In this document: piece by piece, positions 1 to 35,334 of the stretch | Numbering within the stretch: the first letter of the stretch is position 1 | How the letters are laid out: each line of letters begins with the position of its first letter | From: a virus | Lineage: Duplodnaviria > Heunggongvirae > Uroviricota > Caudoviricetes | IMG/VR virus record: IMGVR_UViG_2713896776_000008 | DNA: 35,334 nt | Direction: 5' to 3' (one strand) | Translations under genes and position numbers: made by a program | The notes under the pieces: generated by a model | The model's input: the letters and a program-made list of their open reading frames with translations, nothing else | Database searches by the model: none | Told to the model about the DNA's origin: nothing

Positions 1-330
1 TCAGTAACCAAACAACGCCCATTTTAGTAGTGCATCTGCATCATTCTTCAAACTTCCAAGGTCTTTTCCTGGTGAAATTGTTGCCGCTACACCAAGCGCA
101 TTAAGTCGAAGCTGTGCCTGATGGAATCGACTCTCTTGCTGTAGGCCCAGAATTTCATTTTTATTCGCGACAGCATAACGCTGAATGGCTGACTTCGATA
201 CGCTGTAACCTTTATCGGCTAACCAGAGCGAGAGCCATTCATAACCGGTGAAGTTTGTGCGCGATAATTCGCTATGAAGCTCGGCACGAACATCCTCTGG
301 CAGTTTATCAATATTGCTTGGTCTGGCCAT
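1..330 (-). CDS. DUF3486-like protein, short paralogue of the Mu gp27-like putative small terminase subunit (N-terminal DNA-binding part)
   Basis: ATG at 330 with AGGAGG 5-6 nt upstream; MARPSNIDKLPEDVRAELHSEL...GYEWLSLWLADKGYSVSKSAIQRY parallels the N-terminus of the 13282-13830 product (MARRSTIEKLPEDVRRWLERAL...GYNELESLLREQGYVISKSAIHRY). Stop at window position 1-3. Confidence 0.6.
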   Translation of the reverse strand: MARPSNIDKLPEDVRAELHSELSRTNFTGYEWLSLWLADKGYSVSKSAIQRYAVANKNEILGLQQESRFHQAQLRLNALGVAATISPGKDLGSLKNDADALLKWALFGY

Positions 331-349
331 CTGTCCTCCTATAAATAGC

Positions 350-739
350 TTAGCTATTTTCCACCTTCTCTGAATCAGAGTCACCATCAAACAGTTTGCC
401 CTGCATCCGATCCAATTCTTCTTTTCTGACCCGCTTCACCACGCTGTAAACCCACTGTAGTGAAACACCGAATTTGCGGGCCAGTTCGTGATGGTTGCGT
501 CCGTCAAACTCCAGGAATATTTCCCGGTCGCGCTGACTGACCTTCCAGACCATGCCCATCGGAAAATAGACGTTTTGCCCACCCCAGACCTGCATCATGC
601 GGTTCGCGACGGCCTGACCAATCTGGTCGGCAACTGCGGGTTCGATATCAATAATCTCGCGGACGGTCTCAGAGGTATGCTGTGCCAGTTCTACCAACAG
701 TTCCGGCCCTTTACTACGAAACTGATTCAGGTCGCTCAT
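350..739 (-). CDS. mor: Mor/C-family transcriptional activator (middle/late activator), 129 aa
   Basis: ATG at 739 preceded by GGGAGTGA; GGQxVYxP...GRNhhELarkfGVS...VYsvvKRvR pattern typical of the Mor family; position downstream of gemA-like gene as in Mu. Confidence 0.8.
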   Translation of the reverse strand: MSDLNQFRSKGPELLVELAQHTSETVREIIDIEPAVADQIGQAVANRMMQVWGGQNVYFPMGMVWKVSQRDREIFLEFDGRNHHELARKFGVSLQWVYSVVKRVRKEELDRMQGKLFDGDSDSEKVENS

Positions 740-1164
740 TGCTTCACTCCCGCAGCTCTGCGCTGCCACTTCTTCAGTTTCTCAATCACGCTACTTGCCT
801 GCTCATTGCTGAGCCAGCGTAACGCGCTGATGCCTGTTTCCCGTTTAACCCACAGCGCCAGCGCCTGCTCTGAACTGTCTCGGACGATGCCTGCGGCAGC
901 CATTTCAAGCCATAGCGCACGGATTTTCTTTGACTGCGGATGACTATCCAGCGGTAAGCCGGACTTGGCTTTCCCGGCAGGCTTAATGCGAAAGCCTTTA
1001 TTTTTCATGGATTCCAGCACGCGGTTTAGCTGTGGGGTATCCATCCCTTTGGTTGAGGCTTTGCCGGTCAGCCCCTGTAGCATCTGGCGGTAGGTGTCCT
1101 CATCCATCTGGAGGTCATTGCGGGCAATATGGATGAGTTGAATAAGACGCTGCTTAGTCATCAT
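736..1164 (-). CDS. gemA: GemA-like regulatory protein (Mu gp16 family, DUF1018)
   Basis: MMTKQRLIQLIHIARNDLQMDEDTYRQMLQGLTGKAS... signature; AAGGAG upstream of ATG at 1164; stop overlaps mor start. Confidence 0.7.
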   Translation of the reverse strand: MMTKQRLIQLIHIARNDLQMDEDTYRQMLQGLTGKASTKGMDTPQLNRVLESMKNKGFRIKPAGKAKSGLPLDSHPQSKKIRALWLEMAAAGIVRDSSEQALALWVKRETGISALRWLSNEQASSVIEKLKKWQRRAAGVKQ

Positions 1165-1369
1165 CGTCGCTCCTTTTACCTGCGCCACCGATATAATCGA
1201 CATATAAAGGAAGCGCAACAGGCCAGCACATGAACATAACGGCCCAACTGATCCAGTGTCCGGCACCGCTGTAACGTGAGTAAAAACCTGAGCGGCGGTG
1301 CAGTTCAGCAGTACACCACCCCACGAGACCATACCAGAACAGGGCACATACAATTGATTCAGCCATCAT
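1154..1369 (-). CDS. small hydrophobic (probably 2-TM) protein, unknown function
   Basis: In-frame ATG pair at 1369/1366 in ORF 1154-1483; hydrophobic segments ESIVCALFWYGLVGW and WISWAVMFMCWPVALPLY; overlaps neighbours by a few nt (operon packing). Confidence 0.4.
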   Translation of the reverse strand: MMAESIVCALFWYGLVGWCTAELHRRSGFYSRYSGAGHWISWAVMFMCWPVALPLYVDYIGGAGKRSDDDD

Positions 1370-1586
1370 AATGAATCCCACCCCAGTTAATATGAATGTT
1401 ACGGGCTGTAGTAACCGGATCGTTATTCCACCATGCACCTGACATGTAATTTTTAACCTGCTCTCGTCCAGCAATAATGCCAATTTGAATGCCGGGCCTT
1501 ACGTTCTTAAAAAAGGCGCGAGCAAAAAGATATTTAGCAGCTGTACGACAAGGGTTCGGTGCTTTCTTCTTACGCGATAACATCAT
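1359..1586 (-). CDS. hypothetical small basic protein (75 aa)
   Basis: ORF with tandem ATG at 1586; overlaps stop of upstream DUF2786-like gene by 4 nt (translational coupling); no recognisable domain. Confidence 0.4.
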   Translation of the reverse strand: MMLSRKKKAPNPCRTAAKYLFARAFFKNVRPGIQIGIIAGREQVKNYMSGAWWNNDPVTTARNIHINWGGIHYDG

Positions 1587-2272
1587 CTTTCAGCCCTCAG
1601 TTTATGCTGCTCCTGCCCGCCAACGGGCTGATGCAGGCGGACGTTTTCCCCTTCTCTGTAACCGATGTGGCGGGACATGTCTGCGTCACGTGACTTCCCG
1701 GCCCCACGGCCCGTAGTTGTGCCTGAGTCAGGGTATTTTTGTTCAAGCCAGAGGCTTGCCAGCTCCCGTTCTTCGCGGGACATAGCAAATAAATGAACCT
1801 CGCTGCGCACGGCCAGAACCCAGCCTTCGGCAAACTTGTCACCACGACTGGTCTTGGTCGTGTTTTTGATTCTTTTATTCTGCTGTCGAATATAGTTTTT
1901 ACGGGCCACGATTAATTGTCTGGCCAGTACCTCCCATGTATATGAGGCCAGTTCAACCCGGTCTTTATTACCGTAAAAACCAACGCTGGGTTTAAAGCCG
2001 GAGTGAATAATAGACTTAACGCCAAATGCCACCTGGATAATATCCAGCAGACCCAGCATGTATCGCGGTGGGTTAACGCTACCTGCTGCCCAGTAGTGAC
2101 TGACGCTTTCATCAATATCGCTGAGTGCGAGGTCAGCCTGGGTGATGTTATAGGCCTGCATCAGCTTCTGGGCGCGTTGTAGGGCCAGTGCAGCTTCATG
2201 GGGGTTGTCAGATTTAGCCAGCGCCAGCAGCTTTTTTAACTTCTCCAGCAGCTTTTCATTATTCTGCGGCAT
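1583..2272 (-). CDS. DUF2786-like domain protein (common early-region protein of Mu-like prophages)
   Basis: N-terminal LLEKLKKLLALAKSDNPHEAALALQRAQKLM motif characteristic of DUF2786; ATG at 2272. Confidence 0.6.
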   Translation of the reverse strand: MPQNNEKLLEKLKKLLALAKSDNPHEAALALQRAQKLMQAYNITQADLALSDIDESVSHYWAAGSVNPPRYMLGLLDIIQVAFGVKSIIHSGFKPSVGFYGNKDRVELASYTWEVLARQLIVARKNYIRQQNKRIKNTTKTSRGDKFAEGWVLAVRSEVHLFAMSREERELASLWLEQKYPDSGTTTGRGAGKSRDADMSRHIGYREGENVRLHQPVGGQEQHKLRAER

Positions 2273-2741
2273 AAGTCACCCCCAGGCGTTCGGCAAGGCG
2301 TTCCAGCTTTTTCTGCTTATGAAAATCAATCATCAGGCCCATCCCGTTGAGGCGGAACTGTTCAATCATGATTTCAACGTCAGCCAGTTCGCCAGCCAGA
2401 TCAACTTCACTGCCCAGTCCGTTCATGTTGCGGGCGGCAGCAGCGGCCAGCTCGGCGGCTTCTTCCATCAGCTTCAGCGCCTGTGCTTCAGGGCCAAAGG
2501 TTTTCAGGGCCAGATTGTATATAGTGGAGCGGTTATATAATTTCATGCCTTTCATTTTTTTTGCCTCGCAGGGGATGAACTCCATGGCCGGAACTTCGGT
2601 GTAGTAATGCTGGCTGCAGTGAGGGCATACCAGCGTGATGAGGACGGCTGGCACACGGTACTTACCGGAGGTAATGACGCTGGCGTCGCTGAACTTCAGG
2701 GTGGTGATACCTTTCTGGCAGTTGGTACATTTGATGGACAT
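2259..2741 (-). CDS. Zn-ribbon (CxxC...CxxC) fused to MazG-like all-alpha NTP pyrophosphohydrolase domain
   Basis: ATG at 2741 with AAGGAA upstream; N-term CTNCQ...CPHCSQ; C-term EEAAELAAAA...AGELADVEIMIEQ acidic motifs resembling MazG/HisE-type metal-binding helices. Confidence 0.55.
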   Translation of the reverse strand: MSIKCTNCQKGITTLKFSDASVITSGKYRVPAVLITLVCPHCSQHYYTEVPAMEFIPCEAKKMKGMKLYNRSTIYNLALKTFGPEAQALKLMEEAAELAAAAARNMNGLGSEVDLAGELADVEIMIEQFRLNGMGLMIDFHKQKKLERLAERLGVTYAAE

Positions 2742-2819
2742 GTTTTATTCCTTAATGCTGTTTTCGGCGTGCAGAAACCCACAGCGCTGACGCCGAAATA
2801 AAAAGAAATTGAATTAAAA

Positions 2820-3431
2820 TTAAATGGCAGCGATATCTAACGGGATATTAATTAGCTTCCCGTGTTTATCTTTCTCCCGGAAATTAATATAGGTTTTGGA
2901 CATTGCCACTTGCAGTGATTCCGATATAGCCTCCATTGCCCGGTTCCAGCGCTCGTCCTGAATCTTGACGCGGCGCAGGGAAAGAATACGTCCGGTATTA
3001 AGCTGGCCCTCTTTGTCCACCTGAAAAGCATCGCTGATGATGGCCCGCAGGTTGGCGTTCGCGCCTTCCGACCACTCGGTGACGCACTCGTCTATCAGGT
3101 CTTTGGCAATCTGCAGCTCTGGCCCGAAGGTCAGGGTTTCCTGCACGCGGATGGTGATCTGCTGAGCACCGTCGAAGCTGCTGAAGGTCACGTTGCCTTT
3201 GGCACCGCCGCGTGTTCTGCCGTACTTCTCGGCCACAAGGTCAAGCCAGGCATAGCACTCGTCAAAGGCACGACGCTTGAAGTCGCTGAGTTCATCGCGT
3301 TTAACCTTCGCGGCGGCAACCTGTTCTTTAACGAAAGAGTCCATCGCAAGGTCATAGTCAGACACCTGGTCAACCGGCACCAGACGCCCCTTGCGGTCTT
3401 TCATGTAGTTTTCTTTATTTACTTCGCTCAT
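2820..3431 (-). CDS. DUF3164-like protein (Mu-like early-region protein), 203 aa
   Basis: ATG at 3431 with AAGGTGA upstream; size, position after B and family resemblance; function unknown. Confidence 0.55.
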   Translation of the reverse strand: MSEVNKENYMKDRKGRLVPVDQVSDYDLAMDSFVKEQVAAAKVKRDELSDFKRRAFDECYAWLDLVAEKYGRTRGGAKGNVTFSSFDGAQQITIRVQETLTFGPELQIAKDLIDECVTEWSEGANANLRAIISDAFQVDKEGQLNTGRILSLRRVKIQDERWNRAMEAISESLQVAMSKTYINFREKDKHGKLINIPLDIAAI

Positions 3432-3448
3432 CTCTGTTCACCTTATGG

Positions 3449-3718
3449 TTAATGTAACGACTCTGACCAGGTAATACGGCAGCCATGCAACTCAAAGACG
3501 CCCTGACGGAAGCGCCCTGAGCCGTCATGGCCAACATGGGTATAACTCGCTTTGCCCTGCTCCAGCAGGCGGGCACAGTGCCCGTTGCGGGCGATACGGA
3601 TAACCGGCTTACTGCCAGCAATCATGACGCTCTGCACGGTAGTGTTCATGGCGTTGAGCGCCATAATGGCGGACTGCACCTTGTTCATCTGCTGGTTGAT
3701 ATCGGCGATGGATTTCAT
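3449..3718 (-). CDS. hypothetical 89-aa protein immediately downstream of B (Kil-position gene)
   Basis: ATG at 3718 with AGGAG upstream; begins 3 nt after B stop; no recognised domain. Confidence 0.5.
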   Translation of the reverse strand: MKSIADINQQMNKVQSAIMALNAMNTTVQSVMIAGSKPVIRIARNGHCARLLEQGKASYTHVGHDGSGRFRQGVFELHGCRITWSESLH

Positions 3719-3720
3719 GA

Positions 3721-4887
3721 TTAAACTCCTTTGACGACGTCGGCGTTGACCTGCGGAACCCCGATTTCAGCAGCCAGATTCATGGCGGCTATCACCAGGT
3801 TACTGACGGCCAGCGGATACAGCAGGCTGACCATGCTTTTACGGTTGCTGCCCAGATTGCTCAGACGGGCGCGGATGGCTTCCACTGCGCTGGCGTCCAT
3901 GATGTCAGACAGCTGCTTACCGGCGCGTTGCAGTTTGAACGTCAGAAACTCTTCGAGGCTGTTGTCCAGCGGCAGCAGTTCAACCACCTCGCAGCGCTGG
4001 ACGACCTCACGGACTTCCATGTTGCGTTCGGACAGTTTGTCCGCCAGCTCAGGCTGGCCAATCAGCACGATGGACAGCAGTTTTTTGAAGCCGGATTCCA
4101 GCTCAAAGAAGCGTTTGAGGTGCTTCAGCGTCGGAATGGGCAGACTGTGGGCCTCCTCAATCACCAGAACGTGGCTGAAACCCGCCTGACTGCTGTCCTT
4201 CAGGACGCGGTGCAACTGGCGGAAACGGGCGTCCTGGCTGCGTTTGATACTCTCCAGCGGCGCGATGGTGCTGATGATGGCCTCGGCGATAGCTGCCGCC
4301 TTCAGGGTTTTGCCCTTCACGTCGTTGTCTTCCATGGCGATGATGTATGGCTCGATAACAATCACCGGCGCGTTCTCGCGGTTGACGCGTTCAATCAGGT
4401 CGCGGCGCAGCGTGGATTTACCCGCACCGGACTCGCCGATAACCGCCAGAAAGCCACCGTGGCGGGCGGTCTGGAACAGCGCCTCACGCACGTAGCGGAT
4501 ATCCGGCGTGGTGAACACATCGTCCGCGCCCTGCATGGCTTCATCGGCGAACGGGTCACGGAAAAGACCAAACGCTTTTTTGGTTGCTGGAAATAACACC
4601 TGCTTTTTGAGTAACATGTTCTCTTCCTCACTGAGGTTGGTTTTATCGGTAGTACCCGCTGTACGGGGTGTGACAGCGCCCTGTGCAGCATCAAAACTTT
4701 TCGCTGTATCAATCCCCTTACTTTCCAGATACAACGCCAGACGCTGGCGTACCTCTTCGGGGCTGGTGCGGGGCCACTCGTTATGGTTCACAATCTGGGC
4801 CAGCGTGGCCTCGGAAACGGCGACGGCTCTTGCCACCGCCGCCTGCGGGATGCGGGCCTCTTTCAGTTGTTGCTTCAGTACCAGCAT
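3721..4887 (-). CDS. DNA transposition protein B-like AAA+ ATPase (target DNA activator)
   Basis: Walker A AVIGESGAGKST, N-terminal HTH-like segment, Walker B-like hVLVIEEAH; GGAGG RBS; directly downstream of transposase as in Mu A-B. Confidence 0.85.
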   Translation of the reverse strand: MLVLKQQLKEARIPQAAVARAVAVSEATLAQIVNHNEWPRTSPEEVRQRLALYLESKGIDTAKSFDAAQGAVTPRTAGTTDKTNLSEEENMLLKKQVLFPATKKAFGLFRDPFADEAMQGADDVFTTPDIRYVREALFQTARHGGFLAVIGESGAGKSTLRRDLIERVNRENAPVIVIEPYIIAMEDNDVKGKTLKAAAIAEAIISTIAPLESIKRSQDARFRQLHRVLKDSSQAGFSHVLVIEEAHSLPIPTLKHLKRFFELESGFKKLLSIVLIGQPELADKLSERNMEVREVVQRCEVVELLPLDNSLEEFLTFKLQRAGKQLSDIMDASAVEAIRARLSNLGSNRKSMVSLLYPLAVSNLVIAAMNLAAEIGVPQVNADVVKGV

Positions 4888-4897
4888 GCCTTCCTCC

Positions 4898-6667
4898 TCA
4901 GTTACCGTTAACGATGCTGATAACGCTGTTGCGGGCCGGAGTGGTCAGGGTGACCATGACCTCATCCAGAGCGGCTTCCGGTACGCCGTCCGGGTACTGT
5001 GCCGTTAACTGGCGGTAATGTTCCGGCGTCCAGATATGGCCGTTAGCGCCAAACTTCTCGCGCAGGGCTTTCGCCGCCTCCACATGGGTCAGCGGACGCT
5101 GCTCAATACGCGGCCCGCGCACGTCTGAAGCCTGACCGCGCTTCGGCATATAGGCCGGAAGCGTGGTGTCGTCGATATGTTTGTACGGGTCAAGTCGCCC
5201 GCCGAACGGCAGCGCCTTCGCCTTGCGTGCAGCAGCTGCATCGGTGGCGTTATCGGTGCCCGTAACCAGCTCTTCGATTTCTTTTGCCGCCGTCTGCGCC
5301 GGGGTCTCCGGCAGGGCTTTGTAGTTTTCGCCAAATACCGCCGCGCTTTCGGCAAAGCCGAACTCGTTCTTTCTGACCTCCTCGACCAGGAAGAACGTCT
5401 CGTGACCGTCCTCACCGGTCAGCACCACCTGCGCCACATCGCTGCGCCACGGGTTACGGGTAATCATCAGTTTTTCGCCGACCAGTACGCCCGGTACCGT
5501 CGAAACGTCAAACTCATTGCCCCGGAACGAGACGCGCAGTTTTGGTGTGACCTTACGGAGTTCCGGTGCGGCCACCGCCAGTTCGCGGCAAACCTCAACG
5601 GATGGCGCTTTTTTCAGCTGGTCAGCAGTAATCTTCAGCCAGATATCCGTGCGGGTTTTACCGTGGCGGCTGTGGACCGCCGTGGCGTTAAAGTGGCTGC
5701 GCCATTTCACCGCCAGTGCGTTCAGTTCGTCCAGGCTATGAACCGGCTGGAATTTGAGACCCGGCTCCAGTTTACGTTCGATAATGTCACGGGCCTTTTC
5801 CACCTGCCCGGTGGCGCGGGCGTTATGCGGCTTGTGCGCTATCAGATTGATGCCCAGCGAGCGGCACATGTTTTTCGTCATGCCAGCGGTGTTCGCCGAA
5901 CCGGGATCAAGGTAGAGTATTTTCGGCACGCCGTGCAGCACGTCCGCGCCGCCGCGCTCCTGCATGGCGTTGATAAGCACAGAACAGAGGTTCTCACCAG
6001 ATTCCGCACCCATCACGTACTCAACGTAAATCCAGCCGCTGGTATGGTCGGTAATCTCGTAACTCCACACGCGGTCACTGGCGATGCGGGCGATGTTGGC
6101 AGGCTTGTTCTTGTAGAACTTCGAGCTGTCCATCACCTGCAACCCTTTATGGCCGTTGCTCAGGTAGTAAAGCGTACAAAGTGAGGCATCAATCTCCCAG
6201 ACGTGATTGGGATGCAGGCTGGCCATCTCGGACGACGGGGCCGGTGCGTCAAGCTGTTCCGGGTGCAGACCATAGTTCCGCAGGGCGCGGCTGATGGTGT
6301 CCTCGGACAGCGGGAAAAACTCGCCTGTGGCCTCGTCCGTTCTGCCAGCAGTGATAAAGCCGTTTGACCGCAGGGTCTCCACCGCATCCGCGATGGAATA
6401 CAGGCGTTTACCGTTCTTACGGGTGGCCTCGCGCAGCGTGGCGGAGATCAGCGCGGCCTCGTCGCGGCTCAGGGCGCTGCGCCCGGCATCGGCGCGTTTT
6501 TTGCGTTTGTCAGTCACTGATACCTCCTTCAGCTTGCGCAGCAGGGTGGCGCGGGACATGCCCAGTTCAGCGCAGGCGGCGTCGTATATCGCACCGCGCT
6601 TACCATGCCCCGCGTCACGTGCCGCGCGGGCAACATAAACCAGTCGTTCAGTCAGGGCGGCACTCAT
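4898..6667 (-). CDS. Mu-type DDE transposase (A protein), 589 aa
   Basis: N-terminal HTH (GMSRATLLRKLKEV), central DDE/rve-like core (HVWEIDAS ... YLDPGSANT ...), GGAGG RBS, followed by B. Confidence 0.85.
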   Translation of the reverse strand: MSAALTERLVYVARAARDAGHGKRGAIYDAACAELGMSRATLLRKLKEVSVTDKRKKRADAGRSALSRDEAALISATLREATRKNGKRLYSIADAVETLRSNGFITAGRTDEATGEFFPLSEDTISRALRNYGLHPEQLDAPAPSSEMASLHPNHVWEIDASLCTLYYLSNGHKGLQVMDSSKFYKNKPANIARIASDRVWSYEITDHTSGWIYVEYVMGAESGENLCSVLINAMQERGGADVLHGVPKILYLDPGSANTAGMTKNMCRSLGINLIAHKPHNARATGQVEKARDIIERKLEPGLKFQPVHSLDELNALAVKWRSHFNATAVHSRHGKTRTDIWLKITADQLKKAPSVEVCRELAVAAPELRKVTPKLRVSFRGNEFDVSTVPGVLVGEKLMITRNPWRSDVAQVVLTGEDGHETFFLVEEVRKNEFGFAESAAVFGENYKALPETPAQTAAKEIEELVTGTDNATDAAAARKAKALPFGGRLDPYKHIDDTTLPAYMPKRGQASDVRGPRIEQRPLTHVEAAKALREKFGANGHIWTPEHYRQLTAQYPDGVPEAALDEVMVTLTTPARNSVISIVNGN

Positions 6668-6670
6668 CGG

Positions 6671-7579
6671 TTATGCCTCCTGCCCGTTAATCTGTGGCGT
6701 CGGTTCAGTCAGCCATGAAGGGGCGGCGTTACCTGTCGGCTCATCCGGCAGGTCAAATGTGGAGCGCAGGCTACGCGCGGTGCTTTCCAGCTGGCAGACC
6801 AGACCGGCCATAAAGTCTCTGGGGGTATCAATCATATTTTCAGCACAGTATGCGCACAGGGTCTCAAAGGCGCTGGACAGTCGAACGGCGATGGCAGATT
6901 CCGCCTCAACCGCTAATGCCGTCACTTCCGCGCGCAGTTTCTTCACCTCTTCGTCAGGCTTAGGGGGCTGGATACGGGATTTCTTCTCCAGTTTGGTGGA
7001 GAGAGAGTCGATTTTTTCGTTTTTGTCGGCGAGCACGCGCTGTTGTGCTGCGTTGGTTTCGCGGGCTTCGCGTAATGCAGCCCGGAGTTCGCGGCTGGTC
7101 ATGCGATCGATATCATCTAGGGTTAAGCCTGCAATGGTGCCGCCTTCGGCTAACTCTGATAGCTCTTCGTCGTCCTCTGCTATTAATTCGAACAGTTTAG
7201 TTTTGCCCAAATGTGCCAGCGCTGGCACATTTGATTTCAGTGTGGGAGATAAATATTTAGTAGCAGCCTGCATCATTCTTACGGAAGTTCGGTATGGTAA
7301 GCCCAACTCATTTTCGAGGACGTTAATAAACTCCCCATGCGGCTCATTCTCTTTCAATATCACCAAACGCTTACCGGCTTCGAGCATAGACTCGGCACTT
7401 TGCGCCATATAAAAGCGAGCCTCATGAATAATCCGATCACGTTCATACGGCAGGCCATCACCGAACTGCTGCATGATTTCGAGGCGATGTTCAGTCATGG
7501 CATTAAGACTAATGTTGAGGCCATCACTTACCGGCGCATCTTCCATCAGTTCAACTGGTTGTGATTTTGTGCGTCCCAT
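6671..7579 (-). CDS. conserved phage protein, DUF3102-like N-terminal region with coiled-coil C-terminus (302 aa)
   Basis: ATG at 7579 with AAGGAG upstream; long heptad-like charged stretch (RELRAALREARETNAAQQRVLADKNEKIDSLSTKLEKK); family assignment from memory, tentative. Confidence 0.5.
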   Translation of the reverse strand: MGRTKSQPVELMEDAPVSDGLNISLNAMTEHRLEIMQQFGDGLPYERDRIIHEARFYMAQSAESMLEAGKRLVILKENEPHGEFINVLENELGLPYRTSVRMMQAATKYLSPTLKSNVPALAHLGKTKLFELIAEDDEELSELAEGGTIAGLTLDDIDRMTSRELRAALREARETNAAQQRVLADKNEKIDSLSTKLEKKSRIQPPKPDEEVKKLRAEVTALAVEAESAIAVRLSSAFETLCAYCAENMIDTPRDFMAGLVCQLESTARSLRSTFDLPDEPTGNAAPSWLTEPTPQINGQEA

Positions 7580-7588
7580 TTCAACTCC

Positions 7589-7894
7589 TTAGCGACTGCC
7601 AGCCATAACACGCTGGTTGATTTCATTAATACGATCCTGCGCCCGCGCCATCTCGGTGCTGTGCGCCATGGCGATTTGTAAGAGCTGGACTCCAGGGGCG
7701 AAGCGCCCGTTATCCAGTTTCAGGGCCAGTCCTTCTTCGATAAGGGTATTGAGCGCACGATTGATATTCGCCGGTGACTCGCCCAGAGCCGATGCCAGTT
7801 CACCGTTAGAAACACCGTTCAGGGCGTGGCCACGCAGTGCTTTAAGAACGCGCAGAATGCGGGAGCCAGAACTGGATACATTTGCCTTACTCAT
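7589..7894 (-). CDS. winged-helix (IclR/MarR-like HTH) DNA-binding protein
   Basis: ATG at 7894 (alternative upstream start at 7957); RILRVLKALRGHALNGVSNGELASALGESPANINRALNTLIEEGL resembles wHTH recognition module. Confidence 0.55.
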   Translation of the reverse strand: MSKANVSSSGSRILRVLKALRGHALNGVSNGELASALGESPANINRALNTLIEEGLALKLDNGRFAPGVQLLQIAMAHSTEMARAQDRINEINQRVMAGSR

Positions 7895-7946
7895 GTCACA
7901 TTCCCCTTTTTGCGATATGTGATAATCTGTTACACGGACTAAAACG

Positions 7947-8135
7947 TTACGCCGCATTCGAATCTGGTTTCAGACCCAGCTTCACGGCAATTTCGTGTGA
8001 TTTGCCGTAACGAGCTTTGGTGAAGCCGTTAAGAACACGGTAGACCTCATTGCGGCTGTAGCCGTTTTCTTCAGCCCAGCGGGTGAAAGTGACCCCGCGC
8101 TGGCGGAAGAGAGATTTGACTTGTTCTGCAGTCAT
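7947..8135 (-). CDS. Ner/Cro-like small DNA-binding protein, first gene of early operon
   Basis: 62 aa, AAGGAG upstream of ATG at 8135, divergent from repressor gene; HTH-like GYSRNEVYRVLNG; functional call by position and size. Confidence 0.55.
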   Translation of the reverse strand: MTAEQVKSLFRQRGVTFTRWAEENGYSRNEVYRVLNGFTKARYGKSHEIAVKLGLKPDSNAA

Positions 8136-8235
8136 CGTTGTCTCCTTTGTTCATGCAATGATGTTTGCCTTATGTGTGATAGATTATGGTGCAGATTTCC
8201 TCACCAGTCAACTTTAAGAGTGCAGAAATACTCAC
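8136..8235. promoter_or_regulatory. divergent early/repressor control region with direct GTGCAGA repeats (8189-8196, 8220-8227)
   Basis: 100-bp intergenic region between divergent ner-like and repressor genes; two GTGCAGA(T/A) copies 31 bp apart; AT-rich. Confidence 0.4.
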
Positions 8236-8574
8236 ATGATCGGTTTACGTATTAAAGAAGAAAGAGAACGTCTATCCCTTACGCAGCAAGGGTTAGCTGA
8301 CGCTATAGGTGTGGCGAAGAGAACTTTCATAGATTGGGAGAAAGATCGCACCTCCCCAACTGCAGTGCAGTTATCTGCACTATCAGAAATCGGCGTGGAT
8401 GTTTTGTATGTAGTTACTGGGATGAGGAGCCAACCTGTTGTTGCACCTTACGAGTCACAAGAAAAGAAAGAGTTAATGGACGCGTTCGACGACATGAGTC
8501 CCGAGCAGCGGAGGGCTATTCTTGAGGTCGGCAAAGTCCTCACTCAGCCAAAGCCCAGCAAGTTTGCTAGTTGA
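8236..8574 (+). CDS. XRE-family HTH repressor (c-repressor analogue)
   Basis: N-terminal HTH LSLTQQGLADAIGVAKRTFIDWEKDRTSP; divergent from early operon. Confidence 0.75.
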   Translation: MIGLRIKEERERLSLTQQGLADAIGVAKRTFIDWEKDRTSPTAVQLSALSEIGVDVLYVVTGMRSQPVVAPYESQEKKELMDAFDDMSPEQRRAILEVGKVLTQPKPSKFAS

Positions 8575-8662
8575 GCACACTGGTAAAAAGGGGCTGAAAG
8601 TAAAGATAATGTGGTCGATTTTGCTACCTTTCGCAGGCTAAGTTACAAAAAGAATAAATAGG

Positions 8663-8678
8663 GTTAGAACGTTCTAAC
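8663..8678. promoter_or_regulatory. perfect 16-bp palindrome GTTAGAACGTTCTAAC, candidate operator upstream of lipoprotein gene
   Basis: Read directly; centred about 28 bp upstream of the ATG at 8698, just upstream of AAGGA RBS. Confidence 0.45.
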
Positions 8679-8697
8679 AGACAACATAAGGATATAT

Positions 8698-9636
8698 ATG
8701 CGTAAGATGTTTTTGGTCTTAGCTCTGTCATTGCTGGTCGGTTGTGATAGTGGATCAGATGGTGTATCGGATTCTCCTTCTACTCCGTCCGTAGAATTCA
8801 ATGTAAAAACGGACGATTTGACTGTAAACAAGCTGTTGCCTGCTATCAAAAATCTACTGCCAGGGTTAAATCGGTACGCAGATCAGTTCGAAAATATTCA
8901 CGTTGAGCAAAATCATTGGCTCACTATCGTGTTTCATGTTCCCGAAAATGCAAACATACCCGCAGATTATCTCTCTCAGGGGAATAATTGCTTCATCGAG
9001 ATCAATAAAGAAGGTACAGCTATAAAAGTGCCTAAAAGAGCCTGTAAATCCGTTGCCCTAGATAGAGTTGTGCAGGATTTAGATAGCGACTATTGGTTCT
9101 ATTTCAATGCCGACGAATTAACCTATGTGCCGTATGATTTTGCAAAGTTAAACGACAAACAACGTGTAGATATTGGTGTCGCATATCTAAAAAAAATGTG
9201 GGATATCGTGCAGATGGTTAAGCAAAAAACAGACTGGCAACCAGATGATTTTCCTAACTACGCCAGATTGTTCAGGCAACTGGAGAGTGAGGGTAAGCAG
9301 TTTGTAATGGAGGGGGATATGTTCCCAGCTTATGGCTCTTGCAGGATGGCGGGGGCTAACGCTCAGCAATGGTGGTCTACACAAATTAGCTCACTTAAAG
9401 ATTTATCTTCAAATGACCCTCAACGAGCGGGTTCCGCTTTAAAACAAATTAAACGTCAATATGACTCATATCATGAAAGCGCTGTGAGTTGTGCAAAAGA
9501 AATCAGGCAAGCTCCACCAGTAGAGAAAAAAATGGAGGTGTTACCCCCTACGTCAGACAATAAACCTCCAAGAGCGGGCTGTCTGATGATATTTACACCT
9601 GATGACAAGACTAGCTGGAGCTGCCCGATAAACTGA
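8698..9636 (+). CDS. lipoprotein (312 aa), lipobox LLVGC with Asp at +2, AT-rich cargo gene
   Basis: MRKMFLVLALSLLVGC|DSG signal peptide and lipobox; AAGGA RBS; local GC visibly lower than flanking phage genes; several Cys pairs in mature part. Confidence 0.7.
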   Translation: MRKMFLVLALSLLVGCDSGSDGVSDSPSTPSVEFNVKTDDLTVNKLLPAIKNLLPGLNRYADQFENIHVEQNHWLTIVFHVPENANIPADYLSQGNNCFIEINKEGTAIKVPKRACKSVALDRVVQDLDSDYWFYFNADELTYVPYDFAKLNDKQRVDIGVAYLKKMWDIVQMVKQKTDWQPDDFPNYARLFRQLESEGKQFVMEGDMFPAYGSCRMAGANAQQWWSTQISSLKDLSSNDPQRAGSALKQIKRQYDSYHESAVSCAKEIRQAPPVEKKMEVLPPTSDNKPPRAGCLMIFTPDDKTSWSCPIN

Positions 9637-9638
9637 CA

Positions 9639-9896
9639 TTAGCAAGGCTTTCTGCTTTGGGGATTGGCGCTGATGGTCAGTCTTATCTCTCCAATGAGTA
9701 TTCCTTTCAGCTTATTTTCAGGGAGCATTCGTGGCGTTTTCTCCACCTGCTCAAGCGCGGCCTGCATCTCTCTTATTGCCTCTGCCAGATTGTCGGCATT
9801 GACGCTAAGTGTGTAGATTTTTGCTGCAGTTTCATGCTCATCGCAGGTTATTCCCATTAAGTATGAGTGTTTGGGTTTATTAGTTGCTGAACTCAT
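9639..9896 (-). CDS. hypothetical 85-aa protein co-transcribed downstream of dam-like gene
   Basis: ATG at 9896 with AAGGAG upstream, 12 nt after methyltransferase stop; stop lies 2 bp from lipoprotein stop (convergent). Confidence 0.5.
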   Translation of the reverse strand: MSSATNKPKHSYLMGITCDEHETAAKIYTLSVNADNLAEAIREMQAALEQVEKTPRMLPENKLKGILIGEIRLTISANPQSRKPC

Positions 9897-9908
9897 GCGT
9901 TTCTCCTT

Positions 9909-10673
9909 TCAGAAATTGCATATCACAAGTTCCTGGCGCGGTGATGACTTACCCGACAGGCTGTAGTTGATGCAAACGGTCTGGATGTTGAGGCCTTTGA
10001 AAGCCTGCCTCATCTCTGGGATATCGTTCACCGATATAATCATTTTCCCTTTGATACTCCGCGCCAGTTCCGACATGTGGATATAGTTCCCTATTGGAAA
10101 ATCCACCCCATAGCCCTCTGTTCCCCAGTACGGTGGATCACAGTAGAACAGCGTATGCGGGCGATCATAACGCTCTATGCATTGGTGCCAGTCCAGATGC
10201 TCTATCAGCGTTCTGGACAGGCGCAGGTGTGCCATCGACAGTTCTTCTTCGATGCGCAGGAGGTTAAAGCGCGGCGCACTTGTGGTGGAGGTTCCGAACG
10301 AGTGATCGGCCACCTTGCCGCCAAACGCCTGTTTCTGCAGGTAGTAGAACCGGGCCGCCCGCTGAATGTCGGTGAGCGTTTCTTCCGGCGTATCCTGCAA
10401 CCATTTATAAATCTGACGGCTGACCAGCGCCCATTTGAACTGGCGAACAAATTCTTCCAGATGATGCTTGACCACCCGATAGAGGTTCACCAGCTCCCCG
10501 TTGATATCGTTAATGACTTCGGTCTTGCTGGGCGTCTTGAGAAAATAGAGCGCAGCTGCCCCGCAGAACGGCTCCACATAGCAGGTATGGGCCGGAAACA
10601 GCGGCAGAATATGTTTAGCCAGACGACGTTTGCCGCCAATCCATGGGACGATGGGTAAAGATTGTTCTTTCAT
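9909..10673 (-). CDS. Dam-like N6-adenine DNA methyltransferase (D12 class), orphan
   Basis: N-terminal PWIGGKRR...FCGAAALYF (AdoMet motif) and DPPY catalytic motif; ATG at 10673 (ORF track begins at TTG 10697). Confidence 0.8.
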   Translation of the reverse strand: MKEQSLPIVPWIGGKRRLAKHILPLFPAHTCYVEPFCGAAALYFLKTPSKTEVINDINGELVNLYRVVKHHLEEFVRQFKWALVSRQIYKWLQDTPEETLTDIQRAARFYYLQKQAFGGKVADHSFGTSTTSAPRFNLLRIEEELSMAHLRLSRTLIEHLDWHQCIERYDRPHTLFYCDPPYWGTEGYGVDFPIGNYIHMSELARSIKGKMIISVNDIPEMRQAFKGLNIQTVCINYSLSGKSSPRQELVICNF

Positions 10674-10714
10674 TATCCGTAAGCCTTTTGCAATCAATGA
10701 AAATATGGCAGGCT

Positions 10715-10737
10715 AGTCAGGTCTCGCGAGACTGACT
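10715..10737. promoter_or_regulatory. near-perfect palindrome AGTCAGGTCTCG/CGAGACTGACT in dam-holin divergent intergenic region
   Basis: Read directly; lies between divergent methyltransferase and lysis operon starts. Confidence 0.3.
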
Positions 10738-10776
10738 GAACCCTGGTCGGCTCACAGTGCATACCTGTGGGTTGAT

Positions 10777-10808
10777 GACCAGCCTGGTGTTACAGCACCG
10801 GGCTGGTC
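10777..10808. promoter_or_regulatory. inverted repeat GACCAGCCTGGTG-N6-CACCGGGCTGGTC
   Basis: 12/13 arm complementarity, 6-nt spacer, in the same divergent intergenic region. Confidence 0.3.
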
Positions 10809-10861
10809 GTTCTTTCAAAGCCATCATGCGGTTCACGTCCGCATCCTCACTATTAACGCTG

Positions 10862-10899
10862 TTTAAAATCCCTTTCCCCGACCATTTGTGATGCTGTCT
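10862..10899 (+). promoter_or_regulatory. candidate late promoter element (weaker third copy of TTTAAWATC-N20-ATRCTGYCY motif) upstream of lysis operon
   Basis: TTTAAAATCCCTTTCCCCG ... ATGCTGTCT with the same 20-nt spacing as copies at 24459 and 30287. Confidence 0.35.
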
Positions 10900-10921
10900 C
10901 CACTACACAAGGAGACGCACC

Positions 10922-11272
10922 ATGAAAAACCTGAAAAAACTTATTCCCCCTGTTAAAAAGCCACGTCTCAGCGGCTGGCTGCTGACCGCAGTGCTGTTGC
11001 TCGGTACCATCGGTCTTGTATCGCCCCAGCAGCTTCCGGTGGTTGTCTACAAGCTGTCACTCATCACGCTAGCGGCAGTATTGGGCTACTGGCTTGACCG
11101 TTCGCTTTTCCCCAAAGCCAGGCCAGGTCAGTACCTGAAGCATGACGACAGGCTGATGGCCGACGGGCGTTACCCGGTACAGACAGGCCTTCACCTGGTC
11201 TTTTCCGCTGCGCTAATCCGCCGTGCGCTGATTGTTGCCGCAGTCTGTCTGGCCGTAGCGACGGGGCTTTAA
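10922..11272 (+). CDS. putative holin / small lysis membrane protein (about 3 TM)
   Basis: AAGGAG RBS; hydrophobic segments WLLTAVLLLGTIGLV, LSLITLAAVLGYWL, ALIVAAVCLAVATGL; first gene of lysis cassette. Confidence 0.5.
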   Translation: MKNLKKLIPPVKKPRLSGWLLTAVLLLGTIGLVSPQQLPVVVYKLSLITLAAVLGYWLDRSLFPKARPGQYLKHDDRLMADGRYPVQTGLHLVFSAALIRRALIVAAVCLAVATGL

Positions 11273-12009
11273 TGATGACCCTCTATATGTACTGGCCTCA
11301 GGTTGTCTGGGCCGTGCTGGTACTGCTGGGGCTGGGCATCGAACTGGCCCGCCACGGGCAGGTCCGCACGGGTAAGCACAGTTTCTGGTGGCAGCTCTTT
11401 GGTTCAGTAACGGTAGCCTGGCTGCTCTGGTGTGGCGGCTTCTTCAGTCAGGCCCGCGCAGCCCAGCCACCGCAAGCCGCGCTGCAGTATCGCGACGATG
11501 TGATCCGTAATGCCCGGCTTGAATGGGGAATGGCTGCGCCGGTGGCAGACTTCGCCGCGCAGCTGCATCAGGAGAGCGGCTGGCGACCTGATGCGGTCTC
11601 GCCGGTTGGCGCTCAGGGGCTGGCGCAGTTTATGCCCGCCACCGCCGACTGGATAAGCCAGCTGATGCCGGGGCTTAACAGCCGTGAGCCGTTCAATCCG
11701 GCATGGGCCATCCGGGCGCTGGTCAGCTATGACCGCTGGCTGTGGCAGCGCGTCAGCGCCGTCAACGGCTGCGAGCGTATGGCCATGACGCTGTCGGGCT
11801 ATAACGGCGGTCTGGGCTGGGTACAGCGGGACAAGCGGCTGGCCTCGCAGCAGGGGCTGGACAGCACCCGCTGGTTTGGTCATGTCGCCACGGTGAATGC
11901 CGGACGCAGCGCTGCCAACTGGCGGGAGAACCGTCATTATCCGCAGCGCATCCTGCACGAACTGGCCCCCCGTTATCTGACATGGGGGGGCGGCAGCTGT
12001 GTGGACTAA
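11272..12009 (+). CDS. endolysin, lytic transglycosylase (SLT domain) with N-terminal signal-anchor (SAR-like) segment
   Basis: QLHQESGW catalytic-Glu motif and GAQGLAQFMPATA; N-terminal weakly hydrophobic Gly-rich segments; start overlaps upstream stop (TAATG). Confidence 0.75.
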   Translation: MMTLYMYWPQVVWAVLVLLGLGIELARHGQVRTGKHSFWWQLFGSVTVAWLLWCGGFFSQARAAQPPQAALQYRDDVIRNARLEWGMAAPVADFAAQLHQESGWRPDAVSPVGAQGLAQFMPATADWISQLMPGLNSREPFNPAWAIRALVSYDRWLWQRVSAVNGCERMAMTLSGYNGGLGWVQRDKRLASQQGLDSTRWFGHVATVNAGRSAANWRENRHYPQRILHELAPRYLTWGGGSCVD

Positions 12010-12652
12010 CCTGCTAAAAAATCTGCCGTGGCGCAGTCTGCTGCTGGCAGTGGTCATAAATGCTTTTCTGATTGGACTTTATTACCTGGGCTACAAAAGC
12101 GGGCATGAAAACGCCACGCGCGACGGCGATAAGGCGATCAGTGAGTTGCAGTCAGCATTCGACACGTACAAAACGGAGCAGGCAACGCTTGAGAACGCTG
12201 CGCTGCGGGCCTGGGCAAAACGGTATCAGGAGCAGGTTGCCGCCGGGCAGCAGGCTGAAGCCAGTTACCTTGAGCAGATTGCTCAACTGGAGAGCCAGAA
12301 CAAACAACTACAGGGGCAAATTAACGATGTCACACAGCGCTGGATTGATGAAAAAGGTAAGAGCCATCCCATTGAGTGCGTGTTTACTCGCGGTTTCGTG
12401 CGCCAGTACAACGCCGCGCTCGGATATGTCAACGCATCCGTCGACACCGGTCATTCAGACTCAGTTTCCGCCGCTGGCACCGGCTCTGGGGCAGCGTCCG
12501 GGCGACCTGAAACCGCTGACGCCTGGCTACGCGACTCAGGCGTCTCCCAGCGTGACGTCCTCGCCAACATCATCGACAACGCGAAGCAGTGCCGCAGCTG
12601 GCGCAGCCAGATAAACGGGCTGCTGGACGAACGGGAAGGATTACAGAAATGA
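11999..12652 (+). CDS. Rz-like i-spanin (N-terminal TM, periplasmic coiled coil)
   Basis: TM LLLAVVINAFLIGLYYLGY then coiled-coil (LESQNKQLQGQINDV); GTG start; embedded +1-frame lipoprotein ORF. Confidence 0.6.
   Translation: MWTNLLKNLPWRSLLLAVVINAFLIGLYYLGYKSGHENATRDGDKAISELQSAFDTYKTEQATLENAALRAWAKRYQEQVAAGQQAEASYLEQIAQLESQNKQLQGQINDVTQRWIDEKGKSHPIECVFTRGFVRQYNAALGYVNASVDTGHSDSVSAAGTGSGAASGRPETADAWLRDSGVSQRDVLANIIDNAKQCRSWRSQINGLLDEREGLQK
12348..12614 (+). CDS. Rz1-like o-spanin (proline-rich lipoprotein) embedded in Rz in the +1 frame
   Basis: ATG at 12348; MKKVRAIPLSAC lipobox (LSAC) followed by proline-rich PSTPVIQTQFPPLAPALGQRPGDLKPLTPGY; lies entirely inside Rz. Confidence 0.5.
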   Translation: MKKVRAIPLSACLLAVSCASTTPRSDMSTHPSTPVIQTQFPPLAPALGQRPGDLKPLTPGYATQASPSVTSSPTSSTTRSSAAAGAAR

Positions 12653-12981
12653 CGTTGCAGGTTGAATTCTGGACGGTGGTGGGCTTTCTCATCACATTCA
12701 TGAGCTTTGTCGGCGGTATGGCCAAGTGGCTGTTCAGTAAAGCGGAAGAGCGTCAGGCGGCGCGGTTCGCCTCCCTTGAGCAGTCGCTACAACAGTCCGC
12801 CTCCAACTGGGGCGAGCTGGAAAAAGAATTTATGCGGTTTAAGGCGGATTTACCGCTGAACTACGTCCGCCGCGAGGATTACATCCGTGGCCAGACGGTC
12901 ATCGAGGCCAAGCTGGACGCACTCTACAACAAGCTGGAAGTGGTACAGCAGTACCGTCATACAGGAGGTCACCATGGTTGA
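12649..12981 (+). CDS. small N-terminal-TM protein (Mu gp25-like, possible releasin)
   Basis: ATG at 12649 overlapping Rz stop (ATGA); TM FWTVVGFLITFMSFVGGMA; position after spanins. Confidence 0.45.
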   Translation: MTLQVEFWTVVGFLITFMSFVGGMAKWLFSKAEERQAARFASLEQSLQQSASNWGELEKEFMRFKADLPLNYVRREDYIRGQTVIEAKLDALYNKLEVVQQYRHTGGHHG

Positions 12982-13285
12982 TATCGCCCGCGTGCGCCGG
13001 GAATCCCTGCGCTGGAGTCTGCTGGTTGCTCTGAACAAAACCCGCCCCTACACCGCCAGCGAGACGCTGCTGCTGGACGTGTCCCGCGCCATATACCCGG
13101 ACACCACGCCGCTGGAGCTGCGCCGTGAGCTGGATTATCTGGCTGACCGCAAGATGGTTGATCTGGAGAAAAAGCCCTCCGGCGACTGGTTTGCTGACCT
13201 GACACGCCTCGGCGTTGACCTGGTGGAATACACCGTGGAATGCGGCCCCGGTATCGCCCGCCCGGAAAAGTACTGGAGTGAATGA
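12974..13285 (+). CDS. hypothetical protein (Mu gp26-position gene)
   Basis: ATG at 12974 with AGGAGG upstream; overlaps neighbours; 103 aa. Confidence 0.45.
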   Translation: MVDIARVRRESLRWSLLVALNKTRPYTASETLLLDVSRAIYPDTTPLELRRELDYLADRKMVDLEKKPSGDWFADLTRLGVDLVEYTVECGPGIARPEKYWSE

Positions 13286-13830
13286 TGGCCAGACGCAGCA
13301 CGATAGAAAAGCTGCCGGAAGACGTGCGTCGCTGGCTTGAGCGGGCGCTGACTGAATCCGGCTTCAGCGGGTATAACGAGCTGGAGTCCCTGCTGCGTGA
13401 GCAGGGTTATGTCATCAGCAAATCGGCTATCCATCGCTATGGCCAGAAGATTGAGCGCCGCTATGGCGCTATCCGTGCAGCCACTGAAGCGGCCCGGATG
13501 CTGACCGAAGGTGCGGCTGACGATCAGGATGCACGTTCGGAGGCGGTGATCGCCCTGATTCAGACCGAGCTGTTCGAGAGCATCGTCCAGCTGCAGGAAG
13601 CGGAAGAAGGCGAAGTCGACCCCAAAGAGCGCGTGGCGCTGTTGTCGAAGGTGGCAAAGAACGTGGCCACGCTGTCCCGCGCTTCCGTCAACCTCAAGAA
13701 GTTCCAGTCTGAAGTCCGGGCCAGAGCGCAGCAGGCGGCCAGCAACGCCGAGAAAATTGCCCGTAAGGGTGGACTGTCAACCGATGCGGTACAGGCGCTG
13801 CGTCGTGAAATTCTGGGGATTGCCTCATGA
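13282..13830 (+). CDS. DUF3486 protein (Mu gp27-like, putative small terminase subunit)
   Basis: MARRSTIEKLPEDVRRWLERALTESGFSGY...SKSAIHRYGQ signature; immediately upstream of large terminase. Confidence 0.7.
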   Translation: MMARRSTIEKLPEDVRRWLERALTESGFSGYNELESLLREQGYVISKSAIHRYGQKIERRYGAIRAATEAARMLTEGAADDQDARSEAVIALIQTELFESIVQLQEAEEGEVDPKERVALLSKVAKNVATLSRASVNLKKFQSEVRARAQQAASNAEKIARKGGLSTDAVQALRREILGIAS

Positions 13831-15350
13831 GCCAGCTTGCTCCTGTTTTGCCTGACACCTCGGCGCTGGATATCCCCGCCGTTCTGATGCCCTACCAGCA
13901 GCGCTGGGTGGCTGACACGTCTCCGCTCAAGGTGATTGAGAAGAGCCGCCGAACCGGTATCACCTGGGCTGAGGCGTCCGATGACGTGCTGACCGCAGCC
14001 TCTTCAGCCCCTGCGGGTGGGATGAACGTGTATTACATCGCCTATAACCAGGACATGACCGTCGAATATATCCAGGCGTGTGCGATGTGGGCGCGGGCAT
14101 TCAACTATGCCGCCAGTGAAATCGAAGAGGGTTTCTGGGAAGAGGACGAAGACGACAAGCATATCAAGACCTACACCATCAAATTCCCTGACTCCGGCTT
14201 CCGCGTTGTCGCGCTCTCCAGCCGTCCGTCTAACCTGCGTGGCCGTCAGGGCATCATCGTTATCGACGAAGCGGCGTTCCATGAGCAACTGGACGAACTG
14301 CTGAAGGCGGCGCTGGCGATGCTTATCTGGGGCGGTAAAGTGCGCGTTATCTCCACCCATGACGGTGACGATAACCCGTTCAATACGCTTATCGGTGATA
14401 TCCGGGCCGGGCGTCAGGGGGGCAGCGTACATCGCATTACTTTTCAGGAGGCTGTGTCCCAAGGGCTGTTCCACCGCGTCTGCCTGCGTACCGGGAAAGA
14501 ATGGTCGGAAGCATCCGAGCAGGCGTGGATGGCATCGGTGTACAAATTCTACGGTGCCGGTGCATCGGAGGAGCTTGACTGTGTTCCGGCCAACGGTGGC
14601 GGAGCCTGGCTGTCCCGCGCCCTGATTGAGTCCCGTATGTCGGTTGGCACGCCGGTGTTGCGTCTGACCTGCCCGGAGGGTTACGAGCTGAAGCCCGATG
14701 ATGTCCGCTGGAGCGAGACGCAGGAGTGGCTTGATACACATCTGAAACCGTTGCTGGAGGCGCTCCCCGCTGACGCACGTTCTTTCCTGGGTCGCGACTT
14801 TGGCCGCAGCGGTGACCTGTCGGTGGACTATCCCCTGCTGCAGGAGAAGAACCTGGTTCGCCGCGTGCCGTTCGTGCTGGAGCTGCGCAACGTGCCGTTC
14901 AAACAGCAGGAGCAAATCGCCTGGTACCTGATGGACGGCCTGCCAAACCTGATAGGCGCGGCGCTTGATGCCCGTGGTAACGGCTCTTACCTCGCCGAAT
15001 ACGCCATGCAGCGCTACGGCTCCAGCCGGGTTAAGCAGGTGATGCCAACTGAAAACTGGTATCGCGAGCATATGCCGCCGGTCAAGGCTGCGCTGGAAGA
15101 TGGCAACCTGGTGGATTTACCGAAGGATGAAGATACGCTGGATGACCTGCGGGCCGTTCAGGTGGTAAACGGCGTTCCCCGCGTGCCGGAACAGCGCTCA
15201 AAAGCGAAGTCTGACAGTGGCAAGCGTCACGGGGATTCAGCCATCGCACTGGCGCTGGCGTACTTCGCCAGTCGTGAAATTAACAAAGGGCCGGTGAAGG
15301 CAAGCTCACGCCGTCGTCGTCAGGCGGCCCGTATGCTGGAGGATTACTGA
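13827..15350 (+). CDS. terminase large subunit (Mu gp28-like)
   Basis: 507 aa; ATPase-like GIIVIDEAAFH (Walker B-like) and nuclease-type C-terminal region; gene order gp27-gp28-portal. Confidence 0.8.
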   Translation: MSQLAPVLPDTSALDIPAVLMPYQQRWVADTSPLKVIEKSRRTGITWAEASDDVLTAASSAPAGGMNVYYIAYNQDMTVEYIQACAMWARAFNYAASEIEEGFWEEDEDDKHIKTYTIKFPDSGFRVVALSSRPSNLRGRQGIIVIDEAAFHEQLDELLKAALAMLIWGGKVRVISTHDGDDNPFNTLIGDIRAGRQGGSVHRITFQEAVSQGLFHRVCLRTGKEWSEASEQAWMASVYKFYGAGASEELDCVPANGGGAWLSRALIESRMSVGTPVLRLTCPEGYELKPDDVRWSETQEWLDTHLKPLLEALPADARSFLGRDFGRSGDLSVDYPLLQEKNLVRRVPFVLELRNVPFKQQEQIAWYLMDGLPNLIGAALDARGNGSYLAEYAMQRYGSSRVKQVMPTENWYREHMPPVKAALEDGNLVDLPKDEDTLDDLRAVQVVNGVPRVPEQRSKAKSDSGKRHGDSAIALALAYFASREINKGPVKASSRRRRQAARMLEDY

Positions 15351-16846
15351 TGGCCCGTGGACTCTGGGTTTCACCCAGTGAGTTCGTCAAATTTGCCGAA
15401 CCTAATAAAACACTGACGGAGCAGATCGCCTCGCGCAGCCGTTCCATCGACTTCTTCGGGCTGGGGATGTACCTGCCTAACCCTGACCCCATTCTGAAAT
15501 CTCAGGGCCGGGATATCCGCATCTATCGCGAGCTGCGTACCGACCCGCTGGTCGGTGGCTGCATCCGCAGGCGTAAGGCGGCGGTCAAATCGCTGGAGCG
15601 CGGTCTTGAACGTGGTCATGCCCCGGCGCGGGTATTCAGCTTCATCCGGGATATGCTCGACGATCTGGATCTGTCCCGCATCATCGGCGAGATGACCGAC
15701 GCCGTTCTCTACGGGTATCAGCCCTGTGAGATCATGTGGGGACGCTCTGTTAAATCCTGGGCCATTGCCGATATCGTAGGTAAACCCCCTGAGTGGTTCC
15801 AGTTCGACAACGACAACCTGCTGCGCTTTCGCGCCAAGGACGCCGGGCTGGAAGGCGAGCCGGTACCGCTGAACAAGTTTGTGGTACCGCGTCAGGACGC
15901 GACCTACGATAACCCGTATGGCTTCCCTGACCTGTCGATGTGCTTCTGGCCCGTGACCTTCAAAAAAGGCGGCATGAAGTTCTGGGTGCGCTTTGCCGAG
16001 AAATATGGCTCACCGTGGGTTATCGGCAAGCATCCGCGCGGTACCGCTCAGGGTGAGATTGACCTGCTGCTGGATTCCATGGAGGCAATGGTGGAAGACG
16101 CGGTGGCCGCTATCCCCGACGATTCCTCCATTGAAATTAAGGAGGCCGCAGGCAAGGCCGACAGCAGCGATATTTATCAGAACCTGATCACGCTTGCCCG
16201 CAGTGAAATCTCCATCGCCCTGCTGGGGCAGAACCAGACCACCGAGGCCAACAGTAACCGCGCCTCCGCGCAGGCCGGACTGGAAGTCACCGATGATATC
16301 CGTGACGCTGACGCTGATATCGTGGAAAGCGCGGTGAATCAGGCCATCAGGATGGCGGTATCAATGAACTTTGGCGATGTGGCCAGCCCCGTCTGGAAGA
16401 TGTGGGAACAGGGAACGGTCGACGATACCCAGGCAACCCGCGACGAGAAACTCAGCCGTGCCGGTGTGGTCTTCACCCCGCAATACTTCAAGCGTGAGTA
16501 CCAGCTGCAGGACGGTGATATTGACGAGACACCACCGTCAGAACGCCAGAAGAACATGCTGCCGCTGTCATTTGCCGAGGCGATTGATGCCGATATTCAG
16601 GCACAGCAGGCCCTGGACGACGCGCTGGATATTCTGATGAACGGAGGCGCGTTAAATGGCACGCTGGAACCCGTACTGGCTCCTCTGTTTAAGCGGGTTG
16701 AAGATGGCGTCAATCCGTCTGAGCTGCTGGGCGAACTGGCCGAGCTGTACCCGCAGATGAACGCTGAAGACCTGCAGGAACGGCTGGCACGGATTATGTT
16801 TGTTGCAACTGTCTGGGGGCGTCTGCATGAGCGTGACAACGGCTGA
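15350..16846 (+). CDS. portal protein (Mu gp29-like, DUF935)
   Basis: 498 aa, GGAGGA RBS, position after terminase; family resemblance. Confidence 0.8.
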   Translation: MARGLWVSPSEFVKFAEPNKTLTEQIASRSRSIDFFGLGMYLPNPDPILKSQGRDIRIYRELRTDPLVGGCIRRRKAAVKSLERGLERGHAPARVFSFIRDMLDDLDLSRIIGEMTDAVLYGYQPCEIMWGRSVKSWAIADIVGKPPEWFQFDNDNLLRFRAKDAGLEGEPVPLNKFVVPRQDATYDNPYGFPDLSMCFWPVTFKKGGMKFWVRFAEKYGSPWVIGKHPRGTAQGEIDLLLDSMEAMVEDAVAAIPDDSSIEIKEAAGKADSSDIYQNLITLARSEISIALLGQNQTTEANSNRASAQAGLEVTDDIRDADADIVESAVNQAIRMAVSMNFGDVASPVWKMWEQGTVDDTQATRDEKLSRAGVVFTPQYFKREYQLQDGDIDETPPSERQKNMLPLSFAEAIDADIQAQQALDDALDILMNGGALNGTLEPVLAPLFKRVEDGVNPSELLGELAELYPQMNAEDLQERLARIMFVATVWGRLHERDNG

Positions 16847-17648
16847 ACTGGCGTACTGCATGACGCTGCCCCCCAAACGGGCTATCAGTTACCTGAAGTC
16901 CAAAGGGTATAGCTTCACGTGGGACTGGGAGGAGATGTGGCAGGATGCCCATGCCCGCGCCTTTACCGTCGCCAAAGTGACCCGCCTTGATATCCTGGAA
17001 GATATTCGCGGGGCACTGCAGCAGGCTGTCGATGAAGGAAAAACAGGCCGCTGGTTCCGGCAGGAGCTGGAGCCGGAGCTGCAGCGCAAGGGATGGTGGG
17101 GGCCACGTGATACCACCGACCCGGTAACGGGCGAGCCGGTCACCATCCAGCAGGGCAGCCCGTGGCGGCTCGACACCATCTTTCGCACCAATATGTCCGT
17201 ACTCTACAGCGCCGGTCGCTGGGCCGAGCAGATGGAGAACGTCGACGACAGGCCGTACTGGATGTATACCGGCATCAACGACAGCCATACCCGCAAGAGC
17301 CATCTGGCGCTGCATGGTCTGGTGCTGCGCTATGATGACCCGTTCTGGCAGGCGTTCTACCCGCCGAACGGCTGGCGCTGCCGTTGTGGCGTGATTGCCC
17401 TGAGCGCGGCGGATGTGCGTGCCCGTGGCCTGAAGGTGTCAGGTTCTGGCTCAGCCATGGGATGGGAGCTGAAGCTGGTCTCAGAGAAAACAGGCGAGAT
17501 GCAGAATGTCGCTACCTTCAATACCGGCACCACGAAGGTGGCCACCGACGTCGGCTGGTCTTATGCGCCGGGGGCTGCATACCGTCCCGACCTTGCCCGC
17601 TATCAGGGTACGCTTCAACCGCTGGCACAGCAGGAACTGAGAGGATAA
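16827..17648 (+). CDS. head morphogenesis protein (Mu F / gp30-like)
   Basis: ATG at 16827 overlapping portal 3' end; conserved ...HTRKSHLALHGLVLRYDDPFW...NGWRCRCGV motif region. Confidence 0.7.
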   Translation: MSVTTAELAYCMTLPPKRAISYLKSKGYSFTWDWEEMWQDAHARAFTVAKVTRLDILEDIRGALQQAVDEGKTGRWFRQELEPELQRKGWWGPRDTTDPVTGEPVTIQQGSPWRLDTIFRTNMSVLYSAGRWAEQMENVDDRPYWMYTGINDSHTRKSHLALHGLVLRYDDPFWQAFYPPNGWRCRCGVIALSAADVRARGLKVSGSGSAMGWELKLVSEKTGEMQNVATFNTGTTKVATDVGWSYAPGAAYRPDLARYQGTLQPLAQQELRG

Positions 17649-17650
17649 CG

Positions 17651-18109
17651 ATGGCTTCCGATAACCTGGTCAATGTCACCATTAACGATGAATCCCTGCG
17701 CCGGAGCCTCCGTGCGCTGGATCTGGCTGCCACAGACCTGGAACCCGCGATGCGCAAAATCGCCGGAACCCTGCTGGCGGAAACGCAGTTTAACTTTCTC
17801 GATGAGGGGCGTCCGGGGTGGACTCCCTCGCTGGCAGCGCAGGAGCGCGACGGGCAAACACTGCAGGATACCGGGCGTCTGATGGGGTCAGTATCAACCG
17901 ATCATGATGACCGGCAGGCTGCTGTCGGCACTAACGTTGTTTACGGCGCTATTCACCAGTGTGGGGGTAAAACGGGGCGTAATGAGTCCGTCGAACTTCC
18001 GGCCCGTCCTTTCCTGCCGCTGACGGGGGACGGTGAACTGCAGCCTGAAGTGGTTGTCCCCATCCTCGATACGATTGTCCGCCATCTTGAAGCAGCGGCC
18101 CGTCGCTGA
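17651..18109 (+). CDS. virion morphogenesis protein (Mu G-like)
   Basis: ATG at 17651 after GAGGA; 152 aa; position after F. Confidence 0.65.
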   Translation: MASDNLVNVTINDESLRRSLRALDLAATDLEPAMRKIAGTLLAETQFNFLDEGRPGWTPSLAAQERDGQTLQDTGRLMGSVSTDHDDRQAAVGTNVVYGAIHQCGGKTGRNESVELPARPFLPLTGDGELQPEVVVPILDTIVRHLEAAARR

Positions 18110-18153
18110 GTTTTGTCTCTACAGGCGGGTGATTTATCATTGCCAGCCGCTGA

Positions 18154-18189
18154 GGGGCTGTATTACCTTTATAAAGGCTTTACAGCCCC
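18154..18189 (+). other. nested stem-loop GGGGCTGTA-[tta CCTTTATAAAGG ctt]-TACAGCCCC downstream of G
   Basis: 9-bp perfect stem enclosing a 12-bp perfect palindrome; 45 nt after G stop; no U-run follows. Confidence 0.35.
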
Positions 18190-18323
18190 CGCTTTGCACC
18201 ACTATTCGCCTGCAGCGTGACATTCCCCGTACTGATACCCCCGATTTTTTCTAAAGCAGATTAAAAGCGCCGCTGACGCTTTTTCCACAGACTGTCCCCG
18301 ACAACGTAACGCGGGACAGCAAA

Positions 18324-19421
18324 ATGCCAGCCATTCACATTTTTAAAGCCGGTACTCATACCGATATGCACGGCACGAAACTGCCGTTCACGCAAAGCGA
18401 TCTTGCCGCCTGCGTGAAAGCCTATGACCCGTCCGTCCATGAAGCACCACTCGTTATTGGCCACCCAAAAACGGAAGACCCGGCGTGGGGCTGGGTGAAG
18501 TCCCTGTCGCTTAACGGCGGCGATCTGCTGGCAGAGCCTGACCAGCTCGACCCGCAGTTTGCCGAACTGGTGGGCAACGGACGCTTCAAGAAGGTCTCCG
18601 CCTCGTTCTATCTCCCTGACTCACCGAACAACCCGAAGCCCGGCACGCTTTACCTGCGTCATGTCGGCTTTCTGGGGGCGCAGCCACCTTCCATTAAGGG
18701 GCTGAAGCAGGTTTCGTTTGGTGAGAAAGAAGAAGGCGTCGTGGAGTTTGCCGACTGGAGTGATATCACCAATGCCTCTTTATGGGGCCGTCTGCGCGAT
18801 TTTCTGATTGCTCAGTTCGGGCTGGACGAGACCGATAAGGTGCTTCCTTCATGGCAGGTGGACTCCCTGCGTGAAGAGGCTTACCGCGACACCGGGAAGT
18901 CTGAACCGGACTTCAGTGAGCACAATCCCAACCCTCAACAAGAGAACAGCACCATGACTGAAGAAGAAATCAAAGCGCTTCAGGCGGAAAACACACGTCT
19001 GAAAGCGGAAGCCACCCAGCGGGCAGAACAGGAAGCGAAGAGCAAGCAGGACAAACTGCACGCGGAGAACGTCTCCTTTGCCGAGAAGCTGGTTGGCGAT
19101 GGCCGCCTGGCCCCCAAAGCGAAGTCGGTAGTCGTGGCCATCCTGGACGCGGTTTCTGCAGGTGACAAGCCGGTTGAGTTTGCTGAAGGCGATACCCGCA
19201 CCCCGCTGGCCACGGCGTTTAAGACGCTGCTGGACAGCACTGATCCGGTACTGAATTTCAGTGAGCACGCGACCAAAGACCGCGTGAACACGGATATCAA
19301 AACGACGTCAGCGGAGTTTGCTGAAGCCGACCCGGAACGTCTGGCGCTGCATCAGAAAGCGCTGGAACTGTCGAAAAAAGAAGGCATCAGCTACGACGCT
19401 GCTGTCTCCCGCTGCCTGTAA
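18324..19421 (+). CDS. head protease/scaffold protein (Mu I-like)
   Basis: MPAIHIFKAGTHTDMHGTKLPF... N-terminus typical of Mu I family; Ala/Glu/Lys-rich coiled-coil C-terminal half (scaffold). Confidence 0.75.
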   Translation: MPAIHIFKAGTHTDMHGTKLPFTQSDLAACVKAYDPSVHEAPLVIGHPKTEDPAWGWVKSLSLNGGDLLAEPDQLDPQFAELVGNGRFKKVSASFYLPDSPNNPKPGTLYLRHVGFLGAQPPSIKGLKQVSFGEKEEGVVEFADWSDITNASLWGRLRDFLIAQFGLDETDKVLPSWQVDSLREEAYRDTGKSEPDFSEHNPNPQQENSTMTEEEIKALQAENTRLKAEATQRAEQEAKSKQDKLHAENVSFAEKLVGDGRLAPKAKSVVVAILDAVSAGDKPVEFAEGDTRTPLATAFKTLLDSTDPVLNFSEHATKDRVNTDIKTTSAEFAEADPERLALHQKALELSKKEGISYDAAVSRCL

Positions 19422-19434
19422 TTAAGGAGAGAAC

Positions 19435-20388
19435 ATGTCTGACTATTTAAAGGGTAAGCGCGTCGTTGACCCGGTGCTGACCAGCATCGCACGCGGTTAT
19501 AAAAATGCCGCGTTCATCGGCGAACGCATCTTCCCCATTGTCCTTACCGATAAGGAAGGTGTGACCGTGCCGACCTTCGGTAAATCCGCTTTTGTGGAGT
19601 ACGACACCGAGCGTGCCGTGGGGGCTGACAGTAACGTTCTGGTGCGCGAGAAAACCGGCAAGCTGGACCTGGTTCTCAACGAGCACGATCTGGCTGCGCC
19701 GGTGGACTATCGCGAGCAGGCGGAGTCGATGTTCAACGAAGAGGCCAAAGCCATTCGCCGTGTGACGAGCGGCGTCAACCTGAAGCGCGAACTGTATGCG
19801 GCCCGTCTGGCCCAGGACAAAAACGTCTATCGCGCGGCTAACGTCAAAGCGCTGGCTGCGGCTGACCGCTGGGGCGGTGGCAAGGGTGACCCGATTGGCA
19901 TCATTGAAGGCGGGATCGAAGCGGTGCGTAACGCCACCGGCCTGCGTCCGAACCTGATGACCATGGGGGCCAGCGTGATGTCGCTGCTGAAGTTCCACCC
20001 GGCGATTCAGGCCGCGATTGGTGCCAACGAGCGCAAGCGTATCACCATCGAAATTCTGAAAGACCTTTTCCAACTGGAAGATGTGGCGATCGGCGAGCCG
20101 GTCTCCATGGCCTCCATGAAAGACGCGCAGAACAAGGACAAAGTCCCGACCGATATCTGGGGTGACAACCTGATGCTGCATTACGTTGGCAAACCGCAAC
20201 CAGGCACCGACAGCGCCGACGAAAACGAGCCGTCATTCGGTTACACCCTGCGCCGTAAAGGGATGCCGGTGGCGGATAAATACGACGGTGTCGGCGGCAA
20301 AGTGAAGTACTGCCGTTATACCGATATCTACAAAGTCGCCGTGGTCGGTGGCGATGCCGGGTATCTCGTCACCAACATCGTGAAATAA
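19435..20388 (+). CDS. major capsid protein (Mu T-like)
   Basis: 317 aa, AAGGAGA RBS, follows protease/scaffold; family resemblance. Confidence 0.8.
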   Translation: MSDYLKGKRVVDPVLTSIARGYKNAAFIGERIFPIVLTDKEGVTVPTFGKSAFVEYDTERAVGADSNVLVREKTGKLDLVLNEHDLAAPVDYREQAESMFNEEAKAIRRVTSGVNLKRELYAARLAQDKNVYRAANVKALAAADRWGGGKGDPIGIIEGGIEAVRNATGLRPNLMTMGASVMSLLKFHPAIQAAIGANERKRITIEILKDLFQLEDVAIGEPVSMASMKDAQNKDKVPTDIWGDNLMLHYVGKPQPGTDSADENEPSFGYTLRRKGMPVADKYDGVGGKVKYCRYTDIYKVAVVGGDAGYLVTNIVK

Positions 20389-20398
20389 GGAGACGGTC

Positions 20399-20755
20399 AT
20401 GGGTACAACTCAACAGGTCATTCTGACCACCACCGTGACGGCCAGCGCGGCGCTGACGCAACAGCGCTTTGTCGGTGCCGATAATGGCCCCTGTCAGGCC
20501 GGTGCCGTGGCGCTCGGTGTGGCAGAGGTGGATGCTGCTGCCGGTGATGTAACGCCGGTCAACGTACTGGGTATTGTTGCCGTCGAGGCTGGTGCTGCGA
20601 TTGCTAAAGGGCAGAACGTCCAGTCGGATGAGAATGCCTGCGCCGTTCCCCAGACAGCCGCATCGGGCGAGACCCCGGCGGGCATTTCTGCCGGGATTGC
20701 GCTGGATGAGGCGCTGGCCGAAGGTGACGTTATCCGTATCCTGCGCGGGGTGTGA
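20399..20755 (+). CDS. small Ala/Gly-rich head-associated protein (DUF2190-like)
   Basis: 118 aa, AAGGAGAC RBS, immediately after capsid gene. Confidence 0.45.
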   Translation: MGTTQQVILTTTVTASAALTQQRFVGADNGPCQAGAVALGVAEVDAAAGDVTPVNVLGIVAVEAGAAIAKGQNVQSDENACAVPQTAASGETPAGISAGIALDEALAEGDVIRILRGV

Positions 20756-20756
20756 T

Positions 20757-21203
20757 ATGTACTGCACCCTCGCGGATTTGCTTGAACAGGTTCCTGAGCG
20801 GACGCTAATCCAGCTCACCAATGAGGAGCTGGACTTCGACTCGCCCGCGACGGTGAAAACTGAGGTGGTGGACAGCTGTATTCGCTATGCCGATGAACTG
20901 ATTGATGCCCATCTGCGCGGACGCTATACCCTGCCGCTGGCGGAGATACCGACCGTTCTGCGGGACATTGCCATCACGCTGGTGCGTTACCGGCTCTACA
21001 CCCGCCGCCCGGAAGGGGCTGTCCCGGATACCGTGAAGGATGACCACAAAGAGGCCCGGCGACAGCTGGAGGGGTTGCGTGACAACAAGCTGACGCTGGG
21101 GCTGCAGTCCACTCAAAAAGACGTGCCTGAGTCCGGTGAAATCCGGGCGCGGGCACGTCGCCCCACCTTTGGCGGGCGCGATGGCTTACTGGAGAAATAC
21201 TGA
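20757..21203 (+). CDS. Mu gp36-like protein (DUF1320), head completion/connector candidate
   Basis: ATG at 20757; 148 aa; position and family resemblance. Confidence 0.55.
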   Translation: MYCTLADLLEQVPERTLIQLTNEELDFDSPATVKTEVVDSCIRYADELIDAHLRGRYTLPLAEIPTVLRDIAITLVRYRLYTRRPEGAVPDTVKDDHKEARRQLEGLRDNKLTLGLQSTQKDVPESGEIRARARRPTFGGRDGLLEKY

Positions 21204-21667
21204 TGAACGTTCTGCCCGTCCTCGATGCAGTACTGACCCGGTTACGGGAGAAGCTGCCGCAGCTGCAGGTGGAGTACTTCCCGGAGAAACCGGCTGAGTA
21301 TCGCCTGAATCATCCGGTTGGGGCGCTGCTGGTGAGCTATGCCGGGTCGCGCTTCGATAAGCCGAATGATATCGGTGCGGTGCTCCAGACTCAGACTATC
21401 CAGCTCTGCGTCACGGTAGTTTTCCGCCAGCTCAACGGTAAAAGAGGCGCGATTGACGTTCTGGATGCAGTCCGTCGCATCCTCGGTGGCTACACCCCGC
21501 CGAACTGCCGCCGTCGCATCTGGCTGACCCGCGAGGTGTTTATCGGTGAGGTCAAGGGGCTGTGGCAGTACGCCCTCGACTTTGCCACTGAAAGCGTCTT
21601 TATCGAAGACAGCGATTTACCGTCCGGCCCGCTGTTAACCGAAGTGAACTATGAGGAAAGCGAGTGA
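21203..21667 (+). CDS. Mu gp37-like protein (DUF1834)
   Basis: 154 aa; start overlaps upstream stop; position. Confidence 0.5.
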   Translation: MNVLPVLDAVLTRLREKLPQLQVEYFPEKPAEYRLNHPVGALLVSYAGSRFDKPNDIGAVLQTQTIQLCVTVVFRQLNGKRGAIDVLDAVRRILGGYTPPNCRRRIWLTREVFIGEVKGLWQYALDFATESVFIEDSDLPSGPLLTEVNYEESE

Positions 21668-21918
21668 TGAAAGAATACCGCTATTCCGGCCCGGCCAGCG
21701 GCGTCACGCTGTCGGACGGAACCGAAATCCTGCTCTGGCCGGGGAAGAATGTTTCCCTGCCGGAGGAGCATGACTATGTGAAGGTACTGGTGGCGCTGAA
21801 GCATCTGACACCGGTATCTGAAGAGACTAAACCCGCCAGCACACCGGTTGTGCAGTCACCAAAGCGCAGGAACGCCGGCGACAACGATGTGAAAACGGAG
21901 GACTCCCATGGCAGCTAA
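21664..21918 (+). CDS. small hypothetical protein (84 aa) preceding sheath
   Basis: GTG/ATG start 21664/21667; overlaps sheath start. Confidence 0.4.
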   Translation: MMKEYRYSGPASGVTLSDGTEILLWPGKNVSLPEEHDYVKVLVALKHLTPVSEETKPASTPVVQSPKRRNAGDNDVKTEDSHGS

Positions 21919-23335
21919 CTATCTGCATGGCGTCGAAACCATTGAGGTGGAAAACGGTGCCCGCCCGGTAAAAACGGTGAAGTCTGCCGTCATTGGCCTG
22001 ATTGGTACCGCCCCGATGGGGGACGTCAATACGCTGGTGCAGTGCCTGTCTGAGAAAGATGCAGCGGCGTTTGGCAGCCAGCTCACCGGTTTTACCATTC
22101 CGCAGGCGCTGGATGCGATCTACGACCATGGGGCAGGCACCGTTCTGGTCATTAACGTGCTTGATCCGGCTGTGCATAAAACCGCTGTGGCCGATGAAGA
22201 TGTAACGTTCGACAAGGCGACGGGCAAGGCACAGCTGGCTAATCCGGTGGTCGCGCAGCTGGTACTGAAACCGGACAGCGATGGCCAGCCTTATGTGGAA
22301 GGTCAGGACTACTCGCTTGATGCACAGACCGGAGTGATTACCAACCTTGGTAAGAGCATTGCCGCAGATGCAACGGTGAAGGCCAGCTATAACTATGCTG
22401 ATCCAACTAAAGTCACCCCGGCTGATATCATCGGTGCCGTTAACGCTGCGGGCAACCGTACCGGCATGAAGCTGCTTAACGACAGCTTCAACCTGTTTGG
22501 CTACTTCGCAAAAATACTGATTGCCCCGGTCTTCTGCACCCAGAACAGCGTCTCGGTTGAGCTTATCGCCATGGCTGAGAAGCTGGGCGCGGTGACCTAC
22601 ATCGACGCGCCGATTGGTACCACTTTTGCGCAGGCTCTGGCGGGGCGTGGCCCGGAAGGCACCATTAACTTCAACACCAGCTCCGACCGCGTCCGTCTGT
22701 GCTACCCGCACGTCAAGGTGTACGACGCGGCCACCAACAGCGAACGGCTGGAGCCGCTGAGCCAGCGTGCTGCAGGTCTGCGTGCCAAAGTCGACCTGGA
22801 CAAGGGCTACTGGTGGTCGTCCTCCAACCAGGAAATTCTGGGTATCACCGGCGTGGAGCGCCAGCTGTCGGCAATGATTGACGACCCGCAGAGCGAGGTG
22901 AACCTGCTCAACGAACAGGGCATCACCACGGTCTTCAGCAGCTACGGCAGCGGCCTGCGTCTGTGGGGCAACCGTATGGCGGCATGGCCAACGGTCACCC
23001 ATATGCGCAACTTTGAGAACGTTCGCCGTACCGGTGATGTGATCAACGAGTCCCTGCGTTACTTCAGCCAGCAGTACATCGACATGCCGATTACCCAGGC
23101 GCTGATTGATGCGCTGACGGAGTCGGTCAACGCCTACGGTCGCAAGCTGATTGGCGACGGTGCGCTGCTGGGCTTCAGCTGCTGGTTTGATCCGGCCCGC
23201 AACGAAGAGACGGAGCTTGCCGCCGGTCACCTGTTGCTGAGCTACAAATACACGCCACCACCACCGCTGGAGCGACTGACGTTTGAGACCGAGATCACCT
23301 CGGAATATCTGTTAACCCTGAAGGGGAATAGCTGA
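21908..23335 (+). CDS. contractile tail sheath protein
   Basis: 475 aa; precedes tube; family resemblance to Mu L / P2 FI sheath. Confidence 0.8.
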   Translation: MAANYLHGVETIEVENGARPVKTVKSAVIGLIGTAPMGDVNTLVQCLSEKDAAAFGSQLTGFTIPQALDAIYDHGAGTVLVINVLDPAVHKTAVADEDVTFDKATGKAQLANPVVAQLVLKPDSDGQPYVEGQDYSLDAQTGVITNLGKSIAADATVKASYNYADPTKVTPADIIGAVNAAGNRTGMKLLNDSFNLFGYFAKILIAPVFCTQNSVSVELIAMAEKLGAVTYIDAPIGTTFAQALAGRGPEGTINFNTSSDRVRLCYPHVKVYDAATNSERLEPLSQRAAGLRAKVDLDKGYWWSSSNQEILGITGVERQLSAMIDDPQSEVNLLNEQGITTVFSSYGSGLRLWGNRMAAWPTVTHMRNFENVRRTGDVINESLRYFSQQYIDMPITQALIDALTESVNAYGRKLIGDGALLGFSCWFDPARNEETELAAGHLLLSYKYTPPPPLERLTFETEITSEYLLTLKGNS

Positions 23336-23856
23336 TGGCAAAGATTGAGATCAACCGCATCACGAATGCCAACATCTACCTGGATGGCGCTAACCTGCTG
23401 GGCCGGGCCGAGGAGGTCAAACTCCCGGACGTCTCCATGACCATGCAGGAGCATAAGGCGCTGGGGATGGTGGGCAAAGTGGAACTCCCGGCAGGCTTCG
23501 ACAAGCTGGAGGGTGAGATCAAGTGGAACAGCTTTTACCGCGACGCGATGCTGTCTGCTGCGAACCCGTATAAGTCGCTGGCGCTGCAGTGCCGTTCCAG
23601 CGTCCAGCGCTACAGTTCGCAGGGGCTGATTGACGAAATCCCGCTGGTCACATTCCTGACGATCATGTTCAAGAAGAACCCGCTGGGGACGTTCAAACAG
23701 CACGAGAACGCCGAGTTCTCTAGCAGCTTCACCTGCACGTACATCAAGCAGGTACTGGATGGTGAAGAGCTGCTGGAGCTGGACTATCTGGCCAACATCT
23801 TCCGAGTCGGCGGCGTTGACCAGTTGACTGATTACCGCATCAATATCGGAGGGTGA
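23335..23856 (+). CDS. tail tube protein
   Basis: 173 aa directly after sheath with overlapping stop/start (TGATG). Confidence 0.7.
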   Translation: MAKIEINRITNANIYLDGANLLGRAEEVKLPDVSMTMQEHKALGMVGKVELPAGFDKLEGEIKWNSFYRDAMLSAANPYKSLALQCRSSVQRYSSQGLIDEIPLVTFLTIMFKKNPLGTFKQHENAEFSSSFTCTYIKQVLDGEELLELDYLANIFRVGGVDQLTDYRINIGG

Positions 23857-23858
23857 TC

Positions 23859-24152
23859 ATGGTGGTACCCAAAGTTGAGCGCAAAACGATAGACGACCTG
23901 GTGGCGTCGCTGAGTTATCAGACCCACCACTTTCCGGGCACCACGCTGACAATTGCTGTCGCGCTGATGCCAGATGGCTTTATGGTCAGCAGTGGATTCA
24001 GAGCCACGGCGCATCCGGGGTTGTTCGATGAAGAGACCGGCAGGAAGGTGGCCATCGCTAAAGCGCAGCACAATGCGACTGAAGCGCTGTGGCAGTTTGA
24101 GGGGTACAGGCTGAAGTCCCGGCTGGCATCGGGGAACAACGATGACCGTTGA
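23859..24152 (+). CDS. hypothetical protein (possibly Gp49-like family), inserted between tube and chaperone
   Basis: ATG at 23859 after GGAGGG; 97 aa; no equivalent at this position in the canonical Mu or P2 gene order (from memory). Confidence 0.45.
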   Translation: MVVPKVERKTIDDLVASLSYQTHHFPGTTLTIAVALMPDGFMVSSGFRATAHPGLFDEETGRKVAIAKAQHNATEALWQFEGYRLKSRLASGNNDDR

Positions 24153-24423
24153 GATCGAAGATAAAGGCGGGAACTGTGGTTCGATTGGCATGGGGAATGG
24201 CACCTGGTTTACCATCCTCGATATTCCGGGGGTGGAAAACCTTTTTAATACCCGTAAAACCAATGACCCGATTGACTGCACCCGCTCCAAAGCACGGAAG
24301 CTCGCTGACCTGATTGAGGCATGGGAGCCACCTGACCACTGGTTCACCGGCATCGGCAAATCCGAAGGAAAGGCACTTCTTATCGCCTTCCTGCGTAACT
24401 GCAAAGGCTTTCGTACTCACTGA
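24142..24423 (+). CDS. hypothetical 93-aa protein
   Basis: ATG at 24142 overlapping upstream stop; followed by a strong intrinsic terminator. Confidence 0.45.
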   Translation: MTVEIEDKGGNCGSIGMGNGTWFTILDIPGVENLFNTRKTNDPIDCTRSKARKLADLIEAWEPPDHWFTGIGKSEGKALLIAFLRNCKGFRTH

Positions 24424-24430
24424 TATCACA

Positions 24431-24456
24431 GGGGCTTCGGCCCCTTTCTTCTTAAT
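24431..24456 (+). terminator. rho-independent terminator GGGGCTTCGGCCCC + TTTCTTCTT
   Basis: Perfect 5-bp GC stem with TTCG tetraloop followed by a T-rich tract, 8 nt after the stop at 24423. Confidence 0.65.
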
Positions 24457-24458
24457 CC

Positions 24459-24498
24459 CCTTTAATATCCGTTCCCCGCGTCACCGGACATACTGCCC
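24459..24498 (+). promoter_or_regulatory. candidate late promoter: CCTTTAATATC-N20-ATACTGCCC upstream of chaperone/tape-measure operon
   Basis: Bipartite motif identical in sequence and spacing to the copy at 30287-30326; a CATACT -10-like hexamer would give a short leader containing AGGAG. Confidence 0.5.
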
Positions 24499-24515
24499 TG
24501 AACTTACACAGGAGC

Positions 24516-24836
24516 ATGAACATGTCACAGGTACAACTCGAAGTATTTATTCCGGCCTATCCATTCACGACCGCTGTCGGAACGCGTATTGAGCGCATTG
24601 AACTCAAGCGTCTGACTGTTAAGGACCTGAAGCAGGTTCGAAAAACCTCTAAAGACCCGGCTGACTGGGACGAACCGCTGATTGCCCGCAGTACCGGCCT
24701 GCTCCCGGAGGACCTGGATAATATGGACCTGGCTGATTATCTGGAGCTGCAGAAACGATTTCAGCAAGTCACTGGGCTGGGCAAGAGCGACGAAAACGCT
24801 GATGCAGGCGCAGGGTCTCCTGGCGAGGTGGTTTAG
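24516..24836 (+). CDS. tail assembly chaperone (P2 gpE / Mu gp41-like)
   Basis: 106 aa immediately upstream of tape-measure gene; overlapping +1-frame ORF extends past its stop. Confidence 0.6.
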   Translation: MNMSQVQLEVFIPAYPFTTAVGTRIERIELKRLTVKDLKQVRKTSKDPADWDEPLIARSTGLLPEDLDNMDLADYLELQKRFQQVTGLGKSDENADAGAGSPGEVV

Positions 24837-24939
24837 ATTTCAGCCGGGGGAGATTGATGCCCTCGATACTGACGATCTGGAGATGTGGCTGGAGCAGGCT
24901 GAAGAGCAAATCAGAAGCGAGTTCGGCGATAATCAGTAA
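24682..24939 (+). CDS. frameshift extension of tail chaperone (E'-like; open +1/-2 frame 24682-24939)
   Basis: Second open frame overlaps the 3' part of the chaperone gene and runs 103 nt beyond its stop; no SD before its internal ATG. Confidence 0.45.
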   Translation: MPAVPACSRRTWIIWTWLIIWSCRNDFSKSLGWARATKTLMQAQGLLARWFRFQPGEIDALDTDDLEMWLEQAEEQIRSEFGDNQ

Positions 24940-24953
24940 CTCCTCATCACTTA

Positions 24954-24974
24954 ACAGCCGCTACTCGCGGCTGT
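24954..24974 (+). other. hairpin ACAGCCGC-tactc-GCGGCTGT between chaperone and tape-measure genes
   Basis: 8-bp perfect stem, 5-nt loop; no U-tract. Confidence 0.3.
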
Positions 24975-25031
24975 TCTGCATGGCTCTCAGACATTTTCCT
25001 TCCGTTTTTCCGCTTTCAGAGGATAACCACC

Positions 25032-27509
25032 GTGGCCAGTGAATTTTCAGTCGGCGTCATTATTGGCGGCATTGTCGGGAGCAGCTTCCGTTCTGCCGTC
25101 AGCGGTACCCGACGCGCCCTTGATTCCCTGGGCGATACATCGCGCCGCCTGCAGGAACGCCAGAACGCCTTAACCCGTGCAACTGAACGTTATGGGCAGT
25201 TAGGCTCTTCCCGAATGCAGCGCCTCAACAGCGAGCTGCTGCGGGTAAGCCGCACAATGGAGCAAATTGAGCGCCAGCAGCGCCGTCTGTCAGCAGTATC
25301 AGCCACCAGTGACGCGCTGAAAGCTAACCGCATGGCGTTGTATGGTCAGGGCGTTGAGGCGTATGCCATGGCACAGACCGTTTATCATACGGTCTCCCCG
25401 GCAGTTCAGCAGTCTATGTCTTTTAAAGACAAAATGATTGATATGTCGATCACCGCCAAATATGACGATAAAACGCGGGATGCTCTTGCCGAACAAATAA
25501 AAGGCTGGGCACTTAAATACAATCAGTATCAGGATGATATGCAGGACGCTGTGGGTTCACTCATCAGTGACAACATCGATAATGTATCTGATATTGGGTA
25601 TTTAATGCCGGACATTGCCCGCGCGGCAACCGCAACACGCACATCGGGACAGGACTGGGCCAAAGTAGCTGCGGTCTGGCAAAACTCACTGAAAGGTGCT
25701 GCCAAAGATTTTGGTGCCGTCCAGAATATTATGGCTTATGCCGGTGACCAGGGGTCATTTGAAATCCCGGATCAGGTCAAATGGATGCAGTCTCTGGCCC
25801 CCATGATGGCGGGAGTTGCCAGCGGGAAAGAGGCTGTAGCTGAAATCGGTGCCAGCCTCCAGATAGCGAAAATTGGTGCGGGTTCCACCGATGAAGCTGC
25901 CAATAACTTTAAAAACTTTCTCACCAAAATTTTTGCCCGCGATACTCAGAAACAATTTGCCGATTTGGGTGTTGACCTGCAGGGTTCAATCGAAAGTTAC
26001 AAGGCTGCTGGCATCTCTCCGATTGAAGGCATGATGAGCGTCATAGAGCGCTACCTCAATGCTAAAAGCCCTGAAGCTCTGGCCGGGTTCAAATCCGCCA
26101 TGAAAATAAAGAACGATACGGCGAGGGATGAGGCTCTTCAGGCGCTGGCAAAAAATTTCGGCCTGGGCGAGATGTTCGCTGATATGCAGGTCATGGCGTT
26201 TGTCCGTCCGATGCTGTCCAACATGGACAGGTACCGTGAAATACGTGCCGGTGCTCTCAAAGCAGCGGATAACGATCTTCTTGGAAACTCTTACGACCAG
26301 CGCCTGAAATCCCCTCTTGAAGCGACCAAAGCTCTGGTGGTCAACAGTCGCGATCTGGCTATTACGCTGGGCGATCAATTAGCTCCATCTTTTATTTCTC
26401 TGGCGCAGGAGCTTCTCCCTCTGATTCAGGGGGCAAAACAATGGGTCGCGGCTCATCCACAACTTGTCAGTGGTACTTTTAAAGTTATTACCGCGCTCAT
26501 TGCTTTTAAAATTGCGGTTATTGGTCTCAAGCTGGGGATAAACCTTCTTATTTCCCCATTTGTCAACGTCTGGAAAAGTATCGTACTGCTGCAATCCAGT
26601 TGGCTTCGGCTGACGCTTGCACTCGGTGAAGGCGGTAAACTCCGCTGGCTGGTGACCGGCTTCAGCGCCGTCGCCAGAGGTGCCAGAACTTTGGGAGGAG
26701 TGCTGTCAGGTGGGCTGGTTCGCGGCATTATGATCGCCGGGCGTGCCGTTCTCTGGATTGGCCGGGCACTGCTAATGAATCCCATTGGTCTTGCCATCAC
26801 CGCCGTCGCGGCGGCAGCTTACCTTATTTACCGCAACTGGGGCGCAGTCAGTAGCTGGTTTAAACAGCGTTGGGCTGACATTAAAGAGGCGTTTAACGGC
26901 GGTGTCGTGGGGATTGGTAAGCTGCTGATTAACTGGTCGCCGGTTGGTCTGCTCTATAAAGCCTTTGCGGCTGCGCTGAAATATCTCGGCGTTGATCTGC
27001 CGGCGAAGTTCACCGACTTCGGTGGTCATCTTATCGACGGCCTGATTAACGGCATCAAAAACAAATGGGAGTCGCTCAAAACCACCGTCACAGACATGGG
27101 CGACAGCGTTGGCGGCTGGTTTAAAGAAAAGCTGGGTATCCATTCGCCAAGCCGGGTATTCATGGGCTTTGGTGACAACATCGCGCAGGGTGCCGCTATC
27201 GGCCTGCAGCGTACCACACCACTGGCAGCGCTCGCCGGACAACGCCTGGCAACAGAGATGACTCCCGATGTTCCCCGTATCCCGTCGCCGGAAATCATGG
27301 CAGCGGGATATTCAGGTCGTGGCGCAGTTGCAACTGGCGGCGGAACATCTGGCGGTATCCAGGTCAGCTTTAATCCTCAGTTTTTCCTCAATGGCAAAGA
27401 AACCGCAGCGCCTGCCGGACTGACCGGCGCACTGAATATGAGCCTGCATGAACTGGAGAAAATGCTGGAGCGTCTGCTGGCTCAGAAACAACGTCGGGGG
27501 TACGAATAA
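25032..27509 (+). CDS. tail tape measure protein
   Basis: 825 aa, long predicted helical N-terminal region and hydrophobic glycine-rich central segments; GTG start after AGAGGA. Confidence 0.8.
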   Translation: MASEFSVGVIIGGIVGSSFRSAVSGTRRALDSLGDTSRRLQERQNALTRATERYGQLGSSRMQRLNSELLRVSRTMEQIERQQRRLSAVSATSDALKANRMALYGQGVEAYAMAQTVYHTVSPAVQQSMSFKDKMIDMSITAKYDDKTRDALAEQIKGWALKYNQYQDDMQDAVGSLISDNIDNVSDIGYLMPDIARAATATRTSGQDWAKVAAVWQNSLKGAAKDFGAVQNIMAYAGDQGSFEIPDQVKWMQSLAPMMAGVASGKEAVAEIGASLQIAKIGAGSTDEAANNFKNFLTKIFARDTQKQFADLGVDLQGSIESYKAAGISPIEGMMSVIERYLNAKSPEALAGFKSAMKIKNDTARDEALQALAKNFGLGEMFADMQVMAFVRPMLSNMDRYREIRAGALKAADNDLLGNSYDQRLKSPLEATKALVVNSRDLAITLGDQLAPSFISLAQELLPLIQGAKQWVAAHPQLVSGTFKVITALIAFKIAVIGLKLGINLLISPFVNVWKSIVLLQSSWLRLTLALGEGGKLRWLVTGFSAVARGARTLGGVLSGGLVRGIMIAGRAVLWIGRALLMNPIGLAITAVAAAAYLIYRNWGAVSSWFKQRWADIKEAFNGGVVGIGKLLINWSPVGLLYKAFAAALKYLGVDLPAKFTDFGGHLIDGLINGIKNKWESLKTTVTDMGDSVGGWFKEKLGIHSPSRVFMGFGDNIAQGAAIGLQRTTPLAALAGQRLATEMTPDVPRIPSPEIMAAGYSGRGAVATGGGTSGGIQVSFNPQFFLNGKETAAPAGLTGALNMSLHELEKMLERLLAQKQRRGYE

Positions 27510-28393
27510 TGTTTGCGGTACTGGGTGATATTGAGTTTGAACTGATTACCTACTGGGACGGCTTTGAGGCCACTTTCGGTGTCGATTATGCGGAACATGC
27601 CCGCATAGAGGGTAAGCCCGGCCTGCAGTTCGTCGGCGACAAGCTGGACGAAATCCAGATAAGCCTGGTCTTCCATCAGCATTATTGTGTGCCCGACGTG
27701 GAGCTGGCGAGACTGAGAACGGCCATGAAAGCCCATCAGGCGCTGGCACTGGTTTTCGGCAACGGTGACTATCGCGGCTGGTTTGTGATTACCGACGTGA
27801 CCGCGACCAGCGAGCAGACCGACAGCACAGGCAACGTGCTGGCCGTCAATGCCACCGCATCTCTCCGGGAGTACATCGGCGACCCGAAGAACCCGCTACA
27901 GCCTCCTGCGATACGCACGCAGGTTCCCGGCGTCGGGGCGGTCTCCGGTGCCGTACCTTCTCCCTCCGGGGTGGCGCAGTACGTTCGCGACGGCGTCAAC
28001 TATGCCAAACAGGCGCAGTCTGTTCTCCAGACCACCATCAGCGCCGTTCGGGTGGCGCAGAAAATGAAGGATAACCCCGCCGTCGCGCTGACCCGCGTGC
28101 CGGGGCTGATGAGCGGACTGGGCAACGTGTCCGGGGCGTTAGGCCAGAGCGTTCCGGCATTCAATGCGCTCTCTGAATCCATGCCTGATGCCATCAGTCT
28201 GGCCAGAGCCACCAGCGATGCGGCCACGTATGTACAACAGGCACAGTCTTCGCTGAGCGGCGTGGACGGCAGCAATATCGCGGCAGCGCTGGATGCCGTT
28301 TCCGGGCAGCTTAACTCCGCCAGCACCACCTTCACTCGTATGTCGCCGGGGTTAAGCACCATGGCAGCTAAAATTCTGGCGAGGAGTGTGTGA
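27509..28393 (+). CDS. tail protein (Mu N / DNA-circularisation N-terminal-domain-like)
   Basis: 294 aa; position right after tape measure; Ala/Ser-rich C-terminal half. Confidence 0.5.
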   Translation: MFAVLGDIEFELITYWDGFEATFGVDYAEHARIEGKPGLQFVGDKLDEIQISLVFHQHYCVPDVELARLRTAMKAHQALALVFGNGDYRGWFVITDVTATSEQTDSTGNVLAVNATASLREYIGDPKNPLQPPAIRTQVPGVGAVSGAVPSPSGVAQYVRDGVNYAKQAQSVLQTTISAVRVAQKMKDNPAVALTRVPGLMSGLGNVSGALGQSVPAFNALSESMPDAISLARATSDAATYVQQAQSSLSGVDGSNIAAALDAVSGQLNSASTTFTRMSPGLSTMAAKILARSV

Positions 28394-28605
28394 TGTTTCT
28401 TGAACATGTTACCCGTGACGGAGAGCGCTGGGACTCTCTGGCATGGCAGTACTACGGCGACCCACTGGGCTATCCCCGGATAATTGCCGCCAATCCGCAC
28501 GTGGCCATTACGCCGGTGCTGCCCTCCGGGCTGTTGTTACTGATCCCGGTTATCGAGGCTGAAGAAGCCACCACAGAAGAGGATATTGCCCCATGGCTGA
28601 GATAA
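28393..28605 (+). CDS. tail protein X-like (LysM-like small tail protein)
   Basis: 70 aa, GAGGAG RBS; ERWDSLAWQYYGD motif resembles P2 gpX family. Confidence 0.55.
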   Translation: MFLEHVTRDGERWDSLAWQYYGDPLGYPRIIAANPHVAITPVLPSGLLLLIPVIEAEEATTEEDIAPWLR

Positions 28606-29762
28606 ACAGCACTGCACAGGTCGCATCAGCGTTAACCGGCGTCAGCGATGTTCTGAGTCCGGTGTTCACGCTGTGGTATCTGCAGAAGAACATCACCACC
28701 GATATCGCCCCCTATGTCACCCGCGTAACCTACAGCGATAACATCAAAAGCGAGTCCGATACCATTGAGGTGGAGCTGGACGACACCGATGGCCGCTGGC
28801 TGGATAAGTGGTATCCGGGCAAGGGTGACACGCTGACGCTGAAAATGGGTTATCAGGGCGAGAAGCTGCTGTCCTGTGGTACGTTCTCGATAGACGAGAT
28901 CGAGGTGAGTTCGCCCGCGTCCGTTGTCGCTATCCGGGGCGTGGCCACGTCGGTCAACAACGCCCTGCGGACAAAATCCAGTCGTGGTTTCGAGAGCACC
29001 ACGCTGGCGGCTATAGCCGGACGGATTGCCAAAAAGCATCAGCTGAAGCTGGTTGGCAGTATTGAGTCCATCAAAATTGACCGGGTGACCCAGTATGCTG
29101 AAACGGACGTGGGCTTCCTGCGTCGACTGGCCAGCGAGTATGGTTATGCCGTGAAAGTGGTCAGCGACCAGCTGATTTTCTCTCATCTGGCCACGCTGCG
29201 CGATCAGGAGCCGGTAAAACAGTTGAAGCCACAGGATGTGGCCAGCTTTTCCCTGCGTGACACCATCAACCGCGTCTACAAATCCGCAAAGGTAAAACAC
29301 CAGAAGAGCAGCGATAAAAAGCTGATCGTCTACGAAGCTGATGGCGGTACCAGCGAAAGCGACAAACAAACCAAAGGCGGTAAGGTCACCAGTGCCGACT
29401 CACTGAAGGTCAACAGCCGCGTCAGTGATCCGGACAGCGCCCGGATTAAAGCAGATTCGGCGCTGGCCAGGCATAACGAATACCAGCAGAACGGCTCGCT
29501 GTCGCTGATGGGGACGCCTCAGTTGACTGCAGGCAACAAAATTGAACTGGTGGGTTTTGGTCAGTTATCCGGGCCATGGCTGATAACTACTGCCCGCCAT
29601 GCGTTTGACCGTAACAGCGGCTACATCACCGAACTGGAAGTGGCACGAGGGCCGGTTACGCAGGGCAAAGCGAAGAAAGGTAAAAAGACCGGAAAAACCC
29701 AGACGCTGACCGTCTATAAACCGGACGGCAGCACGTCCACGGTAATAAAGGAGAAAAAATAA
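28593..29762 (+). CDS. baseplate hub / late control D-like protein (P2 gpD, Mu P-like)
   Basis: 389 aa; position and family resemblance. Confidence 0.7.
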   Translation: MAEINSTAQVASALTGVSDVLSPVFTLWYLQKNITTDIAPYVTRVTYSDNIKSESDTIEVELDDTDGRWLDKWYPGKGDTLTLKMGYQGEKLLSCGTFSIDEIEVSSPASVVAIRGVATSVNNALRTKSSRGFESTTLAAIAGRIAKKHQLKLVGSIESIKIDRVTQYAETDVGFLRRLASEYGYAVKVVSDQLIFSHLATLRDQEPVKQLKPQDVASFSLRDTINRVYKSAKVKHQKSSDKKLIVYEADGGTSESDKQTKGGKVTSADSLKVNSRVSDPDSARIKADSALARHNEYQQNGSLSLMGTPQLTAGNKIELVGFGQLSGPWLITTARHAFDRNSGYITELEVARGPVTQGKAKKGKKTGKTQTLTVYKPDGSTSTVIKEKK

Positions 29763-30274
29763 TGGCAGGCGTCACCCGTCAGGTCGGTACGGTCAGCGCC
29801 GTCGATGCCGACAAGGTTCAGGCCCGCGTTCGTCTGCCTGAGTGCGATAACCTGCGCACTAACTGGCTTAACGTACTGCAGCGCAACACCCAGGATAACA
29901 AGGATTACTGGCTACCTGACGTGGGGGAGCAGGTTGAGGTGCTGCTCGATGCCAACGGCGAGGATGGTGTCATTCTGGGCGCGGTGTATTCAGACGTCGA
30001 TAAGCCACCGTTCAGCGACAAAAACGTCCGGGGCACGAAATACGCGGATGGCGCAGAGTTCAGCTATAACCGCGCGACCCATACGCTGACGGTCAAAGGT
30101 GGTATCGAGCGCGTAGTAATCGAGGTTGCGGTAGGTATCAGCCTGAAGGGGAAAACCATTGATTTGACCGCTGACACCACCACGGTGAACGGCAACCTTG
30201 AAATCAACGGCAATGCCCACTCCACAGGCAGCATGCTCTCTGACGGCCAGAACTCCAATCATCACTCCCACTGA
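29762..30274 (+). CDS. baseplate spike (gpV-like)
   Basis: 170 aa, AAGGAG RBS; order hub-spike-W-J-I. Confidence 0.7.
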   Translation: MAGVTRQVGTVSAVDADKVQARVRLPECDNLRTNWLNVLQRNTQDNKDYWLPDVGEQVEVLLDANGEDGVILGAVYSDVDKPPFSDKNVRGTKYADGAEFSYNRATHTLTVKGGIERVVIEVAVGISLKGKTIDLTADTTTVNGNLEINGNAHSTGSMLSDGQNSNHHSH

Positions 30275-30286
30275 CCTTCTTAAACG

Positions 30287-30326
30287 CCTTTAATATCGGC
30301 GTTCCCGCACAGGGGCAATACTGCCC
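30287..30326 (+). promoter_or_regulatory. candidate late promoter: CCTTTAATATC-N20-ATACTGCCC ending 2 nt before the ATG of the gp25/W-like gene
   Basis: Same bipartite motif and spacing as 24459-24498; downstream gene has no SD. Confidence 0.5.
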
Positions 30327-30328
30327 CC

Positions 30329-30676
30329 ATGAAAACAACTTCCGTATTCTGGCAACCGGCCCTGCAGGCCCCTGGCGAAATCGTCCGGGGGCTGGATGAT
30401 ATCTGGCAGGCCATTCAAATCATCCTGCGAACTCCTCGCGGCAGCGACCCGCATCGCCCGGAGTTCGGCAGCAACCTGCATCTTTATATCGACTGGCCCA
30501 TCGACCGGGCTATCCCACATGTGGTGCGCGAGTCCGTTGATGCCATCCGGCGCTGGGAGCCTCGCTGCCAGCTTATGTCGGTTAAACCCGCCGTCGACGG
30601 TGAACATCTTACGCTCCGGGTGAGCTGGAAAGGCTCTGACGGACAGCCCCGGACTCAGGAGCTTTTATGGCGCTGA
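30329..30676 (+). CDS. baseplate wedge protein (gp25 / GPW-like)
   Basis: 115 aa with conserved family layout; ATG at 30329 with no SD. Confidence 0.7.
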   Translation: MKTTSVFWQPALQAPGEIVRGLDDIWQAIQIILRTPRGSDPHRPEFGSNLHLYIDWPIDRAIPHVVRESVDAIRRWEPRCQLMSVKPAVDGEHLTLRVSWKGSDGQPRTQELLWR

Positions 30677-31770
30677 CAGAACCCGATTTTATTGAACGCG
30701 ATGCCGACAAAATCACGGCTGAAATGATTGCTCAGTACGAAGCCGCAACCGGCAAGACGCTGTACCCCGCCCAGGCTGAGCGCCTGTTGATTGACCTGTG
30801 GGCATACCGCGAAATGCTGGTCAGGGTAGCGGCGCAGGAAGCGGCCAAACAGAATCTGGTCGCCTTTGCCCGTGAGCCGATGATTGATTACCTCGGTGAA
30901 CTGGTCGGTGTTTACCGCCTTGCCGCGCAGCCTGCCACCACCACTCTCCAGTTCTCCGTGGATGAGGCACTGGCCATTGATGTGCTGATTCCGGCAGGCA
31001 CCCGCGTCAGCGCTTCCGACAGCATTATTTTTGCCACCGATACGGACGTGGTGCTGAAAGCCGGATTGCTTCTGGTCAATGCCACGGCCACCTGTACCGA
31101 ACCGGGAGCCGCTGGCAATGGCTGGCAACCTGCGCAGGTCAGTCAGTTGCTCGATGAGATTGATAACGTCGACCTGCAGGTGACCAATCTGATGGCAAGT
31201 TCTGGCGGTTCAGAGCAGGAAGACAATGACAGGCTCCGCGAGCGTATCAAACTGGCCCCGGAGTCATTCACCAACGCCGGAAGCCGTATGGCATACCGCT
31301 TTCATGCCATGCAGGCCCATCCCAACATCGTCGACGTCGCTGTGCTCTCCCCGGTTCCCGGCACCGTAGAACTGTATCCGCTGCTCAGTACCGGCCTGCC
31401 GGAGGACAGCATCCTTACGCTGGTAGAGAGTTTCTGCTCGGACGAAAAAGTCAGGCCGCTCACTGACACCGTGCGGGCTAAAACACCTGTGCAGGTGGAT
31501 TACGCCATTGAAGCCAACATCACTATCTATCGTGATCAGGATGCCAACTCGATAAAGGACAACGCCAACAGCGCCATACAGAACTGGGTGGCGTCCCGTA
31601 CCGCCACGCTGGGGCGCGATATTGTCCCCAGTCAGATTATCAGCGTGCTGTCCGTTGCCGGAGTGTATCAGGTCGAACTGGTGACACCAGTGCTGAAGGT
31701 AGTGGCAGAAAACGAATGGGCAAACTGTACGGCGATCACTCTTAACATGACCGGGGTGTCCGATGGCTGA
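30667..31770 (+). CDS. baseplate J-like protein
   Basis: 367 aa; overlaps W-like stop; family resemblance. Confidence 0.75.
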   Translation: MALTEPDFIERDADKITAEMIAQYEAATGKTLYPAQAERLLIDLWAYREMLVRVAAQEAAKQNLVAFAREPMIDYLGELVGVYRLAAQPATTTLQFSVDEALAIDVLIPAGTRVSASDSIIFATDTDVVLKAGLLLVNATATCTEPGAAGNGWQPAQVSQLLDEIDNVDLQVTNLMASSGGSEQEDNDRLRERIKLAPESFTNAGSRMAYRFHAMQAHPNIVDVAVLSPVPGTVELYPLLSTGLPEDSILTLVESFCSDEKVRPLTDTVRAKTPVQVDYAIEANITIYRDQDANSIKDNANSAIQNWVASRTATLGRDIVPSQIISVLSVAGVYQVELVTPVLKVVAENEWANCTAITLNMTGVSDG

Positions 31771-32341
31771 GCCGCTACAACTCCCGCCACCGCTTGAGGG
31801 TGATATCAGTCTCAGAACGCTGGGAAGACTCGCCGGGCGGCTGGATAACATCGACCTGAGCGTACTGATGGTCTATCTCGTCGATATTGTCGACAGTTCC
31901 GCGCTGCCATGGCTGGGCGAGCAGTTCTCACTGTTCGGCGATGGCTGGGAGCTGGCGGAATCTGACGATGTACGCCGCATGCTTATCAAATCCGCTATCG
32001 AGCTGCACCGCTACAAAGGGACGCCGTGGTCAATCAGGGAAATTATCCGCCGTTTCGGCTTCGGCGAAGTGGATCTGATTGAAGGCACTGGCCAGATTGG
32101 CTACGACGGCAAACACACTTACAACGGGCTTTTCGTTCATGGCGATGCGGAAGCCTGGGCGGTATATCGCGTCATCCTTCAACAGCCCATCACTAACGAT
32201 CAGGCGGCGCTGTTACGCCAGACGCTCGCTGCTTTTGCTCCGGCCCGCTGCCATCTGGCAAGCCTGGAGTATCTGTCTGTCGCCATTCGCTACAACAACA
32301 CCGTCAACTATGACGGCAGCTATAACCACGGGAGCAGTTAA
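31763..32341 (+). CDS. tail protein I-like (baseplate/fibre-attachment protein)
   Basis: 192 aa following J, preceding tail fibre. Confidence 0.65.
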   Translation: MAEPLQLPPPLEGDISLRTLGRLAGRLDNIDLSVLMVYLVDIVDSSALPWLGEQFSLFGDGWELAESDDVRRMLIKSAIELHRYKGTPWSIREIIRRFGFGEVDLIEGTGQIGYDGKHTYNGLFVHGDAEAWAVYRVILQQPITNDQAALLRQTLAAFAPARCHLASLEYLSVAIRYNNTVNYDGSYNHGSS

Positions 32342-32343
32342 TT

Positions 32344-33327
32344 ATGGCAAACCTACCTGAAACCCCGCAGTGGGAAGAAGGCATCTACCAGATTGAGGTC
32401 TCTGACCCCGTTCTGGGTGGGCCTGACGGAATCTCTAACCGTCAGGGTAAACAACTGGCCAGCCGCACGCTGTACCTGAAGCAACAGGTTGAAAAAGGCG
32501 GTTCTGAACTTGCGAAACACATCGCGGCAGCAGACCCGCATACCCAGTACGCACCGAAAGCCAGCCCGACATTCACCGGCACGCCAACAGCGCCTACGCC
32601 TGCAAATAGTGATAACAGCAAGAAGCTGGCGACGACAGAGTTTGTGGCCAAAGCACTTGCGGCGCTTGCTGGCAGCGCTCCTGAGACGCTGGATACGCTC
32701 AAAGAGCTGGCTGATGCCCTCGGCAACGATCCGAATTTTGCGACCACGGTGTTGAACAAGCTGGCGGAAAAGCTGGCCAAAGACCAGCACGGCGCAGATA
32801 TTCCTGACCCGGCGCTCTTTGTCAAAAACCTTGGTTTGGGAGAAGGTTCGGCATTACCCGTTGGGGTGCCTGTTCCGTGGCCTTCAGCCACACCACCAAC
32901 AGGCTGGCTGAAATGCAACGGTGCACCTTTTTCTGCCGAAGAGTACCCAAAACTGGCAAAGGCTTACCCAAAGTTAAAATTACCGGATTTGCGCGGTGAG
33001 TTTATTCGCGGGTGGGATGATGGGCGAGGTGTTGATTCCGCGAGACTGCTACTTTCAAGTCAGGCAGCATCTATCCTTGAACATAACCATGAAATGCAGG
33101 GATGGACCGGCAACCCACTCATGGCTAGTGATGTTTATTCATCCATGTCATCCGTATTTGCGGTGCAGTTGAGCATTGGCGATGGCGGGTTATTGTATTC
33201 GTGGAAGGATGGGAGTGGAACAACAAATGACAGTAAACGAATGAATAGAACAAATCATGTCAGTTCCGGCGCCGGTGATGGTAGCCCGCGAAACATTGCA
33301 TTTAACTACATTGTGAGGGCTGCATAA
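32344..33327 (+). CDS. tail fibre protein (constant N-terminal part fused to variable C-terminal part in current orientation; tail-collar domain)
   Basis: N-terminal conserved fibre region; gix-like site encodes KNLGLGE at 32819-32844; C-terminal GWLKCNGAPFSAEEYPKLAKAYPKLKLPDLRGEFIRGWD tail-collar motif. Confidence 0.8.
   Translation: MANLPETPQWEEGIYQIEVSDPVLGGPDGISNRQGKQLASRTLYLKQQVEKGGSELAKHIAAADPHTQYAPKASPTFTGTPTAPTPANSDNSKKLATTEFVAKALAALAGSAPETLDTLKELADALGNDPNFATTVLNKLAEKLAKDQHGADIPDPALFVKNLGLGEGSALPVGVPVPWPSATPPTGWLKCNGAPFSAEEYPKLAKAYPKLKLPDLRGEFIRGWDDGRGVDSARLLLSSQAASILEHNHEMQGWTGNPLMASDVYSSMSSVFAVQLSIGDGGLLYSWKDGSGTTNDSKRMNRTNHVSSGAGDGSPRNIAFNYIVRAA
32819..32844. repeat. gix/hix-like recombination site (left), TTGTCAAAAACCTTGGTTTGGGAGAA
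   Basis: 26-bp site with AAACC..GGTTT core; inverted copy at 34666-34691 (24/26 identical). Confidence 0.65.
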
Positions 33328-33930
33328 ATGGAACAGGCTATTTTGGGAAAAGACGGTTACGCTTTAAATGATGGGGAAATCATCGTACATAACTATGATG
33401 GCGAAACGCGGGAATATATTTCTACATCAACTGAATATCTCGCTGTCGGCGTCGGTATCCCGGCATGTTCCTGTCTGGATGCACCAGGTACACATAAAGC
33501 TGGTTATGCAATCTGTCGCTCTGTAGATTTAAATTCATGGGAATATGTGCCAGACCATCGCGGTGAAGTTGTCTATAGTACCGAAACGGGAGATACCAAA
33601 GAAATCACAGTTCCGGGTGATTACCCTGAAAATACAACCACTATCGCCCCATTAACGCCATACGATAAATGGGATGGTGAGAAATGGGTGACGGATACCG
33701 AGGCACAGCATAGCGCCGCACTAGACGCGGCAGAAGCACAGCGCCAGTCACTGATTAATGCAGCAATGGCTTCCATTAGTCTGATTCAGCTGAAATTACA
33801 GGCCGGACGGAAGTTGACGCAGGCAGAAACAACCCGACTTAACGCCGTGCTGGATTACATTGACGCGGTGACGGCAACAGATACCAGCACCGCGCCGGAT
33901 GTCATCTGGCCTGAACTGCCGGAGGAGTAG
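33328..33930 (+). CDS. tail fibre assembly chaperone (U-like)
   Basis: C-terminal LDYIDAVTATDTSTAPDVIWPELP motif typical of Tfa proteins; AT-rich. Confidence 0.75.
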   Translation: MEQAILGKDGYALNDGEIIVHNYDGETREYISTSTEYLAVGVGIPACSCLDAPGTHKAGYAICRSVDLNSWEYVPDHRGEVVYSTETGDTKEITVPGDYPENTTTIAPLTPYDKWDGEKWVTDTEAQHSAALDAAEAQRQSLINAAMASISLIQLKLQAGRKLTQAETTRLNAVLDYIDAVTATDTSTAPDVIWPELPEE

Positions 33931-34342
33931 GCCATTCAATATCTGGTGCACTGGAAGTATCGACCAGCTCCAGTGCGTCCAGATAATCCAGCCACAAATT
34001 ATATTGCGCCAGTTCCTCACCTTTCAGACGACCAATAGCCGCTTTACCAGCCCATTGTCTACTGTTCATATAATCGTTGGCCTGATTAATCAATTGCTGC
34101 TTTTTAGTTTCGGCTGATGCAATTTGTTCTTCACGTGTTGGCGGTGGAACATCTGCCCATGCTGGCATTCCATCGTCTCCGGTAATTCTGTACTTACCGT
34201 CAGGCGGCGTATCATGGAAATATTCCCTGAAAATAGCTTCGTCTATATCCACGCCTTTACCTTCGGGCCATTGGCCTTTTGCAGCGTAAACAGACTGGAG
34301 GGCATAAGGGTACGCCAGATTATCAACATACAAATATTTCAT
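33902..34342 (-). CDS. alternative tail fibre assembly chaperone (U'-like)
   Basis: C-terminal LDYLDALELVDTSSAPDIEWPTPP motif; convergent with U, 3' ends overlap 29 bp. Confidence 0.7.
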   Translation of the reverse strand: MKYLYVDNLAYPYALQSVYAAKGQWPEGKGVDIDEAIFREYFHDTPPDGKYRITGDDGMPAWADVPPPTREEQIASAETKKQQLINQANDYMNSRQWAGKAAIGRLKGEELAQYNLWLDYLDALELVDTSSAPDIEWPTPPAVQAR

Positions 34343-34344
34343 AA

Positions 34345-34704
34345 TTAACGCCCTTTCGCGTAGAAGGCTCCACCTTCAAAGCCATAGTTACAATGAGCAA
34401 CGAAACCTGTTTTCGTCCAGTTAGTTGCGCCCCACATATTCCCACCACCAAAACCGCCGTCATATACAATCACTACGTCTGGCTCCTGCGTAAAAGGAAT
34501 GGTGAAAGTCACATTTGTAGATACCGCCGCGGCGTTATTCGGGAAATTAATTCTTCCCCACTGCTCAATTGAACCATCAGGCAATTTTTGCCAGCCAGAT
34601 CCTGATGAATAAGCTGACATATCAGGTATCTGATTTTCCCCTGTTCCCACATTCCGTTTTGCCGCTTCTCCCAAACCAAGGTTTTTGGAAAAGCAGTTAC
34701 ACAT
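34345..34704 (-). CDS. alternative tail-fibre C-terminal segment (S'v), promoterless cassette joined to the constant part after inversion
   Basis: ORF contains the same gix-encoded KNLGLGE heptapeptide near its 5' end; Gly-rich distal domain differs from the current Sv. Confidence 0.65.
   Translation of the reverse strand: MCNCFSKNLGLGEAAKRNVGTGENQIPDMSAYSSGSGWQKLPDGSIEQWGRINFPNNAAAVSTNVTFTIPFTQEPDVVIVYDGGFGGGNMWGATNWTKTGFVAHCNYGFEGGAFYAKGR
34666..34691. repeat. gix/hix-like recombination site (right), inverted copy
   Basis: TTCTCCCAAACCAAGGTTTTTGGAAA; reverse complement matches the left site at 24/26 positions. Confidence 0.65.
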
Positions 34705-34752
34705 AGAGAAATCTGCAAAAATCCTCCCACTATGATGTGAAGGAGGAAATTG

Positions 34753-35334
34753 ATGGCCGTTATTGGTTATATCCGCGTATCAACAATCGACCAGAACAGC
34801 GATTTGCAGCGTAATGCACTCACAAGCGCAAACTGTGACCGCATTTTTGAAGACCGTATGAGTGGAAAAGTTGCCAGTCGCCCTGGTCTTAAAGGCGCTT
34901 TAAAGTGCATTAATAGCGGAGACACCCTGGTAGTGTGGAAACTGGACAGGCTGGGACGTAGCGTTAAGAACCTGATTGCACTCATATCAGAGTTACATGA
35001 ACGTGGTGCCCACTTCCGCTCTTTAACAGACAGTATTGATACCAGCACTGCCATGGGGCGCTTCTTTTTCCATGTAATGTCGGCATTGGCGGAGATGGAG
35101 CGCGAGCTAATTGTCGAACGGACACTGGCCGGGCTGGCAGCAGCCAGAGCACAGGGACGCGTAGGTGGAAGGCCCAACGCATTAAAAACCCATGAGCGAG
35201 AGCAGATTGGGCGGCTATTGACGAAGGGGCACACCCGCCAGCAGCTGGCAATTATCTACGGTGTAGGGTTATCGACGCTTTACCGATACTTTCCGGTGGA
35301 TGGTCATAGGAAGGATAACGCAGCAGGAATGTAA
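34753..35334 (+). CDS. gin: Gin/Hin/Pin-family serine DNA invertase
   Basis: N-terminal resolvase catalytic region GYIRVSTIDQNSDLQRNAL with active-site Ser, DRLGRS motif, C-terminal HTH; AGGAGG RBS; adjacent to invertible segment. Confidence 0.9.
   Translation: MAVIGYIRVSTIDQNSDLQRNALTSANCDRIFEDRMSGKVASRPGLKGALKCINSGDTLVVWKLDRLGRSVKNLIALISELHERGAHFRSLTDSIDTSTAMGRFFFHVMSALAEMERELIVERTLAGLAAARAQGRVGGRPNALKTHEREQIGRLLTKGHTRQQLAIIYGVGLSTLYRYFPVDGHRKDNAAGM

What the first reader, a model, noticed from the sequence alone, without database searches (positions are those of the whole stretch)
1..330. Truncated DUF3486 paralogue at the distal end of the early operon
The phage carries the gp27-like putative small terminase gene at 13282-13830 and also a 109-aa paralogue matching only its N-terminal part, with its own strong SD, downstream of mor on the opposite strand. 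Could be an early regulator derived from the small terminase DNA-binding domain, or a modulator of packaging.
Basis: seen in the sequence. Interest (0 to 1): 0.45.

Follow-up and report, generated by a model that had tools for sequence, protein, structure and literature searches.

The report
Short terminase-like DNA-binding gene beside phage end
A Mu-like prophage carries, next to its DNA-packaging end, a small conserved gene that copies only the DNA-binding head of the phage's small terminase; it is a real but optional and uncharacterised gene, probably an end- or pac-site-binding protein rather than a broken terminase.

Summary
Window 4-330 (- strand, stop at 1-3) encodes a 109-aa protein. 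Its first ~55-64 residues are specifically homologous to the N-terminal helix-turn-helix domain of the phage's own Gp27/DUF3486 small terminase (13282-13830).

"Truncated" is misleading. The protein belongs to a wide, old family of 100-120-aa proteins under purifying selection. These carry their own conserved C-terminal helical module (RLRCLEvAA...A..LL.W), which shows no detectable homology to the rest of Gp27.

In about ten lineages with under 50% identity (Escherichia/Klebsiella, Serratia, Proteus, Symbiopectobacterium, Iodobacter, metagenomes), the gene is always the last one before a phage end. It points towards that end and is followed by a hairpin terminator, usually GemA-Mor-short-END. 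In a rearranged (KS10-like) phage group the order is F-G-short-END.

That end is the one reported to carry pac in BcepMu-like phages. The gene is optional: BcepMu lacks it, as do about 99% of related E. coli prophages.

The best reading is a dimeric, terminase-derived DNA-binding protein that acts on the adjacent subterminal or pac region without recruiting the large terminase. That function is inferred, not shown. Interest is moderate to low: a new variant of a known kind.

The parts
1..330 (-). CDS of the short Gp27-like protein (109 aa; stop codon at 1-3, ATG at 328-330). It is identical to RefSeq WP_023304082.1, 'phage protein Gp27 family protein'.
   Evidence: ORF list and sequence; RefSeq annotation of the 100%-identical E. 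coli locus; pN 0.09-0.22 against pS 0.78-0.98 compared with the Symbiopectobacterium and Serratia orthologues.
157..330 (-). N-terminal domain (aa 1-58): a Gp27/TerS-type three-helix, homeodomain-like HTH containing the family motif SKSAIQRYA.
115..156 (-). Variable linker (aa 59-72).
   Evidence: Alignment of 59 family members: this stretch varies in length and is poorly conserved.
4..114 (-). C-terminal family-specific helical module (aa 73-109; consensus RLRCLEvAA...L...A..LL.W; here LRLNALGVAA...LKNDADALLKWALFGY). It is a probable dimerisation or partner-binding hairpin.
   Evidence: Conserved across 59 members, with nearly invariant A82, A98 and W104; no homology to Gp27 residues 60-182 (hhalign probability 0.3%, the same as shuffled controls); no Pfam family; pN/pS as low as in the N-domain. 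The dimerisation role is inferred.
331..349 (-). 19-nt mor-short spacer carrying the AGGAGG Shine-Dalgarno (+ strand 335-340). There is no room for a promoter, so the gene is co-transcribed with mor.
   Evidence: Sequence; no sigma-70-like site on the - strand within or after mor.
350..739 (-). mor (Mor/C-family transcription activator), the gene immediately upstream in the same operon.
   Evidence: PF08765 E 1e-42; RefSeq annotation.
13282..13830 (+). Full-length Gp27/DUF3486 putative small terminase, the parent paralogue. Its stop overlaps the start of the large terminase gene (13827-15350).
   Evidence: PF11985 profile positions 1-173 of 173, E 3e-56; PHROG 426 E 5e-62; Terminase_6N on the next ORF.

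Best explanation
The ORF is a functional but optional gene of BcepMu-like transposable (Mu-like) prophages. It encodes a two-module protein. The N-terminal module is the three-helix HTH that serves as the DNA-binding head of the Gp27/DUF3486 small terminase. The C-terminal module is a family-specific two-helix unit that most likely mediates dimerisation. The protein lacks the TerS body: the central helical or oligomerisation region and the C-terminal GLS...ILGI tail.

It is made as the last cistron of the early operon, coupled to mor. Transcription stops at a hairpin terminator 6 nt after its stop codon, and the phage left end lies about 140 bp away.

Proposed mechanism (inferred): during the early and middle phase the protein binds a TerS-type site in the adjacent subterminal region of the pac-bearing end. 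The conserved dyad-like block TTTCAyATAyTGwAA..AATTrCA is the obvious candidate site. Because the protein cannot form a TerS ring or recruit TerL, it would mark or mask that end. It would thereby tune when, or how accurately, packaging starts, or how the end is used, rather than cut DNA itself.

Shown: homology, architecture, selection, operon position, terminator, invariable adjacency to the end, and dispensability. Inferred: DNA binding, the target site, dimerisation, and the effect on packaging.
For: N-domain homology is specific to Gp27. The TerS body is absent and a distinct conserved C-module is present.

The family is wide. In the exhaustive search, 703 proteins reach E <= 1e-3 (short-family and full-length Gp27 together), and dozens of 100-120-aa cluster representatives match the profile end to end. 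Purifying selection acts on both halves.

The gene is the last one before the phage end and points towards it in every context recovered:
- E. coli/KP12.
- Serratia, with three different host flanks.
- Symbiopectobacterium.
- Proteus and Klebsiella, at 29-45% identity, each with two host flanks.
- Iodobacter and metagenomic loci, with Mor and GemA confirmed by Pfam.
- A different genome arrangement, F-G-short-terminator-END-host (L105, L020, L040).

Phage ends were defined by divergence of host flanks and by TTATCTCA-type repeats. Terminators follow the gene. The pac site of BcepMu-like phages is reported at the left end, which is the regulation/mor side (PMC2920897, citing Summer et al. 2004). 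The recognition-helix motif SKSA(I/V)HRY is shared by short and long forms.
Against: There is no experimental or direct computational evidence of DNA binding or of the target. The conserved subterminal block is equally present in relatives that lack the gene, so it is not specific to carriers.

The N-domains of the short and long proteins of one phage are no more alike than those of different phages: 47, 49 and 40% within a phage against 36-47% across phages. There is therefore no sign of co-evolving specificity.

The gene is dispensable: it is in 6 of 5426 complete E. coli genomes, against about 640 that carry the homologous mor region, and it is absent from BcepMu. The ends of Mu-like genomes are also the usual place for unrelated accessory genes (PMC2920897), so adjacency alone may be permissive rather than functional.

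The structural model is only of moderate confidence (pLDDT 69). In L105 a terminator-like hairpin lies just upstream of the gene, so its timing there is unclear.
Confidence: 0.35

Rival explanations
1. It is a transcription regulator. In this reading a small HTH protein, made right after Mor, modulates the early-to-late switch. By position it corresponds to Mu C, which follows mor in Mu. It might alternatively limit read-through out of the phage end.
For: It is the cistron directly after mor, with a 3-57-nt spacing in all Mor-type contexts. It has an HTH fold like many regulators. These phages have only one Mor/C-family gene.
Against: It is not a Mor/C family member. It is absent from BcepMu and from about 99% of related E. 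coli prophages, which have the same late genes, so it cannot be a required activator. In a second phage group it sits after the head genes F and G rather than after mor, yet is still at the end. No operator-like repeat was found near it apart from the end repeats.
Confidence: 0.25
2. It is an accessory gene ('moron') for competition between phages. As a decoy of the highly conserved TerS DNA-binding head, it would occupy the pac region of related incoming or co-resident Mu-like phages, or of satellites, and so interfere with their packaging.
For: Its distribution is patchy and optional among close relatives, and the module boundary falls just inside the 3' end of mor. Phage ends are known hot spots for accessory genes (PMC2920897). 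The TerS N-domain and its SKSAxHRY helix are very conserved across the family, so one decoy could act broadly. Satellites are known to manipulate packaging through TerS-related proteins (own knowledge; see also bioRxiv 10.1101/2024.04.22.590561, listed but not read).
Against: It has no promoter of its own and lies in the repressed early operon, so it would not be made in a lysogen. It would also compete with the phage's own TerS. There is no hit in PADLOC. Synteny is conserved down to 29% identity, which points to a long-standing phage function rather than a recently traded cargo gene.
Confidence: 0.15
3. It is an accessory transposition factor that binds the subterminal region of one end and helps, or biases, transpososome assembly or end choice.
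For: The gene is always within about 100-170 bp of an end that carries transposase-binding-like repeats, and it is expressed together with the transposition genes.
Against: Its homology is to a packaging protein, not to a transposase domain. Most relatives transpose without it. Nothing found here ties it to the A or B proteins.
Confidence: 0.1
4. It is a non-functional remnant: a truncated duplicate of the small terminase gene that is decaying.
For: It matches only the N-terminal third of Gp27. A few copies elsewhere are frameshifted or truncated (P0006, P0019, L017).
Against: Synonymous sites are saturated while pN is 0.09-0.22, in both halves. A conserved C-module is shared by 59 members at 27-85% identity. 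Length, position, SD and terminator are conserved across Gamma- and Betaproteobacteria.
Confidence: 0.03

Closest known systems
Gp27 / DUF3486 (Pfam PF11985, PHROG 426): the putative small terminase of Mu, BcepMu gp27 and relatives. The window's own copy is at 13282-13830.
   Same: The N-terminal ~55-64 residues are the same HTH domain, including the LP..VR and SKSAxHRY motifs: 54% identity to the phage's own copy, hhalign probability 99.8%.
   Different: The short protein is 109 aa against about 175-185 aa. It lacks the central helical region and the C-terminal GLS...ILGI tail, and has an unrelated conserved C-module. Its gene is not next to the large terminase but is last in the early operon, beside the phage end. 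It is optional, whereas Gp27 is universal in these phages.
Mu C, the late-gene activator encoded just downstream of mor in phage Mu (own knowledge of the Mu map).
   Same: It occupies the same relative position (GemA-Mor-X), is of similar size, and is predicted to bind DNA.
   Different: It has no sequence membership in the Mor/C family PF08765. It is dispensable in most relatives. In some phages it is found after the head genes F and G instead.
N-terminal DNA-binding domains of other small terminases, e.g. phage G20C TerS (PDB 4xvn).
   Different: Fold-level resemblance only (8% identity). The model is of moderate confidence. No ring-forming oligomerisation domain follows the HTH.
PHROG 15000, a 109-position family of phage proteins of unknown function.
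   Same: 54 of 59 short-family members hit it (best E 6e-11), and its profile length equals that of the short protein.
   Different: For the window protein the match covers only the N-terminal HTH (residues 5-57, E 5e-5). No function is known, so it adds no mechanism.
Split head-module genome arrangement of Burkholderia phage KS10 (PMC2628397).
   Same: Relatives L105, L020, L040 and L125 have TerS-TerL-portal-F-(G) running into a phage end, as KS10 does. In three of them the short gene is the last gene before that end.
   Different: The window's phage has the ordinary BcepMu arrangement. In the KS10 gene table shown, gene 1 (the F-like gene) is the first gene at that end, and its TerS is of the D3112 type.

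Membership tests
Pfam PF11985 Phage_Mu_Gp27 / DUF3486 (small terminase of Mu-like phages) | Sequence match to the family profile above the curated gathering score. | tested here: met
   56.5 bits against a cut-off of 28, E 6e-15. All 59 short-family members hit PF11985.
Pfam PF11985 Phage_Mu_Gp27 / DUF3486 (small terminase of Mu-like phages) | Full-length architecture: HTH, central helical region and C-terminal GLS...ILGI tail (profile positions 1-173). | tested here: not met
   Only profile positions 1-53 are matched. hhalign aligns only 66 N-terminal columns. The C-module against Gp27 residues 60-182 gives probability 0.3%, equal to shuffled controls.
Pfam PF11985 Phage_Mu_Gp27 / DUF3486 (small terminase of Mu-like phages) | Gene lies immediately upstream of, and is coupled to, the large terminase gene. 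| tested here: not met
   The short gene follows mor, about 13 kb from terL and on the other strand. The full-length copy at 13282-13830 does meet this feature.
Pfam PF11985 Phage_Mu_Gp27 / DUF3486 (small terminase of Mu-like phages) | pac recognition and stimulation of TerL (terminase function). | not testable with these tools
   This needs biochemistry. To my knowledge it has not been shown experimentally even for Mu gp27.
   Profile search: dozens of 50%-identity cluster representatives match profile positions 1-105. Alignment of 59 members with the window protein as first row.
   For the window protein this was tested through the identical E. coli locus: stop, 6 nt, hairpin with T-run, then the end about 140 bp from the stop. 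The same holds in nine other lineages.
Mor/C family of Mu transcription activators (PF08765) | Sequence membership in PF08765. | tested here: not met
   There is no PF08765 hit for the short protein at E <= 0.1, whereas the upstream gene hits at 1e-42.
Mor/C family of Mu transcription activators (PF08765) | Required for late transcription. | tested here: not met
   Indirect evidence only: the gene is absent from BcepMu and from about 99% of related E. coli prophages that have homologous late regions.
Anti-phage defence or satellite packaging-interference proteins | Match to a known defence-system protein model, or residence in a satellite or defence island. | tested here: not met
   No PADLOC hit. 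The gene lies inside a complete Mu-like prophage operon.

The most novel reading that the evidence does not exclude
The small terminase of transposable phages has spawned a stand-alone 'pac guardian'. This would be a dimeric copy of the TerS DNA-binding head, made with the transposition genes, that sits on the pac-bearing end during replicative transposition. It would gate access of the real terminase, giving a previously undescribed layer of packaging control. Being encoded right beside its site, it could be moved with the end when genomes are rearranged.
Probability: 0.2. Interest if true: 0.6.

Novelty: new variant of a known kind. Interest (0 to 1): 0.33.

Why it matters
How Mu-like phages choose one end for packaging, and keep terminase away until replicative transposition is finished, is poorly understood. 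Even the role of Gp27 as small terminase rests on position and motifs. A natural stand-alone version of the Gp27 DNA-binding head, always encoded beside the pac-bearing end, offers a handy probe for finding the pac or TerS recognition site. It might also reveal a regulator of packaging initiation. For annotation, it shows that 'phage protein Gp27 family protein' covers two distinct architectures with different genomic roles. If the gene turns out to be merely an optional regulator, the result is of local interest only.

Tried and rejected
1. Internal-deletion idea. A first MAFFT alignment paired the short protein's C-half with the C-terminus of Gp27, and hmmsearch gave weak secondary hits at Gp27 positions ~130-170. 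hhalign of the whole profiles and of the C-parts alone, with 20 column-shuffled controls, shows no signal above chance. Rejected.

2. Concerted evolution of short and long N-domains within a phage, which would indicate shared specificity. Same-phage identities are not higher than cross-phage ones. No support.

4. Family libraries. NCBIfam and PADLOC gave no hit. Pfam on all 59 members gave no family for the C-module.

5. Own promoter. No sigma-70-like site on the gene's strand.

6. Database reach. The word-indexed protein search found only 6 and then 22 relatives.

7. Phage isolates. tblastn with two different family members finds a full-length short copy only in the partial record of Klebsiella phage KP12.

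8. Target-site duplication at the napH/napB insertion could not be read unambiguously. Not pursued.

9. An unannotated copy in the 364-bp left arm of BcepMu: none found.

Full report
**What is there**

The - strand of window 1-330 carries an ORF of 109 codons: ATG at 328-330, stop at 1-3. An AGGAGG Shine-Dalgarno sequence lies 4 nt upstream of the ATG. Only 19 nt separate the ORF from the stop codon of mor (350-739; PF08765, E 1e-42).

The window starts exactly at this stop codon and ends exactly at the stop of a Gin-type invertase gene. It is therefore a provirus cut at gene boundaries, and both phage ends lie outside it.

The first 2300 bases are 100% identical to a prophage of E. coli CFSAN051542, inserted between napH and napB. 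I used that locus (L003) and Klebsiella phage KP12 (L002) to read the flank. The centre of the window is only about 95% identical to any complete E. coli genome, so L003 is a proxy for the left arm only.

The gene map is that of a BcepMu-like transposable phage:
- The early operon lies on the - strand: ner-like, DUF3102, transposase, MuB/ExeA-like, ..., GemA, Mor.
- The repressor, lysis, head and tail genes lie on the + strand.

**Check of the observation**

The full-length Gp27/DUF3486 gene is at 13282-13830. It overlaps the start of the large terminase gene (13827-15350) and matches PF11985 over the whole profile (E 3e-56) and PHROG 426, 'terminase small subunit'.

- BLASTP of the 109-aa protein against it gives 28/52 identities, E 1e-16, restricted to residues 1-52.
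- PF11985 hits the short protein at 56.5 bits (cut-off 28) but only over profile positions 1-53 of 173.
- Generic HTH families score E >= 0.065.

**It is a family, not a stump**

An exhaustive profile search of 1.84 billion cluster representatives found 703 proteins at E <= 1e-3. Dozens of representatives of 100-120 aa match the profile from position 1 to about 105. The 170-190-aa Gp27 proteins match only positions 1 to 55-70.

An alignment of 59 short members at 27-85% identity to the window protein shows three parts:
- the Gp27-type HTH, with LP..VR...L, F..Y, WL..G and SKSAxHRYA;
- a variable linker;
- a conserved C-terminal module, RLRCLEvAA - loop - L...A..LL.W.

Profile-profile comparison with 40 full-length Gp27 proteins aligns only the first 66 columns (probability 99.8%, E 8e-30). 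The C-module alone against Gp27 residues 60-182 scores no better than column-shuffled controls. No Pfam family covers the C-module.

Against the orthologues of Symbiopectobacterium and Serratia, non-synonymous differences are 0.09-0.22 per site, while synonymous sites are saturated at 0.78-0.98. This holds in both halves of the gene. The gene is therefore functional, and its C-terminal part is as constrained as the HTH.

**Genomic context**

In the identical E. coli locus the stop codon is followed after 6 nt by a GC-rich hairpin and a T-run on the gene's strand. About 140 bp from the stop comes the phage end, TGATTAGACGTGAGATAAAT..., with a second TAAGATAAATGGG repeat.

The same order, GemA - Mor - short gene - terminator - end - host DNA, is found in:
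- Serratia marcescens at 69% identity, with three different host flanks;
- Candidatus Symbiopectobacterium at 85%;
- Proteus mirabilis and Klebsiella pneumoniae at 45% and 29%, each with two host flanks;
- Iodobacter (Betaproteobacteria) and several metagenomic or proviral contigs, with Mor and GemA confirmed by Pfam or phmmer.

The points at which copies with different flanks diverge define the ends precisely.

In a second group of relatives the phage end lies directly after the head genes F and G. This split head module was described for Burkholderia phage KS10 (PMC2628397). L125 shows that end without the short gene. In L105, L020 and L040 the short gene is again the last gene, between G and the end: it is bracketed by hairpins and followed by TTATC-type end repeats, and in L105 by host genes as well.

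In about ten lineages and two genome arrangements the gene is thus tied to a phage end rather than to a particular operon.

**The gene is optional**

- BcepMu itself has mor as its last gene and no such ORF in its 364-bp left arm.
- Close E. coli relatives have mor about 160 bp from the same end.
- Only 6 of 5426 complete E. coli genomes carry the gene, while about 640 carry the homologous mor-DUF2786 region.
- Among 50,697 phage records only the partial KP12 record has it.

**What it most likely does**

The HTH of a small terminase is the part that recognises pac. The rest of TerS builds the ring and contacts TerL (general knowledge of small terminases). The short protein keeps the first part, drops the rest, and adds a small helical module that would suit dimerisation.

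For BcepMu-like phages the pac site is reported at the left end, the regulation/mor side (PMC2920897, citing Summer et al. 2004). This matches Mu, whose pac also lies in its left end (own knowledge). That is the end next to which the gene sits.

Immediately after the terminator, 85-110 bp inside the end, all enterobacterial and Iodobacter relatives share the block TTTCAyATAyTGwAA..AATTrCA, which is partly dyad-symmetric.

I therefore propose that the protein binds a TerS-type site in this subterminal region during the early and middle phase. Unable to recruit TerL, it would mark or mask the pac end, tuning the onset or precision of packaging or the use of that end.

This is inference, and several observations count against it:
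- the conserved block is also present in phages without the gene;
- short and long N-domains of one phage are not specially similar;
- phage ends are the usual place for accessory genes (PMC2920897);
- most relatives do without the gene.

I put this model at about 0.35.

**Rivals**

- A transcriptional modulator occupying the position that C has in Mu (0.25). An essential activator is excluded by the gene's distribution, and the protein is not a Mor/C family member.
- A decoy used in competition with related phages (0.15). There is no own promoter and no PADLOC hit.
- An accessory transposition factor (0.1).
- A decaying remnant (0.03), contradicted.

**Comparison with what is known, and novelty**

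The N-domain is a member of PF11985. The protein as a whole fails the family's architecture and synteny criteria, so it should not be called a small terminase.

RefSeq already labels it 'phage protein Gp27 family protein', and PHROG 15000 may be a related short family of unknown function. I found no paper that mentions a short paralogue; 'DUF3486' occurs in a single paper of the library. I rate it a new variant of a known kind: a stand-alone Gp27 DNA-binding head with its own C-module and a fixed position beside the end.

Interest is moderate to low (0.33). It would rise if binding to pac and an effect on packaging were shown.

Noticed in passing
window 1-3 and 35329-35334: The window begins exactly at the stop codon of the short gene and ends exactly at the stop codon of a Gin/Cin-type invertase. 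It is a provirus trimmed at gene boundaries, and neither phage end is inside it. Several IMG/VR relatives are trimmed the same way.
   Followed up: yes
L105 4840-10470; L020; L040; L125 (last 200 nt): A group of BcepMu-like relatives has its phage end directly after the head genes TerS-TerL-portal-F-G. This split head module was reported as unique to Burkholderia phage KS10 in 2008, but it appears to be common in proviral and metagenomic contigs.
   Followed up: partly
L003 300-335 (about 30-65 nt left of window position 1) and the equivalent positions in L004, L006, L010, L100, L102, L018: A conserved subterminal block, TTTCAyATAyTGwAA..AATTrCA, lies right after the early-operon terminator, 85-110 bp inside the left end. 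It is present whether or not the short gene is there. It is a candidate pac, host-factor or accessory transposase site.
   Followed up: partly
NZ_CP132021.1 (40,540-bp record) and NZ_CP132020.1 235-564, E. coli JCH8249: The same phage appears as a separate 40.5-kb 'plasmid' record and also at the very start of the chromosome record. This is either an assembly artefact or free or replicating phage DNA in the sequenced culture.
   Followed up: no
P0006 (Erwinia tracheiphila, 97 aa), L017 8146-8476, P0019 (51 aa), P0001 (118 aa): Some copies of the short gene are frameshifted, truncated, or extended by read-through of the stop codon. This suggests occasional decay in certain hosts.
   Followed up: no
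L003 220-232 and 35700-35716 (napH/napB junctions): The prophage sits exactly at the overlapping napH stop and napB start (ATGA). The expected 5-bp target duplication cannot be read unambiguously, because both phage termini begin with TGAT/ATCA-like bases.
   Followed up: partly
L105 9955-9977 and 10325-10345: In the F-G-short-END arrangement the short gene is bracketed by two terminator-like hairpins, and no sigma-70-like promoter was found. How it is expressed there is unclear.
   Followed up: partly
window 350-373 (3' end of mor): Similarity to relatives that lack the short gene begins only at window position 357-381, inside the last codons of mor. The exchanged module therefore includes the Mor C-terminal tail (ours ends ...DGDSDSEKVENS).
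   Followed up: no
window ~9200-10800 (L003 9595-11175): A Dam-type adenine methylase gene (- strand) and a DUF2441 gene lie between the repressor region and the lysis genes. In relatives this stretch matches less completely than the flanking regions.
   Followed up: no

Follow-up and report, generated by a model that had tools for sequence, protein, structure and literature searches.

The six ORFs between B and gemA

The window analysed here is the whole 35,334 nt stretch of DNA, and it carries six minus-strand ORFs at 1154-3718, between the transposition gene B and gemA/mor. An earlier note on this DNA had described six ORFs at this place together with their domains. Sequence reading bore out the coordinates, and the domain calls (DUF3164, DUF2786 plus DUF7168, Zn-ribbon plus MazG-like, a basic protein of 75 aa and a two-TM protein of 71 aa) were correct. 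We number the ORFs g1 to g6 from B towards gemA. The features used in this report were as follows.

8183..8211, minus strand: promoter-like site, TTGACT-17-CATAAT, a sigma-70-like consensus match only
3721..4887, minus strand: B, upstream anchor, an ExeA/AAA_22-type transposition ATPase (AAA_22; phrog_296 'DNA transposition protein')
3449..3718, minus strand: g1, 89 aa, first gene after B (phrog_2041, 3e-33; phrog_6381 'Kil', 0.0048)
2820..3431, minus strand: g2, 203 aa, DUF3164 (PF11363, 3e-80)
2259..2741, minus strand: g3, 160 aa, fusion ORF, a single ORF here; near-identical prophages have two genes of 62 aa and 98 aa that overlap by ATGA
2556..2741, minus strand: Zn-ribbon part of g3, the ancestral 62-aa gene (phrog_3401, 1e-30, residues 1-62)
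2555..2562, minus strand: A8 homopolymer, A7 or G-A6 in relatives (alignment, junction census and sequence read)
2259..2555, minus strand: MazG-like part of g3, the ancestral 98-aa gene (phrog_2245 'NTP pyrophosphohydrolase', 9e-32, residues 48-158)
1583..2272, minus strand: g4, 229 aa, a helical hairpin (DUF2786) followed by DUF7168, the model suggesting a KH-like alpha/beta core
1359..1586, minus strand: g5, 75 aa, basic, pI 10.5 (phrog_3681, 1.5e-46)
1154..1369, minus strand: g6, 71 aa, two hydrophobic segments and an acidic DDDD tail by hydropathy (phrog_6436, 3e-14)
736..1164, minus strand: gemA, downstream anchor (PF06252, 3e-41)
350..739, minus strand: mor, final gene of the early operon (PF08765, 1e-42)

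The gene order A-B-block-gemA-mor lies entirely on one strand as one leftward early operon. The genes are tightly coupled, as the earlier note had claimed, with spacers of 2 nt between B and g1 and 17 nt between g1 and g2, and overlaps of 14 nt (g3/g4), 4 nt (g4/g5), 11 nt (g5/g6), 11 nt (g6/gemA) and 4 nt (gemA/mor); the 78 nt between g2 and g3 form the only real gap. Neither promoter-like nor terminator-like sites were found on the minus strand inside the block. The sole minus-strand sigma-70-like site (8211..8183) sits upstream of a ner-like gene and is likely the early promoter, a candidate judged by consensus, for the whole leftward operon including the block. In lytic development this promoter would then drive the block together with A and B.

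Every ORF in the block belongs to a PHROG family. Comparison with relatives gave dN/dS values of 0.05-0.13 for all block genes, the same range as for B, gemA and mor, and all six block genes are under purifying selection. The interval is the SE/SEE early region of a transposable Enterobacteriaceae prophage of the B3/BcepMu type. The locus is largely ordinary, a Mu-type semi-essential region of a known kind whose genes carry hypothetical or DUF annotations in hundreds of enterobacterial genomes.

The block is a cassette mosaic. Among 76 relatives we counted 31 architectures between the conserved anchors, and in one relative (L082) just 318 nt lie between B and gemA. The block proteins also diverge far more than the anchors; in the Gam-carrying clade identities are 68% for g1, 55% for the Zn-ribbon and 65% for g4, as compared to 93-94% for B. 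The earlier note had called these genes accessory; with 31 gene contents they are not invariant core replication genes, and the note's description stands for the block as a whole. It does not fit two positions, as a Kil-like gene is present in 74/76 relatives and a slot holding DUF3164 or Gam is filled in 75/76, making both near-core. Taken jointly, we put the probability that the block is an SE-region cassette mosaic, that g1 belongs to the Kil family and that the g3 fusion is a real allele at about 85%.

The last three genes of the block gave less specific leads. Both domains of g4 scored well above the Pfam cutoffs (PF23771, DUF7168, 1.3e-24 and 86.9 bits against a cutoff of 25.5; PF10979, DUF2786, 2e-13 and 50.4 bits against 23.9). 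With the KH-like core suggested by its model, g4 might bind single-stranded nucleic acid, an activity that we consider doubtful. The g5 gene is a variable cassette found in 38/76 relatives. The g6 gene, whose UniRef name is 'prophage membrane protein', is found in 51/76, with a divergent allele in 15 more. The basic g5 protein and the two-TM membrane protein g6 would both be variable cassettes to which no mechanism can be assigned.

The first two genes after B

To compare g1 with Mu Kil we used hhalign on two alignments built from non-overlapping sequence sets, one of the g1 family (68 sequences) and an independent one seeded with Mu Kil (27 sequences). The families matched with Prob 96.4% and E 1e-9 over 75 columns, spanning nearly the whole of Mu Kil. 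A Kil-seeded iterative profile reached the window's g1 at E 3e-6 in round 1 and by round 3 had recovered every one of the 160 g1 ORFs. The link is not symmetric and needs profile methods, as a g1-seeded profile alone fell short of Mu Kil (E 0.32) and BLASTP gave no similarity between g1 and Mu Kil. By profile comparison Mu Kil, the product of the cell-killing gene of Mu, has a remote homologue in g1. The earlier note had placed the 89-aa gene where Mu has kil; the position was confirmed and remote homology can now be added to it.

Gene position and sequence features agree with this assignment. Both g1 and the gene for Mu Kil (gp5, 74 aa) immediately follow B, and the two proteins are collinear over ~75 residues, including a P-[VI]-[IL]-x-[IV] segment and a C-terminal G-C-x-[IV]-x-W; g1 differs in being 15 residues longer, with an extra central segment (C48...GKA). 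The position of first gene after B is common to Mu kil, B3 ORF10 and, by the PGAP name 'HI_1482 family' that g1 also carries, FluMu. Phage martha has a Kil-like gene close after B and directly upstream of a DUF3164 gene. The dN/dS of g1 was 0.08. According to a statement in PMC3961180, which cites Waggoner 1989, expression of Mu kil produces spherical cells. By analogy, g1 would most likely perturb host envelope growth or division early in the lytic cycle, and we consider a Kil-like phenotype fairly probable. The 'HI_1482 family' gene behind B in B3-like phages, FluMu-like phages and these prophages could then be named as Kil-family, with an expected phenotype.

The second gene, g2, encodes a DUF3164 protein with a full-length match to PF11363 at 268.9 bits (gathering cutoff 23.7) over profile positions 1-193 of 194. 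Among the 76 relatives 38 carried DUF3164, 37 carried Gam, none carried both and one carried neither. We extended this census in both directions and found no Gam within +-8 kb of 70 further DUF3164-anchored loci and no DUF3164 within +-8 kb of 78 Gam-anchored loci. Altogether DUF3164 and Gam occupy the same slot and co-occurred in 0 of about 226 loci, a count that applies to +-8 kb flanks searched with home-made HMMs and represents roughly three to five lineages of independent swaps. In the Pseudomonas phages D3112 and Ab30, gam is replaced by DUF3164 at the same spot between flanks that are 98.0% and 97.4% identical. In the complete genome of B3 DUF3164 is present and no Gam is annotated, and roseophages carrying DUF3164 were reported without Gam (PMC5488378).

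Mu Gam is a Ku-like host nuclease inhibitor (PF07352) that shields linear DNA from RecBCD (PMC8705779). DUF3164 fills precisely the place of Gam and never appears together with it in the loci counted; in sequence and predicted fold it is unrelated to Gam. We found no sequence or fold homology of g2 to PF07352, and the AF2 model of g2 (pLDDT 82.6) had no Gam/Ku-like neighbours. Functional replacement would explain why each phage has exactly one of the two in this slot. In this case g2 would most likely meet the need served by Gam, guarding linear phage DNA ends against host exonuclease (RecBCD) with an unrelated fold. We offer DUF3164 as a non-homologous functional stand-in for Gam tentatively, as a quite possible reading by analogy.

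Alternatively, DUF3164 and Gam may be unrelated cargo at one recombination hotspot, with the either/or pattern inherited by linkage from a few ancestral haplotypes and without shared function. The role of DUF3164 would in that case be a different one, such as that of a transposition or replication accessory or a virion-associated one. The dissimilarity of the two proteins in sequence and fold fits this explanation, as do the DUF3164 peptides detected in roseophage virions (PMC5488378) and the fact that DUF3164 accompanies A/B genes even in Bacteroidetes prophages (PMC7761591). Moreover, among the enterobacterial phages the DUF3164 clade and the Gam clade differ over the entire block, which makes the counts non-independent. 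Against it, the alternation recurs in groups with B identities of 81-86%, 91-94% and 95-100%, each with one or the other, and an unrelated Pseudomonas genus shows the clean single-gene swap between flanks 97-98% identical described above. That 'neither' is almost never seen (1/76) also argues that one of the two is needed. We regard the shared hotspot as possible but somewhat doubtful. If instead DUF3164 does stand in for Gam, phages of the B3/BcepMu type and many further transposable phages would rely on a second family of proteins that protect DNA ends or counter RecBCD, with a structure unrelated to that of Gam. DUF3164 is found in over 200 sequenced phages and goes with transposase genes across phyla, and the natural gam swaps provide a concrete functional hypothesis for it.

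The Zn-ribbon and MazG-like gene

The earlier note had described a single Zn-ribbon-MazG-like gene. Both domains are present, but they form one gene only through one extra A. By sequence comparison g3 is a lineage-specific fusion of two genes, created by an A7-to-A8 change at 2555-2562. The count of six genes is likewise right for this lineage and specific to it, because g3 is two genes in near-identical prophages, which have seven. Ancestrally these would be a small Zn-ribbon protein and a MazG-like NTP pyrophosphohydrolase acting on a nucleotide or alarmone, with the extra A in the A7 run welding them into a single 160-aa protein.

The Zn-ribbon part has CxxC pairs at residues 5-8 and 39-42 of the translation. 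The MazG part contains EEAAE-20 residues-ELAD, an intact EExxE(12-28)ExxD motif that is found in 135/150 family representatives; its score against Pfam PRA-PH was 18.0 bits, under the 21.3 gathering cutoff. In relatives the PGAP name of this part is 'nucleoside triphosphate pyrophosphohydrolase family protein', and its closest representative is a standalone 98-aa protein. The MazG part keeps its own ATG and an upstream GAGG and, judging from these, is probably still made alone from the retained start codon. We counted at least 12 contigs with the exact 160-aa fusion protein and at least 1000 with the unfused 98-aa protein. Four fusion loci, at 99.5-99.9% identity to the window, each have a phage-host junction of their own, and no fusion was found among 80 IMG/VR relatives. 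The Zn-ribbon and MazG genes are split by another cassette (U1) in 41/76 loci and elsewhere occur alone; as they are so often separated or solitary, the fusion need not reflect a functional partnership.

The A-run could also be a site of programmed -1 frameshifting or transcriptional slippage, such that A7 phages make some fusion protein and A8 hard-wires it. The zero frame of the A7 relatives, GC A_AAA_AAA TGA, is a canonical X_XXY_YYZ heptamer before a stop, and in the alignment a -1 shift there leads into the MazG frame at the ATG of that gene. Once hard-wired, the fusion has proved viable and has spread, and distant MazG-like relatives (P0065, P0085, P0189) have other Cys-rich N-terminal extensions. 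However, the heptamer is not conserved, with close relatives reading GCG AAA AAA TGA (5/17 junctions scored), and 41/76 relatives have another gene interposed between the two. The ATGA overlap is ordinary translational coupling, and the fused form is rare by the counts given above. A conserved slippery heptamer was rejected as a feature of this junction, as A_AAA_AAA and G_AAA_AAA both occur and the genes are frequently separated. We consider programmed frameshifting improbable and retain the lineage-specific fusion. Even less probable is that A8 stems from an error of sequencing or assembly in the homopolymer and that two genes truly lie in the window. The difference is indeed a single base in a homopolymer, and the best five E. 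coli complete-genome matches (99.7-100% identical; match 2700/2701 bases) lack the extra base, but the identical 160-aa product was called in assemblies of different samples in NCBI, ENA and Logan, the four fusion contigs differ from the window at 6-29 positions as well as in their junctions, and the error would need to recur independently within one sublineage only.

The MazG part resembles Atd1 and other phage MazG-like NTP-PPases in its small all-alpha class, its EExxE...ExxD metal-binding motif and its being phage-encoded amid counter-defence-type genes. Atd1 depletes (p)ppGpp and counters TIR-STING toxicity (bioRxiv 10.1101/2022.06.09.495361). The g3 protein differs in its Zn-ribbon fusion; fusion to this Zn-ribbon is absent among the best 150 representatives.

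Function of the block and comparison with Mu, B3 and BcepMu

The earlier note read the block as an early accessory region for host takeover and anti-defence. Gene content supports this reading, as the same block in relatives holds Gam, Lar restriction alleviation, a dATP/dGTP pyrophosphohydrolase and a 'host nuclease inhibitor' PHROG. The block would act as a string of small, independently exchangeable cassettes and not as one system. That these are instead prophage defence or superinfection-exclusion genes serving the lysogen is very unlikely: prophage accessory regions often bear defence genes and g6 is a small membrane protein of a type common among exclusion factors, but all six genes are part of the early lytic operon that starts with A and B, their strand has no promoter-like site within the block, and they should therefore be repressed in the lysogen, PADLOC gave 0 defence-model matches for all six proteins, and the identifiable cassettes of relatives (Gam, Lar, the host nuclease inhibitor family) are counter-defence types. 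With the takeover and anti-defence reading, the cassette map marks slots where counter-defence cargo (Lar, nucleotide pyrophosphohydrolases, nuclease inhibitors) is swapped and would be useful for anti-defence mining. The value of the locus is as a source of cheap, testable gene assignments.

The Mu SE region was described as long and poorly conserved, with small genes of unknown function (PMC8705779), and its deletion restored host viability after MuBam infection (PMC3325207). The Mu SE/SEE region (kil to gp15) has the same early-operon position as the block, between B and gemA-mor in a single early operon, and the earlier note's placement agrees with the Mu map and with PMC3325207. Both regions are strings of small packed ORFs opening with a Kil-family gene, and sister phages of the window phage have Gam in the same block. 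The window's GemA is 35% identical to Mu GemA. The regions differ in that Mu has 14 genes as compared to 6-7 here (PMC3325207), in that the window has no Gam, and in that the early operon of the window runs opposite to the late genes, an arrangement shared with B3/BcepMu and absent from Mu. Neither BLASTP nor iterated profiles found Mu counterparts of the block proteins other than Kil.

The closer resemblance is to Pseudomonas phage B3 (ORF10-ORF3) and Burkholderia phage BcepMu (gp05 region), which share the genome layout of the window. A is 57% identical to that of B3 and B is 55% identical to B3 ORF11. B3 differs in having additional small ORFs (ORF7-9, ORF3-4) and no detectable homologues of the Zn-ribbon, MazG, g5 or g6. 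B3 ORF10, the first gene after B, was matched by the merged Kil/g1 profile, ORF6 is a DUF3164 protein (44% identity) and ORF5 is a g4 homologue (35%), while gp05 of BcepMu is also DUF3164.

The gene block between B and gemA

Six ORFs were found at 1154-3718 on the minus strand between the transposition gene B and gemA, at the same coordinates as in the earlier note. The domain calls made there (DUF3164, Zn-ribbon-MazG-like, DUF2786-like, a basic 75-aa and a membrane 71-aa protein) were borne out by Pfam and PHROG matches, by a pI of 10.5 for the basic protein and by hydrophobic segments in the membrane protein.

Genes of the block and its neighbors (window positions)
6667..4898, minus strand: DDE transposase A, upstream of the block
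4887..3721, minus strand: transposition ATPase B, ExeA/AAA_22 type, upstream of the block
3718..3449, minus strand: g1, 89 aa
3431..2820, minus strand: g2, 203 aa, DUF3164
2741..2259, minus strand: g3, 160 aa, Zn-ribbon and MazG fusion
2272..1583, minus strand: g4, 229 aa, DUF2786/DUF7168
1586..1359, minus strand: g5, 75 aa, basic
1369..1154, minus strand: g6, 71 aa, membrane
1164..736, minus strand: gemA, downstream of the block
739..350, minus strand: mor, downstream of the block

Every block ORF matched a PHROG family (E 3e-14 to 4e-82). Pfam assigned g2 to DUF3164 (PF11363, 3e-80) and g4 to DUF2786 plus DUF7168. The N-terminal part of g3 was a Zn-ribbon (phrog_3401; two CxxC pairs) and its C-terminal part a MazG-like NTP pyrophosphohydrolase (phrog_2245, 9e-32) with the EExxE...ExxD motif intact, and g6 had a DDDD tail and two hydrophobic segments. 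Compared with the alleles of related loci, dN/dS was 0.05-0.13 for all block genes, similar to that of the anchors B (0.07), gemA (0.10) and mor (0.05). Judging from these sequence comparisons the block ORFs are true genes. No block protein matched NCBIfam, the PADLOC defense models gave 0 matches among the six proteins, and a PDB sequence search with g2, g3 and g4 found nothing. BLASTP of the block proteins against Mu semi-essential (SE) region proteins matched only gemA and mor, and no homologue in Mu proper turned up when profiles of the Zn-ribbon, g5, g6 and DUF3164 were iterated. Two distant relatives of g4 (protein representatives P0478 and P0479, 364 aa) had DUF2786/DUF7168 joined to a SprT-like (PF10263) metalloprotease domain, a possible functional lead for DUF2786/DUF7168.

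Block content was compared across related loci (L-numbers) anchored on B with gemA required downstream (n=76 including the window), and 31 different gene orders were found. MazG was present in 67/76 loci and g5 in 38/76, while g1 was found in 70/76 (plus 4 divergent), the Zn-ribbon in 64/76 (plus 4 divergent), g4 in 61/76 (plus 3 divergent) and g6 in 51/76 (plus 15 divergent). In a clade with B 93-94% identical, identity was 68% for g1, 55% for the Zn-ribbon and 65% for g4. Inserted or alternative cassettes included Gam (U2) and several small uncharacterized proteins. Three more were a protein with a Lar restriction-alleviation domain (PF14354, 2e-8), a dATP/dGTP pyrophosphohydrolase of the PF04447 family (4.7e-44) and a Zn-ribbon protein matching the PHROG 'host nuclease inhibitor' (1.8e-18); these three lay within the block at L032 8232-9164, L020 8616-9107 and L091 8704-9171. 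The earlier note had expected an accessory region rich in counter-defense functions, and these cassettes and the variable gene content agree with that; the alternative it had named, invariant core genes, is not the case. The observation was confirmed, and the reading given to it there is supported. As an SE region of transposable phages the locus is of a well-known kind and in itself ordinary; beyond this first reading are the Kil homology of g1, the fused g3 allele and the rule that Gam and DUF3164 share one slot.

Some individual loci also stood out. L082 (IMGVR_UViG_2574179710_000003) had 318 nt between B and a truncated gemA, a natural near-complete loss of the block. The longest block (4290 nt) was that of L068, where an insertion of ~1.2 kb at ~9890-11100, which may be an IS element, splits the g5 homologue. 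Mu-related IMG/VR loci much nearer to Mu proper carried MazG-like homologues of the g3 C-terminal type directly after Gam (L185-L189), g4 homologues were found in L190 and L191, and therefore the same cassettes circulate between Mu-like and B3-like phages.

DUF3164 and Gam in one slot

Of the 76 loci, 38 carried DUF3164 and 37 a clear homologue of Mu Gam; 0 had both, and the one locus with neither had almost no block. Within +-8 kb, no Gam was found near DUF3164 in 70 further DUF3164-anchored IMG/VR loci and no DUF3164 near Gam in 78 Gam-anchored loci. The alternation was repeated across groups at different B identity levels and recurred in an unrelated genus, Casadabanvirus. In the Pseudomonas phages D3112 and Ab30 of this genus, whose sequences agreed at 98.0% identity across 4.6 kb on the upstream side and at 97.4% across 3.2 kb on the downstream side, the only difference was the exchange of D3112 gam for Ab30 DUF3164, a clean single-gene swap.

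Swap site in Casadabanvirus
4631-5230 in L242 (Ab30): DUF3164
4566-5351 in L243 (D3112): gam

Phage records with DUF3164 numbered 210 (B3-like, BcepMu, KS10, Ralstonia, Vibrio and others) and those with Gam 139 (Mu, D3112-like, RcapMu and others), and roseophages with DUF3164 have been reported without Gam (PMC5488378). Neither PMC5488378 nor PMC7761591 assigns a function to DUF3164. Gam shields linear DNA from RecBCD (PMC8705779). From the natural gene swaps we infer, with a probability of roughly 40%, that DUF3164 supplies this function of Gam, the protection of linear DNA against RecBCD, by other means. The main rival reads the same DUF3164/Gam pattern as hotspot linkage between genes that do not share a function, which we consider a realistic possibility. 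The rule of the shared slot offers a directly testable function for the widespread DUF3164. PMC8705779 speaks of 'the gam gene of the SEE region in Mu and B3'; in contrast to this wording, the complete B3 genome had no detectable or annotated Gam and DUF3164 was present there instead. It may be that the slot in B3 is already regarded, informally, as equivalent to gam.

The gene after B and Mu Kil

The earlier note had placed the 89-aa gene where Mu has kil, and to this agreement in position profile homology can now be added. BLASTP of g1 against Mu SE proteins found nothing. In profile searches g1 matched the PHROG 'Kil' family over its full length (E 0.0048), and both g1 and Mu Kil ended in L-x-G-C-x-I-x-W at the C-terminal end. 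Small ORFs gathered from 226 related loci were used to build two non-overlapping alignments, one of 68 unique g1-family sequences and one in which Mu Kil had recruited 27 unique sequences, among them members from Mu, D108-like, Klebsiella, Vibrio and other phages. Comparison of the two with hhalign gave Prob 96.4% and E 1e-9 over 75 columns, almost all of Mu Kil. A Kil-seeded iterative profile reached the g1 of the window at E 3e-6 after one round and by its third round had taken in every one of the 160 g1-type ORFs, with intermediates such as L236 bridging Kil and g1. Iteration from a g1-seeded profile did not reach Kil and the link is therefore asymmetric, with only the Kil-seeded direction and the profile-profile comparison connecting the two families.

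Gene order pointed the same way. The gene directly after B is Kil in Mu and ORF10 in B3, and ORF10 was matched by the Kil/g1 profile. The PGAP name of g1 was 'HI_1482 family', HI_1482 being the gene that follows muB in FluMu of H. influenzae, and in Vibrio phage martha a Kil-like gene close after B was followed by DUF3164, the order of the window. On this evidence from profiles and position we conclude that g1 is a homologue of Mu Kil. A statement in PMC3961180, citing Waggoner et al. 1989, describes spherical E. coli upon Mu kil expression, and by analogy a spherical-cell phenotype would be the obvious prediction for g1.

Gene fusion and the early operon

In prophages 99-100% identical here PGAP annotated two genes in place of g3, a 62-aa hypothetical protein and a 98-aa 'nucleoside triphosphate pyrophosphohydrolase family protein', which share an ATGA overlap. 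Alignment showed A8 in the window at 2555-2562 versus A7 in these near-identical relatives and G-A6 in others. With the extra A, the Zn-ribbon reading frame runs on in phase into the MazG ATG, and the free 62-aa product is lost; the MazG start codon and the upstream GAGG are still present. NCBI, ENA and Logan assemblies together yielded at least 12 contigs that encode exactly this 160-aa protein; assemblies with A8 include ERR1216274, ERR10299233 and SRR30025513. Four loci with the fusion had 6-29 differences from the window over 5741 positions, and in these the phage end (...TCACGTCTAATCA) meets four different host sequences. A sequencing error was rejected on the strength of the independent contigs and distinct host junctions, and the allele therefore passed through independent integrations. 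The fusion is rare, as the unfused 98-aa protein was on at least 1000 contigs and no fusion was found in 80 IMG/VR relatives. Programmed -1 frameshifting at the A-run between the Zn-ribbon and MazG genes would fit the GC A_AAA_AAA TGA of the A7 relatives, a textbook slippery site, but the heptamer varies among relatives and in 41 of the 76 a U1 (phrog_3691) gene lies between the two genes. Since both heptamer and gene adjacency are unconserved, frameshifting was largely rejected and is improbable. A Rosetta-stone argument that the Zn-ribbon and MazG proteins must interact was weakened, since either gene can be found on its own and the two are often separated. A second case of joined neighboring early genes was seen in L036, where B and the Kil-like gene form one ORF (1998-3440).

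The tight coupling described in the earlier note held for most of the region, with spacers of 2 and 17 nt and overlaps of 14, 4, 11, 11 and 4 nt; the sole exception was the 78-nt gap between g2 and g3. This gap (2742-2819, minus strand) contained a hairpin with a 9-bp stem (TTTCGGCGT...ACGCCGAAA) and coincided with a boundary used by relatives for inserting other cassettes. The folding energy of the hairpin barely beat that of shuffles (z = -1.8, not significant). An Rfam scan of bases 1-9000 gave zero RNA families. The only sigma-70-like site on the minus strand was at 8211..8183 upstream of the ner-like gene, and no terminator-like site was found on this strand within the block. Tight packing, the lone promoter-like site upstream and the lack of an internal terminator-like site argue for one leftward early operon that includes the block.

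Outside the block, a 312-aa ORF at 8698-9636 (plus strand), the next after the HTH repressor gene (8236-8574, plus strand), lay within a low-GC island (GC 0.44 versus ~0.58 for the phage). It had no match in Pfam or PADLOC and is a candidate lysogeny-expressed moron or defense gene. Near-identical prophages were found in E. coli, Klebsiella, Salmonella, Citrobacter and Enterobacter, and IMG/VR contig 2806310904_000007 was 84-87% identical to the window. L003 (NZ_CP132021.1, E. coli JCH8249 'plasmid unnamed', 40,540 bp circular) carried the same prophage with DUF1116 and amidohydrolase host flanks; this circle may have arisen by excision or as a circular product of transposition, or it may be an artifact of assembly.

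The late genes run rightward from ~10.9 kb. The layout of the window, leftward early and rightward late, is the B3/BcepMu arrangement, unlike that of Mu, and its A and B proteins share 57% and 55% identity with their counterparts in Pseudomonas phage B3.

Follow-up and report, generated by a model that had tools for sequence, protein, structure and literature searches.

Small single-domain enzymes of the MazG type are represented by SSO3215 from Sulfolobus (1vmg), the integron protein iMazG (2q5z), the Bacillus-conserved MazG (5ie9), YpjD from B. subtilis (2gta), and human DCTPP1 (7mu5). E. coli MazG (3cra/3crc), a stringent-response regulator of ca. 260 aa with a tandem two-domain architecture, and cyanophage MazG belong to the same catalytic superfamily as the enzyme analyzed here. 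Phage-encoded MazG enzymes hydrolyze dNTPs, and the only one tested for (p)ppGpp, from a cyanophage, neither bound nor hydrolyzed it and preferred dGTP and dCTP as substrates (PMC6850273). A further family relevant for comparison is HisE/phosphoribosyl-ATP pyrophosphohydrolase (PF01503; 3c90, 1yvw).

Here, we analyze a 160-aa open reading frame (ORF) from the early region of a Mu-like, i.e., transposable, prophage that is carried in a 35,334-nt window, by which we mean the whole stretch of DNA under study. The ORF combines a Cys-rich N-terminal part with a MazG-like C-terminal part of 98 aa. With the small single-domain MazG-type structures, the latter shares only 16–26% identity, and its family is a separate and very large one of which, to our knowledge, no member has been assayed. 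It is not of the tandem two-domain type seen in E. coli MazG, it scores below the family cut-offs of HisE, and, also differing from HisE in context, its gene lies in a phage early region with no histidine-biosynthesis neighbors. A preliminary description of the locus had proposed a novel fusion architecture. We instead assign a probability of roughly 80% to the reading that the composite ORF consists of two ordinary neighboring early genes that were joined by a homopolymer frameshift, and that it represents a rare allele.

The genes of the early region follow each other on the minus strand in the order transposase, MuB-like ATPase, 89-aa ORF, DUF3164 protein, 160-aa ORF, DUF2786 protein, two small ORFs, GemA, Mor, and a Gp27-like protein, which bears out the early-operon position given in the preliminary description. 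The relevant features are:

4898-6667, minus strand: DDE transposase.
3721-4887, minus strand: MuB/ExeA-like AAA ATPase.
2820..3431, minus strand: DUF3164 family protein (phrog_846), the upstream neighbor and left border of a variable cassette slot.
2749-2753, minus strand: SD-like AAGGA (from the sequence), 7 nt 5' of the ATG (2739-2741) of the ribbon gene and fused ORF.
2259..2741, minus strand: continuous 160-aa ORF with ATG start (reading frame), the product of read-through at the ribbon/MazG junction in the A8 allele.
2556..2741, minus strand: zinc-ribbon part, aa 1-62 (C5xxC8, C39xxC42, C58); phrog_3401; WP_020803515.1.
2564-2567, minus strand: internal SD-like GAGG (from the sequence), 8 nt 5' of the M63 ATG; ribosome-binding site of the 98-aa gene, kept in the fused ORF.
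2555..2562, minus strand: A8 homopolymer at the gene junction (T8 on the plus strand), from alignment and run-length counts.
2259..2555, minus strand: MazG-like all-alpha NTP pyrophosphohydrolase part, aa 63-160 plus stop; phrog_2245; WP_032438819.1.
1583..2272, minus strand: DUF2786 protein (phrog_421), the downstream neighbor and right border of the slot.

The DUF2786 gene overlaps the 3' end of the 160-aa ORF by 14 nt. The ORF itself was described with an SD of its own, and both are found as reported; they lie on the minus strand, which the description had left unstated. Since its two halves have highly significant homologues, the ORF is well beyond chance: the phrog_3401 profile from PHROGs covers aa 1–62 end to end (positions 1–62 of 64, E 9.7e-31), and phrog_2245, a nucleoside triphosphate pyrophosphohydrolase profile, matches aa 48–158 (profile positions 99–210 of 218, E 9.3e-32). 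The CxxC...CxxC pattern noted for the N-terminus corresponds to C5xxC8 and C39xxC42, is accompanied by C58, and is conserved in the ribbon family. Both motifs singled out in the C-terminal part are likewise present, EEAAEL at aa 93–98 and ELADVEIMIE at aa 118–127.

We aligned the junction between the two parts with the two closest phage records, Klebsiella phage KP12 and Phi06_2974B. At this position KP12 differs from the window by one base, reading ...TGC GAG GCA AAA AAA TGA, with a stop codon that overlaps the ATG of the next gene (ATGA) and two annotated CDSs of 62 and 98 aa. The ribbon gene ends in two lysine codons, which together with the A of the following ATG make up the A7 run; one additional A (A7 to A8) therefore abolishes the TGA stop and brings both genes into one frame, and the spacing from GAGG to the M63 ATG is 8 nt in the window as opposed to 7 nt in A7 relatives. 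In Phi06_2974B, the corresponding sequence is GCA AAG AAA TGA, followed by an additional 90-aa gene (phrog_3691) ahead of the MazG-like gene. Besides the run at 2555–2562, the window has just one A/T run of 8 nt, an A run at 9189–9196 on the plus strand, inside a 312-aa ORF at 8698–9636.

Run lengths were counted in 12 loci and in seven more obtained from a pattern scan. Ribbon and enzyme are separate genes in each of the 24 complete E. coli genomes in which the locus occurs; they are adjacent in 10 and parted by an inserted 90-aa gene in 14. Over the 10 adjacent loci, the match length is 482 nt in nine and 480 nt in one, compared with 483 nt in the window, and A7 was directly confirmed in six of them as well as in phage KP12. 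The pattern scan, in which runs of A6–A10 were allowed, retrieved four IMG/VR and three GTDB-genome loci from Intestinirhabdus, Mixta, and Pseudocitrobacter; all seven are A7 and split. A conserved fusion architecture is thus absent from the 24 E. coli genomes, from KP12, and from these seven loci. RefSeq lists the two products individually as a hypothetical protein of 62 aa (WP_020803515.1) and a 98-aa protein (WP_032438819.1) to which recent annotation gives the name “nucleoside triphosphate pyrophosphohydrolase family protein”. Escherichia phage PhiKM contains the 90-aa gene and the MazG-like gene with no ribbon beside them. In this phage (L003, 2378–2956), the 90-aa and 98-aa ORFs are in frame with each other and parted by a TGA and two codons (…SRKH*GRGMTRN…). 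Because ribbon and enzyme genes are parted, missing, or replaced in relatives, we regard them as independent, separable genes. The novel fusion architecture proposed earlier is accordingly not borne out, as relatives are split and the join amounts to a single-base homopolymer frameshift.

The ribbon family comprises 14 clusters, all from Enterobacterales, and none of them carries an enzyme domain. Members of 12 clusters are 61–70 aa long, while the remaining two are apparently truncated, one being a fragment of 41 aa and the other an entry of 68 aa that spans 63% of the query. C5, C8, C42, and C58 are invariant in the family and C39 is nearly so. The two parts of the ORF were modeled separately, since MAFFT misaligned the two unrelated families in a combined alignment. 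The AlphaFold2 model of the ribbon (pLDDT 88.7) has three beta strands and corresponds to a predicted zinc ribbon with two CxxC knuckles. Conserved cysteines and model together point to the 62-aa protein being a four-cysteine zinc ribbon, a type catalogued as the stand-alone family phrog_3401.

For the enzyme part, an exhaustive HMMER search returned 1430 representatives at 50% identity (E ≤ 0.001), and a separate profile search yielded more than 7000 clusters at 90% identity, mostly from phages and metagenomes. Most members are stand-alone proteins of ca. 90–110 aa on phage-like or metagenomic contigs. The family signature E31 E32 xx E35 plus E56 xx D59 (numbering of the 98-aa protein) places E32, E35, E56, and D59 at E94, E97, E118, and D121 of the fused ORF. 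In alignments of 69 and 93 sequences, E31 never varies, and at least 90% of the sequences retain E32, E35, and E56; D59 shows no exception in the larger alignment and is nearly invariant in the smaller one, and Q66, K83, and R86 are invariant or nearly invariant. AlphaFold2, run on the 93-sequence alignment, gave a confident four-helix model (pLDDT 95, pTM 0.81) in which helix 2 carries EExxE and helix 3 carries ExxD, i.e., the metal-binding motif of the superfamily on a compact all-alpha domain of the characteristic size of ca. 90–110 residues. Foldseek, named in the preliminary description as one way to check the assignment, retrieved DCTPP1, the Bacillus-conserved MazG, and iMazG as best matches, with weak E-values of 0.2–0.5. 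Among sequence searches, Pfam and NCBIfam returned only sub-threshold PRA-PH/HisE matches (PRA-PH, PF01503, 18–19 bits against a gathering threshold of 21.3), six of the 93 aligned family members match PRA-PH and four match MazG (PF03819) at E ≤ 0.01, single-sequence phmmer found no match in the PDB, and a profile search of the PDB found weak MazG matches only (5ie9 at E 0.06). Taken together, the phrog_2245 match, the conserved EExxE…ExxD residues, and the predicted four-helix fold support the assignment of the 98-aa protein as a divergent single-domain member of the all-alpha NTP-pyrophosphohydrolase superfamily, in agreement with the MazG-like domain recognized in the preliminary description.

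Appendages of other kinds occur on relatives of the 98-aa enzyme. Three proteins of 169 aa (P0023, P0025, and P0026) have a C-terminal extension of ca. 70 aa (…LIKKLPRRELLEDWCGAVP…), and relatives extended in this way fall in clusters of 20–35 members. The remote members P0133, P0128, P0312, and P0055 contain sporadic Cys-rich segments unrelated to phrog_3401, e.g., CAEC…CTEC before the enzyme domain of P0133 and CPAC…CQQC after that of P0055. Judging from these motifs, zinc-binding appendages on MazG-like domains may have arisen elsewhere too, in proteins of the P0133 and P0055 type.

The interval between the DUF3164 and DUF2786 genes behaves as a variable cassette slot in related Mu-like prophages, with four layouts found:

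Layout 1: ribbon and the 98-aa MazG-like enzyme.
Layout 2: ribbon, 90-aa phrog_3691 ORF, and the 98-aa enzyme.
Layout 3: 90-aa ORF and the 98-aa enzyme, no ribbon.
Layout 4: 70-aa ribbon, 67-aa ORF, and a 163-aa PF04447 dATP/dGTP pyrophosphohydrolase.
Slot coordinates: window 1583-3431 (minus strand); L002 2501-3270; L003 2378-2956; L024 1501-2401; L025 1171-1628.

The layout in which a PF04447 enzyme replaces the 98-aa enzyme, exemplified by L024, is a widespread variant. This protein, a named NTP pyrophosphohydrolase, sits at the equivalent place in the DUF3164–DUF2786 interval, with a homologous zinc-ribbon gene upstream of it, but is longer (163 aa), belongs to another Pfam family, and is separated from the ribbon gene by the 67-aa ORF. 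The same slot position can hence hold either of two different NTP-pyrophosphohydrolase families. A Morganella locus shows yet another neighborhood, with Gam followed by the ribbon and the 90-aa ORF. During these comparisons, the circular 40,540-bp record NZ_CP132021.1 (L006), deposited as “plasmid unnamed” of E. coli JCH8249, was found to match the Mu-like phage over the queried 25 kb with 99% coverage and 95.7% identity. It gives the same matches as the chromosomal prophage of GON1437, a strain from the same hospital, and may be an assembled phage form, not a plasmid.

With the split state established as the common one, the question arises whether the additional A exists in the organism at all. 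If it were miscalled during sequencing or assembly, the true sequence would be A7 and there would be no fused ORF. Speaking for such an artifact, only one base within a homopolymer of 8 nt sets the two forms apart, complete E. coli genomes and annotated phage records show the split form without exception, and other rare “fused” entries, P0001 and P0002, carry different indels, with a second frameshift at the C-terminus of P0002 that is typical of noisy sequence. However, the exact 160-aa protein is encoded on 12 public contigs from at least five independent samples, and the run is A8 in each of five of these loci, two from NCBI assemblies and three from Logan assemblies of sequencing runs. Host genes flanking the phage end differ among A8 loci (pyruvate:ferredoxin oxidoreductase, LptF/G, and a VF530 protein), which therefore represent separate insertions of the transposable phage, and the loci have up to ca. 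36 mutual differences in 5.7 kb. Because A8 is shared across insertion sites and several SNP backgrounds, a one-off miscall is argued against and we consider an artifact unlikely; A8 is most likely a real and heritable but rare variant. Its rarity is apparent from the exact 62-aa and 98-aa split products, each of which occurs on at least 1000 contigs, such that the fusion allele is found on about 1% of contigs. Individual A8 loci are close to A7 genomes: two positions, the indel among them, separate L008 from E. coli GON1437 (A7), and five separate L010 from E. coli C31 (A7), compared with 10 differences between L008 and L010. In the comparison of A8 loci L008, L009, L010, and L011 with A7 loci L004, L020, L021, and L022, the indel is located at locus position ca. 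3181. This distribution across backgrounds suggests that the homopolymer slipped repeatedly or that an allele of single origin was spread by recombination. P0001 and P0002 were ruled out as instances of the same allele or of a conserved architecture. Their junctions, …EFILRGKT-MKGM… and …ELILRGNK-MKGM…, differ from …EFIPCEAKK-MKGM… in the window and therefore reflect different indels just 5' of the A-run, in P0002 a 2-nt deletion in a CCCC run as suggested by back-translation; both entries look like noise or decay.

A real A8 allele could also be read as an evolved two-domain protein in which the ribbon serves to target or regulate the attached MazG-like domain. The continuous ORF with its good SD, the persistence of the allele at several insertion sites, which is compatible with a viable phage, and the sporadic Cys-rich N-terminal extensions of P0133, P0128, and P0312 are in line with this idea, yet those extensions are unrelated in sequence to phrog_3401. 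Moreover, the ORF has zero linker, its junction being a former stop/start overlap, the fusion is not conserved in any relative, the ribbon family is otherwise always stand-alone, and related phages encode the two parts as separate genes, all of which makes an evolved fusion highly improbable. Another reading treats the A-run as a functional slippery site or switch that, by −1 frameshifting, transcriptional slippage, or phase-variable A7/A8, provides separate proteins plus a fusion with a role of its own. A7 relatives indeed read GC A_AAA_AAA TGA in the 0-frame, which places a canonical X_XXY_YYZ heptamer right before a stop codon, and slipping back by one nucleotide would yield exactly the 160-aa protein of the window; the occurrence of A8 on several backgrounds each near an A7 genome (L008 and L020 have two differences in 5.7 kb) is compatible with toggling. 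The arrangement resembles dnaX (A_AAA_AAG) and the A8/A9 slippage of IS elements in that A7/A8 lies at a two-ORF boundary and fusion requires a −1 shift or an additional A, and runs of 8–9 A allow transcriptional slippage in some bacteria (PMC1088944). Unlike these sites, the ribbon/MazG run is not conserved although the ATGA overlap is: the Yersinia junction reads GCG AAA CAA TGA, the Phi06-type run is broken (GCA AAG AAA TGA) and followed by another gene, and ribbon C-termini vary between KK, KQ, TQ, TK, and EK. There is also no stable stimulatory RNA structure downstream, with 75 nt folding no better than shuffles (z = +0.24). An SD spaced ca. 10–14 nt from the heptamer stimulates −1 shifts, whereas the SD-like GAGG lies just 1 nt from it. 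Given in addition that the partner genes are separable in relatives and that so few contigs carry the fusion allele, a switch is quite unlikely, and programmed frameshifting was rejected as the main explanation on the unconserved run and the lack of downstream structure. Were a switch nonetheless real, this phage lineage would make, or toggle between, separate proteins and a ribbon-tethered NTP pyrophosphohydrolase that differs in activity or target.

Under the favored reading, a homopolymer frameshift between two neighboring genes, ribbon and enzyme genes would normally be translationally coupled via the ATGA stop/start overlap, and A8 would have arisen by replication slippage in the homopolymer. 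From the sequence, the A8 allele is expected to replace the free 62-aa ribbon protein by a ribbon-enzyme fusion. Two properties may explain why it is tolerated. The ribbon joins the enzyme at the N-terminus, where an appendage is probably acceptable because N-terminal extensions of 60–125 aa are common in remote members of the enzyme family, and the free 98-aa enzyme is probably still made because the internal SD (GAGG) and ATG remain.

The 98-aa enzyme would most likely be oligomeric, bind Mg2+ through E32, E35, E56, and D59, and cleave (d)NTPs to (d)NMPs and PPi in early phage development. The preliminary description had envisaged hydrolysis of (p)ppGpp or an effect on defense signals. For this part we find no support: the phage MazG of PMC6850273 was inactive on (p)ppGpp, and a defense or anti-defense label is unsupported because PADLOC gave no match for ribbon, enzyme, or fusion. 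Literature on MazG in Mu-like phages or as an anti-defense factor likewise contained nothing specific to this enzyme family. By comparison with characterized relatives, a role in the dNTP pool or in house-cleaning appears more likely than (p)ppGpp hydrolysis. As a whole, the earlier account stands with respect to the ORF, its motifs, and the MazG-like assignment, and falls with respect to an evolved fusion; a (p)ppGpp or defense role finds no support.

Both proteins were already catalogued (phrog_3401 and WP_020803515.1; phrog_2245 and WP_032438819.1), and the composite ORF thus brings little biological news. It does provide a practical lesson, namely that, before a novel domain fusion is inferred from one sequence, relatives should be inspected for an indel in a homopolymer run where stop and start codons overlap. 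For the phage family, the use of the same slot by a PF04447 enzyme suggests dNTP-directed pyrophosphohydrolase activity as what the early region retains: whether the slot holds the 98-aa enzyme or the PF04447 enzyme, the activity itself seems to be kept.

Follow-up and report, generated by a model that had tools for sequence, protein, structure and literature searches.

The plus-strand open reading frame at positions 8698-9636 of the window, by which we mean the whole stretch of 35,334 nucleotides of viral DNA analysed here, encodes a lipoprotein of 312 amino acids that very probably is an accessory protein of the periplasm expressed in the lysogen. The best-supported reading, to which we assign a probability of about 40%, is that this protein is made by the prophage, tethered to the inner membrane on its periplasmic side and putatively engaged in superinfection exclusion at the step of DNA entry; we infer its expression, its membrane location and its exclusion function alike. 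The gene itself, its lipoprotein signal, its modular build, its accessory status, the purifying selection acting on it and its constant place behind the repressor are, by contrast, established by the analysis. The support for an exclusion or otherwise envelope-acting role is indirect, and comes from the recurrence of the protein's modules after the repressors of unrelated temperate phages and from a relative, P0025, in which one of these modules is fused to Ltp repeats.

Genomic setting of the lipoprotein gene

To judge from its gene content, the window is a BcepMu-like (Bcepmuvirus-type) transposable prophage. Its minus strand carries genes for a Ner-like protein, an IclR-type HTH protein, a DUF3102 protein, a DDE transposase and an AAA+ (ExeA-like) protein. 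Divergent from this Ner-like/transposase operon, and directly 5' of the lipoprotein gene on the same strand, lies an XRE/HTH_3 repressor-like gene (8236-8574, plus strand), which matches Pfam HTH_3 and PHROG repressor/CII-like families and is presumed to be the first gene of its operon. The gene layout delimits a divergent region (8136-8235) that separates the repressor gene from the Ner-like early gene and in which a sigma-70-like promoter, TTGACT-17-CATAAT, is found on the minus strand (8211-8183); the likeness to the c/ner switch of Mu suggests that this region has a control role. On the other side, the lipoprotein gene is followed by the small orf85, a minus-strand Dam methylase gene and then the holin, SLT endolysin, Rz-like and Mu-type late genes, the Rz-like ORF being a separate one (11999-12652) and the Dam operon standing on the opposite strand between the lipoprotein gene and the holin.

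The same prophage region is found with 99% identity in the chromosome of Escherichia coli GON1437, where it is inserted beside yahG, and in an E. coli JCH8249 record of 40.5 kb labelled 'plasmid'. The exact protein occurs on 67 contigs of Klebsiella, E. coli, Salmonella, Enterobacter, Citrobacter and Morganella, under the record 'MULTISPECIES hypothetical protein [Enterobacteriaceae]'.

The lipoprotein gene comprises 312 codons and a stop, begins with ATG and is preceded by a Shine-Dalgarno-like AAGGA (8688-8692, plus strand), read from the sequence 5 nt 5' of the start codon and kept in loci L059-L061, L012 and L026. On the basis of full-length homologues with 48-98% identity and of dN/dS ratios of 0.12-0.17, we consider it a real gene and no chance ORF. 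No plus-strand sigma-70-like promoter was found in the interval 8575-8697, either by a consensus scan, which misses many real sites, or by manual reading, and no terminator is predicted between the repressor and lipoprotein genes; the simplest reading is therefore that the two are co-transcribed, the lipoprotein gene being the second of the transcript. The consensus scan, a weak test in this respect too, found no plus-strand terminator after 9636. The placement of the gene in the immunity region, proposed in the initial annotation, is thus borne out by its position directly after an XRE-type repressor with no predicted terminator in between. A perfect palindrome just 5' of the ribosome-binding site, TTAGAACGTTCTAA (8664-8677), occurs once in the window and was considered as an operator; we rejected it because its frequency is compatible with chance and it is not conserved in L061, L026 and L060.

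The GC content of the gene is 42.5% (40.6% at third codon positions) as compared with 55.5% for the window and 52-65% for the flanking phage genes. The GC minimum of the window falls at this locus, only 1% of 939-nt segments being equally AT-rich. The GC profile thus agrees with the initial description of a gene more AT-rich than its phage neighbours, with the qualification that its two neighbours, the repressor gene on the 5' side (47.8%) and orf85 on the 3' side (45.7%), also lie below the window mean, so that the AT-rich patch extends over about 8.2-9.9 kb and is wider than the lipoprotein gene.

Modular organization of the protein

The N-terminus, MRKMFLVLALSLLVG-C16-D17-S18, combines a positively charged n-region, a hydrophobic h-region, a lipobox, Asp at position +2 and Ser18 at +3. 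It follows the pattern of signal peptidase II substrates, namely a positively charged n-region, a hydrophobic h-region and then [LVI][ASTVI][GAS]C, placed in roughly the first 25 residues, in the form MRK-MFLVLALSL-LVG-C16. The clean lipobox and the Asp at +2 noted initially can both be read directly (L-V-G-C16, D17), and none of the 16 full-length homologues lacks the lipobox Cys. The signal peptide, residues 1-16 (8698-8745; this and all following segments are on the plus strand), is followed by Asp+2 and an acidic, Ser/Gly/Pro-rich linker, residues 17-30 (8746-8787), with the sequence DSGSDGVSDSPSTP, which is predicted as disordered from its low pLDDT and varies in the alignment.

Beyond the linker, the mature protein of 297 residues comprises an alpha/beta domain, hereafter called N-domain (residues 31-135; 8788-9102), with near-invariant Cys98 and Cys116 and without a solved structural neighbour; a four-helix-bundle domain (residues 152-272; 9151-9513), with invariant Cys215 and Cys265; and a Pro-rich connector with a C-terminal Cys-hairpin tail (residues 273-312; 9514-9633) containing Cys295 and Cys309. 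This C-terminal segment is the most conserved of the alignment, with the motif LPPT.DNKPPRAGCL...W.CP, and is kept both in short proteins that lack the bundle and join the N-domain to the tail (KP12_283, P0016, P0018 and P0020) and in proteins consisting of a stand-alone bundle. Conservation extends to all seven Cys, namely the lipobox Cys and three pairs (C98/C116, C215/C265 and C295/C309); this module-wise pairing fits an oxidising periplasmic location, in which each pair would form a disulfide. The full-length AlphaFold2 model is confident (pLDDT 80.5, pTM 0.73); in it, a disordered stretch over residues 1-28 (pLDDT <50) precedes the alpha/beta N-domain, after which come four long helices and, as the tail, a small beta structure. 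For the N-domain the model reaches pLDDT 95, without a neighbour in the PDB.

Searches of Pfam, NCBIfam, PADLOC and PDB sequences with the protein and with per-domain profiles returned no significant match, and neither a solved structure nor a known exclusion protein resembling the N-domain or the bundle was found, which counts against exclusion; after these HMM and structure searches, the initial verdict that no domain is recognisable holds. The sole family match is phrog_10002, of unannotated function, and it is partial: residues 26-134 of the lipoprotein align with positions 216-325 of the 328 in the profile, the N-terminal half of which is represented in other loci by a partner gene of its own.

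Distribution of the modules

A word-indexed search of 5.8 billion proteins retrieved only 16 clusters, of which 15 are full-length (48-98% identity) and one is a short protein with N-domain and tail; their named members all derive from Enterobacterales and are all annotated as 'hypothetical'. A profile search of 1.84 billion representatives retrieved 149 proteins in separate groups. We then classified 163 related proteins by architecture. The N-domain alone accounts for 103 of them, whereas the architecture of the lipoprotein itself (N-domain, bundle and tail) is found in 16, as many as combine the N-domain with unrelated C-terminal regions; 15 consist of bundle and tail only, four of N-domain and tail, four of a cytoplasmic domain, a TM helix and the N-domain (the phrog_10002 type), three of N-domain and bundle, and two of the bundle only. 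By sequence comparison, then, the lipoprotein is a fusion of three modules, the N-domain, the four-helix bundle and the putatively disulfide-bonded tail, each of which also occurs alone or recombined. Because the N-domain precedes many unrelated C-terminal regions, it may be a constant adaptor with exchangeable heads. The relatives carry a lipobox, an ordinary signal peptide or an N-terminal TM anchor that leaves the module outside, and a periplasmic location is thus consistent over the whole family. When the stand-alone modules were compared with isolated phage genomes by tblastn, almost no matches were obtained; the family is known essentially only from prophages and metagenomes.

One relative, P0025, joins a TM segment and an N-domain (E 7e-32) to two Lipoprotein_Ltp repeats (PF07553, E 5.5e-28), which match the PHROG 'superinfection exclusion' families phrog_15667 and phrog_4980. 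That the Ltp fusion is confined to this one cluster, which comes from a short contig without informative context, and that the lipoprotein itself is without an Ltp domain, counts against exclusion.

Among IMG/VR viral contigs encoding a relative, 13 of 13 place it behind the repressor, ahead of the Dam or lysis genes. In a sample of 43 BcepMu-like genome loci, fetched via the neighbouring DUF3102 gene, about 20 have a family member in this after-repressor slot: full-length copies in Mixta, Pectobacterium, Dickeya and Xenorhabdus; copies with N-domain and tail in Pantoea, Serratia and Apirhabdus, as also in phage KP12; copies of the N-domain only in Photorhabdus and Pseudocitrobacter; a copy with a frameshift in Symbiopectobacterium (L026); and, at three Photorhabdus loci, remnants of 60 aa. 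In close relatives the slot is either empty (L014, L015, L018, L024 and L051) or filled with other, unrelated cargo (L013 and L019). This comparison of presence and absence supports the initial view of the gene as accessory rather than core, and homologues acting as conserved core structural genes, which would contradict it, did not appear.

The association extends beyond the BcepMu-like phages of enterobacteria. Stand-alone bundle-and-tail proteins occupy the equivalent slot in transposable prophages of Burkholderia, Comamonas and Chromobacterium and in the transposable Pseudomonas phage Komp_PAO1_1, and the same module directly follows a CI/S24 repressor in two lambdoid prophage contigs, overlapping the stop codon of the repressor in L009. 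P0047, a distant protein with N-domain and helical region, lies in the same slot of a metagenomic transposable phage. Wherever the context is informative, the modules appear persistently tied to repressor operons across unrelated temperate phages.

Age of acquisition and selection

The initial annotation had taken the AT-richness of the gene as a sign of recent acquisition, an interpretation that we reject, since the gene co-diverges with the phage backbone and its low GC content persists across homologous loci. Its amino acid identity with the copies in L061, L063 and L064 is 86, 72 and 66%, respectively, and tracks that of the holin, SLT and DUF3102 proteins. Homologues down to 46-50% identity occupy the same slot in prophages with backbone genes that are equally diverged. 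Moreover, in each of 19 loci and again in each of 13 others (32/32), including Burkholderia and Pseudomonas phages with 60-63% GC, the GC content of the family gene is below that of its own locus; AT-richness is thus a stable trait of this cargo and no mark of recent arrival.

For the same three loci the dN/dS ratios are 0.12, 0.12 and 0.17, similar to those of backbone genes, and they give no sign of diversifying selection, which an arms race might produce; this counts against exclusion. The gene is accessory yet selected, in view of these values and of the empty or otherwise occupied slot in close relatives, a combination that counts for exclusion. Amino acid identity of the repressor with L061, L063 and L064 is far lower (48, 28 and 37%). 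Heteroimmune phages thus have the lipoprotein in common, at 86% and 72% identity against 48% and 28% for the repressor, which likewise speaks for exclusion.

Asp at position +2 and the membrane partner

The lipoprotein carries, in C16-D17-S18, the Asp at +2 of inner-membrane-retained lipoproteins of Enterobacteriaceae, and this residue is described as the accepted signal for avoidance of LolCDE (PMC5727369). Inner-membrane retention is on this ground a fair prediction for the protein. Within the family, 9 of 16 members have C-D-[SG] and 7 of 16 C-G-D, Asp+2 being confined to one clade. The retention signal described initially is accordingly present in this lipoprotein and yet does not define the family, in which Gly replaces Asp in 7 of 16 and the stand-alone modules have ordinary signal peptides or TM anchors; a specific inner-membrane location is thus not essential to the family as a whole, a point against the reading proposed here.

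The residue at +2 covaries with gene order. The Asp+2 loci with available upstream sequence all lack an extra gene between repressor and lipoprotein gene, whereas an intervening ORF is present in the Gly+2 loci, with the exception of L005. Two types of this ORF recur, a tail-anchored membrane protein of 189-194 aa, whose gene separates repressor and family gene in L008, L048, L063, L065 and L066, and a membrane protein of 176-179 aa in Xenorhabdus and Photorhabdus loci. In phrog_10002 proteins the N-domain forms the C-terminal half, and their N-terminal half is a homologue of the tail-anchored protein (E 1e-20 to 1e-28); this gene fission or fusion implies that the two parts work together in those phages. 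A Pfam scan revealed no recognisable domain in the tail-anchored partner; the precomputed Pfam label 'Flk_N' of the L008 protein was dropped because our own scan did not reproduce it. The window encodes no partner gene.

Functional interpretation

In the proposed mechanism, the lipoprotein would be made in the lysogen, most likely as the product of the second gene of the repressor transcript, exported and lipidated at Cys16, with Asp+2 keeping it on the periplasmic face of the inner membrane. The flexible acidic linker would then hold the three disulfide-stabilised modules in the periplasm, where they may bind something that the incoming phage has to cross or to put to use in this compartment, and so stop DNA entry. 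Candidate targets are tape-measure or ejection proteins, a tail-associated wall hydrolase and a host inner-membrane entry factor.

The arguments from location and expression apply equally to a lysogenic-conversion factor, that is, a protein altering host envelope physiology or interactions apart from phage entry, such as resistance to serum or stress (as with lambda Bor) or protection from the periplasm-acting toxins of competitors. The spread of the exact protein over clinical enterobacteria of six genera would suit such a role, and strong purifying selection without diversification fits a host-directed function. The modules nevertheless occur in prophages of very different hosts, from insect and nematode symbionts and plant pathogens to Burkholderia, Comamonas and environmental metagenomes, a variety of hosts and lifestyles that disfavours a niche-specific role in virulence. 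The one informative fusion is, besides, to an anti-phage effector (Ltp), and the Pfam and PHROG searches revealed no resemblance to conversion proteins such as Bor and Lom; we regard conversion as somewhat unlikely. A function in the lytic cycle appears quite unlikely, whether as a periplasmic lysis regulator (antiholin-like, or controlling the SLT endolysin or the spanins) or as a block on the re-adsorption of progeny to lysing cells. It would account for the family gene lying immediately 5' of the holin/endolysin cassette on the same strand in L048, L065, L055, L057 and L072, and the gene co-diverges with the backbone much as a phage-cycle gene does. In the window, by contrast, the oppositely oriented Dam operon parts the gene from the holin and the Rz-like gene is a separate one; the lambdoid bundle-and-tail genes follow CI, far from any lysis genes seen on those contigs; and the five loci with an empty slot have intact lysis cassettes. 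That the family gene abuts the holin gene in several relatives still counts against exclusion.

The protein could also be the periplasmic arm of a two-part trans-membrane system, in which the N-domain normally works with a tail-anchored inner-membrane protein bearing a cytoplasmic domain, and in which the Asp+2 clade would have lost the partner and replaced it by lipid tethering. It would then be a sensor or adaptor, not a simple blocker, in partial overlap with the exclusion reading. The tail-anchored genes related to phrog_10002, the second partner type of Xenorhabdus and Photorhabdus, and the contrast between partnerless Asp+2 loci and Gly+2 loci with a partner or another extra ORF (L005 excepted) all point this way. 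A partner cannot, however, be required for this lipoprotein, since none is encoded in the window; the tail-anchored protein has no recognisable domain, and the correlation with Asp+2 rests on few independent lineages; we hold the idea to be improbable. The further possibility of a decaying or functionless ORF acquired horizontally, suggested by AT-richness, the frameshifted Symbiopectobacterium copy and the Photorhabdus remnants, is effectively refuted by the selection analysis, and the conservation of all seven Cys, the confident AlphaFold2 models and the exact sequence on 67 contigs across genera also contradict it.

Beyond exclusion by this one protein, the modules might belong to an unrecognised, widespread toolkit of periplasmic anti-phage modules in the after-repressor slot of temperate phages of Proteobacteria, a generalization that we consider unlikely at present. 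The N-domain, of new fold, would be its constant adaptor; in some cases a lipid would tether it, in others it would be fused to a tail-anchored inner-membrane protein or encoded apart from it. The four-helix bundle with Cys-hairpin tail, the Ltp repeats and others would be the interchangeable heads of the toolkit. If this is true, phages of Gram-negative bacteria would have in the toolkit an equivalent of Ltp, polymorphic in its mix-and-match architecture and possibly able to signal across the inner membrane.

Comparison with known systems

The family is uncharacterised and the fold of its N-domain is without a solved relative, whereas an envelope lipoprotein encoded in the immunity region is, as a type of element, already familiar. 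To our knowledge, envelope-level superinfection exclusion by temperate phages of Gram-negative bacteria is known from only a handful of unrelated proteins, none of them from BcepMu-like transposable phages. Prophages of this type are common in clinical Enterobacteriaceae. Should the exclusion reading be true, the family would explain part of the phage-resistance profile that they confer on these hosts, with relevance to phage therapy, and would offer both a new periplasmic fold binding a phage entry component and a tractable case of modular domain swapping in envelope proteins directed against phages, including the link to Ltp. If the protein acts on the physiology of the host envelope instead, it would be a widely disseminated conversion factor.

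True homologues are found in four PHROG families, phrog_10002, phrog_23218, phrog_29261 and phrog_30411, none of which is annotated. Proteins of phrog_10002 have the N-domain at the C-terminus and a cytoplasmic domain plus TM helix in place of the lipobox, whereas the other three families match stand-alone bundle-and-tail proteins; none of the four joins N-domain and bundle as the lipoprotein does.

Among known phage lipoproteins, Rz1-type spanins are small, Pro-rich proteins of the outer membrane encoded within or just after the Rz gene. We rejected this identity for a protein of 312 aa encoded outside the lysis cassette, in a prophage with a separate Rz-like ORF (11999-12652). Llp of T5 and Cor of phi80 and N15 are small phage-encoded lipoproteins of enterobacteria, of roughly 60-80 residues, which reside in the outer membrane, bind FhuA and exclude superinfecting phages at the envelope. 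A preprint is devoted to T5 Llp (bioRxiv 10.1101/2022.06.28.497910). The present lipoprotein differs from Llp and Cor in its length of 297 mature residues, in its three modules and in its signal for retention at the inner membrane, and has no annotated PHROG or Pfam match. Bor of phage lambda is a moron lipoprotein expressed in the lysogen, with a composition unlike that of the phage backbone. The present gene resembles Bor and other morons as an accessory lipoprotein gene of deviant composition, without homology to them. It agrees with the moron concept (PMC3594210) in its presence/absence polymorphism, seen as slot variation, and in its GC content (42.5% vs 55.5%), and differs in that no promoter and terminator of its own were detected in the consensus scan, a weak test, and in that it co-diverges with the phage lineage.

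Exclusion proteins of the inner membrane or periplasm, such as SieA of P22, gp15 of HK97, Imm and Sp of T4 and Glo of Vibrio phage K139, are described as blocking DNA entry and as often encoded near immunity genes (PMC3952083, PMC10883804). Unlike the lipoprotein, they are TM-anchored or soluble and show no detectable homology to it; their mechanisms are partly known, and the functional likeness is by analogy only.

The closest parallel in layout is Ltp of Streptococcus thermophilus phage TP-J34, described as a lipoprotein of the lysogeny module that is transcribed from the prophage, anchored on the outer side of the cytoplasmic membrane and composed of a Ser-rich spacer followed by one or more globular effector domains, and that blocks DNA injection by binding the tape-measure protein (PMC3952083). 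The lipoprotein differs from Ltp in lacking PF07553, with no Pfam match at E values up to 0.01, in being built of a new alpha/beta N-domain and a four-helix bundle where Ltp has HTH-like repeats, and in having a Gram-negative host with a periplasm. It shares with Ltp the combination of a lipid anchor, a flexible linker (DSGSDGVSDSPSTP) and globular modules, encoded by a gene directly after the repressor, and the site at which it is proposed to block entry would topologically be that of Ltp in Gram-positive bacteria. The relative P0025, moreover, bears Ltp repeats where the lipoprotein has its helical domain.

Sequence divergence and decay around the lipoprotein gene

The repressor-like gene that lies directly upstream of the lipoprotein gene (window 8236-8574, plus strand) is far more diverged than its neighbour: its product shares 48, 28 and 37% identity with the counterparts in the compared loci L061, L063 and L064, respectively, against 86, 72 and 66% for the lipoprotein. 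On the basis of this disparity, the same lipoprotein is common to heteroimmune phages. The family gene decays in some hosts. In Symbiopectobacterium (L026 3929-4865) it is frameshifted into pieces of 229 and 129 aa, and in three Photorhabdus prophages (L029, L031, L034 4136-4318) N-domain remnants of 60 aa are present, with nothing more of the gene. Just 5' of the lipoprotein-gene RBS there is a perfect 14-bp palindrome, TTAGAACGTTCTAA (window 8664-8677), which occurs once in the window, at a frequency compatible with chance, and is not kept in the compared loci L060, L061 and L026.

Genes located between repressor and N-domain

The gap between repressor and lipoprotein genes accommodates a tail-anchored protein of 189-194 aa in five loci (L008 4421-4990, L048 4335-4916, L063 5405-5989, L065 5409-5990 and L066 5405-5989). 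In the members of PHROG family phrog_10002, the N-terminal half is a homologue of this protein and the C-terminus corresponds to the N-domain of the lipoprotein; the relationship between the two forms is one of gene fission or fusion, and the loci listed for it also include L025 3582-4556. (The precomputed label 'Flk_N' of the L008 protein was not reproduced by our own Pfam scan). A gene for a second membrane protein of 176-179 aa, unrelated to the tail-anchored type, separates the N-domain gene from the repressor in L004 (5423-5962), L035, L069, L067, L070, L071 and L020, as well as in the Photorhabdus loci L029, L031-L034, L043 and L050. The protein carries the motif GGN..GSIHVGSVVNIN together with one or two predicted transmembrane segments, and is distributed among Xenorhabdus, Photorhabdus and related prophages.

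The convergent 3' end

Downstream, the lipoprotein gene converges with orf85, a minus-strand frame of 85 aa (window 9639-9896) located upstream of the Dam methylase gene in the same orientation, with 2 nt between the two stops. Searches of Pfam, PHROG, NCBIfam and PADLOC returned no match for orf85, which accompanies the clade of lipoproteins with Asp at +2 (L012, L026 and L059-L062) and has a homologue at another place in L015 and L017. A terminator-like hairpin with a T-run, GGGGGTAACACCTCC ATTTTTTTCT, is present on the minus strand within the 3' coding end of the lipoprotein gene (window 9524-9548), approximately 90 nt past the stop of orf85, and the Dam-orf85 transcript could end there. 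The hairpin may be coincidental, because it shares its sequence with the segment coding for the conserved KKMEVLPP of the lipoprotein.

Prophage boundary and related contexts

Position 1 of the window corresponds to position ~3502 of the E. coli GON1437 locus (L002), and by this offset the first base of the window all but coincides with the prophage's left end, which adjoins yahG. The region is also present, with 99% identity, in NZ_CP132021.1 of E. coli JCH8249, annotated as a 'plasmid' of 40,540 bp; the size of this record suggests the transposable phage genome with its flanks, assembled as a separate replicon.

In the lambdoid prophage contigs L007 (2163-2615), L009 (3065-3547) and L010 (1972-2454), a CI/S24 repressor gene is followed by a stand-alone gene for the four-helix bundle and Cys-hairpin tail, and then by a gene with a staphylococcal-nuclease-like (SNase) domain. 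The latter two genes constitute a recurrent immunity-operon pair, possibly acting jointly on incoming DNA.

Follow-up and report, generated by a model that had tools for sequence, protein, structure and literature searches.

An orphan D12-class adenine methyltransferase and a solo, conserved small gene share the repressor–holin slot of a BcepMu-like prophage

The D12-class adenine methyltransferase (methylase) gene and the 85-aa gene that follows it are best explained as two unrelated genes, an orphan phage methylase and a solo, still-selected small gene, which were joined by recombination and of which the small gene encodes a product that probably neutralizes DUF2441 proteins. We give this reading a probability of about one half. 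The analysis covers the window, i.e. the whole 35,334-nt stretch of DNA, which, judged by its gene content (transposase, MuB-like ATPase, GemA, DUF3102, and Mu-type terminase and portal), is a BcepMu-like transposable prophage; its relative PhiKM is classified in Bcepmuvirus. Both genes lie on the minus strand between plus-strand genes (Table 1), and their placement between the immunity and lysis modules, as given by an earlier reading made from the sequence alone, is borne out. The repressor-like gene forms the left edge of a variable slot and the holin gene its right edge. The lipoprotein gene, which converges on the 85-aa gene with a gap of 2 nt, is an enlarged form of the gene found 3′ of the repressor in relatives and is low in GC (0.40–0.45).

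Table 1. Features of the repressor–holin slot and its edges, in window coordinates
Feature	Position	Strand	Basis or remark
HTH_3 repressor-like gene (immunity module)	8236..8574	+	PF01381 1.6e-7, repressor PHROGs
312-aa lipoprotein	8698..9636	+	lipobox LVGC, phrog_10002
85-aa protein of unnamed family, solo copy	9639..9896	-	homologues, dN/dS, context census
20-nt leader of the 85-aa gene, with AAGGAG Shine-Dalgarno at 9903-9908	9897..9916	-	sequence
D12-class (alpha-group) N6-adenine DNA methyltransferase, 254 aa	9909..10673	-	ATG start
Catalytic motif IV DPPY, methylase residues 179-182	10128..10139	-	sequence
SAM-binding motif I, F-C-G-A-A (FxGxG-like; within PFCGAA)	10554..10568	-	alignment with E. 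coli Dam
Region 5′ of the methylase gene, with imperfect palindrome AGTCAGGTCTCGCGAGACTGACT at 10715-10737	10674..10773	-	near-identical in all relatives
Intrinsic-terminator-like hairpin plus GUUCUUUC	10774..10816	+	-32.4 kcal/mol, z -5.7
Conserved box CTATTAACGCTGTTTAAAAT, ~50 nt 5′ of the holin ATG (candidate late promoter)	10850..10869	+	alignment
Holin, first gene of the lysis/late operon	10922..11272	+	PF13272 5.4e-41

The methylase matches PF02086 with an E value of 8.5e-28 and a score of 98.2 bits (cut-off 22, profile positions 1–245 of 253), phrog_56 at 7.7e-98 and the PADLOC model MTase_II PDLC03253 at 1.2e-114, and among PDB entries it matches DpnM (2.4e-16) and EcoDam (4.8e-15), which substantiates the D12 class originally read from the letters. 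Motif I precedes motif IV in the protein and the target-recognition region separates them, the DPPY noted in the earlier reading is present and invariant in the methylase alignment, and EPFCGAA (residues 34–40) is aligned to EPFVGAG of E. coli Dam with a change of the third glycine to alanine. E. coli Dam, T4 Dam and DpnM share this fold class and motif order (GGK, FxGxG-like, target recognition, DPPY), whereas identity to them is only ∼26% and the PDB matches stay at 1e-15 to 1e-16. An in-frame TTG at 10697, upstream of the ATG, is a possible alternative start, but the RefSeq annotation gives the gene a length of 765 nt in relatives. Searches with Pfam, PADLOC and NCBIfam found no cognate endonuclease beside the methylase, the neighbours being the 85-aa gene, the lipoprotein, the HTH gene and the holin, and the sole nuclease-like match nearby, that of the lipoprotein to PADLOC REase_II, is non-significant (E 0.012, 13.5 bits). 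As had been proposed, the methylase is an orphan, without the nuclease partner of a type II restriction-modification system.

With 63–67% identity to the methylases B3 ORF48, phiE125 gp27, phi1026b gp26, VP882 and KS9 gp25, the enzyme can be placed by sequence in the B3 ORF48/phiE125 gp27/VP882 clade, which is spread over phages of Burkholderia, Vibrio, Pseudomonas, Halomonas and Shewanella and for which we found no published specificity. The gene is present at the same site and on the same strand in KP12, PhiKM, and E. coli AF22, GON1437, CFSAN051542 and ABU 83972, as well as in ∼35 metagenomic or genomic loci, and in every enterobacterial relative examined the slot between repressor and holin holds a methylase that is antisense to both. 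The central position, which had been regarded as unusual, is shared by all other BcepMu-like relatives, and the methylase is a core, family-typical gene of BcepMu-like prophages at a fixed position. Copies of at least 80% identity are carried by 529 of 5426 complete E. coli genomes (∼10%), so that one methylome result would annotate hundreds of genomes.

Among Mu-like transposable phages, B3 carries a methylase (ORF48) that is 64% identical to that of the window over its full length and likewise has no nuclease partner. In B3, a Com homologue (ORF47) and the Dam-type ORF48 take the place of the Mu com-mom genes, and protection of phage DNA by ORF48 was presumed by analogy with Mom, the activity being undemonstrated as of 2011 (PMC3299994). 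The Com zinc-finger gene ORF47 lies upstream of ORF48, overlaps its 5′ end and is found with it among tail genes, whereas the window methylase occupies the repressor–holin site, is followed by an unrelated small gene and has no Com-like ORF overlapping its 5′ end (the upstream minus-strand ORFs, judged by position, are of 22 and 39 aa). Mom is also replaced in Mu-like prophages by Hia5, Hin1523 and Nma1821, orphan Dam-related methyltransferases that are non-specific and block many restriction enzymes, and B3 ORF48 falls outside the 1000 closest relatives of Hia5 (PMC3299994). As the Hia5 group is a subfamily separate from the clade of B3 ORF48 and the window methylase, its non-specific activity is not transferable to the latter.

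The 85-aa ORF starts 12 nt after the methylase stop and, in agreement with the sequence-only reading, is preceded by a Shine-Dalgarno sequence; this AAGGAG abuts the methylase TGA (9909–9911), and the 20-nt leader overlaps that stop codon. Its product has 28 homologues of 62–95% identity, and the family extends over many Enterobacterales and, more distantly, to Pseudomonas. When 1.84 billion representatives were searched with an HMMER profile, only a second subfamily (∼30% identity, profile E 1e-5) and coiled-coil noise were gained. Pairwise dN/dS values for the gene are 0.20–0.45, and those among the solo loci are 0.24–0.45 at dS of up to 0.4, with the reading frame intact in 14 of 14 solo loci; the gene is also intact beside a methylase pseudogene in two loci (L003 and L017). 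Conservation in related elements, named earlier as a check on this ORF, is therefore evident, and the ORF is a real, conserved gene that is still under purifying selection as a solo copy. The protein gave no match in Pfam, PHROG, NCBIfam, PADLOC or the PDB, no HTH, RHH or AbrB domain was detected in it, and a Com-like Cys4 zinc finger is absent, only C18 of its two cysteines being conserved at 90% or more. Structure prediction by AF2, likewise named as a check, gave a beta-beta-alpha-beta topology with alignments of 22 and 31 sequences, but at a pLDDT of 52–53 no recognizable fold emerged, and a Foldseek search of the model against the PDB returned nothing with E below 1. A HicB-like fold, suggested at first by the sequence pattern, was considered and rejected, as neither the PDB profile search nor the scanning of the 31 members with Pfam yielded anything but noise.

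Outside the window, the regular partner of the small gene is a gene for a DUF2441 protein (PF10386, phrog_5663), a family that matches PDB 2aua and has been placed in the Pfam ART (ADP-ribosyltransferase) clan (PMC7955679). All 17 DUF2441 loci from IMG/VR carry the small gene at 10–33 nt, and in all small-gene loci other than those in which it directly follows the methylase, the two genes are arranged tail-to-tail, 5–33 nt apart or overlapping. This convergent cassette is previously undescribed, conserved and often left unannotated. It is kept on three unrelated backbones, i.e. BcepMu-like, lambdoid Pseudomonas and Arsenophonus Mu-like prophages, the latter two without a methylase, which together with the 17/17 linkage points to functional coupling rather than hitch-hiking; we regard it as a tractable candidate for a new phage enzyme–inhibitor pair that shifts between unrelated prophage backbones. 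PADLOC, consulted for a defence role, has no match for either protein. In nearly all BcepMu-like loci with the small gene, a methylase is found no more than 2 kb away, and in 22 of 36 BcepMu-like loci the two are separated by a DUF2441 gene on the opposite strand. Another 14 loci (Mixta, E. coli, Intestinirhabdus, Symbiopectobacterium and IMG/VR contigs; 72–96% protein identity) have the small gene directly after the methylase, 12 small-gene loci have no methylase at all, and two (L057 and L058) keep the cassette beside a 23-aa methylase remnant. Pantoea stewartii (L020) has an intact DUF2441 ORF and a small gene interrupted by a 2.7-kb insertion, which implies that the presence of DUF2441 does not always make the small protein essential, at least if the prophage is silent.

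The small protein of the window is a clear member of this family and matches the cassette-borne members at E 1e-45 to 1e-23, whereas DUF2441 is absent (tblastn, whole window) and the convergent neighbour is the 312-aa lipoprotein. The cassette behaves as a clean indel of ∼940 bp, on the flanks of which the holin leader forms a direct repeat of ∼110 nt, and it is missing from the methylase–holin spacer in the lineage of the window. Here the small gene has left its place next to the holin and lies immediately 3′ of the methylase stop; blastn similarity to the leader that precedes the small gene in relatives with the cassette stops at ∼9908–9916. In this location there is no room for a promoter between the two genes, and the small gene must be transcribed from the putative methylase promoter; judged by the layout, co-transcription is the sole option here, and the operon proposed by the sequence-only reading stands. 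The region upstream of the methylase contains no sigma-70 consensus (10674..10773), and its RNA fold is no better than that of shuffled sequences. On the plus strand, the terminator-like hairpin shows compensatory changes and G.U pairs that are possible on this strand only, across 30 variants, and would halt antisense transcripts over the small and methylase genes ahead of the lysis genes. The candidate late promoter box is present as a second copy before DUF2441 in relatives, where the cassette borrows the lysis-operon leader; because DUF2441 has the same hairpin-plus-box leader as the lysis operon, it is probably made late in these phages.

Our preferred reading may be put together as follows. 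Recombination in the variable slot would have joined the methylase and the small gene into one transcription unit, in which the small gene, carried with its own 20-nt Shine-Dalgarno leader, would be read from the methylase promoter. The methylase would modify phage DNA, and possibly host DNA, such that restriction sensitive to adenine methylation is evaded, a role that may be parallel to that of Mom or the B3 Com-Dam module in other Mu-like phages. In relatives, DUF2441 would probably be expressed late under its lysis-type leader, and the small protein may bind or neutralize enzymes of this type; in the window, it may serve the lysogen as an orphan antidote or immunity protein against the DUF2441 enzyme of related phages. 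The recurrence of the methylase–small gene order (14 loci in several genera) is also compatible with selection for co-expression with the methylase, which counts against the preferred reading. A more specific proposal, which we put forward only tentatively and consider doubtful, is that the small protein and DUF2441 constitute a phage two-gene module of a late-driven ADP-ribosyltransferase-like enzyme employed in lytic growth and a convergent inhibitor, the window copy, attached to the methylase transcript, being an orphan antidote that would give the lysogen cross-immunity to related phages with DUF2441. Orphan antitoxin and immunity genes are similar in that a small, constrained protein is kept on a mobile element after loss of an enzyme-like partner, but the normal pair of the small gene is convergent rather than an operon and no DNA-binding domain was detected in its product. 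A convergent layout is atypical for toxin–antitoxin pairs and counts against an antidote, as do the lack of a recognizable fold and the split small gene of L020.

The sequence-only reading had also raised the possibility of a two-gene system made up of the methylase and the 85-aa protein. In such a pair the latter would be a regulator, a modulator of specificity or activity, or the second part of a new modification-dependent system. The 12-nt spacing, the Shine-Dalgarno sequence touching the stop codon and the lack of promoter room are what such a pair would show, and so are the 14 loci with this gene order and the proximity of a methylase in nearly all BcepMu-like small-gene loci. The wider census does not bear this out: DUF2441 intervenes in 22 BcepMu-like loci, a leader of its own precedes the small gene, which in Pseudomonas and Arsenophonus accompanies DUF2441 in the absence of a methylase, it persists beside methylase pseudogenes and the 23-aa remnant, and the methylase is found without it in PhiKM and ∼500 E. 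coli prophages. As the regular partner of the small gene elsewhere is DUF2441, absent here, and as no Com-like zinc finger is present, we consider a dedicated pair very unlikely; this removes a false lead, the methylase being neither oddly placed nor half of a new two-gene modification system. An autonomous prophage accessory (e.g. for superinfection exclusion or anti-defence), for which DUF2441 is merely a frequent cassette neighbour, is conceivable but on the improbable side. It would account for purifying selection that persists without DUF2441, for the consistent location of the small gene in prophage variable regions by immunity genes and for the disruption tolerated in L020 with DUF2441 intact, but not readily for a 17/17 association at 10–33 nt on three unrelated backbones. 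The idea that loss of a cassette left the 85-aa ORF behind without a function, as the missing partner and the loss of its own upstream region might suggest, is scarcely credible in view of the intact frame in 14 of 14 solo loci, the dN/dS of 0.24–0.45 and the strong Shine-Dalgarno sequence retained.

With respect to the methylase, a mainly regulatory (epigenetic) or DNA-maintenance role, perhaps specific for GATC and directed at full methylation of replicating phage DNA against MutH or at the timing of phage promoters rather than at restriction, is in our view unlikely. The homology to Dam and DpnM and the location next to the immunity and late-promoter region speak for it. However, the methylase scores 112.7 against TIGR00571, just under the cut-off of 114.85, and 68.9 against the NCBIfam Dam equivalog NF008152, for which the cut-off is 441. 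We take the GATC contacts of E. coli Dam to be K9, N120, L122, R124, P134, R137 and Y138, in line with the Dam–DNA structure literature; K9, N120, L122 and R124 are replaced by P, G, K and A, respectively, in a low-identity alignment that is indicative only, and plausible equivalents (R135/F136) are seen only for R137/Y138. HMMER and MAFFT alignments are concordant on this correspondence. Judged by these sequence comparisons, the methylase is not an orthologue of E. coli Dam, and its target should not be taken to be GATC. GATC is strongly depleted in the phage, with 66 sites observed versus 135 (mononucleotide) or 162 (Markov) expected; its absence from the methylase–holin control region speaks against a regulatory role. 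Such depletion, which PMC8541194 mentions in a cited passage as a classical signature of the conflict of enterobacterial phages with Dam/MutH, would suit a GATC-directed enzyme, but its continuation in the phage argues that GATC is not reliably protected. Also in favour of a regulatory role, a Salmonella lysogen of a prophage known there only by its BcepMu type showed no m6A motif in addition to those already known (PMC3868858). M.EcoMIV of E. coli EC958, which shows low transcription and has no motif assigned (PMC4659465), was considered as a member of the methylase family and set aside, as no link was found and the EC958 region examined holds no prophage. In the phi1026b lysogen, the gene bp27, annotated as ‘putative DNA adenine methylase’, is transcribed (PMC2920897); the gp26 methylase of this phage is known separately by sequence match.

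The constant partner of the 85-aa small gene is the DUF2441 gene (PF10386), and not the methylase. Gene orders were counted by a tblastn census over all loci fetched via the small protein, and are given in the orientation of the small gene. In arrangement A (14 loci: the window, L003, L015, L017, L019, L025-29 and L032-35) a reverse holin is followed by the methylase, the small gene and a convergent gene, without DUF2441, and in arrangement B (about 22 loci: Klebsiella phage KP12 (L001), L004-07, L014, L016, L018, L020-23, L030-31, L036-37, L039 and L042-45) the order is reverse holin, small gene, convergent DUF2441 and methylase. Arrangement C (12 loci: L008-13, L038, L040-41 and L046-48) consists of the small gene and convergent DUF2441 without a methylase, and is carried by lambdoid prophages of Pseudomonas, Mu-like prophages of Arsenophonus and a single BcepMu-like contig. 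In the reciprocal search from DUF2441, the small gene lies convergent and 10-33 nt downstream in 17 of the 17 IMG/VR loci recovered, in two of which (L057 and L058) the methylase is reduced to a 23-aa remnant. PhiKM and the common Escherichia coli type (ABU 83972, about 500 genomes) carry the methylase without either cassette gene. The sequence-only reading correctly described an orphan D12 methylase followed 12 nt on by the 85-aa ORF: between the methylase TGA (9909-9911) and the small-gene ATG (9894-9896), six of the 12 nt are AAGGAG (9903-9908), and no nuclease gene is found near the methylase with Pfam, PHROG or PADLOC, its neighbours being the lipoprotein, HTH repressor-like and holin genes. 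The further suggestion that the two form a two-gene system is not supported, as the small gene tracks DUF2441 even where the methylase is missing and the methylase occurs without the small gene.

Features of the window discussed in the text
Feature	Position	Strand	Remarks
MuB-like AAA ATPase	3721-4887	-	early gene
DDE transposase	4898-6667	-	early gene
HTH repressor-like gene	8236-8574		neighbour of methylase/small-gene unit
Lipoprotein gene	8698-9636	+	312 aa; convergent with small gene, 2-nt gap
Small gene	9639-9896	-	85 aa; 3' of methylase
Methylase ORF	9909-10673	-	254 aa; ATG start
Hairpin with U-rich tail	10774-10816 (hairpin 10774-10811)	+	upstream of holin
Conserved box CTATTAACGCnGTTTAAAA	10850-10869	+	3' of hairpin
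Holin gene	10922-11272		neighbour of methylase/small-gene unit
Inverted pair: second assembly gene, fibre-tip gene	33902-34342 and 34345-34704	-	tail end of window

The 85-aa small gene is a real gene. Twenty-eight homologues, from Citrobacter, Enterobacter, Yersinia, Morganella, Proteus, Symbiopectobacterium and others, are 62-95% identical to its product, with pairwise dN/dS of 0.20-0.45 (dS up to 1.1). An exhaustive profile search reveals a second subfamily (∼30% identity, 77-109 aa) in E. coli, KP12, Arsenophonus and Pseudomonas. The family has no sequence match in Pfam, PHROG, NCBIfam, PADLOC or PDB. AlphaFold2, a check that had been proposed earlier, gives a low-confidence beta-beta-alpha-beta model (pLDDT 52-53) for which no structural neighbours are found. 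The gene is unannotated in KP12, where a second-subfamily member at 5447-5830 (-) of L001 is missing from the GenBank annotation, and in RefSeq E. coli CFSAN051542, where another was missed by PGAP (gap 5527-5901 of L051). Longer second-subfamily forms, 107-127 aa in length, run ∼80 nt into the 3' part of the convergent DUF2441. One homologue (P0016, Enterobacter cloacae, 83 aa) is a natural chimera with 23 N-terminal residues of the KP12 type and a remainder of the window-type subfamily, a mosaic indicative of recombination inside the gene between its two subfamilies.

Comparison with arrangement-B relatives indicates how the window's gene order may have arisen. The methylase-holin spacer of the window aligns end to end with these relatives, bar a ∼940-bp insertion in the latter that contains DUF2441 and the small gene. 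On either side of the insertion stands a copy of a ∼110-nt direct repeat, so that in the relatives DUF2441 and the holin are both preceded by a common unit, namely a strong hairpin followed by GTTCTTTC and, ∼50 nt ahead of the ATG, the box CTATTAACGCnGTTTAAAA. This duplication is seen in L016 (2374-2447 and 1310-1426) and also in L005. The window's small gene matches the cassette copy over the gene and exactly its 20-nt leader (9897-9916), and the matching segment abuts the methylase stop codon. As the match is limited to gene and leader, the small gene has been relocated, or separately acquired, without its own upstream region, and can be transcribed only together with the methylase. The solo copy is still intact and constrained. 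The 85-aa gene is a solo member of an undescribed small-protein/DUF2441 cassette. In two further loci with the small gene after the methylase, L003 (E. coli AF22, 4227-4991) and L017 (Intestinirhabdus alba, 1613-2312), an internal stop makes the methylase a pseudogene, and the downstream small gene, a 91-aa variant, is intact.

The hairpin preceding the holin in the window (-32.4 kcal/mol, z -5.7) shows compensatory changes across 30 sequence variants, stem position 12 being T-A, C-G or A-T, and its G.U pairs are workable in plus-strand RNA only. The U-rich tail gives it the look of an intrinsic terminator, and the hairpin/box unit may combine a terminator, insulating the lysis genes, with a late promoter downstream of it. 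The repetition of the ∼110-nt unit 5' of DUF2441 implies that the same leader serves DUF2441 and the lysis operon, and DUF2441 thus probably has a late lytic function. No terminator is found after the lipoprotein gene, and plus-strand repressor/lipoprotein transcripts would run antisense over the small gene and methylase to halt at the hairpin before the lysis genes. No promoter is identified upstream of the methylase; the 100 nt at this location are near-invariant and include an imperfect palindrome (10715-10737).

DUF2441 is assigned by Pfam to the ADP-ribosyltransferase clan (PMC7955679), matches the structural-genomics entry 2aua and phrog_5663, a PHROG of unassigned function, and has no PADLOC match. 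The small protein most likely binds or neutralises such putative enzymes. As a neutraliser, the convergent small gene would shield the cell when DUF2441 should be off, and a solo copy could guard the lysogen against DUF2441 from related phages. Counter-evidence to the neutraliser reading comes from Pantoea stewartii (L020), where a 2.7-kb insertion splits the small gene (5001-5171, 7843-7935) and the DUF2441 ORF is undamaged, so that DUF2441 cannot be constitutively lethal. The reverse is observed in Erwinia tracheiphila (L021; 5221-5355, 6536-7000), with DUF2441 split and the small gene intact. The methylase itself is ordinary, and the cassette with its orphan small-gene copy is a modest but genuine lead.

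The methylase matches PF02086 (D12-class N6-adenine methyltransferase; E 8.5e-28), phrog_56 and the PADLOC type II methyltransferase profile (1e-114). Its SAM motif EPFCGAA is N-terminal and is followed by DPPY (residues 179-182), which gives the alpha-group motif order. A search across the phage collection finds 63-67% identity to proteins of other phages (Pseudomonas phage B3 ORF48; Burkholderia phiE125 gp27, phi1026b gp26 and KS9 gp25; Vibrio VP882; Halomonas phiHAP-1; Shewanella MuM16-1), and the methylase is a member of this known, widespread phage clade. B3 ORF48 stands in place of Mu mom and is preceded by an overlapping Com-like gene; its activity had not been demonstrated as of that report, and it is no near relative of the non-specific Hia5/Hin1523 enzymes (PMC3299994). 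Unlike in B3, no ORF upstream of the window methylase is placed like this Com-like gene. A phi1026b gene annotated 'putative DNA adenine methylase' (locus tag bp27) was transcribed in a lysogen (PMC2920897), which may bear on this clade if that gene is the gp26 homologue. The window's enzyme would modify adenines of the phage's DNA, perhaps also of the host's, and the likeliest gain is protection from restriction, by analogy with Mom and with the Dam-type enzymes that replace it in other Mu-like phages.

Identity to E. coli Dam is ∼26%, and scores fall far below the NCBIfam Dam equivalog cut-off (68.9 versus 441) and narrowly below that of TIGR00571 (112.7 versus 114.85). Most of the Dam residues that we take to contact GATC are not kept, including K9, N120, L122 and R124, which HMMER and MAFFT alignments agree in replacing by P, G, K and A, respectively. 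Given these scores and losses, GATC cannot be assumed as the target. Despite the phage's own Dam-type gene, GATC is depleted in the window (66 observed versus 135-162 expected, ratio 0.41-0.49), CTAG being the sole other 4-mer palindrome as depleted, and the methylase-holin control region contains no GATC site.

The window is a nearly complete BcepMu-like transposable prophage, closely related to KP12, to Escherichia phage PhiKM, which is classified as Bcepmuvirus, and to numerous prophages. The minus-strand early genes further include GemA, DUF3164, DUF3102, an IclR-type HTH gene and a Ner-like gene, with the repressor transcribed divergently, whereas the plus strand carries the lysis genes (holin, SLT transglycosylase, Rz-like), Mu-type small and large terminase, portal and tail genes. 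The methylase position, which had been considered unusual, is the family norm: orthologues at 87-99% identity occupy the same site in KP12, PhiKM and E. coli AF22, GON1437, CFSAN051542 and ABU 83972, as do those of ∼35 further genomic and IMG/VR loci, past the repressor and post-repressor gene, 5' of the holin, and on the strand opposite to repressor and holin. Of 5426 complete E. coli genomes, 529 carry a copy at ≥80% DNA identity. As the flanking DNA varies while the methylase is fixed, the slot acts as an accessory-gene hot spot. The lipoprotein gene, whose 3' end is 2 nt from the small-gene stop codon, has low GC (0.40-0.45), a lipobox (LVGC) and no assigned function; its first ∼125 aa and final ∼30 aa correspond to the 145-190-aa post-repressor gene of relatives, and it is thus an enlarged variant with a ∼150-aa insertion. 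A 97.6%-identical lipoprotein/small-gene/methylase region lies at 26844-28994 of NZ_CP132021.1 (E. coli JCH8249), a 40,540-bp record typed as a plasmid, and this 40.5-kb record may be a phage genome assembled as a separate replicon. The stretch 32344-35334 begins with a tail-fibre gene (Collar domain) and its neighbouring tail-fibre assembly gene; next come the inverted second assembly gene and the fibre-tip gene, past which an ORF runs off the window end, a layout similar to the invertible G segment of phage Mu, a host-range switch.

Follow-up and report, generated by a model that had tools for sequence, protein, structure and literature searches.

The DNA analysed here (the window, i.e., the whole stretch of 35,334 nucleotides) is an almost complete BcepMu-like prophage, namely a Mu-type transposable enterobacterial phage with a P2-type contractile tail. 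The left part of the window harbors the genes for a Mor activator, GemA and the transposase, together with the repressor region; lysis, head and tail genes follow on the plus strand, and an invertible tail-fibre segment marks the end. The closest isolated relatives are Klebsiella phage KP12 (96.6% DNA identity with the window from sheath to chaperone), Escherichia phage Phi06_2974 B, and PhiKM, a phage assigned to Bcepmuvirus. The stretch under study, entirely located on the plus strand, starts with the tail sheath gene (475 aa, 21908–23335; PF04984/PF17482; phrog_23, E = 1e-139), followed by the tail tube gene of the P2 FII type (173 aa, 23335–23856; PF04985, E = 1.1e-54), whose product is 100% identical to tubes of other Enterobacterales prophages. 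Two small genes, referred to here as gene 1 (97 aa, 23859–24152) and gene 2 (93 aa, 24142–24423), come next and are followed by an intrinsic-terminator-like hairpin with its T-run (24430–24453) and by a late-promoter-like element (24452–24495). The tail assembly chaperone gene E (24516–24836; PF10109, E = 8e-21) is overlapped by the out-of-frame E' ORF (24682–24939, for a joint span of 24516–24939; phrog_8286, E = 2e-31), and the tape measure protein (825 aa) is encoded at 25032–27509, PF10145 having been assigned on the identical gene of the source contig.

Both small ORFs are present between tube and chaperone, and their flanking genes are those described in the initial annotation. The ATG of gene 1 lies 2 nt past the tube stop codon, with GGAGG located 6 nt upstream; an alternative GTG at 23853 would lead to a protein of 99 aa. 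Genes 1 and 2 overlap by 11 nt, each of them is preceded by a Shine-Dalgarno-like sequence, and both starts are tightly coupled to the preceding gene. The two genes are under purifying selection, with dN/dS values of 0.15–0.17 for gene 1 and 0.04–0.11 for gene 2 (0.02–0.03 for the tube). Gene 1 matches the family PF13876 (E = 4.6e-12), now known as the Acb4 family, and phrog_322; gene 2 matches phrog_1239 (E = 7e-46) and is a divergent member of DUF7739 (PF24881). The long antisense ORFs opposite the small genes gave no family matches, the Rfam search of positions 23300–25100 retrieved nothing, and neither protein had any match in PADLOC or NCBIfam.

The two genes had been regarded as an insertion into a module that in canonical Mu and P2 phages passes directly from tube to chaperone. 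This is the case in P2 and BcepMu, which have no gene in between and gaps of 56 and 121 nt, respectively. In order to compare the synteny of this position, the tube protein was scanned against one genome per species, which disclosed 74 loci, and the 69 of them possessing both tube and chaperone were counted. The slot is empty (gap of 24–250 nt) in 32 of the 69 loci, including that of Erwinia tracheiphila (L014), whose tube is 98% identical to the one in the window. DUF7739 alone occupies it in 11 loci and a DUF7739 remnant in five (Photorhabdus), whereas the combination of Acb4 and DUF7739 was found in five loci, one of them with a decayed gene 2; in another of these five (L012), a transposase gene, probably an insertion sequence, is located after gene 2, and no terminator hairpin was detected there. 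The 16 remaining loci contain other cargo: a 66-aa phrog_9518 gene, Lonsdalea orphans of 76–92 aa, a 2Fe-2S ferredoxin-like gene (PF00111, phrog_844), a CdiA-CT RNase A toxin (PF18431) with its CdiI immunity protein (PF18593) in L060, and, in L058, a 2.2-kb reverse-strand block whose PAAR-like and lysozyme-like ORFs were recognized by visual inspection of their translations. The occupied slots thus contain six or more different cargoes. The proposal of an accessory slot is borne out by these data, since the content is variable and neither gene is a conserved structural protein in the 69 relatives. Conservation of both genes as virion proteins in all relatives, which would have spoken for a structural role, was not observed: the slot is empty in BcepMu, and KP12 and PhiKM contain gene 2 only.

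The distribution of the two genes differs. KP12, PhiKM and Phi06_2974 B harbor gene 2 without gene 1, and their alignment with the window displays a clean indel of 283 nt matching gene 1. A 7-nt direct repeat (ATCGGRG) flanking this indel was considered as a possible recombination footprint; since it is missing in the C. rodentium and Limnobaculum versions, it is probably a coincidence. In complete E. coli genomes, gene 2-like DNA lies beside the tube gene in 637 out of 5,426 cases, and both genes occur together in only two. The common E. coli variant of gene 2 was retrieved in more than 2,000 index blocks of an assembly collection, with the order tube, DUF7739, chaperone in 8/8 places among the matches listed; the C. 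rodentium-type gene 1 was retrieved in about 250 index blocks, with the order tube, gene 1, gene 2, chaperone in 3/3 places among the matches listed. The exact gene 1 protein is encoded by one NCBI contig (LDYM01000148.1). The identity of gene 2 drops alongside that of the tube (83% in Serratia, 66% in Photorhabdus), which suggests that gene 2 is an older resident of the slot. Gene 1, on the other hand, was found only with tubes at least 98% identical to that of the window, suggesting a recent addition. The two genes are best regarded as independent passengers; Acb4 homologues are widespread without DUF7739, DUF7739 occurs without gene 1 in the above-mentioned >2,000 index blocks, and no Acb4-DUF7739 fusion was seen in the family profile search.

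The hairpin downstream of gene 2, AGGGGCTTCGGCCCCT (24430–24445), possesses a stem of 6 bp and a UUCG loop (−11.2 kcal/mol) and is followed by TTCTTCTT. It had been described as a strong, textbook terminator; hairpin and T-run are indeed there, but the wording is somewhat generous for a short stem with an interrupted T-run. Because of this interruption, read-through of the terminator may be substantial. The hairpin was picked up by a terminator scan, whose yield in the 5-kb region (six sites versus 4.7 expected) is not above chance; the hairpin is taken as real on the basis of its conservation in the relatives rather than of the scan count. Indeed, a perfect GC-rich hairpin with a T-run is located between tube and chaperone in 58/73 loci, and in 49/52 of those whose tube is at least 78% identical. 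The hairpin at this position comes in about 20 different sequences, pointing to a conservation of the structure and not of the sequence, and in one pair the stem has changed on both sides (GGCCCGC..GCGGGCC versus GGCCCAC..GTGGGCC). The hairpin of Pectobacterium and Samsonia is the identical AGGGGCTTCGGCCCCT, and that of BcepMu is GGCCCGCTTCGGCGGGCC followed by T6. P2 was also considered as a model for the terminator and discarded, as its FII-E gap contains a hairpin with no T-run.

The initial annotation assumed that this terminator closes the insertion. The comparison argues against it, in that the same arrangement of hairpin and T-run follows the tube in cargo-free loci (L043, L047, L048, L052, L071 and BcepMu), where the hairpin lies about 30 nt past the tube stop codon. 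In most of the loci with cargo, including every gene 1 or gene 2 locus with a detected hairpin, the cargo is located upstream of the hairpin; the exceptions are L058 and L060, with the cargo downstream of it, and the ferredoxin-like loci, five out of six of which have hairpins on both sides. The terminator is therefore ancestral, the predicted end of the sheath–tube transcription unit, and the cargo has been inserted upstream of a pre-existing signal. The transcription boundaries considered here are those predicted from sequence only.

As for the start of the next unit, it had been suggested that a promoter-like motif restarts the tail operon after the terminator. This was right in spirit, since a conserved and recurrent motif is located there, but not as far as a sigma-70 promoter is concerned: no consensus match was found on the plus strand between 22098 and 25556. 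The element preceding the chaperone gene consists of TTAATCCCCTTTAATAT (24452–24468) and of CATACT (24489–24494), a -10-like hexamer without a sigma-70 -35 box. The stretch from hairpin to chaperone (about 70–110 nt) is mostly divergent among the relatives; in 13 diverse Enterobacterales relatives, TAA..C.TTA(A), ATACT and the Shine-Dalgarno sequence AGGAG are nevertheless invariant and keep a fixed distance from one another. The window contains exactly three copies of the motif TTAA-N5-TTTAAWAT, versus 0.08 expected, all of them intergenic and on the plus strand. In addition to the copy before the chaperone gene (24452), one (10853–10895) is located 53 nt upstream of the holin ATG (10922), and one (30280–30322) between the stop codon of baseplate V (30274) and the ATG of gpW (30329). 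Downstream of every copy, at a constant distance, lies ATACT or ATGCT. At the site before gpW, ATACTG is embedded in a hairpin and lies merely 6 nt 5' of the ATG. The Mu late promoters Plys, PI, PP and Pmom are activated by C, a member of the Mor/C family (PMC4461284), and the window encodes a Mor-family transcription activator (350–769, minus strand; PF08765, E = 1.3e-42), which is the candidate activator of the three sites. On the basis of the recurrent motif, of the Mor gene and of the analogy with the C-dependent promoters of Mu, we read the three sites as putative activator-dependent late promoters.

Regarding the proteins encoded in the slot, the PF13876 score of gene 1 is 46.7 bits (cutoff 27), with residues 8–89 covering positions 3–82 of the 82 of the profile. 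When the single sequence was searched against the PDB, no match to 9E4W was obtained, and a WD40-repeat match was dismissed as spurious (individual stretches with E of at least 4.8). A profile built on 11 gene 1 relatives matches the solved Acb4 structure (9E4W_A) with E = 2e-7, profile positions 12–94 being aligned to chain residues 12–86. The function of PF13876 ("N4 gp49 / Sf6 gene 66") was formerly unknown, and the family now corresponds to Acb4 (Chang et al., bioRxiv 10.1101/2024.12.30.630793). According to that study, Acb4 of Bacillus phage SPO1 (96 aa; PDB 9E4W) assembles into a homotetramer with four pockets at its interfaces, which binds and withholds 3'3'-cGAMP as well as other CBASS dinucleotides, and it is sufficient to beat CBASS in vivo. 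All eight purified diverse homologues, including those from phages of Gram-negative bacteria, bound 3'3'-cGAMP; the Gram-negative phage homologues also bind 3'3'-cAA, and cGG was bound by none (bioRxiv 10.1101/2024.12.30.630793). Table S3 of the same paper (1,331 Acb4 homologues) lists 12 sequences of the gene 1 subclade, one of them differing from gene 1 at three positions. The PF13876 score, the profile match to 9E4W and this listing make the membership of gene 1 in the Acb4/PF13876 family, by homology, secure and already catalogued.

The predicted ligand is less straightforward. The contacts of SPO1 Acb4 with its ligand involve K36, F48, E49, V56, Y57, F62, N63, I66, T70 and K81, and in the HMM alignment only two of the ten are identical in gene 1 (F48 corresponding to F41 and F62 to F56). 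K36, E49, Y57, T70 and K81 align to T29, M42, A51, V64 and Q79, respectively, and N63 is known to touch the ligand via its backbone (bioRxiv 10.1101/2024.12.30.630793). With two contact residues out of ten maintained, the ligand of gene 1 could be different from cGAMP. The contact residues do not define the family, though, since diverse homologues still bind cGAMP with altered specificity (bioRxiv 10.1101/2024.12.30.630793). The core fold of Acb4 consists of N-terminal helices, three antiparallel strands and C-terminal helices. The AF2 model of gene 1, obtained from a 7-sequence alignment, is of too low a quality for fold searching (pLDDT 49.9, pTM 0.30); its tentative elements (helix 8–17, strands 19–24, 31–36 and 42–44, long helix 58–91) come in that order. 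The defence or exclusion phenotype that had been imagined for the two genes points, in the case of gene 1, in the wrong direction: the family is a counter-defence (anti-CBASS) one, serving the phage during lytic growth. Gene 1 is read as a new member of a known anti-CBASS family, and no major concept is changed by the findings on this locus.

Gene 2 reaches 19.1 bits against PF24881, under the cutoff of 27 (E = 0.0019). Its orthologues sharing 85–87% identity (P0007 and P0009) carry PF24881, and a profile including gene 2 retrieves, over the full length, many proteins annotated as DUF7739 (E from 1e-39 to 1e-24); by profile search, gene 2 clearly belongs to this family. DUF7739 is a small family, with no more than 83 clusters (50% identity) in a set of 1.84 billion representative proteins. 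Its members are mostly stand-alone proteins of about 93–100 aa, the few longer matches resembling merged ORFs, and their hosts are mainly Enterobacterales, Plesiomonas and Vibrio. The AF2 model of gene 2 is confident (pLDDT 92.5). The structural check foreseen for this protein was carried out on this model and gave no convincing match: Foldseek against the PDB yielded nothing significant (best E = 0.12, TM at most 0.49), and the matches of the fold search in BFVD are all uncharacterised proteins. The single-sequence search of the PDB also retrieved nothing, the literature search disclosed no paper mentioning DUF7739, the phrog numbers or fHe-Yen8-01, and the gene 2 motif is absent from the candidate tables of Tal et al.

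It was also considered that gene 2 might be a DMP12-like DNA mimic or another small inhibitor of a host DNA-binding protein or defence effector. Such a function is distinctly unlikely: Foldseek found no significant match in the PDB, the identity with DMP12 is 9%, and, while DNA mimics are strongly acidic, gene 2 has a pI of 6.7 and belongs to a family with a median pI of 8.7. Its charge rules against the DNA-mimic role in particular.

The position of the two families in other phages helps in weighing what the proteins may do. The Acb4 homologue of Sf6 (gene 66) lies after the lysis genes, those of Acinetobacter phages are located among head genes, and in Ralstonia phage YO102_5 and in an IMG/VR contig (L125) a homologue separates the chaperone gene from that of an unrelated tube of the Mu type (PF10618). 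DUF7739 genes of Sf6 (gene 22), EPP-1 and MII_001 belong to the early-left accessory region, flanked by the recombination/abc2/ea genes on one side and by xis/int on the other, and a homologue from Yersinia phage fHe-Yen8-01 (gp123) is annotated as "particle associated protein". This annotation, the occurrence of Acb4 between tube and chaperone in YO102_5 and L125, and the location of both genes in the tail module, where they are probably co-transcribed with sheath and tube, would fit the idea that at least one of the two proteins is part of the tail or virion, or else a lineage-specific assembly factor. It is nonetheless a highly improbable explanation: neither gene exists in BcepMu or in the 32 relatives with an empty slot, among them the E. 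tracheiphila prophage with its nearly identical tube; the isolated phages KP12 and PhiKM do without gene 1; and both families occupy non-tail positions in podoviruses (Sf6 genes 22 and 66, N4, epsilon15). The tube/chaperone boundary was likewise rejected as the usual home of Acb4, given that in the protein panel only one of 80 other viral Acb4 loci has this context, and 15 of the 80 lie beside head genes.

A further reading, implicit in the word moron used initially, is that genes 1 and 2 are lysogenic-conversion genes, expressed from the prophage and acting in host defence or superinfection exclusion. The label fits inasmuch as extra DNA is located between genes that are adjacent in the relatives; it does not fit with regard to a promoter and a terminator of their own, the terminator being ancestral and no sigma-70-like site lying ahead of the genes. 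This reading is very unlikely, considering that no plus-strand sigma-70 promoter exists upstream, that the late tube gene governs the two coupled starts, that the family of gene 1 is a counter-defence sponge of phages, that PADLOC gave no matches, and that DUF7739 of P22-like phages is part of the early lytic PL operon. Lacking a promoter of their own, with starts tightly coupled to the preceding genes and an ancestral terminator, genes 1 and 2 do not look like classical autonomous morons.

The interpretation that we favor, to which we would assign a probability of roughly 70%, combines late units separated by activator-dependent promoters, a cargo slot between tube and terminator, an Acb4-family sponge encoded by gene 1 and an older DUF7739 passenger. 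According to this interpretation, the late genes would be split into several activator-dependent transcription units, one of them ending at the conserved hairpin right after the tube and the next beginning about 45 nt further on, at the motif before the chaperone gene. The short stretch from the tube stop codon to the terminator tolerates extra DNA, hence the slot; what would make the position permissive is its place at the border of two transcription units, where insertions leave the essential genes with their signals. Upon induction or infection, Mor-dependent late transcription would generate an abundant sheath and tube message ending at the hairpin, and genes inserted between the tube stop codon and the hairpin, such as gene 1 and gene 2, would be carried on this message and be translationally coupled, while expression of the downstream tail genes would rely on read-through, on the next late promoter or on a combination of the two. 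The gene 1 protein, presumably a homotetramer by homology, would sequester CBASS signals, i.e., 3'3'-cGAMP and its relatives. Synthesis of these dinucleotides would be the response of the host to late phage products, and the sponge might keep the effector off until lysis. Since a sponge works with one protein per ligand, the high-expression side of the terminator might supply the abundance that is needed.

With regard to gene 2, our guess, to be taken with low confidence, is that it most likely encodes another lytic-cycle host-interaction or counter-defence protein, in view of its two putative lytic-cycle expression contexts and of its anti-defence neighbours. It is possible, even if unlikely, that DUF7739 as a whole is an unrecognised counter-defence family of phages, such as a new signal sponge or an inhibitor of defence effectors; the size of about 93 aa, the basic character of the family with its conserved aromatic and basic residues, and the location beside Acb4 in the window and beside abc2/ea genes in P22-like phages would fit with it. 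Should this be true, enterobacterial BcepMu-like phages would have, at the tube/chaperone junction, an island for counter-defence and competition, whose passengers ride on the abundant sheath/tube message via a conserved terminator–promoter boundary. A well-folded protein with a narrow distribution, DUF7739 is in any case a reasonable candidate for anti-defence screens.

In this group of phages, the rule seems to be that the cargo gathers at one transcription-unit boundary, almost always 5' of a conserved terminator, which makes the slot easy to search for more accessory genes; so far the search has yielded the ferredoxin-like gene, the CdiA-CT/CdiI pair and two orphan families. Moreover, gene 1 provides the Acb4 family with a concrete setting, namely a predicted anti-CBASS sponge within the tail operon of a temperate transposable enterobacterial prophage, which is relevant to the escape of prophages from CBASS upon induction and to the prediction of phage host range.

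Lastly, the locus can be compared with known systems. Classical lambdoid morons, in the sense of Juhala and Hendrix, bring along a promoter and a terminator and are in many cases active in the prophage; the P2 variable regions old/tin and Z/fun lie at positions other than FII-E. As in both of them, the slot places extra DNA between genes that are neighbours in related phages, its content is mosaic with homologues in unrelated phages, and its cargo appears to have been horizontally acquired. It differs from classical morons by its ancestral terminator and the lack of a visible promoter, and from the P2 hotspots in that the FII-E gap of P2 is just those 56 nt. In the Pseudomonas Mu-like phages of the JBD30/DMS3 group, anti-CRISPR loci are located in the head module, with their own promoter and aca regulator and an early expression. 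As in those loci, the window has a variable counter-defence slot in the structural block of a transposable phage, with conserved flanks and a cargo differing among close relatives; unlike them, the slot is at the tube/chaperone boundary, 5' of a conserved terminator, and has no promoter or regulator of its own.

The predicted late units resemble those of Mu, since several of them follow a shared non-sigma-70 motif and the early operon ends with the gene for a Mor-family activator. The motif TTAA-N5-TTTAAWAT...ATACT is, on the contrary, specific to this enterobacterial group, and one of its copies directly follows a terminator inside the tail module. Finally, gene 1 and SPO1 Acb4 are both phage-encoded and of similar size (97 and 96 aa), and the family profile of gene 1 aligns end to end with the solved structure. 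They share only about 20–25% identity; most of the contact side chains have changed, the two phenylalanines being kept, and four residues are inserted near the C-terminal helix in the gene 1 subclade. Furthermore, SPO1 is a virulent phage, whereas gene 1 is embedded in the late tail operon of a temperate transposable one.

A gene of the same Acb4 family as gene 1 lies between the Mu-type tail tube gene (PF10618) and the TAC_7 chaperone gene in the Ralstonia phages YO102_5 (L083, 2593-3615) and YO382_2 (L084), and in locus L125. The slot is the same as in the window, in phages of a different myovirus lineage; their tube is unrelated to the P2-type tube of the window, and their slot lacks the terminator that the window has. 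As for gene 2, a DUF7739 homologue sharing about 40% identity is gp123 of Yersinia phage fHe-Yen8-01 (L081, 2501-2809), annotated as a 'particle associated protein' and located near a particle-associated ADP-ribosyltransferase toxin of about 2,100 aa; a literature search on this phage gave no paper.

Gene 2 has decayed in several lineages, being represented by 56-aa remnants or by copies shortened by premature stops in Photorhabdus spp. (L022-L025 and L028), Mixta (L009, 3525-3707) and Apirhabdus (L016, 3808-3978), which shows that the gene is dispensable and in the course of being lost in some hosts. In Pantoea stewartii ATCC 8199 (L012), a 319-aa transposase-like ORF (4132-5091, - strand), probably part of an insertion sequence, is located directly 3' of gene 2, and no terminator hairpin was detected at the slot junction.

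Other relatives carry different cargo between tube and chaperone. In Neisseriaceae bacterium TC5R-5 (L060, 3596-4843), a CdiA-CT RNase A toxin domain (PF18431, E=1e-31) is present in a slot protein of 296 aa, and the slot also encodes the immunity protein CdiI (PF18593, E=1e-17); both are placed 3' of the tube terminator. The slot of Chromobacterium sphagni (L058, 773-3150) contains 2.2 kb of reverse-strand genes, whose products, judged by eye from the translations, include one PAAR-like protein of 302 aa, one lysozyme-like protein of 221 aa and two small proteins that look secreted; with genes so assigned, this content resembles a T6SS effector/immunity cluster. In Pectobacterium spp. (L042, L044, L046 and L049-L051), a 2Fe-2S ferredoxin-like gene of 109-110 aa (about 3540-3872; PF00111; phrog_844, 'ferredoxin') has, in most cases, a hairpin on either side.

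The late-promoter-like motif TTAA-N5-TTTAAWAT occurs exactly three times in the window (0.08 copies expected), always intergenic and on the + strand, with ATACT or ATGCT about 20 nt 3' of each copy. The copies lie ahead of holin (10853-10895), chaperone (24452-24495) and gpW (30280-30322), and together probably make up the late promoters that this phage group uses; the phage also encodes a Mor-family activator (350-769, - strand). At the third site (30306-30328), the ATACTG of the motif is part of a hairpin, GGGGCAATACTGCCCC, just 6 nt ahead of the gpW start codon, which has no visible Shine-Dalgarno sequence preceding it. The gpW mRNA may be leaderless, or the hairpin may act as a regulatory structure.

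Elsewhere in the window, two ORFs without a Pfam match, one of 312 aa whose product has a lipoprotein-like signal (..LLVGC; 8698-9636, + strand) and one of 85 aa (9639-9896, - strand), are flanked by genes for a repressor-like HTH protein and a methylase of the Dam type, and this pair is likely another accessory region of the prophage. At the right end (33902-35334), oppositely oriented tail-fibre assembly genes adjoin a serine recombinase gene, and the region resembles an invertible host-range switch of the Mu G-segment/Cin type.

Follow-up and report, generated by a model that had tools for sequence, protein, structure and literature searches.

Four predicted Mor/C-type late promoters lacking a -35 element in a BcepMu-like transposable prophage

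The DNA studied here, referred to below as the window, is a stretch of 35,334 nucleotides, and it is a BcepMu-like transposable prophage of Enterobacteriaceae. When its late region (10000-34000) was compared with known phages, it showed 96% identity over 89% of the query to Klebsiella phage KP12 and 86% identity to Escherichia phage PhiKM, a phage assigned to Bcepmuvirus. Recognisable DNA was also found in common with Burkholderia phage BcepMu. The minus strand carries the early operon (about 8135 to 1), which encodes Cro-like and IclR-like regulators, transposase A and B, DUF3164, GemA and a Mor-family protein. The late genes are all on the plus strand, from 10922 onward. The best sigma-70 consensus match in the window (TTGACT-17 nt-CATAAT, 10 of 12 positions; 8183-8211, minus strand) faces the early operon, is divergent from a helix-turn-helix repressor-like gene at 8236-8574, and is probably the early promoter. 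At the far end of the same strand, 3' of the Mor-family gene, the last ORF (1-330, minus) resembles the Mu gp27 (small terminase-like) domain in the N-terminal third of that domain only, and its product may be a separate DNA-binding protein.

A sequence-only reading of the window had proposed a bipartite motif, TTTAAWATC-N20-ATRCTGYCY, in three copies, upstream of the lysis, chaperone/tape-measure and baseplate W operons. By direct reading and by pattern search, all three copies were found on the plus strand with zero mismatches (10862-10899, 24461-24498 and 30289-30326), each with the 20-nt spacing that had been claimed. The coordinates 24459-24498 and 30287-30326, under which two of them were described, are exact when a CC prefix is counted, and the gene labels were correct. 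Against these three matches, 0.01 were expected from dinucleotide shuffles, and none of 100 shuffles reached three. No extra match appeared in the window when two mismatches were allowed. It had also been stated that the motif is absent upstream of the I/capsid operon, and this did not hold: a degenerate fourth copy lies there, reading ATTAAAAGC-N20-AGACTGTCC, with three mismatches to the pattern. This copy, and the longer architecture described below, were found via the orthologous intergenic regions of KP12, PhiKM and BcepMu, and then of about 160 IMG/VR relatives.

The four sites are located 5' of the holin, the I protease/scaffold, the tail chaperone and the baseplate W genes. The genes that follow the lysis site are those for the holin and an SLT lysin (from 10922), the E site precedes the tail chaperone (Phage_TAC_7) and tape measure genes (from 24522), and the W site precedes the gene for a GPW_gp25 baseplate protein (30329). 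The layout common to all four consists of a 14-bp dyad, (N)TAA-N6-TTAA, a 23-nt variable spacer, a -10-like hexamer, NANNCT, and a 6-nt G+C-rich discriminator (Table 1). Hence the left box of the original motif, TTTAAWATC, is only the right half of the dyad plus WATC, and the protein site would be the whole dyad. The right box, ATRCTGYCY, comprises the 3' part of the hexamer together with the discriminator. The predicted +1 positions were placed solely by the rule of 7 (+/-1) nt after the hexamer.

Table 1. Window coordinates of the predicted late promoters and associated features.
Feature	Position	Strand	Details
Mor/C-family gene, putative activator	350..769	-	penultimate in early operon; likely start ATG 739 (129 aa)
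Lysis-operon late promoter (predicted)	10853..10902	+	dyad TTAACGCTGTTTAA 10853-10866; 23-nt spacer; TG-extended hexamer GATGCT 10890-10895; discriminator GTCTCC 10896-10901; predicted +1 A10902 (+/-1); holin ATG 10922
Lysis hairpin (predicted), read-through RNA only	10885..10926	+	GTCTCC (10896-10901) x GGAGAC (10911-10916); outer stem reaches AUG
Head operon (protease/scaffold I + capsid) late promoter (predicted)	18251..18300	+	dyad CTAAAGCAGATTAA 18251-18264; hexamer CAGACT 18288-18293; discriminator GTCCCC 18294-18299; predicted +1 G18300 (+/-1); ATG 18324
I hairpin (predicted)	18292..18319	+	CTGTCCC(CG)...(CG)GGGACAG; discriminator x gene I Shine-Dalgarno region
Intrinsic terminator	24430..24451	+	GGGGCTTCGGCCCC then T-run; ends just 5' of E-site dyad; conserved in relatives
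Tail chaperone (E)/tape-measure operon late promoter (predicted)	24452..24501	+	dyad TTAATCCCCTTTAA 24452-24465; hexamer CATACT 24489-24494; discriminator GCCCTG 24495-24500; predicted +1 A24501 (+/-1); start codon 24522
E hairpin (predicted)	24487..24526	+	TGCCCTG (last hexamer base + discriminator) x CAGG(A)GCA (Shine-Dalgarno AGGAG)
Baseplate (W-J-I-fibre) operon late promoter (predicted)	30280..30331	+	dyad TTAAACGCCTTTAA 30280-30293, perfect 5+5 palindrome; hexamer AATACT 30317-30322; discriminator GCCCCC 30323-30328; W ATG 30329 = predicted +1
Inverted repeat	30312..30327	+	GGGGCA-ATAC-TGCCCC; brackets -10 hexamer of W promoter

When the pattern was redefined as TAA-N6-TTAA-N24-A..CTG, exactly four matches were obtained in the window against 0.01 expected, all of them on the plus strand and all intergenic. 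A weight matrix, trained on relatives only and used with a threshold of 8 bits, likewise picked out exactly the four late sites (scores 36-54) and nothing else in the window. It found the same four sites in KP12 and PhiKM, and its top plus-strand matches in BcepMu were the lysis, I and W sites. A fifth motif-like site at 34900-34944 (TTAAAGTGCATTAA, 24 nt, GAAACT) was judged to be a chance occurrence, since it lies inside the coding sequence of a DNA invertase (conserved GDTLVVWKL), has a spacing one base too long and gives no weight-matrix match. The sequence TTAA-N6-TTAA at 9439 was also rejected; it lies in an A+T-rich ORF and has no hexamer at the right distance.

None of the four late sites was flagged by a consensus sigma-70 scan, so none has a usable -35. 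By eye, the windows in which a -35 would fall (TATCCG, TATCGG, AATCCC and AAGCGC) match TTGACA at no more than two of six positions. The hexamers GATGCT, CAGACT, CATACT and AATACT all keep A2 and T6, the first two being weak hexamers. For the predicted, unmapped starts, the centre of the dyad falls at -42.5 if +1 is 7 nt after the hexamer, and at -43.5 if it is 8 nt after. It may be noted that an inverted repeat, AAAAGCG-CCGCTGA-CGCTTTT, is present in the spacer of the I promoter (18263-18283) and is kept as AAAAGC...GCTTTT in enterobacterial relatives.

A motif scan over the window and related phages, proposed together with the original motif, found the layout conserved in the relatives. The arrangement of dyad, 23 nt and hexamer was invariant in the 44-47 distinct variants available per site. 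The half-sites and A..CTG were at least 95% conserved and the spacer was nearly free (26-35 distinct variants per site); unlike the rest of the spacer, the WATC that follows the dyad was 80-100% conserved across variants. At the lysis site, the conserved block extended from about -55 downstream, and the upstream flanks were wholly different among relatives. Over 100 relatives shared the architecture, their range extending from Enterobacterales to Burkholderia, Desulfovibrio and alphaproteobacteria. When deep conservation was scanned with one genome per species, the W promoter geometry was found to be kept in Enterobacterales (Pantoea, Photorhabdus, Xenorhabdus, Pectobacterium and Brenneria), Burkholderia, Chromobacterium, Zoogloea and Hydrogenophilales, and also in Lysobacter, Desulfovibrio, alphaproteobacteria and Pigmentiphaga. 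It persisted where the baseplate J protein is only about 45-60% identical. Such conservation of the layout far exceeds what neutral drift would leave.

Some lineages had both half-sites changed together. In one Desulfovibrio locus they read TGAA/TTCA, and in alphaproteobacteria and Pigmentiphaga they read GGACA/TGTCC (CCGGACA-N2-TGTCCGG). A symmetric change of this kind is expected of the site of a dimeric DNA-binding protein, not of an RNA element. In five deep lineages a second site with the same dyad type was present about 6 kb upstream of W, consistent with its being the promoter of the tail chaperone gene (E).

The gene at 350-769 matched Pfam Mor with an E-value of 1.3e-42. Its product is 30% identical to Mu Mor, 34% to Mu C and 53% to BcepMu gp01, and it carries GG..Y.P.G, the linker motif of the Mor/C family (PMC2582627). 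By tblastn, one Mor/C homologue each was detected in the window, KP12, PhiKM and BcepMu, and two were detected in Mu. From the analogy with Mu, and from its being the sole member of the family in the phage, this protein is the likely one to recognise the dyad.

The geometry was then compared with that of the Mu promoters. The dyad for Mu Mor spans -51 to -36 with its centre at -43.5 (PMC4287176). Mu C uses a 16-bp imperfect dyad, also centred at -43.5, at promoters that have a -10 and no -35, and the bases just 3' of the dyad are critical (PMC2582627); the conservation of WATC would be compatible with such a requirement. Both proteins touch the DNA in two neighbouring major grooves 5' of -35 (bioRxiv 10.1101/2025.05.02.651988, preprint), which fits the half-sites 10 bp apart in the window. 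As a positive control, the geometric pattern.TAA-N6-TTAA-N23-.A...T was run on both strands of Mu. It gave two matches, one of which (GTAAAGCCGGTTAA, 23 nt, TATCCT) is in the intergenic region between mor and gene 18, where Pm lies. The dyad in this Pm region is identical at 13 of 14 positions to that of the BcepMu I promoter, at 11 of 14 to the window I site, and at 9-11 of 14 to the window sites overall. Mu Pm resembles the sites described here in having a -10-like hexamer without a -35, an imperfect dyad near -43.5 and, with the candidate hexamer TATCCT, the 23-nt geometry; in both systems the activator gene is at the end of the early operon beside gemA.

The C-dependent late promoters of Mu also offer a parallel. 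There are four of them, heading the lysis, head, tail/baseplate and accessory genes, and they too have a -10 without a -35 and a 16-bp imperfect dyad (PMC2582627). The -10 regions are similar, as seen from Plys (TAGACTGCC) and PI (CAAACTGAC) on the Mu side and CATACTGCC and CAGACTGTC in the window. The half-sites differ, being TTAT...ATAA at Mu Pmom and TTAA...TTAA here. The operon break points are also unlike those of Mu, with promoters before the tail chaperone and W genes, beside P2-like tail genes. By their sequences, the four sites appear closer to the Mu middle promoter than to the Mu late promoters. In Mu, Mor activates one middle operon, from which C is made to activate the late promoters. 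By contrast, this phage has no paralogue corresponding to C, and its four late operons appear to depend directly on a single protein of the Mor type.

Downstream lie tail genes of P2 type (E, T, U, D, V, W, J, I, H), and those of P2 are likewise under activator-dependent promoters without a -35. The late promoters of P2 and 186 are activated by Ogr/B and have a TGT-N12-ACA dyad near -55. By eye, TGT-N12-ACA was absent near -55 from all four upstream regions, and no Ogr-type zinc-finger gene was present among the scanned ORFs. In position also there is a difference, the promoter being before W here and before V in P2. As neither the dyad nor, among the scanned ORFs, such an activator gene was seen, late promoters of the P2 Ogr/B/Delta type were rejected.

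The intrinsic terminator that precedes the E-site dyad closes the head/sheath/tube transcription unit. It is a strong terminator directly 5' of the dyad, so that a fresh start of transcription is needed there. In the ORF list the tail chaperone begins with the ATG at 24516. KP12 and most relatives have ACG at this position and use the second ATG (24522), which is 8 nt after AGGAG; since these relatives have no ATG at 24516, the true start would be 24522.

Published dRNA-seq data for B. cenocepacia J2315, an uninduced BcepMu lysogen, list no start at the predicted late +1 positions (PMC4603805, Table S3), and this absence weakly fits activator dependence. The same table gives a primary start in uninduced cells 21 nt upstream of gp20, for a transcript heading toward the holin gene. 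In BcepMu (L003) this start is at about 11243, which is position 598712 of J2315 chromosome 3, and it lies 3' of a TATGCT hexamer. Lysogenic read-through into the BcepMu lysis operon is thus plausible.

The discriminator (-7 to -1) of the lysis, I and E sites is predicted to pair with the Shine-Dalgarno region, which lies 10-20 nt further 3', and the conservation of the discriminator is better explained by this pairing. The lysis hairpin had a folding energy of -16.1 kcal/mol (z -5.2), none of 200 shuffles folded as well, and it was kept in all variants of the lysis promoter. For the I hairpin (-13.1 kcal/mol, z -2.6), four of the nine pairs showed compensatory double changes among 18 variants. 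The E hairpin (-12.6 kcal/mol, z -3.0) was retained and lengthened to 11-12 bp in the distant variants L149, L151 and L161. RNAalifold gave no compensatory counts for it, there being indels in the arm, and single-sequence folds still paired. Both the E and the lysis stems persist, at times longer, in distant variants. When the RNA was taken from the predicted +1, it was essentially open at all three sites (-0.5 to -4.8 kcal/mol, with only -0.5 kcal/mol for lysis). In the BcepMu lysis region (-28.4 kcal/mol, z -5.0), the Shine-Dalgarno sequence pairs with a segment upstream of the hexamer.

Many initiation regions of this G+C-rich genome are structured, and in a folding-energy control the four sites ranked 3rd, 4th, 6th and 8th of 25 late-gene starts. 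Since the sites are not outliers in energy, the idea of an anti-Shine-Dalgarno function rests on covariation and position. We regard it as possible, with the odds somewhat against it, that these hairpins shut read-through RNA only. A precedent for such a device comes from IS10/Tn10, where Davis, Simons and Kleckner (1985) reportedly described 'fold-back inhibition' of transposase translation in read-through transcripts. There, the ribosome-binding site is paired with sequence lying 5' of the start of the element's own transcript, so that only RNA from outside is silenced, and the same logic is predicted here. The IS10 case concerns one transposase gene at the end of an element, whereas here three internal phage late operons would be involved, by prediction only.

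The W site is arranged differently. Neither a Shine-Dalgarno sequence nor an in-frame start codon precedes the W ATG, and homology of the W protein starts at residue 4. Almost all close relatives place this ATG exactly 7 nt past the hexamer. Among 26 representative lineages the distance was 7 nt in 22 and 9 nt in two; two Desulfovibrio-type sequences were left unplaced by the script. As the W ATG coincides with the predicted +1 and has no Shine-Dalgarno sequence before it, a leaderless mRNA is predicted. The natural reading, held with less certainty than the promoter assignment, is that W would be translated from a leaderless mRNA starting at the AUG. Coupling of W through ATGA to a small upstream ORF was considered and rejected, that frame having no start codon. 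Neither a leaderless start nor the Shine-Dalgarno pairing, both predicted for this phage, is evident by eye at Mu Plys.

A hairpin was also found at the W hexamer, where the region 30305-30345 (41 nt) folds at -12 kcal/mol. About 15 of 23 diverse lineages had it, with stems that differ in sequence (combined z -6.6), and in Desulfovibrio the arms were swapped. G+C-rich inverted repeats bracketing the hexamer were seen at three BcepMu sites as well. In BcepMu the annotated start of gp32 (18850) is inside the predicted I-promoter hexamer, GATGAT; a likelier start is the ATG at 18862, which follows the predicted +1 by one base, and gene I of BcepMu would then be nearly leaderless too.

We read the motif as four sigma-70-type late promoters that lack a -35 and are switched on by the sole Mor/C protein of the phage at the dyad, and we put the probability of this at roughly 0.8. 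The four promoters would be unable to fire unaided. The Mor/C-family protein, made at the end of the early operon, would bind (N)TAA-N6-TTAA through half-sites 10 bp apart, on two adjacent major grooves. With the dyad centre about 43 bp upstream of the start, it would be placed to touch RNA polymerase across the missing -35, in the manner of Mor at Mu Pm. The promoters would head the lysis/packaging, head, tail-chaperone/tape-measure and baseplate/fibre operons, and the cascade would pass from early to late in one step, with no separate C protein. The proposal of the sequence-only reading, namely activator-dependent late promoters of the Mor/C type, is supported in so far as the defining features are all present at the level of sequence.

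A further part of the mechanism is more doubtful. At the lysis, head and tail-chaperone sites, the discriminator, being upstream of +1, would act as an anti-Shine-Dalgarno sequence in read-through RNA only, so that read-through RNA would be folded shut and promoter-initiated RNA would be open. Such read-through RNA might come, for example, from lysogenic genes pointing at the holin gene, like the gp20 start in the BcepMu lysogen. The full combination, in which Mor-type activation is coupled to a translational filter embedded in the promoters, and W is translated only from leaderless mRNA from Enterobacterales to alphaproteobacteria, is offered tentatively, and we would sooner expect it to fail in some part than to hold throughout.

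It could be argued that the conserved blocks act purely at the level of RNA, as hairpins between cistrons by which the translation, processing or stability of long late transcripts is controlled from within. Hairpins do occur at all four sites, with covariation at I and recurrence across lineages at W. The best-conserved part, the dyad, is nevertheless in no predicted RNA structure, yet it stands at exactly 23 nt from the NANNNT hexamer, and the paired changes of its half-sites are those of a site for a dimeric DNA-binding protein. Moreover, transcription has to start anew after the terminator at the E site, and the same pattern picks out the middle-promoter region of Mu. A purely RNA-level role is thus very unlikely. 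In an Rfam 15 scan of the whole window, no match reached the gathering score. The dyads might instead be promoter-linked operators for some other phage or host protein (IclR-like, Cro-like, a repressor or IHF), giving negative control or serving a different activator; the phage does encode several further helix-turn-helix proteins. Against this, the centre near -43 over a missing -35, the 10-bp spacing of the half-sites and the near-identity to the dyad of the Mu Pm region all fit Mor/C. By eye the site sequences do not fit the IHF consensus, WATCAANNNNTTR, and for a repressor, a site centred at -43 on a promoter without a -35 would be a poor location. We consider such a role for another protein improbable.

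Chance matches, or repeats left by recombination at module junctions and having no regulatory role, are the remaining alternative. Phage genomes are mosaic, and the complete difference of the upstream flanks at the lysis site among relatives is what such a history might leave. With only 0.01 matches expected, however, this explanation is effectively refuted. Spacers that diverge next to fixed half-sites and hexamers are the reverse of what a passive repeat would show, and the geometry is kept even in the relatives with a diverged baseplate J.

Mor/C-dependent promoters are of a well-studied kind, and those proposed here are an expected sort of element, the predicted leaderless W and the predicted hairpins being less expected. 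A literature search gave no paper mapping or predicting promoters in BcepMu-like phages; the BcepMu genome paper (J Mol Biol 2004) was outside that search. What deserves testing is the cascade with a single activator, the presence of a Pm-like site at late operons, the conservation of a leaderless W and the anti-Shine-Dalgarno hairpins embedded in the promoters. The analysis provides a full, testable transcription map, comprising a single early operon, a single activator of the Mor type and four late promoters whose predicted binding sites are defined, for a widespread group of transposable prophages of E. coli, Klebsiella, Salmonella-type hosts, Photorhabdus, Pectobacterium and Burkholderia. 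It suggests that a cascade with two activators, as in Mu (Mor, then C), is not the general rule, and that a Pm-like site placed directly on the late operons is an ancestral or simpler design. The co-changing half-sites would offer naturally occurring variants of specificity for the Mor/C family; complexes of these proteins with polymerase were described only recently, in a preprint. If the leaderless W and the hairpins are real, they would show how a prophage keeps its lysis and structural genes untranslated on stray read-through RNA.

Two other regions may be noted. Between the tail tube gene and the terminator there are two small genes (23853-24423). The first matches PF13876 (Phage_gp49_66), which we take to be a HigB/RelE-like toxin family, and the second, for a protein of 93 aa, matches DUF7739 weakly and is the only one of the two in KP12. 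The region looks like an inserted toxin-antitoxin-like extra gene ('moron'). Between G and I there is a long palindrome, GGGGCTGTA-TTACCTTTATAAAGGCTT-TACAGCCCC (18154-18189), which is kept in KP12 and PhiKM, and BcepMu has one with a different stem. The annotated gyrase cut site of Mu is at the same map position, between G and I, and by this analogy the palindrome may be the counterpart of the strong gyrase site.

Follow-up and report, generated by a model that had tools for sequence, protein, structure and literature searches.

The baseplate wedge gene W of the prophage described here begins at an ATG with no Shine-Dalgarno (SD) sequence at functional spacing, and the question that this locus raises is how the gene is transcribed and how its translation is started. 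The window, meaning the whole stretch of 35,334 nucleotides that was analysed, is a Mu-like transposable prophage of the BcepMu type. Over the 2.8 kb that was queried (29000-31800), its identity is 95.6% to Klebsiella phage KP12 and 88.5% to Escherichia phage PhiKM, a member of Bcepmuvirus. The early operon and the late genes are encoded on opposite strands (Table 1), and the baseplate spike gene V is the final gene of the transcription unit that lies upstream of W. The Mor-family protein of the early operon exhibits 30-34% identity with Mu Mor and Mu C and is presumed from its sequence to be the activator of four late promoters.

The region 33902-35334 contains two ORFs in opposite orientation (33902-34342 and 34345-34704) that adjoin a DNA-invertase gene, which begins at 34750 on the plus strand and is named from the annotation of KP12. 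The KP12 counterpart of the first of these ORFs is annotated as a tail fibre. The adjoining invertase gene and the opposite orientation of the ORFs, one of them tail fibre-like, are suggestive of an invertible segment for host range like the G segment of Mu.

Table 1. Features of the window around gene W, the copies of the late-promoter motif and the ORFs inserted between V and W in related loci.
Feature	Position	Strand	Details
Mor/C-family transcription activator gene	350-769	-	Early operon; Pfam PF08765 Mor, E=1.3e-42
GemA	736-1353	-	Early operon
AAA ATPase	3721-4887	-	Early operon
rve transposase	4898-6667	-	Early operon
Late genes	from 10922	+	Begin with holin
Motif copy, lysis	10853-10902	+	TTAA 10853-56, TTAA 10863-66, GATGCT 10890-95; next six GTCTCC; predicted +1 A 10902; 20-nt leader, AGGAG 10910-14, ATG 10922
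Motif copy, head	18251-18301	+	CTAA 18251-54, TTAA 18261-64, CAGACT 18288-93; next six GTCCCC; predicted +1 G/A 18300-01; 24-nt leader, weak GGGA only, ATG 18324
Intrinsic-terminator-like hairpin AGGGGCTTCGGCCCCT and T-run	24430-24445	+	Directly upstream of the chaperone promoter copy
Motif copy, tail chaperone/tape-measure	24452-24501	+	TTAA 24452-55, TTAA 24462-65, CATACT 24489-94; next six GCCCTG; predicted +1 A 24501; leader 15 or 21 nt, AGGAG 24510-14
Baseplate spike gene V	29762-30274	+	Phage_base_V; stop TGA 30272-74
Motif copy, W	from 30280	+	AATACT; next six GCCCCC; predicted +1 A 30329; no leader
TTAA-N6-TTAA dyad, proposed Mor-family binding site	30280-30293	+	Centre -42.5 relative to 30329
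Spacer	30294-30316	+	23 nt; no -35 match; length fixed and sequence variable in relatives
Inverted repeat GGGGCA/TGCCCC	30312-30327	+	Brackets the hexamer; hairpin GGGGCA-ATAC-TGCCCC
Predicted -10 hexamer AATACT	30317-30322	+	A at position 2 and T at position 6 invariant
Discriminator GCCCCC	30323-30328	+	C-rich; no purine beyond the first G
Baseplate wedge gene W	30329-30676	+	GPW_gp25; ATG is the predicted transcript +1
Gene J	30667-31770	+	After W on the predicted leaderless transcript; own GGAG, spacing 4
Inserted DpnII/MboI-type ORF, locus L033	2050-2922		Between V and W
Inserted DpnII/MboI-type ORF, locus L106	9007-9924		Between V and W
Inserted DpnII/MboI-type ORF, locus L089	5930-6649		Broken by an IS

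The sequence from 30287 to 30331 reads CCTTTAATATCGGCGTTCCCGCACAGGGGCAATACTGCCCCCATG, in which the hexamer AATACT is followed by GCCCCC and then directly by the ATG (30329-30331). After the in-frame stop TAA (30281-30283), the earliest ATG, GTG or TTG is the one at 30329, and the N-terminal residues SVFWQPAL of the W protein are kept as far as its Pseudomonas and Burkholderia homologues; 30329 is therefore taken to be the real start of W. GTG and TTG starts occur among the other listed ORFs of the window; W starts with ATG, and the 3' end of W is overlapped by the start of J. An alternative W start upstream or downstream was rejected on the in-frame TAA, the absence of an intervening start codon and the conserved N-terminus. 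A small upstream ORF ending in an ATGA overlap was also rejected, since the TAA at 30291-30293 is not followed by any start codon in its frame, as was read-through of the V stop codon into W, which lies in the same frame, owing to a second in-frame stop.

A scan of the late genes for pairing with the anti-SD sequence found no SD at functional spacing upstream of W. The best pairing is formed by AGGGG (30311-30315, -5.7 kcal/mol), which is 12-13 nt from the ATG and sits within the 5' arm of a 6-bp hairpin. In the same scan, V has a GGAG of -8.7 at a spacing of 7, and the GGAG of J scores -6.6. The statement of the earlier note that W has no SD is correct for usable spacing, but this distant G-run is present. 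The absent SD accounts for the missing signal at W in gene callers and SD-based start predictors.

The gap between V and W is best explained, on its sequence, as holding an internal late promoter, P(W), that would be of the Mor/C type, activator-dependent and recognised by sigma-70. This promoter is one copy of a motif with the consensus [C/T]TAA-N6-TTAA-N23-nAnnCT-N6-purine, also written [C/T]TAA-N6-TTA[A/C]-N23-nAnnnT, which was defined by reading the intergenic gaps and then by pattern scans of the window. The window contains four copies with an identical spacing of 23 nt, all on the plus strand and each in a gap that precedes a block of late genes. The composite pattern occurs four times, whereas mononucleotide shuffles give it 0.055 times on average and once at most, and the pattern TTTAAWATC-N20-ANNCTG occurs three times against none in 100 shuffles; both patterns are post hoc and derived from the same copies that were counted, so the independent support is conservation in relatives. 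That the motif and the lack of an SD are a chance resemblance without function is extremely improbable. Patterns defined after the copies have been seen, and short A/T-rich boxes that are common in intergenic DNA, would make such a resemblance easier to come by, but it is opposed by the identical spacing of four copies against the shuffled expectation and by the retention of the arrangement across Enterobacterales, Pseudomonas and Burkholderia while the spacer drifts. P(W) is very probably a real promoter.

A motif with copies at 24459 and at W had been described in the earlier note. The motif is real but wider than it was described, with the TTAA-N6-TTAA dyad upstream, and although both copies stand, those at 18251 and 10853 had been missed. 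The W and chaperone copies form a 51-nt direct repeat (family D2) that is 71% identical ungapped, and the claim that the copy at 24459 leaves a short leader with AGGAG is borne out by this repeat and by the AGGAG before the chaperone ATGs. These ATGs are in frame at 24516 and 24522, and ATG 24522 is the likelier start because it is 7 nt from the AGGAG against 1 nt for ATG 24516. The leaders of the lysis and chaperone copies are similar in sequence (ACTACACAAGGAG and ACTTACACAGGAG, respectively), and the W copy reads as the same module as the other copies with its leader removed.

Several other sequence features were observed at these copies. The hexamer of the lysis copy has TGT before it, which is extended -10-like. 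The spacer of the head copy contains a terminator-like hairpin (AAAAGCG..CGCTTTT), and a larger hairpin is present upstream of this copy near 18150-18197. At the chaperone copy, the T-run TTCTTCTTAA of the hairpin at 24430-24445 overlaps the first TTAA box.

The position of the predicted start follows from the spacing. The bases most critical to the recognition of a -10 element by sigma-70 are A-11 and T-7, at hexamer positions 2 and 6, and a pyrimidine at -1 with a purine at +1 is the favoured transcription start. In the other three copies too, the hexamer is followed by a G-pyrimidine-rich hexanucleotide and then by a purine. As GCCCCC has no purine beyond its first G, the first favoured start base of the W copy is the A at 30329, which is the seventh base after the hexamer and the A of the ATG, and the C before it completes the pyrimidine(-1)/purine(+1) pair. 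A sigma-70 consensus scan found no -35/-10 pair at any motif copy; this null result is expected of activator-dependent promoters and so is not evidence against one.

The proposed mechanism begins with a Mor-family protein, which would bind TTAA-N6-TTAA, a 10-bp repeat, near -42.5 and would replace the missing -35 element. RNA polymerase would use the hexamer AATACT (30317-30322) and, from the geometry, would start on the first favoured purine 7 nt past it, the A of the W ATG. The resulting W-J-I-H transcript would have no 5' leader, and the ribosome and initiator tRNA would bind the 5'-terminal AUG directly, with J and the later genes using the SD sequences of their own that are seen in the sequence. 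The first 28 nt or so of the predicted W RNA are unpaired in the centroid fold. Given that P(W) is a real promoter, its start likely lies at the W ATG or no more than 2 nt from it. The proposal that AATACT is a -10 element with transcription starting at the W ATG, made in the earlier note, holds in every prediction that it makes at the level of sequence, and the 6-8 nt between hexamer and ATG are kept in relatives.

The loci compared were 45 from one-genome-per-species contigs and 80 from IMG/VR, plus annotated phages. At all 128 of the 128 loci that retain the region, the hexamer-to-ATG gap is 6-8 nt, the start codon is ATG and a well-spaced SD is never present. Among the loci tabulated there are 63 unique upstream sequences, and 45 are unique over -48..+6. 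The gap is likewise 6-8 nt in 23 of 23 lineage representatives, being 6 nt in most lineages, 7 nt in some Photorhabdus, L108, Komp_PAO1_1 and L046, and 8 nt in the Pectobacterium type, where the hexamer is GACAAT by the 23-nt rule. An alignment of 35 distinct sequences has invariant columns at TTTA..A of the box, at hexamer positions 2, 4 and 6 and at the ATG; the spacer is free in sequence and fixed in length.

The arrangement extends to more distant phages. Upstream of W, BcepMu has TTAG..TTAA-23-CAACAT-GGCCGC-ATG, and box-23-hexamer-N6/7-ATG also precedes W in phiE255, Pseudomonas phage Komp_PAO1_1 and two Pseudomonas genomes. In Salmonella, box-23-GAAAAT-N6-ATG stands before the W homologue at a locus homologous to STM4203, which belongs to a phage-tail-like chromosomal cluster on a Salmonella Infantis contig (L134) homologous to STM4201-STM4204 of S. 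Typhimurium LT2. KP12 and PhiKM retain all four motif copies, and Pectobacterium-type loci (L125-127, approximately 77% identical) retain three, including those of the chaperone and W.

No terminator was found between V and W in the window by a terminator scan, so read-through polycistronic RNA must also cover W. On read-through RNA from the promoter at 24452, the W AUG would have no usable SD and would lie 1 nt past a GC hairpin, and W would probably be poorly translated. An unlikely alternative is that W is nevertheless translated mainly from such polycistronic mRNA of the upstream promoter and that any P(W) is secondary, with initiation through AGGGG as a long-spaced SD, by S1-assisted entry or by scanning past the V stop. 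It would draw on the missing terminator, on the pairing of AGGGG with the anti-SD and on the conserved hairpin described below, which suggests that RNA spanning the region matters. In Enterobacterales a conserved, nearly invariant G-run lies 11-14 nt upstream of the W ATG and could serve as a weak SD at long spacing. However, a spacing of 12-13 nt is beyond the efficient range, the G-run of the window is sequestered in the hairpin stem and Pseudomonas relatives have no G-run at that place. The V stop is 54 nt from W in the window; in several relatives it is 0.3-2.4 kb off, or a reverse gene or terminator lies between, and the W-proximal sequence is unchanged. Translation from read-through mRNA also leaves unexplained why the hexamer keeps its invariant A and T and stands at a constant distance of 6-8 nt from the ATG.

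Foreign genes between V and W in relatives are always located upstream of the motif. In L033-35 and L106 the insert is an ORF of 290-305 aa whose product has a restriction endonuclease domain of the DpnII/MboI type (PF18742, E about 1e-45), and in L089 this ORF is broken by an IS encoding HTH_Tnp_1 and rve ORFs. The window encodes a D12-class adenine methyltransferase (9909-10697, minus strand), which together with the DpnII/MboI-type ORF of the relatives might represent a GATC-directed defence or self-protection system. In Pectobacterium betavasculorum (L043), an AT-rich ORF of 88 codons with a strong SD and no Pfam match lies between V and W on the minus strand (2659-2925), and its transcription would diverge from the W promoter. 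Komp_PAO1_1 has a 9-bp terminator-like hairpin inside the promoter spacer. With such inserted genes and this hairpin, W cannot easily depend on read-through from V in those relatives, and they argue that W is independent of coupling to V. The V-W junction is in practice a transcription-unit boundary and a site where moron genes accumulate.

The -10 hexamer is bracketed by an inverted repeat; AATACT had been placed correctly in the earlier note and the repeat around it was missed. The hairpin formed by this repeat alone has a value of -11.3, and the two-hairpin fold of 86 nt has an MFE of -19.4 with a z of -2.9. The first hairpin of this fold (AACGCC/GGCGTT, 30283-30303) was rejected as a conserved structure, being 52% paired in relatives. 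For the second hairpin (30312-30327), 86% of cells in the alignment are paired and two pairs are changed on both sides, with several G-C to G-U changes in relatives. Its role as an intrinsic terminator was rejected, as the stem has no U-run, is followed by CAUGAAAACAAC and was negative in the terminator scan. A search of Rfam gave no match at E<=1 in 30100-30500.

Equivalent repeats of other sequence are found in the Pectobacterium type (GGGGGC/GCCCCC) and BcepMu (GCGGC/GCCGC). Lonsdalea, Pseudomonas and some Photorhabdus have at most a weak repeat and still keep hexamer-N6-ATG, and the other three motif copies have no inverted repeat. Because the predicted +1 is downstream of both arms, the hairpin would form only in read-through RNA, in which it ends 1 nt before the AUG. 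The conservation of the repeat hints, at the level of sequence, at a function in RNA spanning the region, which is to say in read-through transcripts.

It is quite unlikely that the repeat itself is the functional element and that the promoter-like spacing is incidental. The repeat could then act as an RNA hairpin for a trans-acting factor on W translation, for which Com of Mu, which acts on mom mRNA, is a model, or as an operator in the DNA at which a dimeric repressor would cover the -10. The extent of pairing in the alignment, the two pairs changed on both sides and the equivalents of different sequence are consistent with such a role, but the relatives that keep hexamer-N6-ATG with a weak or absent repeat and the three copies without one are not, and neither an Rfam match nor a candidate binding protein was found. 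A doubtful further possibility, which combines the repeat with P(W), is a switch by transcript origin, in which the hairpin would silence W on read-through RNA and the P(W) RNA, having neither arm, would expose a 5'-terminal AUG. If this switch is true, firing of the internal promoter would by itself determine W output, and one stretch of DNA would act as the core of a promoter and, once transcribed, as a lock on translation. BcepMu-type phages of beta- and gamma-proteobacteria would then share this design as a conserved feature.

The imperfect dyad to which Mor/C activators are reported to bind spans two adjacent major grooves and is located directly upstream of a poor -35 (bioRxiv 10.1101/2025.05.02.651988). 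The TTAA-N6-TTAA sequence fits this described dyad. The window contains the further features of Mor/C promoters, namely an activator gene, -10 elements without -35 elements and several copies before late operons, together with an imperfect dyad immediately 5' of where a -35 would lie, which is a match at the sequence level only. Phage Mu (Pm, Plys, PI, PP, Pmom) is similar in its Mor-family activator, four late promoters, missing -35 and upstream dyad. The Mu record, which cites PMID 2522923 for them, has four annotated late promoters, of which PP is internal to gene N and ahead of the baseplate genes, much as P(W) lies within the tail/baseplate cluster. At Plys and PP, ATAAYCCCG starts 28 nt before the hexamer, which is a comparable box-to-hexamer geometry. 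The Mu record also has a predicted terminator inside the Mor-dependent Pm; hairpins likewise overlap promoters here, and the terminator-promoter overlap at 24430-24455 resembles the one annotated at Pm. Unlike the window, Mu has a different box sequence, none of its late promoters that were read abuts a start codon, and its W homologue gp46, for which an RBS is annotated, overlaps gp45. Sequence homology of the Mu C box to the window box was rejected, geometry alone being common to both.

A second comparison is with phage P2, in which the Ogr-type activator motif is TGT-N12-ACA. The P2 record (GenBank AF063097) has a TSS annotated at 10308, which is the first base of the V coding sequence. The P_V promoter of P2 resembles P(W) as an activator-dependent late promoter heading a baseplate/tail-fibre operon (V-W-J-I-H-G) of a P2-type tail module, and the window has homologues of the genes W, J, I and H that follow in P2. 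The two differ in that P2 uses an Ogr-type activator with a site annotated at 10239-10266, whereas the window has the Mor/C family and TTAA-N6-TTAA; the P2 operon begins with V and the predicted operon of the window one gene later, with W; and the promoter of the window is inside a longer gene string and does not follow a terminator. The only late-activator candidate found in the window belongs to the Mor family, and the box is unlike the P2 P_V region. Since P2 uses a different activator, the window is analogous to the P2 promoter family without belonging to it.

The lambda cI (P_RM) and Tn1721 tetR mRNAs are the naturally leaderless controls in PMC4965119. As predicted for the W mRNA, their AUG is 5'-terminal, no SD precedes it and the -10 ends within a few nt of the start codon. 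Their products are regulators made at low levels, from promoters that are constitutive or autoregulated, whereas W would be a structural late gene heading a multigene operon.

Features of leaderless genes found at W are a -10 approximately 6-8 nt upstream, an AUG start and no SD at functional spacing. Efficient leaderless initiation in E. coli needs AUG; leaderless translation in E. coli is inefficient, which counts against this reading of W, as does a canonical +1 that would leave a 2-nt leader in the Pectobacterium type. In the dRNA-seq table of B. cenocepacia J2315, the late genes of the BcepMu prophage are silent and no late TSS is present, including at W, as expected of a quiescent lysogen. 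No description of a leaderless W or of a late promoter of Mu-like/BcepMu phages was found in the literature. The suggestion of the earlier note that W is translated from a leaderless mRNA is supported by the comparison of relatives and by the analogy with gene V of P2, and on these grounds a leaderless mRNA is somewhat favoured as the main route to W protein.

Few mRNAs of gamma-proteobacteria are leaderless, and the products of the textbook cases are regulators. A phage late mRNA without a leader is already known from P2 gene V; what is added here is the prediction of one at a Mor/C-type promoter. If true, W would be a leaderless example from a structural late operon, conserved in BcepMu-type phages and related prophages or phage-tail-like clusters of Enterobacterales, Pseudomonas and Burkholderia. 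Its confirmation would mean that the arrangement at P2 gene V has an independent counterpart on a different activator family, and the consensus [C/T]TAA-N6-TTAA-N23-nAnnCT could be used for annotating the late transcription units of a widespread prophage group. W would also provide a natural test bed for leaderless translation that sets the output of a structural protein.
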